A DNA stretch of 42,032 bases, taken from a virus (lineage: Duplodnaviria > Caudoviricetes). Below the pieces are notes generated by a model. The model had not been told where the DNA came from. It made no database searches and worked only from the letters and a program-made list of their open reading frames with translations. The position numbers and the translations under genes are program-made. Each line of letters starts with the position of its first letter. The first letter of the stretch is position 1. Positions 1 through 42,032 of the stretch are shown here, piece after piece. The stretch spans positions 1 to 42,032 of IMG/VR virus record IMGVR_UViG_3300038318_000193; one strand, written 5' to 3'.

Positions 1-891
1 GCAACAGGAATAAAGATATCTTCAAGTTATTCTAATGCTACATCTGCTCTTCAAGTTAATAGTAATGATACCGTAGAAACGGCTTTTGGAAAGATTCAGT
101 ATAGAGTTAATAATCATGATAGTGGAGATAATATAAAGGCTTCTAATGATGCTTTTCCTTCTTTATCTGCTGTTCCAACAGCTATAACAAAAGATGATTC
201 TGTTACAATAGCTTTATCTAAATTATCATATTTAGTTAATCATGTCAATACTGATCAATTAGTTGATGGTTCTGTAACATATGCTAAATTAACTAAAATA
301 GGAATAATTCCTACTGATATTTTTAGACTTGATTTAACGACTTCTTTTGATTTTACAGGGTGCTCGCTAGGAGGAGTTGTTATTAAAGGAACGGATAATG
401 ATTTTATTGTTAATGATCTTACCTATCCATATAATCCATATAGATTAGGTACTTATTATAATAGTGGTTTCCCGCCAATACTATCATTTTTGCCTCAACA
501 AGTAGTTATACCAAATTCAACGAATTATTATTCTAATGCAGCTAGTTTAGTTCACTATGAAGCAGATAATATAACAGTTCAATTTGTATTTGTATTATTA
601 AAATCTGTATATGATACATTATATAATGATTCATATAGATATTTTAAATGCATTATACAAGCAGATGTATATAATCATAAAACAGATGAATATACTGTAT
701 ATATATCAATGAATTATGTAAATATTGTTAATATGAATATAATGAAGGAGTCACTTATAAAAGGAGGTCAGCAACATATTGTAGTGAAAATGTCTATAAC
801 TCCTGTAGCAACGGCGCCATCACCTGATCCTAATACAGTGACAGATACTATTAATGGTGTTTTAGTAAATGCTCCAATAGTAAATAGATAA
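1..891 (+). CDS. 5'-truncated virion/tail-fiber-like protein (open from base 1; the track's 490 start is internal)
   Basis: Frame 1 has no stop from 1 to TAA at 889-891. It contains two fiber-type repeats (DTVETAFGKIQ, DSVTIALSKL) and a TDQLVDGSVTYAKL motif. Confidence 0.6.
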   Translation, partial: ATGIKISSSYSNATSALQVNSNDTVETAFGKIQYRVNNHDSGDNIKASNDAFPSLSAVPTAITKDDSVTIALSKLSYLVNHVNTDQLVDGSVTYAKLTKIGIIPTDIFRLDLTTSFDFTGCSLGGVVIKGTDNDFIVNDLTYPYNPYRLGTYYNSGFPPILSFLPQQVVIPNSTNYYSNAASLVHYEADNITVQFVFVLLKSVYDTLYNDSYRYFKCIIQADVYNHKTDEYTVYISMNYVNIVNMNIMKESLIKGGQQHIVVKMSITPVATAPSPDPNTVTDTINGVLVNAPIVNR

Positions 892-911
892 TTATTTAAA
901 TAAATATATAA

Positions 912-2069
912 ATGAAAGATAAACATTTTATTCCATCGCCATATAAGGTGGTTACAGATTATGAAAATGAATTTATAGATGAATGGAATAAAAATTTATC
1001 CCTAGCAGTTGATAATGTTTTAAAATATATTGCAAAAGAAACTGCTAATGCTATTAAGAAAGTTAATAACATAGATAAGTCTTTAGACATAGATATAGAA
1101 AAGGCTCATAACATAGGAGACGAAAAAGTATATCAAGGAATAACCTATTATGTTTCTGGCTTTAATTCTAAACATATACCTTTGTGGAGAAAGAAAGATA
1201 AGAAGAAAAAGAAGATTGGAAGTAATAATGATATAGATAAGATAATGTCTTCTCCTGAAATTGAAAAATTAAATACATTAAAGTATACGGCGGGATTCTC
1301 AGTATGGGCATATGATAATAAAATTACCGATTCTCCTTATGCAGATAATGTACTTGTTGATGTAAAATCATTAAGGCTAATTTATGGCGCCTTGTATTAT
1401 ATAAAGAAAAAATATAATTTTCAACCTATTAAGATAAGAATATTGCCTTTAGATGATAAGAAAACTATGTGTGCTAATGGTAGTATTATTGAGATAAACA
1501 GTAAGTTTTTTTGTCCCTTTGATTCTACTAAATATTGGAATGATACCCATGTTAAATATAAAGAAAGACAAAGAGATGCAATAATAGAAGCTAATGAAGA
1601 AATAAAGAAGATAGTTAAAGAATTTTCGCTAGAAAATCCTGGGAAAGAATTACCAGATTATCAAAAAAATTATGATAATTTGTGTATATATAATTTAGTA
1701 AAAAGATATAAAGAATTTCCATGTTGGACTTATCACAGTAAAGATTCAGTAGCAGCAGATTTAGTTATTCATGAATTAGGTCATGTTTTAAATGGACAAT
1801 GTACAGGAGCAATAGGATATGGCGTTATAAACAGAAAAGAAAGAACGGATGAATATAATAAAATGGCGGATTCTTTAAATGAAGAAAGAGATAAGATATT
1901 CAAACGTTATTGTGAAGGAGGAAAAATAATATCTGAATATTCTACTTATAATCCTGACGAGTTTTTTGCAGAATGCTTTGTTGCGTATATTCATAAAGAT
2001 AAGAAACTTCCTGATTATATTAGTAAGTATTATGACAAATATTTTAGTAAAACAAAACCATTAAGATGA
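912..2069 (+). CDS. Putative head-packaged protein with a zincin-like metallopeptidase domain
   Basis: VIHELGHVL (HExxH) plus SEYSTYNPDEFFAECF, typical of MuF/polyvalent-protein zincins. Carries the shared tag IEKA-HNIGDEKVYQGITYYVSGFNSKHIPLWRKK. Confidence 0.7.
   Translation: MKDKHFIPSPYKVVTDYENEFIDEWNKNLSLAVDNVLKYIAKETANAIKKVNNIDKSLDIDIEKAHNIGDEKVYQGITYYVSGFNSKHIPLWRKKDKKKKKIGSNNDIDKIMSSPEIEKLNTLKYTAGFSVWAYDNKITDSPYADNVLVDVKSLRLIYGALYYIKKKYNFQPIKIRILPLDDKKTMCANGSIIEINSKFFCPFDSTKYWNDTHVKYKERQRDAIIEANEEIKKIVKEFSLENPGKELPDYQKNYDNLCIYNLVKRYKEFPCWTYHSKDSVAADLVIHELGHVLNGQCTGAIGYGVINRKERTDEYNKMADSLNEERDKIFKRYCEGGKIISEYSTYNPDEFFAECFVAYIHKDKKLPDYISKYYDKYFSKTKPLR
1099..1189 (+). repeat. Copy 1 of a 91-bp coding repeat (KAHNIGDEKVYQG...PLWR)
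   Basis: Matches 3422-3512 at 90/91 nt (a single synonymous ggc/ggt change). Confidence 0.95.
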
Positions 2070-2260
2070 AAAAGAAAATAGATACTTTACCAAAATTAAA
2101 TAGTAATTGCGAGATATGTCAATGGTATACGGGAAATAAAAAATGTTTTGCTTTTTCAAGAGGAATACCATATTCTGTTTGGAAGGGTATTCATGATAAA
2201 CCTGTAAAAGGTCAATTAAATAAAGATATTCTATATAGTCCAAAGGGTAACATATTATGA
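2066..2260 (+). CDS. Small Cys/His protein, possible partner of the upstream metallopeptidase
   Basis: CxxC...CxAF.RGIP...H motif. ATGA overlap with the upstream gene. Confidence 0.6.
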   Translation: MKKKIDTLPKLNSNCEICQWYTGNKKCFAFSRGIPYSVWKGIHDKPVKGQLNKDILYSPKGNIL

Positions 2261-3192
2261 TTTTTAATTTTAAACAAATACATGAGATAATAGATATATT
2301 GAAGAATAGTTCAATAGTTTTCATTGCTAAGCAATTAGGATTAAACTATTTAACTAAATCTGAAATAGATATATTGAAGTTATCAGGTGTAGATGTATCT
2401 AAATTAGAGAATAACAGGAGTATAATAGATTATGCCTTTATGTTCGGTATATTAGCCGACGCTCTAGGAGATAAGCGTGCTAAATCAATGGATTTTAAAG
2501 AATTTAAAAATTTTCTAAAGAATGGACAATATGTTCCCTTAACAGATGAAGAAGAGTTAGCACTAGATCAGGTAAAAAATAGAGCCTATACAGATATATC
2601 AGGGTTAGGGAACCGAATAGCTGCGGGAACTACTAATATTATAATTAAGGCAAATCAAGAGCAACAAAATAGAATAAGAGAGGTTGTTAAAAATAAATCA
2701 ATAAAGGCGGTTGAACTAAGACAATCTTCAACTAAATTAGCAAGTGAGATAGGACATGCAACAGAAGATTGGGAAAGAGATTGGTTAAGAATATCTTATT
2801 ATGTTCTTCATGAAGCATATAATTATGGAAGAGCAGAATCTATATTAAAAAAATATGGAGAAGATGCCGAAGTTTATTTTGATGTTTATCCAGGTGCTTG
2901 TCAAGTTTGTAAAAATTTATATTTGAAGAATCCTGACGACGACAATTCGGAACCAAAGATTTTCAAGTTGAAAGATATATTAAAAAACGGTAATAATATA
3001 GGAAGAAAGGTTTCTGATTATAAACCGACAATATCTCCAGTTCATCCATATTGTAGATGCACAGTGAATTTACTTCCTAAGAATTTTGATTGGGATCCAG
3101 ATACTCAAGGTTTTACTATTCCTAAGAAATTTATACCAACAAACGATAAATTAAAGAATATAAAATTAAATATAAAAGTAAAGAAAGGTTAA
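2257..3192 (+). CDS. MuF / SPP1 gp7-like head morphogenesis (minor head) protein
   Basis: RI..Y..H.AY..GR helix, ACQVC and C-terminal PVHPYCRC motif. Confidence 0.85.
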   Translation: MIFNFKQIHEIIDILKNSSIVFIAKQLGLNYLTKSEIDILKLSGVDVSKLENNRSIIDYAFMFGILADALGDKRAKSMDFKEFKNFLKNGQYVPLTDEEELALDQVKNRAYTDISGLGNRIAAGTTNIIIKANQEQQNRIREVVKNKSIKAVELRQSSTKLASEIGHATEDWERDWLRISYYVLHEAYNYGRAESILKKYGEDAEVYFDVYPGACQVCKNLYLKNPDDDNSEPKIFKLKDILKNGNNIGRKVSDYKPTISPVHPYCRCTVNLLPKNFDWDPDTQGFTIPKKFIPTNDKLKNIKLNIKVKKG

Positions 3193-3228
3193 ATATTGAC
3201 GATAAACCAATAATTTATTGGGAATAAT

Positions 3229-3259
3229 TTTGTCTATTGATAAAAAGTTAGTACCTTTA
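3229..3259 (+). promoter_or_regulatory. Bacteroidota-type primary sigma promoter (-33 TTTG / -7 TAnnTTTG-like)
   Basis: TTTG (3229-3232), 19-nt spacer, TACCTTTA (3252-3259; one mismatch to consensus), upstream of ATG 3286. Confidence 0.5.
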
Positions 3260-3285
3260 CTGTAGAAATTAAATATAATTATATT

Positions 3286-4227
3286 ATGAAGAATAATATT
3301 TTAGAACACGAAAAATTAGTTACCGAAAGAATTAATAAATCTTTTGGAGTAGAATCTAATAGTATTAATAAAGCTATAGATTCAAGTTTAGAATCTAGCG
3401 ATGATTCTCTAGATGAATTAAAAAAGGCTCATAACATAGGAGACGAAAAAGTATATCAAGGAATAACCTATTATGTTTCTGGTTTTAATTCTAAACATAT
3501 ACCTTTGTGGAGGAAAAAGAAGGGACAAACATCTGGTTCTTTAAATTCTAATATTAAAAAGAAAGAAGAAGTTAAGGAAACTAAAGAGGAAAAAGATGAC
3601 ATTAAGGATAATTCTAAAGAAAACGATGAAGAGAAAAAAGATGAAAAGAAGTTCTCGGCTTTTAAAAAGGAATATGGAGCTAAAGAAAGTTCTTTAGGAG
3701 ATAAAACGGTTTTATCATTCCCTTCTTCAGAATCTTTTAATAGAGCTAGAGAAGATTTTACTAAAAATAATTATTATGGCAAAGATATTTTAACTTTTAA
3801 TTCAATGGATAATGAAATAGTTTTTAGAGAGAAAATAAAGAAGGATATAAAAAAGAAAGTGTCTGAAGTACAAAAAGAAATGGACGCTTTATGGAATAAA
3901 GAAGATAGTAAAGGATATTTAGAAGGATATAAGAAATTTGGAAATATAGACGATTTTCATTATGACGAAAATACAAAAAAGTTATATTTATATGCAACGA
4001 ATAAAGACTATAGTTCTTTTGGAACTCCTGATGAAATAACTAATATAACTAAGAAAGATTTCGATGATTATGATAAAACATCAGGATGGTGTAATATAAA
4101 TTATCGCGGAAAAAGAGAACCCTTTTGCACAAATGAACACGGAGCTATATCTATTTATAAGATGTTAAAAGAAAAAGGAGTCGATGTTGATAAAAATAAA
4201 ATTAAATTAATAACGCATTTTGATTAA
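3286..4227 (+). CDS. Putative head-packaged protein of unknown function
   Basis: Leader MKNNILEHEKLVTERINKSF, INKA and LKKA motifs, then the shared 31-aa tag, a charged linker and an unrecognised domain. Confidence 0.6.
   Translation: MKNNILEHEKLVTERINKSFGVESNSINKAIDSSLESSDDSLDELKKAHNIGDEKVYQGITYYVSGFNSKHIPLWRKKKGQTSGSLNSNIKKKEEVKETKEEKDDIKDNSKENDEEKKDEKKFSAFKKEYGAKESSLGDKTVLSFPSSESFNRAREDFTKNNYYGKDILTFNSMDNEIVFREKIKKDIKKKVSEVQKEMDALWNKEDSKGYLEGYKKFGNIDDFHYDENTKKLYLYATNKDYSSFGTPDEITNITKKDFDDYDKTSGWCNINYRGKREPFCTNEHGAISIYKMLKEKGVDVDKNKIKLITHFD
3422..3512 (+). repeat. Copy 2 of the 91-bp coding repeat
   Basis: Near-identical to 1099-1189. Confidence 0.95.
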
Positions 4228-4236
4228 ATTTTTGTT

Positions 4237-4809
4237 ATGAGAAATGACATTTTAGAACATAGAATCCTTGTAGAAAACAATATTCTAAAAGGATTCAAAA
4301 CAGATTTAATTCAAGCAAAGAAGGAAACGGATACCAATCCTTCGGAAGGTACTAAGACGGCTGGAAATTATAAAAAGGGACATATTAAATTTGGCGGTTA
4401 TGAAATGGTTATAGAAAATCCTAAAGGAAGTATCAGGAGTGGTAAGGACAGTGATGGTAATAAGTGGAGTATTAAGATGAATAATACCTATGGATATTTT
4501 CTTAAGACTTTAGGCAGAGATAAAGATCATATAGACGTTTTCATAAATGATAAAAAAGACTTAGATAAGTTTAATGGAGATATCTATATAGTAGATCAAG
4601 TTGATAAGGATGGTAATTTCGATGAACATAAGATAATGTATGGTTTTGATAATAAAGCAGATGCAAAGAAGGCTTATTTATCAAATTACAGTAAGGGATG
4701 GAAGATGGGAAAAATTAATAGTGCTAGTAAGGATGTATTTGACAGATGGATGAAGAGTAGTAAGAGGAAAATTAAACCATTTAGTAATTATATAGATAAT
4801 ATGAAATAG
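4237..4809 (+). CDS. Inorganic pyrophosphatase-like (InPase, polyvalent-protein type) protein
   Basis: GNYKKGH...IENPKGSIRSG...YGY..T.G.D.DHIDVF...VDQ...FDEHKIMYGF pattern. Confidence 0.8.
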   Translation: MRNDILEHRILVENNILKGFKTDLIQAKKETDTNPSEGTKTAGNYKKGHIKFGGYEMVIENPKGSIRSGKDSDGNKWSIKMNNTYGYFLKTLGRDKDHIDVFINDKKDLDKFNGDIYIVDQVDKDGNFDEHKIMYGFDNKADAKKAYLSNYSKGWKMGKINSASKDVFDRWMKSSKRKIKPFSNYIDNMK

Positions 4810-4838
4810 CATAGTTTTATTATAAAAATTAGTTTATT

Positions 4839-5807
4839 ATGGATTTAATGAATGGTTATATTCAGCATCCTCCATTTTTTATAGAAATAGAGCCTACTGA
4901 AGGTTGTAATTTAGGTTGTTCTTTTTGTGGTTTAAGAGGAATAAGAAAAAATGGAACAAAACCTTGGAAATTTCTTTCATTAGAGAATGCTAAGACAATA
5001 GCACAGAAAATAGCAGATGAAAATTGGACGTGTCCGATAACATTTTGTGGACACGGTGAACCAACATTAAATAAAAATCTCATAGAGATAATGAAGATTT
5101 TTAGAAATAAATTGCCTAAAAATAGATTCAATATAATAACCAATGGCGCTGGATTTAGGAATGGAAATTTTGAGATAAATGACTTTTTAGATAAAGAAGA
5201 ATCTATAGGACTTAATGATTTAATTTTCGATGTTTATAGTGATAATGGAGATTGGACGGTTATATCAGATATAAAGAAAAAGATAAATATAAAGATAATA
5301 GGACAGGACGATGAAGGTTTTACTTATCGTCAAAAAGAGCTTAGAATAGCATTATATCCTATGGATATAAGGGGAGATAAGGCAATTTTAAGATCTTTAT
5401 CTAATCATTGTGGAGCTGCTTCTCCATTAGATTATAGACGAAAAGACATTACGTGTGTTAAACCCTTTAGAGAATTTTTTATTAGATGGGATGGAAATGT
5501 TGCTTTATGCTGTGATGATTTCAGAGGACAATATTTTATTGAAAATGTCTTAAACAAAATAACTTTAAAAGAAATATGGAATCATGAGAGATTTCAAGCA
5601 GCAAGAATAATGCTTTTTAACAAAAGTCGTACAATTTCTCCTTGCCTAGGATGCAGTTGTCCTCCTATCAGAGCAGGATTAATTCCAGATCCAAGCGGAA
5701 AAGATAAGGATAAGATGCCTAAAATAACAAAAGATGTTATAAGGATATTCAAATCTGCTTATAATCCTAAAGGATTGACTACCATAGTAAAAAGAGATTG
5801 GGAATAA
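4839..5807 (+). CDS. Radical SAM enzyme with SPASM/twitch domain
   Basis: CNLGCSFC (CxxxCxxC), GHGEP, ITNG; C-terminal CVKPF...IRWDGNVALCCDD...CLGC. Confidence 0.92.
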   Translation: MDLMNGYIQHPPFFIEIEPTEGCNLGCSFCGLRGIRKNGTKPWKFLSLENAKTIAQKIADENWTCPITFCGHGEPTLNKNLIEIMKIFRNKLPKNRFNIITNGAGFRNGNFEINDFLDKEESIGLNDLIFDVYSDNGDWTVISDIKKKINIKIIGQDDEGFTYRQKELRIALYPMDIRGDKAILRSLSNHCGAASPLDYRRKDITCVKPFREFFIRWDGNVALCCDDFRGQYFIENVLNKITLKEIWNHERFQAARIMLFNKSRTISPCLGCSCPPIRAGLIPDPSGKDKDKMPKITKDVIRIFKSAYNPKGLTTIVKRDWE

Positions 5808-5832
5808 AGTTAAAATCGTAAAATTATTAGTA

Positions 5833-6513
5833 ATGTCTAAAAAAGTATTAATTATTCAACCACATTCAGATGACGCTCTTTTTGATTGTGCGCACATTTT
5901 ATTTTCTCCTGAATATGATGTTAATATATTGACTGTAGAAAATGATGAAAGAAGGATTAAGGAAGATGAAAAATTATATTCATTCCTTAATATTCCACTT
6001 CAACATTTAAATGTTGAATTTAAAGATGATAGCTATTATGGTTATAAAAAATTATATAAAGAAGTTAATATAGAGAATTCTTATAAATATCTTATAGATT
6101 ATTTTGGCAAACAAACGGTTAACGAGATAACAGAATCTTTAAGAGCTTATTTAGAAGATTATTTTAAAAAAAATAAGCTTGAAGAATATTATGTTTTAGT
6201 TCCTTGGGGTATTGGCCATCCTTTTCATCTTTTTGTTAGAGATATTGTTAGCAATTGTATTTCCAGTCTTTATTATTATAGAGATTTTACAGAGTCTTAC
6301 AAGAAGAGAGCACAATCTCAAGTCGAAAAACAATTAAAAGAGTATGAATTAATTAGTTCAACTCCTGTAGAATCATTTTGTGAAATAAAATGGAAATTGG
6401 CTTCAAAATTTTATAGAAGTCAATCAGGGTTTTTATTTTATGAACAAAATTATATAAAAAAGAATCTTCCTGAAGAAATATATCTTAAGAAAGATGATAT
6501 ATTGCCGTTTTAA
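5833..6513 (+). CDS. PIG-L/LmbE-family N-deacetylase
   Basis: IIQPHSDD metal-binding motif, R..ED, and GIGHPFH (variant of HxDH). Confidence 0.8.
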   Translation: MSKKVLIIQPHSDDALFDCAHILFSPEYDVNILTVENDERRIKEDEKLYSFLNIPLQHLNVEFKDDSYYGYKKLYKEVNIENSYKYLIDYFGKQTVNEITESLRAYLEDYFKKNKLEEYYVLVPWGIGHPFHLFVRDIVSNCISSLYYYRDFTESYKKRAQSQVEKQLKEYELISSTPVESFCEIKWKLASKFYRSQSGFLFYEQNYIKKNLPEEIYLKKDDILPF

Positions 6514-6515
6514 TT

Positions 6516-7952
6516 ATGAAAATACTATTTGCAGATTTTAAGATACAAAAATATGGCGGGATAGTAGAATATATGTCTTCTATGCTTAAAGCCTTTAAAG
6601 AGTTGGGAAATGAAGTAGATGTCGTACAAATGAATCCTTCGTCTGTTAGTCAAAAGTTTTATGATAAAAGGATTAAGGAATTAGAATCTGGAGATTATAA
6701 TAAAAGAATTAACTTTAATTCTCAATCAGGAGGTTATGAAAAAGACGAAGCTACGGGATATTGGCGCAATAATTATTATGGCTTTTTTCTTCCTCCTAGC
6801 AATCGTATAGGGGTATATGAAGATGACTCTTTAGAACATTGGAGAAATATAGCTAATAAATTCGATATAATATTATGGAATTTTATGCCTACTAAAAGTT
6901 CAATATGGACGAAGAGAGGTATTCAGTTTGATTTTTGGTGGAAATTCTTTGATTTACCAAATAATATAAAACAGGTATTCATAGTTCATGACGCTTATTT
7001 CAATGTTAGGGCAAGTAATATATCTGCATTAAAGGATAAGATACATTTTTTAGCATGTGCTCATCTTGCAGCATATCATTGTTGTAATGAAATAGGAATA
7101 CCAAGAGCCTTACTTTTGAATCCAAGATATATTTCGGATAATGCTAGGATGCCAATACGTATGATTAAAAATAGAAACCAAGATTTCTTCGCAGCTCATA
7201 TGTTTAAGACAATGAAGCATATGGAAGAATTAATAGCCGCAATTCCTTATTTGAATAAAGAATATTCAATTGAAATCGCAGGAACAGGAATGGAATATAA
7301 TTATATGACATCTTCTTCTAAGATTAAAAAAGAATATATTTGTAATAAAAAAAGAGATCCTGATTTACCTAATGATTTAGACCAAAAGATATCCTTATGG
7401 AATAGAGCGATTAATTATAATATGGAGTACGCTGGACAAATGTCTGGACACGCTGTAAGAGAAAAACTGAAGAATACAAAATTTGCTATAGACCCATCTT
7501 GGTCAAGACATTATAGTAAATATTGCAGAACGCATATAAATGGATTTATAATTGAGGCTATTTTAGAAGGTGCGTATCCTGTTTTGAGAGATTATAGAGG
7601 GTTAACTCCTGAATCGAAGGGAAATTTATATGATCCACTATTTGAGAACATTAGAGCCATTATTATACCATGGGATTCTACTCCTAGACAATTTGCAGAT
7701 AAGCTAAAAGATGCTTTTAATATGTCTTCTGCTAAATTTTTTAAAGATACAAAACATAATTTTGAAATAGTCAGGGAACTTTTTAATGCAAAAAAGAATG
7801 CTCTCGATATAATTAAATTATGTAAGTTAAATAAAAAGGATATTACTAAAGAATTAGAAGTAGGAAAGGATTCTGATAATGTAATTAGAATAACGAAGGA
7901 AATAATGGAAGGATTTTATAAAATTAATCTTCCTATTAATTGGAAAACTTAA
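6516..7952 (+). CDS. GT-B fold glycosyltransferase
   Basis: N-terminal MKILF...YGGIVEY, IEIAGTG, FAIDPS and IIEAILEGAYPV (GT4-like donor-binding region). Confidence 0.75.
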   Translation: MKILFADFKIQKYGGIVEYMSSMLKAFKELGNEVDVVQMNPSSVSQKFYDKRIKELESGDYNKRINFNSQSGGYEKDEATGYWRNNYYGFFLPPSNRIGVYEDDSLEHWRNIANKFDIILWNFMPTKSSIWTKRGIQFDFWWKFFDLPNNIKQVFIVHDAYFNVRASNISALKDKIHFLACAHLAAYHCCNEIGIPRALLLNPRYISDNARMPIRMIKNRNQDFFAAHMFKTMKHMEELIAAIPYLNKEYSIEIAGTGMEYNYMTSSSKIKKEYICNKKRDPDLPNDLDQKISLWNRAINYNMEYAGQMSGHAVREKLKNTKFAIDPSWSRHYSKYCRTHINGFIIEAILEGAYPVLRDYRGLTPESKGNLYDPLFENIRAIIIPWDSTPRQFADKLKDAFNMSSAKFFKDTKHNFEIVRELFNAKKNALDIIKLCKLNKKDITKELEVGKDSDNVIRITKEIMEGFYKINLPINWKT

Positions 7953-7955
7953 TAT

Positions 7956-7975
7956 TCAATTATTATTTATATAAT
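7956..7975 (+). promoter_or_regulatory. Conserved intergenic motif TCARTTATTATT (candidate late promoter), copy 1
   Basis: TCAATTATTATTTATATAAT upstream of ATG 7994. Confidence 0.5.
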
Positions 7976-7993
7976 AAAAATTTTTATATAAAT

Positions 7994-10282
7994 ATGAAAG
8001 ATATTATACAAAAAGCGCATAATGTAGGAGACGAAAAAGTATACCAAGGAGTAACTTATTATGTTGCTTCTCTTAATTCTAGTGGTAAGCCTTTATGGAG
8101 AAAGAAGAAGGGTGAAAATAAGACAAAAGAGAATCATGATGTAACAGAGAATAAAAAATCTGAAGATGAAGGGTCTAAACAATTATCTGATTTTACCCCA
8201 GATGAAGTTGTAAAATATGCTAATGAAACTAAAACAGATAATCTAGTTAATGCAGTTAATGATAAGAATAACTCAAAAGATTTAAGACAATTAATTTTTA
8301 ATGTTCTTAAGAAGAGAGAAGATTATGATAAAGATAAGGTAAAATCAGAGGATTTACCTAATGGATATATAAAGGCTCCTGAATCAAAGATTAAATATTC
8401 TAATGGTCCAGAAGTTAAAATTTCAGTTCCTGATTCTAGGTTTAAAAAAATAAATGGTCGTCCTGTTCGTGTATCTACATCTGAAGAAAGAAGAAAATAT
8501 TCTAAGATGTCAGATGACGATCTTATAAAATTTATTAATAATAATAAGGCTAATGCTTTAGATAGACATTTAGCCTTTCAGGAAGCGTCTAGTCGTGGAA
8601 TAAAGGAAGATAAGTTAGATTTTAATGGTACTTTAAAGGATCTTTGGGATAGAGAGAAACAGAAACAAGATGCTCTTAAATATGCAAATGAAATTAATAA
8701 TCCAGAGGAAGCTGAAGATTATGATATCGATCTTAAGGGATTCGATATGGATTCTTTTATGGATAAATTTAAGGGCGGTGATGTAGGTTGGCTAGACAAG
8801 AGGAATCCTATTGTTCAAAAATCATTTAATTTTGATACTTTGGTTGGAAGACAGCAATATGATGCTGTAAAGGATTTTCAACAAAGACAATTAGCGGGAT
8901 ATCTTACTCCTACTAATAAGATTGGTGAATTAAATCAACAATACGAAGATTTTGTGAATAAGGATACAACTCCTTTATTTATTTCATCTGGAGGAGCAGG
9001 AGCTGGTAAATCATATGGTTTATGGGCTGTTTTAAATGATAGCGATATTCCTAAATTAGAAGAAGGAGATGATCCTTCTGAAGGCAATGATTATGGCTGG
9101 GTTCAATGTGACGATCCTGATGATGAGGAAGATTTTAGGAGAATGTTATCTAAGTACAATGGTACTTATACAGATGATAATGGTGATGATCATGGTCATA
9201 TTTTAGTATTTGATGATGCAGACAAGATTTTAACGACTCGCTCTGCAGCAATGGATAAAACTCTTAAAAAAATTTGTGATAATAATGAAAAGAGTAGAAC
9301 TTTTGTTAATCCTGATACAGGGAATACAGAGGTTTGGAAGGGAAGAATAATAGTTCTTACAAATAAAGATGTTGATAACATTGCAGAAAAGAACGAAGAT
9401 AAAAAAGCTGTTTTATCTCGTGGAATTGTAAATAATATTAATTTTACGAGAAATGAAACAATAGAGATATTAGCTAATAGATATAAGACTATGGGACTGT
9501 CTTCTTATCAAAAGGCTTTTAATAAAGATTTTCCTGATAAGAAAGATCAACAAAAAATTAGAAAGATGGCTTATGACTTTATGAAAGATAATGTTAATGA
9601 AGCTGATCCTGCTAAATTTACTCCAAGAAGTTTTATTCAAGTTATGCAAGCTATTGGACCATCTATTAAGAATGGTGGAAAAACAAAAATGATACACGGT
9701 ACAGTTCAGATAGGAACAAATTTACCATGGCAAGTTAAGGCAATGAATATTATAAAATCTATTAATTTTAATGAAATGGAAGATATTATAGAAAAGGCAA
9801 TTACTGCTGAAGATATGGTCAAGACAAAAGAAGACCTAGAGAAAAGAAAGAAAGAAATGAAAAAGAAAAATCCTAAACTTTATTCTAAACTTTATGGAGA
9901 AGAAGCTATTGATTCTTTTATTTCGGGAGATTCCGAAGATAAAAAAAGTTCTAAAGATTCTAAAAAAAATAATAAACTCTTGAAAAAGGCACAAGATTAT
10001 CTTTTTGGCGATAATATAGAAAAAGCGGAATTTTCTGAAAAGGAGAGAAAGAGTTTGTCTAAAAAGAAAGAAGCGCTTCCTGATGGATCCTTCCCTATTC
10101 GTAATATTTCAGATTTACAAAATGCTATTAAATCTATCGGAAGAGCAAAAGATCCTGAAAGAGCTAAAAGATGGATTAAAAAAAGAGCAAAAGAGTTAAA
10201 GAGTGAAAAGATTTTGCCAGAGACTTGGAAAGCTGAAAATATAGATCTAGAAAAAGCTGAGAATTATTTATTCGGAAAATAA
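7994..10282 (+). CDS. Multidomain putative head-packaged protein with an AAA+ ATPase and a DUF6582-like C-terminal domain
   Basis: Likely start is ATG 7994 (MKDIIQKA-HNVG..). Walker A GGAGAGKS, Walker B LVFDDAD, sensor IIVLTN, Arg finger AVLSR; ALPDGSFPIRNISDLQNAI motif near the C-terminus. Confidence 0.8.
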   Translation: MKDIIQKAHNVGDEKVYQGVTYYVASLNSSGKPLWRKKKGENKTKENHDVTENKKSEDEGSKQLSDFTPDEVVKYANETKTDNLVNAVNDKNNSKDLRQLIFNVLKKREDYDKDKVKSEDLPNGYIKAPESKIKYSNGPEVKISVPDSRFKKINGRPVRVSTSEERRKYSKMSDDDLIKFINNNKANALDRHLAFQEASSRGIKEDKLDFNGTLKDLWDREKQKQDALKYANEINNPEEAEDYDIDLKGFDMDSFMDKFKGGDVGWLDKRNPIVQKSFNFDTLVGRQQYDAVKDFQQRQLAGYLTPTNKIGELNQQYEDFVNKDTTPLFISSGGAGAGKSYGLWAVLNDSDIPKLEEGDDPSEGNDYGWVQCDDPDDEEDFRRMLSKYNGTYTDDNGDDHGHILVFDDADKILTTRSAAMDKTLKKICDNNEKSRTFVNPDTGNTEVWKGRIIVLTNKDVDNIAEKNEDKKAVLSRGIVNNINFTRNETIEILANRYKTMGLSSYQKAFNKDFPDKKDQQKIRKMAYDFMKDNVNEADPAKFTPRSFIQVMQAIGPSIKNGGKTKMIHGTVQIGTNLPWQVKAMNIIKSINFNEMEDIIEKAITAEDMVKTKEDLEKRKKEMKKKNPKLYSKLYGEEAIDSFISGDSEDKKSSKDSKKNNKLLKKAQDYLFGDNIEKAEFSEKERKSLSKKKEALPDGSFPIRNISDLQNAIKSIGRAKDPERAKRWIKKRAKELKSEKILPETWKAENIDLEKAENYLFGK
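8011..8100 (+). repeat. Diverged copy 3 of the coding repeat (KAHNVGDEKVYQGVTYYVASLNSSGKPLWR)
   Basis: Same peptide with substitutions; the ggagacgaaaaagtata core is conserved. Confidence 0.9.
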
Positions 10283-10698
10283 TGGCAGATTTTAGTAAGG
10301 CCTTTTCTATCATTTTAAAGAATGAAGGGGGATATGTTAACGATCCTAAAGATTCGGGAGGAGAAACGTATAGAGGTATTTCTAGACGTTGGTTCCCTAA
10401 TTGGAAAGGATGGAATATAATAGATATTTACAAGAAAGATAAAAAACTCAATAATAAGAATCTTAGTGAAAATAAAGAACTTACAAATTATGTATCTTCT
10501 TTTTATAAAAAGGAATTTTGGGATAAAATATGGGGAGATAAGATAAGTAACCAAAAAGTAGCTAATTTACTTTTAGATTCCTCAGTTAATATTGGAATAT
10601 CTAATGCTGTAAAAATGTCTCAAAAGAGTTTTTCTTTATCAGAAAATGGAGAGATGGATAATATGTTATTAAAGAAATTAAATAGTGTGGTAGGATGA
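10282..10698 (+). CDS. GH108 lysozyme (endolysin), catalytic domain only
   Basis: EGGYVNDPKDSGGETYRGI, FYKKEFWD, D.SVNIG; ends right after the GEMD..LL..LN helix. Confidence 0.9.
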   Translation: MADFSKAFSIILKNEGGYVNDPKDSGGETYRGISRRWFPNWKGWNIIDIYKKDKKLNNKNLSENKELTNYVSSFYKKEFWDKIWGDKISNQKVANLLLDSSVNIGISNAVKMSQKSFSLSENGEMDNMLLKKLNSVVG

Positions 10699-11066
10699 AA
10701 AGAATTACATTAATGTTATCTTTTATATTTTTTGCTTTATTTTTTGCAAATTGTGGAGGAAAGAATATTGTAAATGCAGATAATAAGGATACTTCTTTTT
10801 TAGAAAAGAAGGAAATTATTAATGATGATAAAACTATTTCATTAAGAGATACGATGAAACTAAAAGAAGATTCTATTCATCACTATATTAATTTAATTAA
10901 GATTTATAAAGATAGTATTAAATACTATAAAGATTCAATAGAATATAAGAATTATTCAAATTCTGTTAAAATTTTAAAAATAAAATATTATATAAAGATA
11001 ACTCAAAAACATCCTAAAAATAAAAAATATTTTTTTGGATGGGTTAATCGTACAATTTCTGAATAA
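10695..11066 (+). CDS. Lipoprotein in the lysis cassette with a GH108-type peptidoglycan-binding C-terminus
   Basis: Signal peptide II (MKR + hydrophobic core + FANC), coiled-coil, and C-terminal YYIKITQKHPKNKKYFFGWVNR. Confidence 0.7.
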   Translation: MKRITLMLSFIFFALFFANCGGKNIVNADNKDTSFLEKKEIINDDKTISLRDTMKLKEDSIHHYINLIKIYKDSIKYYKDSIEYKNYSNSVKILKIKYYIKITQKHPKNKKYFFGWVNRTISE

Positions 11067-11113
11067 TTTTTTATCATTATATATTCAATATTGTAATAAA
11101 CAGGTATTATATT

Positions 11114-11134
11114 AATGATTATTCAATAATCATT
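11114..11134. promoter_or_regulatory. Perfect palindrome upstream of the prohead protease gene (candidate operator)
   Basis: AATGATTATT-C-AATAATCATT, 13 nt before ATG 11148. Confidence 0.4.
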
Positions 11135-11147
11135 TAGATCTTTATTT

Positions 11148-12827
11148 ATGAATAAATCTGAAAATAATTTTAAATTCTATTGTCCTGTAGGAATTAAAAA
11201 AGCTCTAGATCCTGAAACGGGTGAAGAACAAATGCTTTTAGGAGGTATAGCTTCAACTGCCGATAAGGATGCTGATGGAGAATATCTTGATCCTAAGGGA
11301 TTTGACATAAGACCGTTGATGAAAAATGGTTTAGTAAACTGGCATCATCAGGCTAAAAGCAATCCAGCTACAATCGTAGGAGAACCTACAAAAGCAAAAA
11401 TAGATAAAAATGGCCTTTATATAGAGACGAGATTATATCCATCTAGTCAAGTAGCTAAAGATATTTGGGAATTAGCAAAGACTTTAGAGACAGATTCCAA
11501 GACACGTAGACTTGGATATTCTATAGAAGGGCAAGTATTAAAAAGAGGTTCTTCTGATAGAAATAATCCTGCTTATAAGAAAGTAGAAAAAGCCGTTATT
11601 ACAGGTGTAGCAATAACTCATATGCCTAAGAATCCTAAAACATTCGCTAATATAATAAAGGGAGAGTTGGATGATTTAAATGATGAGGATTCCGAAGAAG
11701 ATGATACATTGAAAAAGGAAAAATCTAATGGAAGGGGAGTAAATGCTAATAAAAATATAGCAAATACTGTTAAAAAGTATGACGATAAAAAAGAAGAGAA
11801 GGCTCTAGATACTGAAGACGCTTCAGCTCTAAAAAGAGAACATGTAGACGGTGAGACCAAAGAACAGATGTCTGGTAAGTTAGGAAAGGCAGAAGTTATT
11901 AATAGAATTTTTGAAGATAATCCTGACTTGGAATTCAGTAAGGGGAAGGAAATATATACATTAATTGAAAAAATATCTAATATGTCAAAAAAAGAAGGAA
12001 TAACAGAGGAAGACATCAATAAAGCCTATGATGCTTTAGGTCTTGAAAGAGACGATAATAAAGATGATGTCCGAAAGGCAGAGGATCCTGAGGAAGAAGA
12101 AGAAAAAGATCCTGACGCTGAAGAAGATGATGAAGAATCTAAAGAGGAAGATGAAAAGAAATCTTCTAAAAAAGATTCTAAGAAAAAGATGAATTCTAAA
12201 TCTTCTAAGAAGGAAAAAGAAGATGAAGAGCATGATGAGGATGAAGAAGAGGAGGAAAATGAAGACGAAGATGATGAGGATGAAGAAGATAAGGGAGGTG
12301 TAAAGAAAGGAGGTCTTTGGGATCGTTTTGATACTCTTGAAAAGGGAATTGCGATTTCTCATGTTGATCAAATAAAGTGTATAAAAGCGCTAGGAATTTT
12401 ATTGAAAGATTCTAATGACAAACTTCAAAAGGCTAATGAGTCAATTACATATGCTAATGATCGTATAGATGCATTAGAAGATTTAGTTAAAGGACAGGAT
12501 GAAACTATTTCTACTATGAATGAATCTATCGAAAAATATGGTTCTGGGATTCCTGCTGCTAAATCTATTAGACATGCTGCTCCTGTAGAAAGAAGGTTTT
12601 CAAAGGGACAGGAAGACGAACTTAATAATGAAGATTCTAAATATCAAAAAGTTTCTATATTAAATAAAGCTGCCGTTTCAGAAATATTAGATGAAGCCAC
12701 GTTTAATGGTGGAAAATTTGATAGCGAATTTGATAAGGCTTGTACTCATTTTGAAGCTACAGGAAGTATGCCAGCTAATATAATTGCTCGTCTTAAGAAT
12801 GAATATAAAATTCAAATCACAAAATAG
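11148..12827 (+). CDS. Prohead protease fused to a scaffolding protein
   Basis: GIASTADKDADGE, VNWHH, GYSIEG (catalytic Ser) and VAITHMPKNP; acidic/coiled-coil C-terminal half; directly upstream of the capsid gene. Confidence 0.9.
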   Translation: MNKSENNFKFYCPVGIKKALDPETGEEQMLLGGIASTADKDADGEYLDPKGFDIRPLMKNGLVNWHHQAKSNPATIVGEPTKAKIDKNGLYIETRLYPSSQVAKDIWELAKTLETDSKTRRLGYSIEGQVLKRGSSDRNNPAYKKVEKAVITGVAITHMPKNPKTFANIIKGELDDLNDEDSEEDDTLKKEKSNGRGVNANKNIANTVKKYDDKKEEKALDTEDASALKREHVDGETKEQMSGKLGKAEVINRIFEDNPDLEFSKGKEIYTLIEKISNMSKKEGITEEDINKAYDALGLERDDNKDDVRKAEDPEEEEEKDPDAEEDDEESKEEDEKKSSKKDSKKKMNSKSSKKEKEDEEHDEDEEEEENEDEDDEDEEDKGGVKKGGLWDRFDTLEKGIAISHVDQIKCIKALGILLKDSNDKLQKANESITYANDRIDALEDLVKGQDETISTMNESIEKYGSGIPAAKSIRHAAPVERRFSKGQEDELNNEDSKYQKVSILNKAAVSEILDEATFNGGKFDSEFDKACTHFEATGSMPANIIARLKNEYKIQITK

Positions 12828-12862
12828 AAATAAATAATATCTTAATTTAAATTAAAAAAAAT

Positions 12863-14335
12863 ATGAGTAAATTATCAATCAACCTTGCTGATTATGGGGT
12901 TAATGGAGACGGTTATGGATCAGGCAATCAGCAAGACGTAGATGCTCTTAATAAAGCACTCTCTGCTGGTAGCATAACTGGTCGTGAAACTACTAATATG
13001 TCAGATGCATCTGGTTCTCCGTTAAAGGTTGAGAGTCTAGATAAAACACTGAAACATATTACCTTTAGGGAAAGTGATATTCGTCTATGGAAGGATATTC
13101 CTAAAAAGCCTGCTTATAATACTGTAGAGGAATATAATCAACAGACTAGTTACGGTGAAGACCGTGGTGGTTTTAACTCTGAAGGAGAACTTCCAGAAGA
13201 AGAAGATTCTATCTATGTACGTAGAGCCCAGTTAGTTAAATATCTTGGAGTAACTAAGAGTGTTACTCATCAAATGACTCTTGTTAATACTATGGTAGGT
13301 AGTATTATTGAACGTACCATAAAAGATGGTACTCTCTGGATTCTTCGTAAGTTGGATAAATCTCTTTATTTTGGAGATGAAAAAAAGATTCCTCTTGAAT
13401 TCAACGGTTTCCTTGCTCAGCAAGAGCAAAGTGATGCGTGGGCAAATTATGATTCATATATTAATTCTGATAATGTAATAGATTGTCGCGGAGTATCTTT
13501 ATCTGAGGAACATATTGAAAGCGGAGCTAATGCTATTGTTAATTCTTACGGATTGGCAACCCAATTATATGCTTCTCCATCAGTTCTTAGTGGATTCGTA
13601 AAACAGTTCTATGGCAATAAATTTATCATGCCTAATAGTCCTGCTGTTACGGATGGTGTTATGGGTCAAAGGGTTCGTGAATTCGACTCTCAATTTGGTC
13701 CTATTGGATTGAATCAAGACGTATTCTTCCAAAAACATCCCGCAAAGACCGCTGGTGGTGATCCTTCTTCTGATAAAGCTCCTTCTGCTCCTACTGTAGC
13801 TGCTGTATCTGTTGATGCTGGCGTTGCTGGTAGTAAGTTTGCTGCCGCTGATGCCGGTTCGGTATTTTATGCTGTATCTGCTATTAATCGTTATGGTGAA
13901 TCTGCTTTGGTTGCTGCAACTCCTGCTGTTGTTTTAGTTGCAACAGGCGCTGCTGATATAACTATTACAGATGGCGGAGGTGTTAATAAGGCTACTGCTT
14001 ATAGAATATATAGAACTGCTGTAGGCGGAACTGCAACTAGTCAATTTTATCCTTTGTTTGAGGTATCTTTAGATGATGTAGCTAGGGGATTAAATGGTGC
14101 TGCTGTTGGGAAGATTAGAGATTTGAACTACTTTTTGCCTAATACAGATCAGGCTATGCTTGTTCAATTTGATAATGAAGTTGTCGAATTCGCTCAACTT
14201 GCTCCTCTTATGAAGATGGATTTAGCTATGCTTAGTCCAGCATTTCGTTTTATGATTCTTCTTTATGGTACTCCATTCTTGTATGCTCCTAAGAAAATGG
14301 TGCGTATAATTAATATTGGTGCATACAAGAAATGA
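12863..14335 (+). CDS. Major capsid protein (SPO1/Twort-like)
   Basis: LKVESLDKTLK, AYNTVEEYNQ, EFNG and LAPLMKMDLA motifs; FN3-like insertion; biased codons; terminator follows. Confidence 0.93.
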   Translation: MSKLSINLADYGVNGDGYGSGNQQDVDALNKALSAGSITGRETTNMSDASGSPLKVESLDKTLKHITFRESDIRLWKDIPKKPAYNTVEEYNQQTSYGEDRGGFNSEGELPEEEDSIYVRRAQLVKYLGVTKSVTHQMTLVNTMVGSIIERTIKDGTLWILRKLDKSLYFGDEKKIPLEFNGFLAQQEQSDAWANYDSYINSDNVIDCRGVSLSEEHIESGANAIVNSYGLATQLYASPSVLSGFVKQFYGNKFIMPNSPAVTDGVMGQRVREFDSQFGPIGLNQDVFFQKHPAKTAGGDPSSDKAPSAPTVAAVSVDAGVAGSKFAAADAGSVFYAVSAINRYGESALVAATPAVVLVATGAADITITDGGGVNKATAYRIYRTAVGGTATSQFYPLFEVSLDDVARGLNGAAVGKIRDLNYFLPNTDQAMLVQFDNEVVEFAQLAPLMKMDLAMLSPAFRFMILLYGTPFLYAPKKMVRIINIGAYKK

Positions 14336-14360
14336 TTATAATTGTTAAATAATTAAAATT

Positions 14361-14394
14361 GGGGGTGGGCGTAATTAACCCCATCCCCTTTTTT
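14361..14394 (+). terminator. Rho-independent terminator after the capsid gene
   Basis: GGGGGTGGG / CCCATCCCC stem followed by T6. Confidence 0.85.
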
Positions 14395-14409
14395 ATTAAA
14401 ATTAAAAGT

Positions 14410-14838
14410 ATGAAAATTAAAATTAAAGCTGTAAATCGAAAGATTAAATCAATCAAATTGTGCGTTCCTGTTGATGGAATTATTGATATAGATTCCAATG
14501 GTGAATGCGAAGTTTCCGAAAAATGCGCTAAATCTTTAATAGAAGGAACACATGATTGGAAAAAAGTTGAAAATATTGAAGATTCTAAGAAAGATAAAGA
14601 AGATTCTAAAACTTCAGATGATTCAGATAAGAAAGAGGATTCAGAAGAATCTGAGGAATCTGATGATCCAAAAGAGGAATTTAAGAAAATGAAGAAGGAT
14701 GAACTTATTTCTTTTATTAAAGAAAATAAATATCCAGAATCAGAATGGTCTAAATTCTTAGCGTCTGAGAAAAATTCAGAAAAATTATTAGCAGCTTATT
14801 TGATAAAGAAGTATAATGAAGCTCTAAAAAAGATCTGA
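14410..14838 (+). CDS. Hypothetical head-associated protein with a C-terminal HeH-like motif
   Basis: Likely start is ATG 14410 (the track's TTG 14359 overlaps the terminator); KMKKDELISFIKEN helix. Confidence 0.6.
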   Translation: MKIKIKAVNRKIKSIKLCVPVDGIIDIDSNGECEVSEKCAKSLIEGTHDWKKVENIEDSKKDKEDSKTSDDSDKKEDSEESEESDDPKEEFKKMKKDELISFIKENKYPESEWSKFLASEKNSEKLLAAYLIKKYNEALKKI

Positions 14839-14858
14839 TAATATAAATTCTTATTGAC

Positions 14859-15662
14859 ATGCCGAATTTAATTCTTAAAATACAATATAATAAAAATAGA
14901 GGTACGCTTTTTAGTGCTACAGAATTAATGGAATTATATCTTTATGGTATTCCTGTTTGTACACTAGACGGAGATAAGATGCCTCTATCTACTATTCAGC
15001 ATCAGATTGAAGTTTCTCAAAAAAAAGTAGAAGTACTTTTTTCTATAAAGTTCAATAAACAAGTAATAGAAGAGAGTCAAAACTTTATAAGAGAGGAATT
15101 CAATAAATGGGGATATGTTAGAGCAATGTATCCTGTAGATTATATTGCTTATTTAAAAGGATATATAAATTCAGCGTGTCAATTGAATTATCCCATGGAA
15201 TGGCTCTCTTTAAAGAAAACAGAGAGCACAGCCGTTTATAGAAATATACATTTAATACCTAATAGTGCAAGTGAAGAAGGCGCTAATATGACACAAAACT
15301 CTCTTATATATAATGGAATAACTCCTTATATGGGATGGTTTGGTCAAGATTATATACCTAATTATTGGCGATTCAAGTATGTTACAGGATGGGATCCTTA
15401 TGAGATGCCTCAAGATCTTTTAGATATGGTTGGTAGATTAACGTCTATAAACGTTCTATCTATAATAGGAGGATTTTTGTATGGTGCTGGTGTAAGTTCT
15501 TTAAATGTTTCATTAGATGGCGTATCGCAAACTATTCCTCTTACTAAGGGGGGAAAGTATGGGATATTTGGAGATAGAATACAATTATATCTTGATGAAA
15601 TAAATGCTTCTATGGATTCAATGAGAGAGAATTACAGAGGATTAGTTTTTGAAGTTCTTTAA
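14859..15662 (+). CDS. Head-tail adaptor (neck) protein
   Basis: Position; YVTG...P.DL and SSLNVSLDGVSQT motifs. Confidence 0.7.
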   Translation: MPNLILKIQYNKNRGTLFSATELMELYLYGIPVCTLDGDKMPLSTIQHQIEVSQKKVEVLFSIKFNKQVIEESQNFIREEFNKWGYVRAMYPVDYIAYLKGYINSACQLNYPMEWLSLKKTESTAVYRNIHLIPNSASEEGANMTQNSLIYNGITPYMGWFGQDYIPNYWRFKYVTGWDPYEMPQDLLDMVGRLTSINVLSIIGGFLYGAGVSSLNVSLDGVSQTIPLTKGGKYGIFGDRIQLYLDEINASMDSMRENYRGLVFEVL

Positions 15663-15673
15663 TTGTTTTAAGT

Positions 15674-16495
15674 ATGTCTAAAAGTATATTAACAACAAAC
15701 ATAATTACAGATATTACTTCACCAGATACCTCTATACCACAACCAAGATGGCAAGTAAGAGAATTTAATAGTCTTATTTATCAGAATGGATATGATTGTT
15801 ATATTCAAAAAGCTATGAGATGTCCTTGCGTTGATAAAGGGACAGGACAAGCATTGTCTACTTGTAAAAATTGTCTAGGAAGAGGATGGCTTTTTGTAGA
15901 AAAAAGAAAAACAAAAGTAATTGCTCAGGGAATGGGTGATTCTGTAAAGTATCAAGATTGGAGCAAAACAACACTAGGAACAGCTAGAATAACCGCTAGA
16001 GCTTCAGATAAATTGAATTTCATGGATAGAATAATATTTACTGGAACTCAGCTTGAAGACTATACTGAAATATTAAGACCTATACTATATAACAACGAAT
16101 TAATAGCTTATCCTATATATGAACCATTAACTATAAGTAATATATATTTATATGTTGGAGATTCTGTTAAATTAATGCCATTGTCTTCTGATAAATATAC
16201 TGTAGACGGAAATAGAATAGTTTTTGACCAATCTATTATAAATAATATTCCATCTAATGATATTAATCAAAATATGCCAGATATATCAATATCTATAAGA
16301 TATTCACATTATCCTGTTTATCATATAATACAAATAAATAGACAATTAATGACAGTAAGAAGTAATGATTATTGTTCTAATGGGGGAGATATGCGATCGA
16401 TGCCTATAAATGCAATTGCAAGAAAAGCTCATTATATATGGGATGCGCAAAGATTTGATAATGAATTATTAGATAATTCTATAAAGAAGGAGTAA
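15674..16495 (+). CDS. Head closure/neck protein with a Cys motif
   Basis: CPC...CKNCLGRG, as in the Twort-like neck gene at this position. Confidence 0.65.
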   Translation: MSKSILTTNIITDITSPDTSIPQPRWQVREFNSLIYQNGYDCYIQKAMRCPCVDKGTGQALSTCKNCLGRGWLFVEKRKTKVIAQGMGDSVKYQDWSKTTLGTARITARASDKLNFMDRIIFTGTQLEDYTEILRPILYNNELIAYPIYEPLTISNIYLYVGDSVKLMPLSSDKYTVDGNRIVFDQSIINNIPSNDINQNMPDISISIRYSHYPVYHIIQINRQLMTVRSNDYCSNGGDMRSMPINAIARKAHYIWDAQRFDNELLDNSIKKE

Positions 16496-16497
16496 TT

Positions 16498-16710
16498 ATG
16501 ACAATTAAAGATAAAAAACAAAGAAAGATTGCAAAGGTAATGAGAGAGTTTAAAGAGGGAACTCTTAAATCTTCTAGCGGAGAAATAGTCACTGATAAGA
16601 ATCAGGCTTTAGCGATAGCAATATCGGAAGCAGAGGATAAATTTGGAAAATCTTTAATGGATGATATTAATATTTCTTCTATAGATGAAGCAATAGAGAT
16701 ACTAGAATAA
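16498..16710 (+). CDS. DUF6496-like small protein
   Basis: KVMREFKEGTLKSSSG...QALAIAISEA motif. Confidence 0.7.
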   Translation: MTIKDKKQRKIAKVMREFKEGTLKSSSGEIVTDKNQALAIAISEAEDKFGKSLMDDINISSIDEAIEILE

Positions 16711-16722
16711 TATTAAGAAAGT

Positions 16723-17532
16723 ATGTTAGAGCCCATAGAAATAGATTTAACTGGATTAAAATCTCAATTTAACTTAACGAATGAGATTATAGATAAGATG
16801 ACTGAAACGTGTGTAGATTTAGTCACTTCAGCGATTTATTATCAATGGGAAAATTTGGCTAAAGAAAAGTTAAAATCTACATTACCAACATATTTACAAA
16901 ATTTGAACATAATAGATAAGGGGAGATTTGCTAAACAAATAGTATTAACTGGAAAATTTCCAGAGATGATAGAGAATGGAGCAGCGCCCTTTGATATGAA
17001 AGAAGGATTCAAAAATTCAAAATATGTTAAATATACGGTTCCTGTTTATAATAAAAGGGGAAGAATGATATCTCCAGGGGGTCAATGGTATTTAACCATA
17101 CCTTTTAGACAAGGAACTCCTGGTATAGTAGGACAAGCAGGATTTGCAAATGAGATGCCTCAAGAAATATATGACGTAATTAAACAAAAACCGTCTAATT
17201 CTCCTTTAAAATCTTCAGAAATTCCTTCTCCTTACGACGTCCCTCAAAGTCGTGCAGCTATTATTGATGAGAAGACTAAATCAACAGTATACGAAGAATA
17301 TATACATAAATCAAGCATATATGAAGGATTGACAAAGGTAGCGGCAGCTTATGAAAAGACTACTCAAAATACTTATATGTCATTTAGAAGAGTAGGCGCA
17401 AATTCAGACCCATTAGCTTTTATACATAAGGGGTTAATAGCTCAGCACTTTGCTAATAAAGCAATACAACAGATTAATGTTGACACAATAGTAGAAAACC
17501 AAGTAAAAATGTTTTTAGATAAGATATTATGA
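16723..17532 (+). CDS. Neck/tail completion protein
   Basis: MIENGAAPFDMK, YLTIPFR, FRRV..NS and IHKG motifs; synteny. Confidence 0.65.
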   Translation: MLEPIEIDLTGLKSQFNLTNEIIDKMTETCVDLVTSAIYYQWENLAKEKLKSTLPTYLQNLNIIDKGRFAKQIVLTGKFPEMIENGAAPFDMKEGFKNSKYVKYTVPVYNKRGRMISPGGQWYLTIPFRQGTPGIVGQAGFANEMPQEIYDVIKQKPSNSPLKSSEIPSPYDVPQSRAAIIDEKTKSTVYEEYIHKSSIYEGLTKVAAAYEKTTQNTYMSFRRVGANSDPLAFIHKGLIAQHFANKAIQQINVDTIVENQVKMFLDKIL

Positions 17533-18194
17533 CGGGAATATTAATGCCAGAGTTTATTATTTATAATACTTTAAACAGTATTATAACATATATTCGCAAC
17601 GATTTAAAGAAATATTCTGCTTCTCCTTCAAGTACTTTTTTATATAAGTTATTAGGATTAGATGAAGATGGTAATATTTTAAAAGTAAATAGATATAATT
17701 TCTTTGATCAAGCAAAGAAAATATTTTCTGATCTAGGAAATTTAGATATTTCTTTTGGATATTCTTTTAAAGTAAATCAACCAATATCTATTTGTATAGT
17801 TTTACCATCTGAGCAACCTCTTGAACCTACTATTGGAGAAGATGAGGGATATCAGACAGAAGAAATTAAAAATGTAGGACAACAAAAAAAGTTTACGCAA
17901 TTATTTGACACTACTTATCAAATAATAATAACTTCATCTAATATTAGTGAAGTGAATCTAGTTTATAATGTTTTAAAATCTCTTTTAATAGTCGTAATGC
18001 CTCATTTATCTTTGAAGGGATTAATGAACATAAAATTATCTGGTAATGATATAGTTTTCAATGACCAATTAATCCCAGCCGGAATGTTTAATAAAGTTCT
18101 TAATTTGAATTTTCAATATGAATTAACAGTTCCTCAATTAAAAGTAAGTGAATTTTTGAAATCTTTTGCATTTAAAGGAGGTACTATTGAGTAA
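17529..18194 (+). CDS. Tail terminator-like protein
   Basis: Immediately precedes the sheath gene; size and synteny fit. Confidence 0.55.
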   Translation: MTGILMPEFIIYNTLNSIITYIRNDLKKYSASPSSTFLYKLLGLDEDGNILKVNRYNFFDQAKKIFSDLGNLDISFGYSFKVNQPISICIVLPSEQPLEPTIGEDEGYQTEEIKNVGQQKKFTQLFDTTYQIIITSSNISEVNLVYNVLKSLLIVVMPHLSLKGLMNIKLSGNDIVFNDQLIPAGMFNKVLNLNFQYELTVPQLKVSEFLKSFAFKGGTIE

Positions 18195-18207
18195 ATAATA
18201 TTCAATT

Positions 18208-18225
18208 TCAATTATTATTAATAAG
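18208..18225 (+). promoter_or_regulatory. Conserved intergenic motif, copy 2
   Basis: TCAATTATTATTAATAAG upstream of the sheath gene. Confidence 0.45.
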
Positions 18226-18259
18226 AAAATTAATATCTTAATTATAAATTTATCATAAA

Positions 18260-19873
18260 ATGAGTACAGTAGTAAATTTTCATGGAAAGAATTATATAGA
18301 GCCTGGCGCATATGCTGTATCAGTGTATAGTCCGACATCTGTTGAAAATGTTGCTCAGTTTGGAAATGTTATGATCATAGATACAGGTCTATCAAAAGAT
18401 AGTAATGGCTATGAGTTTTCCGGAGGAGCGGGTATTCAAGGAGAATTAGTGAATGGGTTACAATCTGTTTATGAATTCAATAGTTATGAAGACTTTTTGA
18501 ATTTTGTAGGCGGAGGTTTAATCGGAGACATTGCTGCTAAAATATTTACTCCAAGAGAAGGAGTAGCAGGAGCTCCTAAACTTTATTATTGTAGAGCTGC
18601 AAAAACAACTTGTGCTACAATAACATTAACTATTGGTACTAATACTTTAGTATTTAAATGTAAAAATGAAGGGGTTGTAGGCAACGGAGTTGAAGTTGGA
18701 GGTTCATTAAAATTAGGATATTCTGCTAAAATAGTGGCAGGAATAGACGATCCTACAAAATTCAAACTTCAAATCTTTAAGGGAACTTATCAAGGTATAG
18801 ATGATAGTGGGGAAATTTTCGGAACGAAAACTATAGATGATTCTACTCCTGATTTGATTGTTGAGTCTGGAGAATTTAGCACTTTTAATGATTTGTATAA
18901 TTGGTGTATTCTTGATAAGTACGTTAAGAATAATTTTGTTGTAAGTAAAACGGGAACAGATAATTCAAATCTAGTTGTTGTCGCTGAAGTTTTAGCAACA
19001 GGAGGAACAACGGATTATGCTTCGGCAGGAGCATACGATGATGTTCTTGAAAATATATCTGAATTAGATATTACAACATTCTTATGCACAAATACAACAG
19101 TTGCGGCTGGAACAGATGCTTCTACAAATGGTAAGTTATTTACTTTCTTAAAACAAAGTGCAAAATTTACTGAATTTATGGTAGTTCCTGGAGGAAGTGA
19201 TGAAGATGATTTGTTAGGAGCTTCTGATACTTCTCAGGCTATTGCAAAATATTATGATTCAGAACAAGTTATTGTAGTTCATGGTTCTCCTCAGATAATT
19301 AGAAAGGATGGTAATGGAACTAAATATTTGAATCCTATTTATTTTGCGGCAACTGTTTGTGGCATGGTTGGCGGAGGTCAAGCTCAAACTCCTCTTACTT
19401 TTAAAAAGACAGGATATTCTGCCTTTAAGTATAATCTCAAGAAAAAGGAGAGAGAAAATGCCTTGCAAGCCGGAATCTTACATACTCGTAATGTTAACGG
19501 ATATTGGGTAATTAATCAAGGAATTACTACTCTTCAAGATAATAAGAGAACCATCGCAGATGATGGTCAATCTATGGAATTTTCAATTGCTCTTATTAAG
19601 GCTCAATTGAATAAGGAAATAATTCTTGATGCTGAAAGTAGATTTGTAGGAGATGATGCAGCTACAGCAAGTGTTGCAACTGTTAAGAATTTTGTTGAAA
19701 CAAAACTTCAATCTTTAACCGCAACATCAGATACTGATAATTTAATCATCAGTTGGAAAAATGTTAAAACAACTGCTAATGATGGAGATTATTATACGAC
19801 TTATGATTTTGTTCCAAATGTTCCTGTTAATAAACTATTCTTTACAGGTAATATTGTAGATTTCACAGCTTAA
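18260..19873 (+). CDS. Contractile tail sheath protein
   Basis: N-terminal IEPGAY, PLTFK, INQGITT and C-terminal PNVPVNK; followed by the tube gene. Confidence 0.92.
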   Translation: MSTVVNFHGKNYIEPGAYAVSVYSPTSVENVAQFGNVMIIDTGLSKDSNGYEFSGGAGIQGELVNGLQSVYEFNSYEDFLNFVGGGLIGDIAAKIFTPREGVAGAPKLYYCRAAKTTCATITLTIGTNTLVFKCKNEGVVGNGVEVGGSLKLGYSAKIVAGIDDPTKFKLQIFKGTYQGIDDSGEIFGTKTIDDSTPDLIVESGEFSTFNDLYNWCILDKYVKNNFVVSKTGTDNSNLVVVAEVLATGGTTDYASAGAYDDVLENISELDITTFLCTNTTVAAGTDASTNGKLFTFLKQSAKFTEFMVVPGGSDEDDLLGASDTSQAIAKYYDSEQVIVVHGSPQIIRKDGNGTKYLNPIYFAATVCGMVGGGQAQTPLTFKKTGYSAFKYNLKKKERENALQAGILHTRNVNGYWVINQGITTLQDNKRTIADDGQSMEFSIALIKAQLNKEIILDAESRFVGDDAATASVATVKNFVETKLQSLTATSDTDNLIISWKNVKTTANDGDYYTTYDFVPNVPVNKLFFTGNIVDFTA

Positions 19874-19894
19874 TCAATTTAAAGAAAATTTATT

Positions 19895-20404
19895 ATGGCA
19901 AAAGATAGAAAAGTGATGACAGCTCCTCTCGCTATTATACAGATTAATAGCGTTACGGTTGGTAAGATGAGAAATCTTAGAATAACAGAACAAATACGAA
20001 GAGGAAGAGTATCTGGAATAGGAAGACTAACTCCTAGTGAACTTCCGGCATTAGAATGGAGTGGTTCTTTAACTTGTTCTGCTTATTCTATTAATTTTAA
20101 TTTATTAGCTAATGTTTTGAAAAAGGGAACATTTAGAAATGCTGGAAATCTTGATTCATGGGCTAATGCTATTCTACTTCAAGAAGATGGATTAGAAATA
20201 GCCGTAATGAGAAAGATCTCTGACGGAACTATTGATCCTGATACAGGATTAGTTAATTCTAAATACGAAACTTTTGCGAAAGTTACAGGAGCCTTTGCTA
20301 GTCGAGAAGGATTCGATGTTCAAGAAGGACAGATCTCAGGTAGAGATACAGAATTTGAATATACTACTCCTATCTTGTATAGTGCTACTGATACGACGGC
20401 ATAG
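19895..20404 (+). CDS. Tail tube protein
   Basis: Follows the sheath; VSGIGRLTPSE motif; size fits. Confidence 0.85.
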   Translation: MAKDRKVMTAPLAIIQINSVTVGKMRNLRITEQIRRGRVSGIGRLTPSELPALEWSGSLTCSAYSINFNLLANVLKKGTFRNAGNLDSWANAILLQEDGLEIAVMRKISDGTIDPDTGLVNSKYETFAKVTGAFASREGFDVQEGQISGRDTEFEYTTPILYSATDTTA

Positions 20405-20425
20405 TATATGATTTCAGTTATAATT

Positions 20426-20458
20426 AAGGTGTATGTCTTTAGTGATATACACCTTTTT
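20426..20458 (+). terminator. Rho-independent terminator after the tube gene
   Basis: AAGGTGTATGTC / GATATACACCTT 12-bp stem (one G-U pair), 6-nt loop, T-tract. Confidence 0.8.
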
Positions 20459-20473
20459 ATTTATTAATTAAAA

Positions 20474-20872
20474 ATGATTGTAATGGAAAAAAGTAAAAAA
20501 TTTAACATTGGTAAAAAAATTTTTATTGCAAAATTTCCTAATGTTGGTCAAATCATTGATATAGATTCGATGAAACAAGCCTTATCGGGAAATAGATATG
20601 GCGTTATGGCAGCTAGTGGTGTTACTAGTGCTTATTTTGCATTAGATTTAATAGATTCTATCTCATTTATGACTATTGTTTGTCCTGATGTTGCAAAATA
20701 TTATGACATTAATAATTATACAAGTCTTGAATTAGAAAAAATACAAGACATTGTAGGAGCTTATACAAAGCAGATAAGACCATGGTATAATGCTACTATG
20801 AAAGAAATAAAAGAGATGGCAGAAAATAGTATTGATGAGGATGATAAACTCAGAAAAGAAGAAACAGAATGA
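20474..20872 (+). CDS. Tail assembly chaperone
   Basis: Position between the tube and tape measure genes. Confidence 0.65.
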   Translation: MIVMEKSKKFNIGKKIFIAKFPNVGQIIDIDSMKQALSGNRYGVMAASGVTSAYFALDLIDSISFMTIVCPDVAKYYDINNYTSLELEKIQDIVGAYTKQIRPWYNATMKEIKEMAENSIDEDDKLRKEETE

Positions 20873-21173
20873 TTTAGATCATTATATATTCGCATGGCAA
20901 GATTTTCCAATTGACTATTGGTGGAGGAAAAAATATAATATTTCATTTGGCTCTATTAAACATAGAGATATGAATTTTATCGATATGTTAATAGATTATA
21001 GGGAAGATCTTTTAATAAGAAAAGAGATAAATAGATTAAATATTGAGAAAGAAGAAAAAGAAAATAAAGAATTAGGAATAGATAAAAATAATGAAGTAAA
21101 GTTGACAGATAAACAAATAAAAGATGATTATGATAATCTAGATTTATCTGAATATAATAAAAAGAAAAAGTAG
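20832..21173 (+). CDS. Second tail assembly chaperone ORF (start uncertain; possible frameshift extension)
   Basis: Overlaps the upstream gene in the +1 frame; YWWRKKYNI motif; precedes the tape measure. Confidence 0.6.
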   Translation: MMRMINSEKKKQNDLDHYIFAWQDFPIDYWWRKKYNISFGSIKHRDMNFIDMLIDYREDLLIRKEINRLNIEKEEKENKELGIDKNNEVKLTDKQIKDDYDNLDLSEYNKKKK

Positions 21174-21175
21174 TA

Positions 21176-23533
21176 ATGGCTATACGAGTAGAAGTTAATG
21201 GCGTCCAAAGTTCTGGAGGGAATGATAGATTTGATAATCAGAATATAAATAATCCTAATAATAATGGTTATCAACCTTCTAATGTTCCTAATAATAATTT
21301 CCCTCCTAATATAACTCCTCCTCCCTCTTCTGGTTCTAACAATGGAGGAAATATGGGAGATGAAGGATATCGAAGGATAAATCTTAGAGAATTTCAAAAG
21401 GTAGACGGTACTTTTTCTTCTATGCCTAATACAGACAGAATTGCAGAAGACATAAGACACGAAATACAGCAGAGAGGTGTAGTAATGGTTCCAGGAACTG
21501 CCAATTTTACAACCTTAATGCAACAGATGAGTAAACAAGAATCAAATAACATTTCTTCAGTAATTGGGAAGGATGCTGCTGGAAAGATAGATTTGATTGA
21601 AAATTTACGAGAACAAGCTCATGGTCAAGTTGCAGATAATATTATTGCTGCTAGAAATAGAGATCTTGTAGGACAAACCAATCCTGAAATAATAGAACAA
21701 ATAAATTCTAAATACAAAAAATTAGAAGAACGAGAACATGATAGAATAGATAGATACTTCGATCCACAAATTCAACGTATAAATGAAGCTAAAGAAGGGG
21801 CGGTTGCTAAGGGCGAGGAAAATTTATCAGAAGTAATAGAAAAGCTGACAGATGAATTATCTCATCCCAATCCTAATTCTTATATGAATCGTCTAAAAGA
21901 CGATTATAAGAGTGCCGTTTGGAGAAGGGACAATGCTTCTACGGAAGAAGAAGCGAAATTAGCTTCTGGTGATGCTAAAAAAGCTCAAGAAAGGATAAAT
22001 AGAGTCTTAGAAGGCGGAGAAAATAAGGGAGCTGGTAATTGGTCTGATGCCAGAATGGCAGCGATGTACGGCATGCAATATATGTCTAGCGGAAGACAAA
22101 TATACGATTTATGGTATCAGAATCAAACTCAAAATGTTAGTTCATTAGCATCTGCATCTAGAGGGGATATATATGGAGCAGTTCTAGAAGAATATAATCA
22201 AAGAGCTCAAATGAATACTGCCCTTGGCGGAGCAATAGGAACGGGAGCTGGAGCTCTTTTAGGAGGATTATTTGGTGGAGGAATACTTGGCGCTGGAATA
22301 GGAGGATCTATAGGAGGATCTATTGGTAATTTTATTTCCAGTATATTTAATTCTGAGAGTCAAGATGCAGATAAAGCTATTGCTCAAATAGGACAGGTTT
22401 TACAACCTATTGCAGAAAGAATACAAGGGTATAATTCTTTAGCAATGATGTTAAAATCTGCTGGTCCGGTTGGAGTAGTTAGAGATGCTATGATTAATAG
22501 TGTAGGATCTCAACAATTGTATAGCGGAGTTGATTTAAGTGCATTTTCTCCTAATTCTAAATTTTCATTATACGATCTAGGATATACTTCACAGCAGTTT
22601 GCTCAAGTAGCTGCTGAAAGAATAAAACAAAGAGGATTTGTAGATAGAAATTCTGTAAATACTGCTTTAATATCAGATGCTCTTGAGAGAGTTTTCAATA
22701 TGAGTTCTGGATCATTAGGACAATTGTCTGGTTATGACAGATATAGAAATACTAATGTTAATAATGTTATATCTGATATTGTATCTACAATGAGCGGTTT
22801 AGGAACAAAAGGATTGAGTGGAGACGATTATATAAGAACGCAGGAATTTATGAATTATGTAACGACTATGATGAATTATCAAAAGTCTTATATGTTGCGT
22901 CCTTCTTCTTCTTATGCAATTCAACAAGTAGCAACGGCTCAATCATTATTTGGGAACAGTCTAGATGAAAGACAACTTGGAGCATTAAATAATGTTTCAC
23001 AAGCTGTTCAAAATCCAGGCGGAGGATATTTACAAACTCTTACTTATGATGTAATACAAAGTCTATTCCCATCAGCAAGAGGAAATATAAGACGCATAGA
23101 GGAGATGCAATATAGTGATAATCCTAGGATACAGCAATTAATTCAACAAGCAATGGCGAGAAGATTAAGAGCTGTATATGGAGATCCTGAATCTACTACA
23201 TCTGGATATTTAGCTTTTCAACAATATTATAAAATACAAAATCCTCATATACTTGAACCGATAGCCGAAAGAATGATACATAGAGGATATAATAGAGTTG
23301 TTCGTAGTAGTCCTTCTAGGTATGTAGCAAAACTTGAAGAGGGAGGAGCAGAAGAAGGTTATACTCCCGCAATGGTTAGAAATCAAAATATTCTATCTGA
23401 TAAGGTATTTAGTAAACTAGTTGGCTATCAGTATAATTCTAATGTTATACAGGGAAAGATATTGTCGGCTATTAACAGTATGCTTTCAGAATGGACATCT
23501 AGTATTGTGAATATGGGTAAAGCATCAAAATAA
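21176..23533 (+). CDS. Tape measure protein
   Basis: Helical, Ala/Gly/Gln-rich, with a glycine-zipper hydrophobic segment; synteny. Confidence 0.8.
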   Translation: MAIRVEVNGVQSSGGNDRFDNQNINNPNNNGYQPSNVPNNNFPPNITPPPSSGSNNGGNMGDEGYRRINLREFQKVDGTFSSMPNTDRIAEDIRHEIQQRGVVMVPGTANFTTLMQQMSKQESNNISSVIGKDAAGKIDLIENLREQAHGQVADNIIAARNRDLVGQTNPEIIEQINSKYKKLEEREHDRIDRYFDPQIQRINEAKEGAVAKGEENLSEVIEKLTDELSHPNPNSYMNRLKDDYKSAVWRRDNASTEEEAKLASGDAKKAQERINRVLEGGENKGAGNWSDARMAAMYGMQYMSSGRQIYDLWYQNQTQNVSSLASASRGDIYGAVLEEYNQRAQMNTALGGAIGTGAGALLGGLFGGGILGAGIGGSIGGSIGNFISSIFNSESQDADKAIAQIGQVLQPIAERIQGYNSLAMMLKSAGPVGVVRDAMINSVGSQQLYSGVDLSAFSPNSKFSLYDLGYTSQQFAQVAAERIKQRGFVDRNSVNTALISDALERVFNMSSGSLGQLSGYDRYRNTNVNNVISDIVSTMSGLGTKGLSGDDYIRTQEFMNYVTTMMNYQKSYMLRPSSSYAIQQVATAQSLFGNSLDERQLGALNNVSQAVQNPGGGYLQTLTYDVIQSLFPSARGNIRRIEEMQYSDNPRIQQLIQQAMARRLRAVYGDPESTTSGYLAFQQYYKIQNPHILEPIAERMIHRGYNRVVRSSPSRYVAKLEEGGAEEGYTPAMVRNQNILSDKVFSKLVGYQYNSNVIQGKILSAINSMLSEWTSSIVNMGKASK

Positions 23534-23534
23534 T

Positions 23535-24893
23535 ATGGCTAATTTTAAATTATATCATAATAATAATCGAATTAAAACTCTTGAGGAGTTTTCAGAATAT
23601 AATAGAATATATTTCGATTCAAAATTTACATTAAAAGAATTTTTTGAAAAAAATAGAAATATTATATTTTCAGCAATGACGAATGATGATAAGTATAATT
23701 TTATAAGAGAAAATAAATTATATTCATCAGAAACAGATAAGAAGGGGAATAAGTTATTCATAAAAGTAGCAGATTTAACATCTAAACAACTTAATATAAA
23801 TATGACATTGCCGTGTCCTTGTTATCTTTATATAGATAAAAAATACGTTACATATAATCTTGCGGCTAAACATACTAATTTTCAAGAATCTGTAGCTGAC
23901 GTAACTTCTTTTGATAATGAATATATAAAGAATATAGTTCAAGACGATGGATTGAATATCTATTATGATACAAAGAAAATAAAACCTGGATGTAAGGTAT
24001 TAGGATTTTTTAAGTCTATGTATTTTGATGGTAAGAATTCTAATAATTTAAATATATATGATGATAATAATCAAGTGATAGATATATCAGATTTTGTTTT
24101 GAATATGAATACAACGGTAACAGAAGACGGAGGTAGATTTTCATTATCTCTTCCTCATATACCATTGTATACAATTTATGATAAAGAATCTCAAGGAGGA
24201 TTAGCATCTGTTAATCAAGGCATACCTTATTCTGATAAGAATAGCATTGTAGATAAAAGTCCTAAAGATGTAATATCTAGTGTTCTTGATAAAAGTCAAT
24301 TTGAAAAATTAAGATTATTCACAAGAAAAAATTCAAAATCTACATCTTCTTCATTTTATTCTAAGAGTGAACTTGGAAGTAAGGACTATTTTTCTTGGCT
24401 AATACAAAATAATGATATATTATTTATATCTTTCGATGATCAAAATGATATGGAAGATTATAGTATAGCAGATAGAACTTTTGATATGATAGCTTTAGTT
24501 GATAATGTTACTATGAATAAAGATTCAACTGGAAATTATACTGTTAATATTTCAGGAAGAGATTTAATGAAATTGATAACAGACGATAGTCATATCTTTT
24601 TTCCCCAAAGTGTGGCAAGCGGAAGTACAAATCCATTTTCAAATACTTCTTCATCTGCAAAGGGGGATATGGGAGGTTCTCAATATGTCAACGGAAAGCT
24701 ATTTACCAATGATAAAAGGATGTTAACGACGGGAACAATAAGATTGTTCAGAAAAGAAAATAACGGCTTTACAATCGACTTTATAATAAAATCAGTAATT
24801 TCTCAATTAGCTAATTTGCAAATAGCTCCAGATGAATTATTTATTCAATGGGGAGATAAAAGAACTAAATTTAGTGATATTGCTCCAAAGTAA
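23535..24893 (+). CDS. Baseplate hub protein, N-terminal part
   Basis: DISDFV.....GRFSLSL and IALVDNV....VNISGRDLMKLI motifs of gp27/gp44-like hubs. Confidence 0.6.
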   Translation: MANFKLYHNNNRIKTLEEFSEYNRIYFDSKFTLKEFFEKNRNIIFSAMTNDDKYNFIRENKLYSSETDKKGNKLFIKVADLTSKQLNINMTLPCPCYLYIDKKYVTYNLAAKHTNFQESVADVTSFDNEYIKNIVQDDGLNIYYDTKKIKPGCKVLGFFKSMYFDGKNSNNLNIYDDNNQVIDISDFVLNMNTTVTEDGGRFSLSLPHIPLYTIYDKESQGGLASVNQGIPYSDKNSIVDKSPKDVISSVLDKSQFEKLRLFTRKNSKSTSSSFYSKSELGSKDYFSWLIQNNDILFISFDDQNDMEDYSIADRTFDMIALVDNVTMNKDSTGNYTVNISGRDLMKLITDDSHIFFPQSVASGSTNPFSNTSSSAKGDMGGSQYVNGKLFTNDKRMLTTGTIRLFRKENNGFTIDFIIKSVISQLANLQIAPDELFIQWGDKRTKFSDIAPK

Positions 24894-24903
24894 AAAATAA
24901 AAT

Positions 24904-26664
24904 ATGTCAAATTTAAAATATCTTAAAAGAGGATGGTTAGGAAAGAAAACTTCTATTAATGTTAGTAGTCGTTATGGGCTAAGACATGGAAGAATGCATA
25001 GAGGGATAGATCTTTCTGTACCTGTGGGGACAACTGTTTATGCGCCATTTTCAGGAAAAGTAAAAAGATATTTTCAAGGTAGTGGAAGAACAGGAAGAGG
25101 ATATGGCGCTTGGATGACATTAACAGAAGGAGATATTCAATTAAGATTCGGTCATTTAAGTGCATATATTGCATCAAGCGGACAATATGTTAAAGAAGGT
25201 CAGCCCATTGCTAAGACAGGAGGTATTGCAGGATCTTGGGGATCTGGCGATTCTACTGGTAAACATTTACATTTTGAAATAAGATATGATCCCAATCATA
25301 TCTTTTCTAATGGAACAGATATTAATCCTAAATATCTTATATCTGATGCTCTTTATAATAAAGTAACGAAAAGAGCGGTTAAAGATGAAAACGTAATTAT
25401 TCCCAAAGTAGGAGAAACGCCAACAAAAGAACAAGATAAGGAAATAAAAAAGATACAAGATTATGTGTCTGATTCTGAAATTGAAGATTCCTCTGAAGAA
25501 GATGTAAGTGCCGATGTAGATTGGGGAGAAACAGAATCTGATGATAAAGAAGTTGCAGAGAAAATAAAAGATGGATACGCTTCAGGAATTTGGCAAATTG
25601 TAAAATTAGTTTTAGATAGTAGTGTTGCTAACTTATTAGTTTATGACACTACTATATCATCTATGACAGGAACTTTAATAGGATTTTTTAATAAGGCTTG
25701 TCAAAGACCATTAGTTGAATTTTCAGGAGATACATTTGGCAGTCAATATTATTTTATCATTAAAAAACCACCCTTTGATAGAAAGAATATGATTCATTAT
25801 CTTTCTAATTTTAATTTGTTAGATAATTTTAAGACCAAAGAATATAATGATGCTAATGATCATTATGTTAATCTTCTATCTGATAAAAGAGCTAATGATA
25901 ATAAATCTAAATTTTATAAAACAACATTATCAAGTTCATTTAAAAAATTCGAGATTATTAAAAACAGATATGTTATAATGACTAATGACATTATAAACAG
26001 TTCAATCTCTTTTAATACTGAAAATATATATTCATGGTATCAGTTATATGTAACATACGAATTGGGGGAACCAGATATGTTAAAATATATAACTCCTGCT
26101 ATATTATTTCCTGAATATGCATCTTTATGGGGAAGTAAATCTTTAGTTATTCAAAGTCAATATGTTAATTTTATTAATGCTGCCGTTCGAGATAAGATAG
26201 AAAGGGGGAAGGAGAGCGAGTATGGGAATTCAGAAGCCAGAAGTGCATTAGAGCAGTTACATTATCTCATTGAAAGTAATGCTTATAATCCTTTTGTTCG
26301 TAAAGGAACAATAACAATAACGGGAAACAGAAAAATAAAAAGAGGAACATTTATATCAGTAAACCTAGAAGGTGTAATGGAGACATTTTATGTTGATGCT
26401 GTATCTCAAAACTATTCAGTGGAAAATAATTCTATAACAAGAACAACTACATTAAGTGTGTCACATGGGATGGTTTCAGATTTCATAGAACCAAGAGGAA
26501 ATAAAAAAATAAGTTATTTTAATTTAATAGACTTTGGAAATTATGAAAAAGATAAATCTAGTTTAAATATGGGGAATTGGCATAATGTTATCGCTAATTG
26601 GAAAGTTAATAAAGAAGTATTTAATTTCTTTTTACATAAATTACAATTTATAACACCGCAATGA
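24904..26664 (+). CDS. M23 peptidase fused to the baseplate hub C-terminal part
   Basis: HRGID, FGHL and STGKHLHFE (M23 motifs); C-terminal GTITITGNRKIKRG...FYVDAVSQ...TTTLSVSHG hub motif. Confidence 0.85.
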   Translation: MSNLKYLKRGWLGKKTSINVSSRYGLRHGRMHRGIDLSVPVGTTVYAPFSGKVKRYFQGSGRTGRGYGAWMTLTEGDIQLRFGHLSAYIASSGQYVKEGQPIAKTGGIAGSWGSGDSTGKHLHFEIRYDPNHIFSNGTDINPKYLISDALYNKVTKRAVKDENVIIPKVGETPTKEQDKEIKKIQDYVSDSEIEDSSEEDVSADVDWGETESDDKEVAEKIKDGYASGIWQIVKLVLDSSVANLLVYDTTISSMTGTLIGFFNKACQRPLVEFSGDTFGSQYYFIIKKPPFDRKNMIHYLSNFNLLDNFKTKEYNDANDHYVNLLSDKRANDNKSKFYKTTLSSSFKKFEIIKNRYVIMTNDIINSSISFNTENIYSWYQLYVTYELGEPDMLKYITPAILFPEYASLWGSKSLVIQSQYVNFINAAVRDKIERGKESEYGNSEARSALEQLHYLIESNAYNPFVRKGTITITGNRKIKRGTFISVNLEGVMETFYVDAVSQNYSVENNSITRTTTLSVSHGMVSDFIEPRGNKKISYFNLIDFGNYEKDKSSLNMGNWHNVIANWKVNKEVFNFFLHKLQFITPQ

Positions 26665-27641
26665 CAAAACATTTTGATTTTAATAACGGAATTAACAATG
26701 GTATAGAAAATGCTGGTGTAGGATCTATTGTAATTCCGGAAGATGTTGAAATAACAGAATATATTCAAAGCTGTTATAGAAATAGAATGGTATGTATAGA
26801 TGGTGGAGATGGTTATAGTTATATAGGAAACGTAAAAATAACTCAAGAAGCTCTTTCAGATATACATTTCCCTACTACAGAACAAAAAGGAAGTTCTGTT
26901 ATATGGGTAAGAGCAGGATTGAATAATTATCCTGTTGTGATCGGAGTTATCCCTAGTGCAGAAGATGCAGGAATGACTAGTAATAAACAACGAAGAATTT
27001 ATCAACAGACTGCAGATCAGATAGCAGAAGTTTTTATAGATGCTATTAATAGTTTAATCAATATTAATGTAAAAGGAAGCGATGCAGTACCAGCGGTAAT
27101 AACAATAAAAGCCTTTGGTTCAGATAAAGATATTATTAATTTATTGGCTTCTAGATTAATTTTTGCATCATCAAAGATTTTAGAGTTAAACATTACAGAT
27201 AGTTTTACGATTAATCTAAATGATGGAGAAAAAGATTTAATTGTTATAAAAGGAGATTCTACAGGATTTTCTTTCCTCGACCAGTTTAATAATAACGTAA
27301 CTATTAATCAAGACGGAATAAAGATAATAGATTCTTTTGGAAGAACTGTTATCTTGGATAAGGATAAGGTTAATTATGTAGATCAATTTAACAATTCTAT
27401 TACTTTTGATAAAGATAACATTAATACAAAATGCGCTAAATTTAATATAAATGAAGGATCAGAACCATTGGTATTAGGAAATAAGATAAAGTCTCTGCTA
27501 GAAGAATTAATAGACGCTATTAATAGCATAACAGTTACTACTAAGTCTGGTGTGAGTTCTACTCCTATCAATCAATCACAATTTTCTTCAATTAAATCAA
27601 AATTAGGTGATTTTTTATCAAAAGTTTCAAATACAGATTGA
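26661..27641 (+). CDS. Baseplate central spike (gpV/gp5-like)
   Basis: N-terminal OB-fold with PVVIG, beta-helix repeats (DQFNNxVTI) and EPLVLG. Confidence 0.7.
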   Translation: MTKHFDFNNGINNGIENAGVGSIVIPEDVEITEYIQSCYRNRMVCIDGGDGYSYIGNVKITQEALSDIHFPTTEQKGSSVIWVRAGLNNYPVVIGVIPSAEDAGMTSNKQRRIYQQTADQIAEVFIDAINSLININVKGSDAVPAVITIKAFGSDKDIINLLASRLIFASSKILELNITDSFTINLNDGEKDLIVIKGDSTGFSFLDQFNNNVTINQDGIKIIDSFGRTVILDKDKVNYVDQFNNSITFDKDNINTKCAKFNINEGSEPLVLGNKIKSLLEELIDAINSITVTTKSGVSSTPINQSQFSSIKSKLGDFLSKVSNTD

Positions 27642-27646
27642 AAAAC

Positions 27647-27667
27647 TCAATTATTATTTTATATAAT
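27647..27667 (+). promoter_or_regulatory. Conserved intergenic motif, copy 3
   Basis: TCAATTATTATTTTATATAAT upstream of ATG 27679. Confidence 0.5.
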
Positions 27668-27678
27668 AAGAATGCATT

Positions 27679-28434
27679 ATGGGGTTACTTACTACTATAT
27701 TAAAAGATTCTTCTAAGACAGCTTCTGCAGCAATAAACAATACTATTGATGCGGTAGAACAATATGGCATAGCAGCTGTTCATTCAATTGTCCCTGATGA
27801 TATTGAATATTATCTTTGTTCATTAGAATTATTTACAGAAAATAAAGAAAGAGTAGGATTCATATCATTTGTCGTAATGCCTTCTCAGATAGTAGAAAGT
27901 CATACTCCTATTCAAACAATGATAAAGACTAATAGAGGAATCTCTACTGTTTTTACAGACAGTTTTTCTCCTATAGATATTTCAATAGCAGGATCGTTTG
28001 GAAGAAAGTTTCGATTAATATTAAATTATACTGATCCTAATGATGTTCTTGATTCTAATAATAGTTTTTCTTCTCTCAATTTTGGAATAATTAAGGGAGT
28101 AAATTCTGGCGTGAAATCAGGATACGGATTGACAAAATTATTGGAACATATCCTAAGTAGAGCTAATAAGACAGAAAAGAATAAGCCTTTATATCTTGTA
28201 TTCAATAATTATTCATTCAATACATCTTATGTAACAGATGTAATTAATTATTCATTTAATCAAAATGAAAATTATAATATGATATGGAATTATTCTATAC
28301 AATTAAGAGCAGTAGCAGATAATAGAACTTTTTTTAGTTCTGAAAGTAAGACAAATTTTCTAAAAACAGTTTCTGCTAATTCAATAGCTACTGGATTGAC
28401 GAATATGGTTAATGAAATGACAAGAATGTTATGA
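27679..28434 (+). CDS. Baseplate/tail tube initiator-like protein
   Basis: VMPSQI, ISIAGSFG and YSIQLRAV motifs; synteny. Confidence 0.55.
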   Translation: MGLLTTILKDSSKTASAAINNTIDAVEQYGIAAVHSIVPDDIEYYLCSLELFTENKERVGFISFVVMPSQIVESHTPIQTMIKTNRGISTVFTDSFSPIDISIAGSFGRKFRLILNYTDPNDVLDSNNSFSSLNFGIIKGVNSGVKSGYGLTKLLEHILSRANKTEKNKPLYLVFNNYSFNTSYVTDVINYSFNQNENYNMIWNYSIQLRAVADNRTFFSSESKTNFLKTVSANSIATGLTNMVNEMTRML

Positions 28435-29336
28435 TATCAGAAATAGCCAATAATTTTCAAAATATAACGAAATTTGATCTACTTCAATATTTTATTGATT
28501 ATGCAGATTTTTTAAAGAATCAATATTCTTATGTATATGAATATTTTTCTGGTAAATCAGAGACTATTGATTCGTCTTATATATTTAATTTAAAAGATCT
28601 TATTAATAGAAGTGATATATTATTAAAAAGATTTTCAACTTTTGCCACAAAATTAGGAAATTCAGGATATTGGGAATTACAACAATATTGTCAAGATTTA
28701 AACGATACATTAGAAAGAATAACTAAACTCCCTAAATACAATAGAGTATCTAAGACTGCCAGGGGATACAAATCTGTAGTTCAAAAAGATTATTCTGTAG
28801 GAGGAATGAAAACTATACAGGATGTTGCTTTAGGTATGAAAAATTCTATTCCCGAAAATGAATTAATTCTTAATAATGACCTAGAAGAAAACGATTATGA
28901 TATAGATAATCTATCTAATATTAAGGCTATGATAAGTAACACAAATTCAGTGGTTGTAGATAGCATAATAGAAGAACCTATTGGAGAAAAAGTATATGGT
29001 AGAGATATATCTAAAAATATAGATTTTGAAGATAATGATTTAAAGATAGTTAGATATGAAGATAATGTTAATCAAAAAATTGAAACTCTTCTTACTTTAG
29101 AAAAAGGAGATATACCAGAGTTTCCGGATTATGGAAGAGATAAATTAGAAGGGACAAATTATTCTAATTATAACTTTACATCATTACAACAAGATTTAAT
29201 GAATACTTTTAATGGTGATGATTTATTCGATTATATAAAAATAACTGATGCATCATTTGATAATGGATCGCTTACTATTACTTGTGATGTTAAGACAAAA
29301 TATACTTATTCGACCGTAAAAAATATTACGATATGA
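28431..29336 (+). CDS. Baseplate wedge protein with a C-terminal gp25/gp46-like domain
   Basis: GRDI...DL...N..Q...L..EKGDIPEFPDYG motif; precedes the J-like gene. Confidence 0.7.
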   Translation: MISEIANNFQNITKFDLLQYFIDYADFLKNQYSYVYEYFSGKSETIDSSYIFNLKDLINRSDILLKRFSTFATKLGNSGYWELQQYCQDLNDTLERITKLPKYNRVSKTARGYKSVVQKDYSVGGMKTIQDVALGMKNSIPENELILNNDLEENDYDIDNLSNIKAMISNTNSVVVDSIIEEPIGEKVYGRDISKNIDFEDNDLKIVRYEDNVNQKIETLLTLEKGDIPEFPDYGRDKLEGTNYSNYNFTSLQQDLMNTFNGDDLFDYIKITDASFDNGSLTITCDVKTKYTYSTVKNITI

Positions 29337-30529
29337 TTACAAAGATAACCACAGTAGATGAATTAAAGCAGATATTTATTGAAATTCTTTTAAATAAGAC
29401 AGATAAAATTTCCGATATTTCAAATGATTCCGTATTGAATGGAATAGCCTATGGCTGCGCTAAATTAGCACAACGTCTAATGGTTAATGAAGCAGTTATT
29501 GAAGGTCATTTGTTCCCTGATACAGCATATGGGCAATATTTAGATGAAATAGCTAAATTAAATGGTATATCAGATAGATTTACAGAATTCGGTAGTTCTA
29601 CTTATGTTCGTGTTGAGGGAGAAGAAGGAACGACTTATTCAAAAGCTACAACAACTTTTACTTCAACTAGCGGAATAACATTTATTCCAGATGAAGATTT
29701 TACCATTGATGAAAATGGATATGGATACATATCTGTTCATTCATTACAAACTGGAAGCACAACAAATGTAGATGCTTTAACAATAAATACTGTTTCTCCT
29801 GTCCCCAACGGTCATACCTCTTGTACAAATGAATATAGAGCTACAGGAGGAATGGATAATGAAGATGACGATACATTTAGACAAAGAATAAAGGAAAGTG
29901 TTAATCAATTAGCTAGGAATACTATATCTTATTTGGAACAAATCTTTATGAAGATAAATAAAAAGGTTCTAAAGATTAATAAAGGAGGAATAGATTCTTA
30001 TGGTAATTTTAATTTGACTGTTGTTCCAATAAATGGTCAAAATTTCACAGATGAAGAATTCAATGAGATATTATCTAAATCTGAACAATTTTTACCTCTT
30101 GATGAATTATTGAAAAATGATTCAGGATTTTCTTTGAAATTAAATAATGTTGATTGGCATCCAATAGATATAGACTTTAGAGTAGATATAGATTCTAGCT
30201 ATGATAAAGATGTTGTTAGGAATAATATGCAAGTGGCAATTAGTAAGCTATTTGATTATAGATCATGGGAACAAGGAGAAAAAATAGAATGGAATAATAT
30301 ATTATATGCTGCAAAAAATATAGACGGAGTAAGATATATACCAGATGCTTATTTTTCTCCTTCTGCAGATATTAATATTGATAAATATCAATTACCTCGT
30401 GTAAGAGGATTCATAATTAGGGATTTAGATGGAAATATTATTTTTGATAATAAAAATGTATTATCTTCTTTTAATTATCCTAATGATTCAGATAATAATT
30501 TTTCATCTTCAGTAATTCAAGATATATGA
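29333..30529 (+). CDS. Baseplate J-like (gp6/gp47) protein
   Basis: TAYGQYLDEIA...R and ATGGMDNEDDDTFRQRI motifs. Confidence 0.92.
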   Translation: MITKITTVDELKQIFIEILLNKTDKISDISNDSVLNGIAYGCAKLAQRLMVNEAVIEGHLFPDTAYGQYLDEIAKLNGISDRFTEFGSSTYVRVEGEEGTTYSKATTTFTSTSGITFIPDEDFTIDENGYGYISVHSLQTGSTTNVDALTINTVSPVPNGHTSCTNEYRATGGMDNEDDDTFRQRIKESVNQLARNTISYLEQIFMKINKKVLKINKGGIDSYGNFNLTVVPINGQNFTDEEFNEILSKSEQFLPLDELLKNDSGFSLKLNNVDWHPIDIDFRVDIDSSYDKDVVRNNMQVAISKLFDYRSWEQGEKIEWNNILYAAKNIDGVRYIPDAYFSPSADINIDKYQLPRVRGFIIRDLDGNIIFDNKNVLSSFNYPNDSDNNFSSSVIQDI

Positions 30530-30834
30530 TAGTATGTAGTACCAAAACCATAACAAAAACAAAAGATTCAGGTAAGGCTGAAATTTATTGTTTTTCTGAT
30601 AAAAATAGTGATGGAACAACTGTACCATCTCTTTTTGAAGCCGATTTAATATCAGAAGAAGGAAGTGAAATAAACGGAGTTAAGGGAAAGATTGGAGAAT
30701 TATTATTGTCTGATGATGATAGTAATAATAAAAGTAATATTAATAGTAATGGAGAGTTAATAATAGATTTATCTGATGATGATCCTCAAAAATACGGATT
30801 AAGTAATGGAGAATTAATATATGAGCAAGGATAA
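30526..30834 (+). CDS. Hypothetical baseplate-region protein
   Basis: Coupled ORF; NGELI repeated twice. Confidence 0.5.
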   Translation: MIVCSTKTITKTKDSGKAEIYCFSDKNSDGTTVPSLFEADLISEEGSEINGVKGKIGELLLSDDDSNNKSNINSNGELIIDLSDDDPQKYGLSNGELIYEQG

Positions 30835-32464
30835 TATACTTTCAATTGTAGGAGATTCTATATTAATAGAAGTTAAACCAAAGGCTAATGGTATAATTTC
30901 CAATATATCCTCTTATAAATTTAACTTTGATAATGAAGATGTAAGAGATATAAATTTTTTTTATAGAATAAGACAAGAAGATATTTTTTATACAGATTGG
31001 CAGGAGATAAATAGCAGTGGTTCCGATTTATCATCAATAAAAATAACTCAAGATTCTGAATTACAATTCAGATTTGTTAGGGTGTCAAAAACATACGTTC
31101 TTGCCGATATTTCATTTTTAAACTTGACATTAGATGGAGATTATATTACACATATAATAAAATCTCCAGTGCTTAATTCAAGTATATTCAAATCAATAGC
31201 TTGGGAAGATGATACAGAAAGTCTTTCTAGAAATCTTTTTAAGAAATTGTATTATCGGGGTATAATTCCTAATTATATAAAAAGAGGAGATAATATAGAT
31301 CGTAATGAAGATGAAGATTATGTAATATTATTTTCTTCTATAGCAAAATTTTTTGCCACTATTATTGAATTTCTTAAAAGGTTTGAAAATATAGATTCAA
31401 ATATAGATCTTTTGCAAGAATATGTTGAACAAAAGGGATTATTCTTTAATAGAGGAAAGGCGACGCTAGATGAATTACAATATCTTGCTAAGAATTATTA
31501 TCATGAACTTTCAAAACGTGGTACAGAAATGATTATGTTTCGTAAGGGACATATTCTTAATGATAGTAAAGAAACGAATATAGATGGTGAATTTATAAGA
31601 TTAATACAATCTACAGTAAATAATGAATTACTATATGAATTAATTCCGTCTTGTAACGTAGGATGGTGCTTAGGATATAGTTCTCCTATGTATAAAGGAA
31701 CAAATAGTAAAGATATTAATTTGAATAAAACTCCTGAAAATACAGAAGATTTTAAAGATATATCTAAGTATAGAACATTTGGAAATGTATCATTGCAAAC
31801 AGATAGCAATAAAACATTTTTAAGAATTGGTAATAATAGTGGATTAGGAAGTAATGATAATTCTGATGAAAAATCTTGTGTTGTTTCATCAAGAATGGAT
31901 TATGAAATATCATTTAGTTTTAGAACCAGTTCTAATAATGGCAATATTTCTTTTTCTGTAAAAGGTTTTGACAATTTAGGTAATATTCTCAATGATTCAT
32001 TTATACATTCTGATAATGGAGAGATAACCAATTACTTTGTACAAAATCTATCACTATCTCATTTTGTTATAAATAAATGGTATTGTGTTAAATGTATAGT
32101 TCATTGTTATTTTTCGCAAAATAAATATAATGATGTTCTTAATATTGGGTTTGGAAATAATTTATATTTTAACAATCCATTCACAAGAAAGATTATTCCG
32201 ACCATAGAAACAGATAGTCAATCTACTATTGATATCTGGAATTATAAGATAAGACCTCTTGCGAGAGGAACAAATATTATTCCTCTAAGGAATAAACAAA
32301 TTAATAATGCATTTAGTATTGGATTTTTGCAATCTAATAGAATATTTCATGTTTTTTTTGAAAATAAAAATAAATCACAATCTAAATCTGACATAACAGA
32401 CTTAATAGAAAGATATCTGCTTCCTTTCTCTGTTACAGATATATTAACTTATATAGATAATTAA
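30821..32464 (+). CDS. Baseplate wedge/structural protein
   Basis: KRGT motif and C-terminal IERYLLP, like gpI/gp7-type wedge subunits; synteny. Confidence 0.55.
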   Translation: MSKDNILSIVGDSILIEVKPKANGIISNISSYKFNFDNEDVRDINFFYRIRQEDIFYTDWQEINSSGSDLSSIKITQDSELQFRFVRVSKTYVLADISFLNLTLDGDYITHIIKSPVLNSSIFKSIAWEDDTESLSRNLFKKLYYRGIIPNYIKRGDNIDRNEDEDYVILFSSIAKFFATIIEFLKRFENIDSNIDLLQEYVEQKGLFFNRGKATLDELQYLAKNYYHELSKRGTEMIMFRKGHILNDSKETNIDGEFIRLIQSTVNNELLYELIPSCNVGWCLGYSSPMYKGTNSKDINLNKTPENTEDFKDISKYRTFGNVSLQTDSNKTFLRIGNNSGLGSNDNSDEKSCVVSSRMDYEISFSFRTSSNNGNISFSVKGFDNLGNILNDSFIHSDNGEITNYFVQNLSLSHFVINKWYCVKCIVHCYFSQNKYNDVLNIGFGNNLYFNNPFTRKIIPTIETDSQSTIDIWNYKIRPLARGTNIIPLRNKQINNAFSIGFLQSNRIFHVFFENKNKSQSKSDITDLIERYLLPFSVTDILTYIDN

Positions 32465-32467
32465 ATT

Positions 32468-33901
32468 ATGGCAACAGTAAATTTTAGTGCAAATTTATTT
32501 CTAGAAGTAAATGAATTGAATCGCCTAAAAAAATCAATAGTAGACGATGGGTATAAAAAAATTCTTAAATGTATAATAAAATCATTTGGAATTATTTTAG
32601 ATAAAAATGCTTATTTTAAAACATCTAATAAAAATGGTTCAAGTACTAATGTAATAATAAATCCTGGACTAGCGATAGATTCTAATTTGAATATTATTAA
32701 ACTACTTAATAACACAGAATTAGAAATCCCTAATAATGGTATAACATCAAAACAATGGATAATCATAGAATATAAATCTACTAATATAGAATTAGGAACT
32801 GTAAATATTTCTTCCACAGGAGAGTTAACAGGAAACGGTACTGAATTTCTTAGTGTTTTGAGAGGACAGCCTAATTTTCCAGTGAAAGTTAAATTAATTT
32901 CGTCTCAAAATACTTCTGAATATGAAGTAGTTGATGTGACTTCTGATACTGTTGCTACATTATCTGGGAATTTTGTTGCAGAAAATAATGTTAAATATGA
33001 AGTTATAGGAACTTTTACTCCTGGATTTCAACCGTCAGAAAATGATAAATATATATATAGTTATGATGATTGCAATATTTCAATAATAGAAAGTGATGAT
33101 ATACCTACATTAGAGGATAATCAATATATAATAGCTCTTTGTCAATATGACAATAATGGATATGTAAACATAACAGATGAAAGGATTAATTATGTATTTA
33201 GTACAACTTCTTCTAATTCTGAAGTAGATCCTGAGGATAATGATTCCCTAGTTTCTTTACTATCTGCTTCGATTGTCTCTAAGAATAGACAAGGAATATG
33301 TTTAGAAATGATTTTAGAACATGGCTATGAAGTCACAAAATATGAATTAACTAATACTGCTACTTCTACTATATTTAGCATTTTGTCTGGAAGCAACAAT
33401 TTCTTAGGAGCAGATAACATTCCTGATAATATATTTAACGGTTGGCTATTAGTTAATCGAAATAGTATGAAGAAGGGGATAATTTCTAAAAATATTGGGA
33501 AATCGTTATATTTAGATTCTTATGACTCTGAATTATTTGATGATATAAATGTTGTTGATTTTGTTGTAATTCCTGACTTTAAAGAAATTGAATATCAAAT
33601 TACATTATCTAATAATACAACAAATTCATCCGTTCCATATAGATTTAAATATAGTATACAAAATACTTTAAATAGAATAAATGCTTTTATCGCTTTTCCA
33701 ATAGTTAATAATTCTTATGAAGATAATGTAACGGTATCTATAAAATATCGCTTTATAGGATTGGAATCTTATGCCTATCACGATCTTGCGATAGCTCAAT
33801 ATACTAATGTAGAAGGAATTTCTGAAACTTTAGCTAATTCTAACTTTAGCGTTAATGTGAAGAGCTACGAACCAGAGGAAGAAAAACGTAATTATTCATA
33901 A
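32468..33901 (+). CDS. Baseplate/fiber-attachment structural protein
   Basis: FLEVNELNRL start, INPGLAID and ITDER motifs. Confidence 0.55.
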   Translation: MATVNFSANLFLEVNELNRLKKSIVDDGYKKILKCIIKSFGIILDKNAYFKTSNKNGSSTNVIINPGLAIDSNLNIIKLLNNTELEIPNNGITSKQWIIIEYKSTNIELGTVNISSTGELTGNGTEFLSVLRGQPNFPVKVKLISSQNTSEYEVVDVTSDTVATLSGNFVAENNVKYEVIGTFTPGFQPSENDKYIYSYDDCNISIIESDDIPTLEDNQYIIALCQYDNNGYVNITDERINYVFSTTSSNSEVDPEDNDSLVSLLSASIVSKNRQGICLEMILEHGYEVTKYELTNTATSTIFSILSGSNNFLGADNIPDNIFNGWLLVNRNSMKKGIISKNIGKSLYLDSYDSELFDDINVVDFVVIPDFKEIEYQITLSNNTTNSSVPYRFKYSIQNTLNRINAFIAFPIVNNSYEDNVTVSIKYRFIGLESYAYHDLAIAQYTNVEGISETLANSNFSVNVKSYEPEEEKRNYS

Positions 33902-33918
33902 TTAAAAAGGAAATTGAT

Positions 33919-34770
33919 ATGATGTTATATTTAACGGGAGCTAATATTTCTTTAGCAGAAAACAGCGAAGCTCCACAACCAGATTCATTAAAAAGTTTAG
34001 GAGGATATGTTTCATCTTCTCCCGTACCTAGTGCTTCCGTAAATACTTTATTTGATGAAATATCTTTAACCACAATAAAAAGGTCTCGTGCTGAATGTAT
34101 TGCAATTGCTTTAGTAAACAAATTATCTACTAGTGTTAGTAATATAAAAGCAAAATTTGTAATGGAACCGGAAGATATTGCTACATTTAAAATTGCATCT
34201 GTAGAAATTGGAAATAATTTATTAATGGAAAAAATTGACAATAGATATTCAGAACCAATACAAGCAACTTTTTATGATGCAACCTTTAATCGAGGAGCTG
34301 TTGATGTAGAAATTAAAAATCCTGGGTCAATAGGAGAACAAATGTCATTTGAACCCTTTAATATAATTTCAGATGAAATAAAAGATGCAACTTATGACGG
34401 AACGTTTAATGCTATAAATAGCGCTTTTTTAAAATCCACTATCTATACTACAAAACGTTTAGATGAAACAAAATTCAGAATTGAAAAAATAAATAATGAT
34501 ATTATAGAGACACCATTTGTTTGTTCATATATCGCTTCTGATTCTGCAATATTAGAATTTAGCGGAGAATTTAAGAATGATATTAATAATACGGTTAAAT
34601 TAGCAGATTCCTTATCTTCAGGAAAAGCAATAGGATTATGGATACAAAGAGACATAACAAATTATACTCCTCCTGTAAATGAGAAGTTAATAGAAGATTA
34701 TGATAATCAATTAATTAAAGACACATTAGAAAAAATTGAATTAGAAATTGATTATGATATCAATTCTTAA
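33919..34770 (+). CDS. Virion structural protein
   Basis: SLGGYVSS...LFDEIS...GLWIQR motif seen in myophage tail-region proteins. Confidence 0.5.
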   Translation: MMLYLTGANISLAENSEAPQPDSLKSLGGYVSSSPVPSASVNTLFDEISLTTIKRSRAECIAIALVNKLSTSVSNIKAKFVMEPEDIATFKIASVEIGNNLLMEKIDNRYSEPIQATFYDATFNRGAVDVEIKNPGSIGEQMSFEPFNIISDEIKDATYDGTFNAINSAFLKSTIYTTKRLDETKFRIEKINNDIIETPFVCSYIASDSAILEFSGEFKNDINNTVKLADSLSSGKAIGLWIQRDITNYTPPVNEKLIEDYDNQLIKDTLEKIELEIDYDINS

Positions 34771-34777
34771 GCATAAA

Positions 34778-34798
34778 TCAGTTATTATTTTATAAAAT
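34778..34798 (+). promoter_or_regulatory. Conserved intergenic motif, copy 4
   Basis: TCAGTTATTATTTTATAAAAT upstream of ATG 34808. Confidence 0.5.
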
Positions 34799-34807
34799 AA
34801 TTTTATT

Positions 34808-35110
34808 ATGGAAAAAGATAATTATGTTCATGTTGGACAAATAATTGAAGATGATAAAGTTAATAGAATCAAGCATATTAGCAAATCTATTAACTTTGAT
34901 TCAACAGACAATACAATAAAAAAGGCAAACGAATTTAATTGTGAAGGAGAATTATCTCCTGAAATAAAAGAATTTGAAAAAGCCATTGAAAATACTTCAA
35001 AATCAGATAAAGAAATTTATCTTGTTAAGGCGCAAAGAGAATTATTGAAAAATCCTAATAATCTTAAACTAAAACAAATTAAAGCAATCTTAATAAATCA
35101 CTTATCTTAA
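34808..35110 (+). CDS. Small hypothetical protein rich in xxKA/KS motifs
   Basis: ISKS, IKKA, FEKA, LVKA; has its own upstream conserved motif. Confidence 0.55.
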   Translation: MEKDNYVHVGQIIEDDKVNRIKHISKSINFDSTDNTIKKANEFNCEGELSPEIKEFEKAIENTSKSDKEIYLVKAQRELLKNPNNLKLKQIKAILINHLS

Positions 35111-35116
35111 TAAGAT

Positions 35117-36490
35117 ATGAATAGCTACGATTCAATAAGACAATTAATATCAGATACTCTTACTAATAGAGCTTTAGGACTAGAAATACAACCCGAAGCT
35201 CATGAAAAGATGGATTTAGCTATATTAGACTATATAAAAGAAGTTGAATCTGTTACAACTAGTACATTAATGGGAATAGCAGAAGTAGATACTGCTCCTG
35301 TACAACCAAATGATTCAAATGTTGTTTATTTAGGAACTATATTATCAGATTCATCTAATGTTTATATCAATTTTAAAGATTTAAATGGCATTCCTATCAC
35401 TGTTTCAACTGGAGATGACGAATCTTATCTTTTAGCTTTTATCTGGAATAAAAGTTATTGGACAGTTTTGAAATTATCCACTTCTGTTATTGCAAAAGGA
35501 GATAATCAACAAATTTATTATCAACTTAAATCAAGAAAATTTTATGCAAGTTATTCTGATATGATTAGCGATACTAGTCTTATTGGATTTAATGGCAAAG
35601 TAATATCTGTTGGAGAATTTGTAACAGTTTATAATTCTTCAGATACATCTAAAAATGGTGTATATGTTAGAATAAATGGAGGATGGAGTTTTATTTCTGC
35701 ACTTAATTTGGGAATAACAAGTGAAATAAATATGGATGAAACATATCCTCTTCAAAGCGGATATTATAATCTTACTACTGCTATTGCTAAGGTAGACACA
35801 GCTTTAAGAGCTATTAATGCAAAGATAACATTTGCATCTGCTGAAGGAATACAAGAAACTTATCAATACACAAATTCTAATATTGCTAATTGGAATACTG
35901 TTGATAATTGGGAAATTCTTTCAATAACAGGAAAGTATGGAAATCTTGGGATAGTAACAAATCTTGATACGATAGCACGAACAGGTAATTATACGGTATA
36001 TGGCACGGCTACAGGTGCTCCGTCAACTACCTATAGCTGGTTTATAGAGCATATTAATAGTTCTGCAGGTACTGTTACTGCCTATCAGAGGGCTATTGCA
36101 TATTCGACTGATAATATTGTCTATGAAAGAACAAAGATAGGAAGTACTTGGGAGAGCTGGATTAGAAATCCTAATTTAGCTGATATTACCATTTTAAATG
36201 ATAATAAAGTAGATAAAACACAATATAACGTAGATTTACCTAAAAAAGTAGATAAAACAACAAAAATAAATGATCACGAGCTTTCTTCAGATGTTAATCT
36301 TACAAAAGATGATATTGGGTTGTCAAATGTAGATAATACCTCAGATAATAATAAACCAATAAGTACATTACAACAACAAGCTCTTAATGAAAAGTTAGAT
36401 TCATCTAAGATAATTATTCTTTCAGAAGATGCTTGGGACGCTTTAACAACAAAAGTTGAAGGAGCAATTTATTTAATTTATACAGAATGA
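35117..36490 (+). CDS. Tail fiber protein with a pyocin-knob-like domain
   Basis: NLDTIARTGNY...GAP...YQRA...YER...TWESW knob; LTKDDIGLSNVDNTSDNNKPIS tail repeat. Confidence 0.75.
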   Translation: MNSYDSIRQLISDTLTNRALGLEIQPEAHEKMDLAILDYIKEVESVTTSTLMGIAEVDTAPVQPNDSNVVYLGTILSDSSNVYINFKDLNGIPITVSTGDDESYLLAFIWNKSYWTVLKLSTSVIAKGDNQQIYYQLKSRKFYASYSDMISDTSLIGFNGKVISVGEFVTVYNSSDTSKNGVYVRINGGWSFISALNLGITSEINMDETYPLQSGYYNLTTAIAKVDTALRAINAKITFASAEGIQETYQYTNSNIANWNTVDNWEILSITGKYGNLGIVTNLDTIARTGNYTVYGTATGAPSTTYSWFIEHINSSAGTVTAYQRAIAYSTDNIVYERTKIGSTWESWIRNPNLADITILNDNKVDKTQYNVDLPKKVDKTTKINDHELSSDVNLTKDDIGLSNVDNTSDNNKPISTLQQQALNEKLDSSKIIILSEDAWDALTTKVEGAIYLIYTE

Positions 36491-36702
36491 TAGTAAATAG
36501 AAAAAATAATTATGATAAAGAAATTGAAACATTAAAAGTTATAATTGATGGTTCAGTTAAAGAAATATATGAAGGATATTGTATAATAAATAATGTTGTA
36601 AAAATTATTTATGAAGCTATATCTTCTTGTTTTGGTCTTGGATATTGGAGAAACGAAAAAGGATGGCTTGATCAAGAAGGTTGGAGAAATAATAAAAAAT
36701 AA
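36487..36702 (+). CDS. Small tail-associated protein
   Basis: SCFGLGYWRNEKGWLDQEGW motif; coupled to its neighbours. Confidence 0.55.
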   Translation: MIVNRKNNYDKEIETLKVIIDGSVKEIYEGYCIINNVVKIIYEAISSCFGLGYWRNEKGWLDQEGWRNNKK

Positions 36703-36711
36703 TAAGATAAT

Positions 36712-39700
36712 ATGGCACAGAAAGTATACGATAATGATATTGATAAATCTGTAGAATGGTCTGGTGATTCTACTACAGGAAACTTACCAGTCTCAGGGAG
36801 AGCTATTCAAAAATTCTTAAAAAATGGATTAGAAACTAGATTTGGTTCATTATATTATGATCAGAATAATAATAGATATGTAGCATTTGCAGATACTACT
36901 GACAGGGATTTATATATAAAGGATCCAGTTACTAATTTAGGACTAGTATTAGCAACATGGGATGCACCTGCTGCATATACTGTTACCTATCAATTATTGA
37001 CTGAAACTACTGTATACATCCTAAATGGCCAGACGGGAAATTATATAAGATATACTTTTGCTACAGTTAATAAGAATAATCAACCAATAGGTGAAGCAGT
37101 AAGTGTTACTTATAACTTTACAAATGGTAATACTAAAACTTCAGTTAAAAAGGAGTATGCCGCAGGAACTACTGTAGAATTTTTATTAGATAACTATATA
37201 AATATAGGTACTAATAGAATACAAGTAGTAATTACTGGTTTAACTACCTTAATAAGTACTTCATTTTTAATTACTTATAATGTAGTTCAACTTGACTTAG
37301 CCACATCGTATAATATGGCTACTGTCAATAAAACGAATATATTAGTAATACCATATACATTAACTGGTGCAGGAGCTAAAACAACAGAATTCTATATTGA
37401 TGGTCATAAGGTAACAGCCCTAGGTGAGGATACTGCTACAGCAACTTCAGTATCTAAATCTAGAACTATAGATTTATCTTCATTTAATCTTAAAGATGGT
37501 ATTCATAATCTCCAAATAAGATCTTATGTAATAAATAATTCTCAAACATTCTATAGTAATACTTTATATCGTAATTTCATTATTGATAAAAGTGCAAATC
37601 TTACTGGTAATTATGTTGGAGTAGGTACTGATTTACCATCAGGATCTTTAATAGCTACTGGTAATAATCTTGAAATAAGTGTTACTCAATTTGAGCAATT
37701 TTCAATTAGTTATTTTGGATATAGTTCTGGAGCTATTACTACTATTCCTATTACAGTTAAATTAGGTACTCTTACAATAGCTTCAATAAATACTACTAAT
37801 GATATTGTAAATACTTGGAATTATATTTCTCATAATTATGGTACCGATACTTTACATTTTATTACTAGTGATCAAGATTTACCAATTAACTTAGATATTG
37901 CACAATCGACTACTGGATTAACTGAAGTAACATCTGGATTAACAGTTAAGCTTAATGCTGTTGGTAGGTCTAATAATGATACTGATAAAAATTCTTGGAC
38001 TTATGGAAATTATTCCACTATTTTTAATAATTTTCAGTGGACCCCACAATCTGGATGGGATGGTACCTCATTAGTAATGTCTAATGGTTCTAATATTGAA
38101 GTTAATGTAAAACCATTTAATTCTGATATTAAGGCTACAGGAATGGCTATTGAAGTAGATTTCATGGCTACTAATGTAATTGATGATAATGCTATTATAT
38201 TTTCATGCGTAAATACTGATACTAATGTAGGATGTATAATTACTGGTCAGATGATAAGTATGACTTCTCCTGCAGGCACTACTTGTAAAATGATGTATGC
38301 TGCAGAGGAACGCAATCATGTTATATTTATGATTACTAAAACCTCTGAGACTTATCATAACCTAATGATGATATTCATCAATGGTATTATGTCAGCATCA
38401 GCAGTATATCAGAATACTGAATCATTTACTGGTCAGCAAACAGTAAAAGTAGGAAATGCTGCTGGTAATGCTGGTATTAAATTATATAATTTAAAAACAT
38501 TTACTTCTGATTTTTCAGATGATGATGCTGTTAATGAGTATATAATATCTAAAGAGGATTCATCTGAATTACTTGAACTGTACAATAAGAATAATATTTA
38601 TGATGAAAATGGAGAGGTCAGCATTGATAAAATATCTGCTATTTGTCCTGTAATGAAAGTTACTGGTGATCTAGATACCTTAATGGCTACTTCTGATAAG
38701 AATGTTAAGGTGCATGTTGATATAGATTATATCAATTTACAAGATCCCAAAAAATCCTTTACCACGAAAGGTACAGAGATGAAATTACAGGGTACATCAT
38801 CATTAGGTTATCCTCGTAAAAACTGGAAGATTAATCTTAAGACAGGTAGCTCCAAGATGTGGGATTCTGATGATAATCCCGTTGATGGACTTGAGTATAC
38901 TTTATACGATGATGATCCAGCTGAGTCGAAATGGACTTTTAAAGCTGATTATATGGATTCCTCCATGTCTCGTAACTCATCTATTGCAAGATTATGGAAT
39001 GATGCAATGTATAATGCTCAAATAGGAGGTGGATATAGTTTACGTACTGACCCACAAGTTTACCAAGCTGCAAATCCCACAGTATATCCTTATAAAGTAA
39101 GAACCACTCCTAACAGTCTGCCTATCGTAATGTTTTATAGAGAGACTGAGAGTAATGATTGGATATTCTTAGGACAATATAATTTTCTTAATGATAAAGG
39201 AAATGATACTCTATACGGATTTAAAGGTGTAACTGGATTCGATAATTCCAATGCTATATGCTTTGAAGGTCTAGAGAATACTACTACTTTATCAAAATTT
39301 AGGGATGTATCTACTTTTGATGCATCGTGGAATAATACCTGGTCATTCAGATATCCTGACTATGATGATGCTAGTGGATTAAATCCTAGTAAGCTCACTG
39401 ATAGAGCATCTAAAATAGCTAGTCTTAAAGATTTTGTTACCTGGATCAATTCTACAATTCATGAAGATGGTACAGTATATGGTCCTACTATTACAATTAA
39501 TGCTGAATATAAAGCAAATGATGCAGATTATAAAGCTCTTATAGCAGGTAATGGTGGTAGTAATATTTTTACTGGAAATGCCACTAATAGGCAATTAAAA
39601 TTTAAGTGGGAAAAGTGGGATCATTTTGATGTATATAAATTAGCGGCTTACTATGTTTATTTAATGAGATATGGTGCTGTAGATCAAGTAGTCAAAAATA

Positions 39701-42032
39701 CTTTCTATACTACTTTTGGTACTGAGGGAGTAGGTACTCATTTTAAATGGTTCTTCATTAACTATGATAATGATACTATTGTAGATAAGATTAATGACGG
39801 TCACTTAATTTATGATTACTCATTTAATAGATCGACTCCTTCTAATACTACTCAAGATGGTGAGGATTATCACTATATGGGGCATGATTCAGTATTATGG
39901 AATAACCTAGAAGCTGATAGTGAATTCATGAGTATTGTTGAGGATGTAGATAATGCTATTTATTCTGGAGGAATGACTTACAAGTCAGTTATCAATATGT
40001 TTGATACCAAACAAAGAAATATCTGGCCTGAGAGAATATTTAACTCGAATCAGATATATAAGTACCTTGAACCTTACTACAAAGATGGGACGAATAATCT
40101 GTTTATGCTTAATGGTTCAATGAAATCACATGATCATTGGTGGTTAAGTCATCGTTTTGATTTATATGATGCTATATTTGTATCTGGTAATTATAAAGGT
40201 AAGAATATTGAATTTAAAGTAACATCAGGACAAAAGAGTTTTACTATAACATCAGGAAACAGTGGAATATATTTTGGTTATGGTATCAATAATGATGCTA
40301 TAGAGACTGGTATAAAGATACCATTTGGAAGCTCACATACATTTAACTTGCCTAGAGCATTGGCAATAGGTGATCCAGTCAGAATATACTCTGCTCAGAA
40401 TATTAAAGGAGTAAATCTGAGTGCATATATGTCTACACTCACTGATTTATCACTAGGTGGTGCTTATAACTCTGAGTCTGGGGACACTCAATTATCTGAG
40501 ATTATATTAAGTGATGGTACAAACTCCAATGCTATGTTAGAGAGTATATCAGGATTAGATAGTCTTAGTAAATTGACTAAGCTGGATATTAGAAATTATA
40601 CTAAACTTACTAGTATCTCATTAGTAAATAATAAATTACTTACTACATTACTTGCATCAGGTAGTGGAATAGGATCAGTTGATTTACCAACTGGATCACC
40701 TATTACTACTTTATCATTACCCTCAATGAAGATTCTGCTATTATCTGATTTACCGAATCTTACAATGTCAGGATTAACATTAGATGACAAGGGAGTTACT
40801 CTTAATGATATTGAGATAAATAATTGTGCTGGATTAGGTGGAAGTAGTATGCAGAGTTTTATTACTTCTTGGATGACTAATAAAACTACAGCAAGTGCAA
40901 GTTGTATATTGAAGTTAGATAATATTAATTGGACTTCATTTGATCCTGCTATACTAATTAGCATGGGAAGTATAGGTACTCTTTCACTAAAAGGTAAAAT
41001 TGTACTATCATCAATTACTCAATCTCAATATAATCAGATTACAAATCTATTTGGAGTTAATGTTTGGAATCTAAATAATAGTTTATCCATTAATGCTGCA
41101 TCTGGAGCATTTATAGGTGGTCCATCATCAGTAAATTGGAAATCAACTGGTAGATTTAGTGCAACAATATTTCCACTATCATCCTCTCAGGTAATCACTT
41201 GGTCAGTTTTAAACTCAAGTGGTGCATCAGTAACTGGTATCTCTATTGATTCTACTGGATTATTAACTACTACTGCTGATTTATCGAAGGATGTACAAAT
41301 GGTAGTTAAAGCAGTTTCTGGGTCAACTAATGTTAGTATGAATGTGATATGTTATGGACCTGTATATCCTACTTCAGATAGTTATCTAACTGCTCCAAAG
41401 TCCATTCATACTACTGGTGACGTTAGTATACCTTTAACTATAGTTCCAGCAAATGCGAATGGTACTTATACAGTTGATTGGATTATTACTGGAACTCCTG
41501 TTACTGATGGTTATGTTACTATTAAGTCACAAAATGACTCAGGAATAATACTAAATGTAAATACTGTTTATCAGGACACTAACATTCATGAGATAGTTAT
41601 AACTGCTACAATTACTCGTACTGACGGAAATATTTATGCGATAAAAACATCTGCTGTTATAACTACGCAGGATTTTCTGTTTACAAGTAATGACAATGCA
41701 GAGGTAGTTGCTAAAATGTATGCTGCCAAGAAATGTGCATCATCTTATGGTATGACCAAAGCAGAATGCGAATCAGTTACTGATTTAGGAAGCGGATCAT
41801 CTGCAATGTTTTACAATGATACAAATCTGAAATCCTTTGACGAATTACAGTATTTTACAGGACTTACTAGTTTAGGAGATTCCTGTTTTATGAATTGTAC
41901 TTCATTGACTAACATAACCTTACCTAGTAGTATAACTAGTTTAGGACAGAATTGTTTTATGAGTTGTACTTCATTGACTAGCATAACATTACCTAATAGT
42001 ATAACTCGTTTAGGAGATTCCTGTTTTACCAA
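36712..42032 (+). CDS. Giant (>1770 aa, 3'-truncated) virion protein: beta-rich N-terminus, LamG-like region, CotH-like kinase, LRR, Ig-like region, BspA-type LRR
   Basis: ATG 36712 (MAQKVYDNDIDK); the segments I translated stay in one frame to the window end. Motifs: LQGTSSLGYPRKNWKI, KADYMDSS, GQYNFLNDK, AVDQVVKN, NYDNDT; ends in FDELQYFTGLTSLGDSCFMNCTSLTNITLPSS repeats. Confidence 0.85.
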   Translation, partial: MAQKVYDNDIDKSVEWSGDSTTGNLPVSGRAIQKFLKNGLETRFGSLYYDQNNNRYVAFADTTDRDLYIKDPVTNLGLVLATWDAPAAYTVTYQLLTETTVYILNGQTGNYIRYTFATVNKNNQPIGEAVSVTYNFTNGNTKTSVKKEYAAGTTVEFLLDNYINIGTNRIQVVITGLTTLISTSFLITYNVVQLDLATSYNMATVNKTNILVIPYTLTGAGAKTTEFYIDGHKVTALGEDTATATSVSKSRTIDLSSFNLKDGIHNLQIRSYVINNSQTFYSNTLYRNFIIDKSANLTGNYVGVGTDLPSGSLIATGNNLEISVTQFEQFSISYFGYSSGAITTIPITVKLGTLTIASINTTNDIVNTWNYISHNYGTDTLHFITSDQDLPINLDIAQSTTGLTEVTSGLTVKLNAVGRSNNDTDKNSWTYGNYSTIFNNFQWTPQSGWDGTSLVMSNGSNIEVNVKPFNSDIKATGMAIEVDFMATNVIDDNAIIFSCVNTDTNVGCIITGQMISMTSPAGTTCKMMYAAEERNHVIFMITKTSETYHNLMMIFINGIMSASAVYQNTESFTGQQTVKVGNAAGNAGIKLYNLKTFTSDFSDDDAVNEYIISKEDSSELLELYNKNNIYDENGEVSIDKISAICPVMKVTGDLDTLMATSDKNVKVHVDIDYINLQDPKKSFTTKGTEMKLQGTSSLGYPRKNWKINLKTGSSKMWDSDDNPVDGLEYTLYDDDPAESKWTFKADYMDSSMSRNSSIARLWNDAMYNAQIGGGYSLRTDPQVYQAANPTVYPYKVRTTPNSLPIVMFYRETESNDWIFLGQYNFLNDKGNDTLYGFKGVTGFDNSNAICFEGLENTTTLSKFRDVSTFDASWNNTWSFRYPDYDDASGLNPSKLTDRASKIASLKDFVTWINSTIHEDGTVYGPTITINAEYKANDADYKALIAGNGGSNIFTGNATNRQLKFKWEKWDHFDVYKLAAYYVYLMRYGAVDQVVKNTFYTTFGTEGVGTHFKWFFINYDNDTIVDKINDGHLIYDYSFNRSTPSNTTQDGEDYHYMGHDSVLWNNLEADSEFMSIVEDVDNAIYSGGMTYKSVINMFDTKQRNIWPERIFNSNQIYKYLEPYYKDGTNNLFMLNGSMKSHDHWWLSHRFDLYDAIFVSGNYKGKNIEFKVTSGQKSFTITSGNSGIYFGYGINNDAIETGIKIPFGSSHTFNLPRALAIGDPVRIYSAQNIKGVNLSAYMSTLTDLSLGGAYNSESGDTQLSEIILSDGTNSNAMLESISGLDSLSKLTKLDIRNYTKLTSISLVNNKLLTTLLASGSGIGSVDLPTGSPITTLSLPSMKILLLSDLPNLTMSGLTLDDKGVTLNDIEINNCAGLGGSSMQSFITSWMTNKTTASASCILKLDNINWTSFDPAILISMGSIGTLSLKGKIVLSSITQSQYNQITNLFGVNVWNLNNSLSINAASGAFIGGPSSVNWKSTGRFSATIFPLSSSQVITWSVLNSSGASVTGISIDSTGLLTTTADLSKDVQMVVKAVSGSTNVSMNVICYGPVYPTSDSYLTAPKSIHTTGDVSIPLTIVPANANGTYTVDWIITGTPVTDGYVTIKSQNDSGIILNVNTVYQDTNIHEIVITATITRTDGNIYAIKTSAVITTQDFLFTSNDNAEVVAKMYAAKKCASSYGMTKAECESVTDLGSGSSAMFYNDTNLKSFDELQYFTGLTSLGDSCFMNCTSLTNITLPSSITSLGQNCFMSCTSLTSITLPNSITRLGDSCFT
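41866..42032 (+). repeat. 69-bp tandem repeats encoding 23-aa BspA/LRR_5 units
   Basis: Units start at 41866, 41935 and 42004 (actagtttagga.../actcgtttagga...). Confidence 0.9.

Follow-up and report, generated by a model that had tools for sequence, protein, structure and literature searches.

How can a lysozyme function when the end of its fold is encoded by another gene? This question is raised by two overlapping genes in a 42,032-nucleotide stretch of DNA from a Caudoviricetes virus, referred to here as the window. ORF1 (positions 10282..10698, plus strand) encodes a predicted, truncated GH108 muramidase of 138 aa without a signal peptide, assigned by a PF05838 match, an AF2 model and an alignment to SagA. 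ORF2 (10695..11066, plus strand) encodes a predicted exported partner subunit of 123 aa, assigned by profile matches, a model and its relatives. The genes share an ATGA stop/start overlap (10695..10698, plus strand), and translational coupling is likely. An earlier note on this DNA had given the same positions, the 138 aa of the enzyme and an overlapping next gene, and had described a split endolysin with its tail on a separate gene; both hold, and the same pair recurs in relatives. In a first scan the pair was found at 9 of 10 loci and the tenth locus begins within the partner gene at a contig end, therefore chance or an assembly error is excluded. A promoter and terminator scan gave nothing above chance level, and no tRNAs were found.

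ORF1 is a GH108 member by its profile, its triad and its Pho-Asn motif, and a muramidase by prediction. Residues 9-105 match PF05838 (GH108) with an E-value of 2e-22 and 79.8 bits, against a cut-off of 21.2. The catalytic loop with E15, D24 and T29 (10324..10368, plus strand) is invariant in 62/62 split and 31/31 full-length representatives and is the counterpart of the triad E17/D26/T31 reported for SagA (PMC8334348), and N103 retains the Pho-Asn/Gln motif. The same fold, E/D/T triad and Pho-Asn motif are found in TtsA (6V40), SagA (7DNP), NMB1012 (2IKB), P. gingivalis 2NR7 and the phrog_315 phage endolysins. The AF2 model of ORF1 alone has a pLDDT of 89 and the chain begins with the catalytic helix. 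Residues 1-138 align to SagA 3-127 of 174 (Z 10.4, rmsd 3.1, 121 aligned); the final two helices of the fold are absent. Since the solo model is confident, ORF1 alone may fold and may retain some activity.

The position of the cut can be read from the full-length relative L122 (184 aa). ORF1 1-134 corresponds to L122 1-139 with 42% identity and ORF2 93-122 to L122 152-181 with 60%, and the two segments do not overlap. ORF1 accounts for positions 333-447 of the endolysin profile phrog_315 and ORF2 for 451-485, the latter by a weak match (E 0.019). The earlier note had placed PG_binding_3 after the DG..G..TL helix. The tail motif is indeed missing from ORF1, but the DG..G..T loop already opens PG_binding_3 (L122 residues 115-179 equal profile 3-75), thus by these alignments the cut falls within PG_binding_3 and not at a domain boundary. 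ORF1 gives no match to PF09374 (PG_binding_3), and unlike canonical GH108-PG_binding_3 enzymes it holds this domain incompletely in its own chain, which ends at SagA residue 127/174. The loop itself (N122..L129, at 10645..10668, plus strand; SagA D111, G115, T118, with the register taken from the alignment) is degenerate, with N122 and D126 where full-length enzymes carry D and G, and the DAP pocket is not preserved. The D is present in 4/62 split versus 31/31 full-length representatives and the G in 2/62 versus 31/31; the T129 column was left out of these counts as gaps from trimming made it unreliable. The DAP pocket is lost in 58/62 split representatives.

The missing helices appear on ORF2. 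Its tail helices 84-105 and 107-122 (10944..11060, plus strand) correspond by profile, register and model to the last two GH108/PG_binding_3 helices. Residues 90-120 match PG_binding_3 (PF09374) positions 45-75 of 76 with 22.1 bits and an E-value of 1.7e-4, below the 24.6-bit cut-off, while relatives of ORF2 exceed it (27.5-31.2 bits); with the L122 match, this agrees with the proposal that the C-terminus of ORF2 is the missing GH108 end. Full-length GH108 enzymes share the Y..N/Q..F/Y..GW..R tail with the pair. The tail Y, G, W and R are invariant in 62/62 split representatives, although G-W-R was part of the motif used in collecting the training tails. In a register alignment ORF2 N109, Y112 and W116 fall on TtsA N166, F169 and W173; the partner profile matches TtsA in the PDB weakly (E 0.17) and served for register only. 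It has been reported that the last two helices of SagA touch MurNAc, W155 by a hydrogen bond and F151 hydrophobically (PMC8334348), and that TtsA function requires N166, with N166 and F169 cross-linking to peptidoglycan (PMC6996933). The substrate-groove residues of SagA and TtsA thus map onto N109, Y112 and W116 of ORF2. A Foldseek search with the ORF2 model gave no match at E<=0.001, a search that three helices make uninformative, nor did a tblastn search with ORF2 yield one among cultured and annotated phages. The ORF2 family has 545 clusters at E<=1e-10. Its best 150 representatives have 64-146 aa, the stalk length being free (proteins of ~74 to 222 aa), and fused long forms of the partner numbered 0 among 7993 candidates of 232-2000 aa, a count that carries little weight.

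Where does the partner work? At 10695..10754 (plus strand) a lipoprotein signal peptide is predicted that runs to C20 and has a hydrophobic helix at 2-20. By a crude rule it has the features of an SPII signal, namely a basic n-region, a hydrophobic h-region and a conserved Cys. The signal had been called intact. The Cys is invariant in 11/11 close relatives, but the residue that precedes it in the lipobox F-A-N-C is unusual. Among 147 partners the same rule gives 87 with a lipobox-like Cys, 10 cleaved-Sec-like, 6 ambiguous and 43 hydrophobic without Cys, the last class including some whose Cys escaped the rule. By these predictions the family as a whole conserves an export or membrane signal but not a lipid anchor. 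A hydrophobic N-terminus is seen in 146/147 partners versus 3/161 short enzymes. The stalk, called a coiled coil in the earlier note, is predicted to be one helix (residues 50-81; 10842..10940, plus strand) and carries four O-glycosylation motifs, at D52, D59, D73 and D80. They follow the Bacteroidota motif for exported proteins, D-(S/T)-(A/I/L/V/M/T) (PMC8729774). In 44 stalks reached via the catalytic query there are 122 such motifs versus 11.3 in shuffles (max 21), about tenfold, and near-miss motifs in the stalks are not enriched. LES-like surface-export motifs, as defined in PMC5080379, occur in 0/117 Cys-type partners, and none follows the Cys of ORF2. The signal peptides and the motif enrichment support a periplasmic location for the partner.

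Is the pairing general? In 293 redundant loci, the relatives accessible from the seed patterns, there are 248 short enzymes with a partner, 36 full-length enzymes alone, 0 short enzymes alone, 0 full-length enzymes with a partner, 8 loci with the partner only, all at contig ends, and 1 with neither. The catalytic-query scan by itself found a partner for 54/54 short enzymes. In 79 of the 161 unique pairs the tail gene lies upstream, up to ~1.3 kb off and often across other genes; where it lies downstream the catalytic gene terminates in ATGA in 73/82. The p-crAssphage proteins gp80 and gp82 are the same split system, with the tail gene gp82 upstream and gp81 in between. As judged from these genomes, the split is real and conserved, and it recurs in many Bacteroidota phages including crAssphage, which is common in the gut; the trees leave the number of its origins unsettled. 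Enzyme and tail distance matrices correlate (0.49 versus <=0.14 in 500 permutations), but shared ancestry accounts for this and it is not counted as co-evolution.

Modelling of the pair, suggested in the earlier note, gave a predicted complex that passed, with a score of 0.63 versus 0.01 for the best of 3 controls. The pass mark is reached by 116/157 solved pairs and 2/215 mismatched pairs, but the prediction used alignments made for this analysis, outside the calibration range of the tool, and may pass through memory of full-length GH108 structures. The runs share at least 93% of contacts with a partner pLDDT of at least 60, and one of three scored 0.47. In the predicted interface ORF2 helix 84-98 lies in a groove of ORF1 helices 91-104, 106-116 and 127-135.

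Strict co-occurrence, complementary tiling, the conserved groove residues of the partner and the complex prediction support a two-part endolysin made of complementary parts of one GH108 fold, and on sequences and models we consider such an enzyme, completed in the periplasm, the probable explanation. Against it counts one crAss contig (L101/L202) in which the partner gene is frameshifted and the enzyme is intact. The two-component lysin that had been proposed fares well in its pairing and its periplasmic site, but anchoring by a lipid does not hold in general, as the crude rule gives a lipobox-like Cys in 87/147. ORF1 carries the triad and ORF2 the last two helices. ORF2 would be exported by Sec, lipidated at C20 and retained at the periplasmic face, and the host would O-glycosylate its stalk. 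ORF1 would build up in the cytoplasm and pass the inner membrane via a holin at lysis. Helix 84-98 would then dock in the ORF1 groove, and N109, Y112 and W116 would complete the substrate groove. The tether may stand in for the DAP pocket lost by most split enzymes, and may keep wall cutting within the infected cell and at the site of the partner. A stricter form, to which we give a little less than an even chance, is a split-enzyme AND gate, a further lysis control beside cytoplasmic and SAR endolysins: the phage would place part of the substrate groove in the periplasm in advance, on a tether glycosylated by the host, and the cytoplasmic part would stay inert until it docks. Unrelated Bacteroidota phages would use this arrangement, as would p-crAssphage, where it could belong to a tight control of lysis.

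Several known systems resemble the pair. Full-length GH108-PG_binding_3 enzymes are single chains; here there are two genes, the tail has an export signal and a stalk, and the DAP pocket is mostly lost. PlyC (PlyCA with 8 PlyCB) is likewise an endolysin from two separately encoded polypeptides, described as whole catalytic domains and a whole binding ring that assemble on co-expression in E. coli (PMC13560338). Unlike in PlyC, one helical bundle is cut here and the halves are predicted for different compartments. Heteromeric endolysins also arise from one gene through internal start sites, but in the accounts cited these are extra binding-domain copies in phages of Gram-positive hosts, described without an export signal (PMC9430671, PMC7098653). 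Membrane-linked control of a T4-lysozyme-like enzyme is reported for SAR endolysins and for Mu gp22 with releasin gp25, where Mu needs a second protein (PMC9239132). In SAR endolysins it is the catalytic chain that is exported and tethered, unlike ORF1, which has no N-terminal transmembrane SAR segment; Mu gp25 is cytoplasmic and not part of the enzyme fold, unlike ORF2.

The alternative that survives best, although we think it unlikely, is that ORF1 has some activity without a partner and that ORF2 enhances or targets it, as PlyCB does for PlyCA, perhaps so that the wall is cut near the spanins. ORF1 retains N103 along with its triad, the model of the lone chain is confident, and the heterodimer prediction is compatible with such a role. 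However, the partner holds not an independent binding domain as in PlyC but two helices of the catalytic fold, it bears the residues that in SagA contact the scissile sugar, and short enzymes without a tail gene were not found.

Could a real heterodimer serve another purpose? TtsA is a GH108 enzyme that makes local holes, used for secretion, and the pair might similarly act in slow release or envelope remodelling in a carrier state, not in end-of-cycle lysis. In the phage group of the window the pair is located among head genes and away from those that resemble holins; no holin was recognised within the window, which is 42% complete, and in a complete relative a holin-like gene, matching only an unnamed PHROG, lies ~9 kb from the pair. 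The same relative has further wall hydrolase candidates beside the pair, namely a tail M23 peptidase and a small SLT protein with a signal. It is also reported that p-crAssphage persists in culture with neither plaques nor major lysis, its lytic switch being given as unknown (PMC10983915). Elsewhere, however, a holin gene adjoins the pair (Phage_holin_4_1, E 7e-10, at one locus, L044, and a weak match at another, L042), and gp80 is the only named wall hydrolase among 88 p-crAssphage features; we regard the carrier-state role as improbable.

Still less credence is given to the other possibility raised at the outset, that ORF2, as a lipoprotein of a spanin-like or Lpp-like kind, holds on to the wall alone, without ORF1 binding. 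Its lipoprotein signal, its long helix and the lysis-cassette position in some phages would suit such a protein, but the tail is never found with a full-length enzyme (0/36), nor without a short one where flanking DNA is present, some partners look soluble, the stalk length is free and the predicted complex passed. In crAss phages two other membrane proteins, gp79 and gp78, are in the usual spanin position. ORF2 has no C-terminal TM and no spanin family match, in profile libraries where Bacteroidota spanins are poorly represented.

A broken gene, intron, programmed frameshift or assembly error, giving one chain or a dead gene, is suggested by the ATGA overlap and the different frame of the tail but can be dismissed, since the upstream tail genes, as in crAss phages, rule out intron, frameshift or read-through, the best 120 homologues all have 136-140 aa, and judged from pN/pS (0.13-0.29) both genes are under purifying selection. 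For the signal peptide, the window and its relative L001 differ by 0 synonymous and 2 non-synonymous changes, from which no ratio is possible.

If the two-part endolysin is true, it would represent a split enzyme found in nature, with its halves kept apart by a membrane. It offers a testable lysis mechanism for p-crAssphage, proposes a function for several hundred sequence clusters that form an unnamed family, and predicts that 136-144 aa 'lysozymes' mined as enzybiotics would be weak or dead without the partner. No publication describing the pair was found, judged by titles and abstract openings, and the words lysozyme, endolysin and peptidoglycan are absent from the main text of the 2021 crAssphage annotation paper. 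In BK010471.1, gp80 is labelled 'putative lysozyme' and gp82 'putative membrane protein, contains peptidoglycan-binding domain', separately and with no link drawn between them.

The GH108 fold in the window is divided between two overlapping genes. ORF1 (10282-10698), a GH108 muramidase of 138 residues, and ORF2 (10695-11066), a 123-residue partner predicted to be exported and matching the end of PG_binding_3 below the profile cut-off, together tile the endolysin profile phrog_315 (ORF1 333-447, ORF2 451-485), in line with the earlier note, which placed the peptidoglycan-binding tail on a separate gene. Sequence alignments tile a full-length relative in the same way; its PG_binding_3 begins at the position matching ORF1 residue 110, and the cut falls within this domain. 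The ORF1 structure model (pLDDT 89) aligns over its whole length to the one-chain enzymes SagA (3-127 of 174), NMB1012 (4-122 of 163) and 2NR7 (1-131 of 194). In the ORF2 model, the signal helix (2-20) is followed by a flexible linker, a further helix at 50-81 and two tail helices, 84-105 and 107-122.

ORF2 would supply one wall of the substrate groove and not an accessory grip alone, because groove residues of SagA and TtsA map to ORF2 N109, Y112 and W116 (TtsA alignment, its 17-residue offset anchored on Q164, N166 and F169). In SagA, the catalytic loop and the beginning of the last helix line the substrate site; the acetyl group of MurNAc is hydrogen-bonded by W155, with F151 packed against it (PMC8334348). 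For TtsA, N166 and F169 are reported to cross-link to peptidoglycan, and N166D impairs function (PMC6996933). Clustering of 193 sequences at ~72% gave 62 split and 31 full-length representatives; the catalytic triad is invariant in all of them, and the 62 split ones also share an invariant Y, G, W and R in the tail.

The DAP-pocket residues SagA D111 and G115, which correspond in the alignment register to ORF1 N122 and D126, are both kept in 31/31 full-length enzymes versus 4/62 and 2/62 split enzymes, respectively. TtsA is reported to require D118, the equivalent of SagA D111 (PMC6996933). The loss may be a single event, since most split rows are kin, and we infer that the tether takes over from the pocket. 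At one locus (L096, 3001-3369) a 122-residue enzyme ends before the pocket loop and the upstream partner is kept.

Prediction of a complex between ORF1 and ORF2 60-123 scored 0.63 (runs 0.66, 0.47 and 0.63; best control 0.01), passing a mark that is reached by 116/157 solved versus 2/215 mismatched pairs. At least 93% of contacts agree between runs, with a partner pLDDT of at least 60, and the predicted interface sets ORF2 80-98 against ORF1 90-117 and 132-138 and includes ORF2 116, 119 and 123 and ORF1 14. The joint modelling proposed in the earlier note shows that the two proteins are compatible but not that they bind, since halves of split genes tend to pass through likeness to solved structures.

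Six viral scans, one genome scan and one metagenome scan, together with the locus of the window itself and two regions from GenBank, yielded 293 loci, many redundant. The split is kept among them: 248 have a short enzyme with a separate tail frame, 36 a full-length enzyme without a tail gene, 8 a partner at a contig end and 1 neither, and none of the 293 has a short enzyme alone or a full-length enzyme with a partner. Tail-profile scores fall into two groups, separated by a gap from 10 to 20 bits. The partner is downstream in 82 and upstream in 79 of 161 unique pairs. In the least biased set, a catalytic-query scan (the top 80 of 541 confirmed, from 23/64 parts of the collection), 26 enzymes were full-length and 54 short, and each of the 54 short ones had a tail frame. 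Training of the tail profile used downstream partners and full-length tails; in 24 crAss-like cases outside this training set the upstream partner is intact in 23 and frameshifted in 1. At E<=1e-10 the partner profile hits 545 clusters; relaxing the limit to E<=1e-3 gives 1081, and there may be full-length enzymes among the weaker hits. For both genes pN/pS is 0.13-0.29, with small counts in the window and non-independent crAss pairs. The system is present in p-crAssphage (gp80, gp82) and in MA9V-2, a cultured Chryseobacterium phage (partner of 222 residues), and some phages carry the pair with an adjoining holin. In the frameshifted crAss-like case (contig L101/L202) the enzyme is intact and the partner gene is shifted (~2440-2790 of L101), through either an assembly error or a real mutation. 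A single 86.8-kb contig (L227 and L228) has two copies of the partner gene, perhaps an assembly duplication.

A quick tree placed 59/62 split enzymes on one branch (support 89). A second, of 28 of the 62 split and 28 full-length rows, with four rows dropped (three long-branched, one 400-residue fusion), placed 26/28 split enzymes on one branch (support 97), and the AU test does not reject (p 0.675) a single clade that unites all 28. These data would be compatible with one origin and later spread among unrelated phages.

A hydrophobic N-terminus is found in 146/147 partners versus 3/161 short and 1/36 full-length enzymes. The signals vary: 87 are lipobox-like, 10 are cleaved-Sec-like by a Gln rule, 6 are ambiguous and 43 are hydrophobic with no called Cys. 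Across the partners the export-type N-terminus is general; a lipoprotein signal, such as the earlier note saw on ORF2, is not. The surface-export motif (PMC5080379) occurs in none of 117 Cys-type partners. The Bacteroidota O-glycosylation motif D-(S/T)-(A/I/L/V/M/T) is described in PMC8729774 as used only outside the cytoplasm, mainly in the periplasm. It occurs 415 times in 146 stalks versus ~39 in shuffles, 122 times in 44 stalks from the catalytic-query route versus 11, and 478 times in 149 library representatives, a set partly selected by profile, versus 48. There is no enrichment of three near-miss motifs, D-(S/T)-other, E-(S/T)-hydrophobic and N-(S/T)-hydrophobic. ORF2 has four motifs (52, 59, 73 and 80) at one shared heptad position; the motif is absent from ORF1, and in eight other proteins of the window its frequency is that expected by chance. 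The 2.5-fold excess in short enzymes as a set, and the smaller one in full-length enzymes, are attributed to one conserved helix column.

A two-part enzyme completed in the periplasm is a reasonably likely reading; ORF1 alone may have residual activity. The window (~42% complete) contains no gene recognised as a holin. In a complete 97.9-kb relative (G002; 109/111 called ORFs scanned) the pair gives the sole GH108 and PG_binding_3 matches; the same genome also encodes an M23 peptidase of the tail and a small SLT protein with a signal, and a candidate holin-like gene is distant from the pair. The SLT-domain protein (L300, 16205-16654; 150 residues) has a lipoprotein-like signal and lies among small genes. 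In p-crAssphage, two membrane proteins, gp79 and gp78, directly follow the enzyme (L148, 4458-5067); such genes hold this position in crAss-like loci, with overlapping ORFs and the motif for O-glycosylation; a family search with these two spanin candidates gave no match.

The split pair is a real, widespread variant of GH108 endolysins, and apparently an undescribed one. The nearest known systems are full-length GH108 enzymes, PlyC (PMC13560338), internal-start heteromeric endolysins (PMC9430671) and SAR endolysins with releasin (PMC9239132); none of them has a single fold cut across a membrane. GenBank labels both crAssphage parts without linking them, and labels the cr3_1 partner 'secretion activator protein-like', again with no link to the enzyme. 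On lysis in Crassvirales, a review goes no further than an apparent use of spanins and lysins (PMC10136315). Searches of the open literature, supplements apart, listed no description of the pair.

In the 42,032-base record, ORF1 and ORF2 lie directly upstream of the head maturation protease and major head protein genes. The closest cultured relatives by capsid (43%) are Bacteroides phages DAC16-23 and SJC03, contigs with partner homologues were binned to Dysgonomonadaceae, Bacteroides and, in one case, Treponema, and the host is probably a member of the Bacteroidota. Two genes upstream of the enzyme, relatives have a gene of ~800 codons (L002 678-3167, L003 835-3201, L006 2-2542) with kinase-like motifs by eye; a family search with the G002 copy gave no match. 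In the window, part of a 385-residue protein (912-2069) is zincin-like, of metallopeptidase type (Peptidase_M90 E 1e-7; ATLF E 2.5e-6). A short motif in its N-terminal part, KAHN-IGDEKVYQG, recurs in two proteins (3286-4227 and 7940-10282) that appear to be internal head proteins. A gene cluster at 4237-7952, possibly a modification pathway, comprises inorganic pyrophosphatase and radical SAM/SPASM genes together with weakly matched PIG-L deacetylase-like and glycosyltransferase-like ones; G002 has radical SAM and glycosyltransferase genes at the same place. An open-ended 1773-residue protein (36712-42030) ends in leucine-rich-repeat-like units and is probably a tail or adhesin protein.
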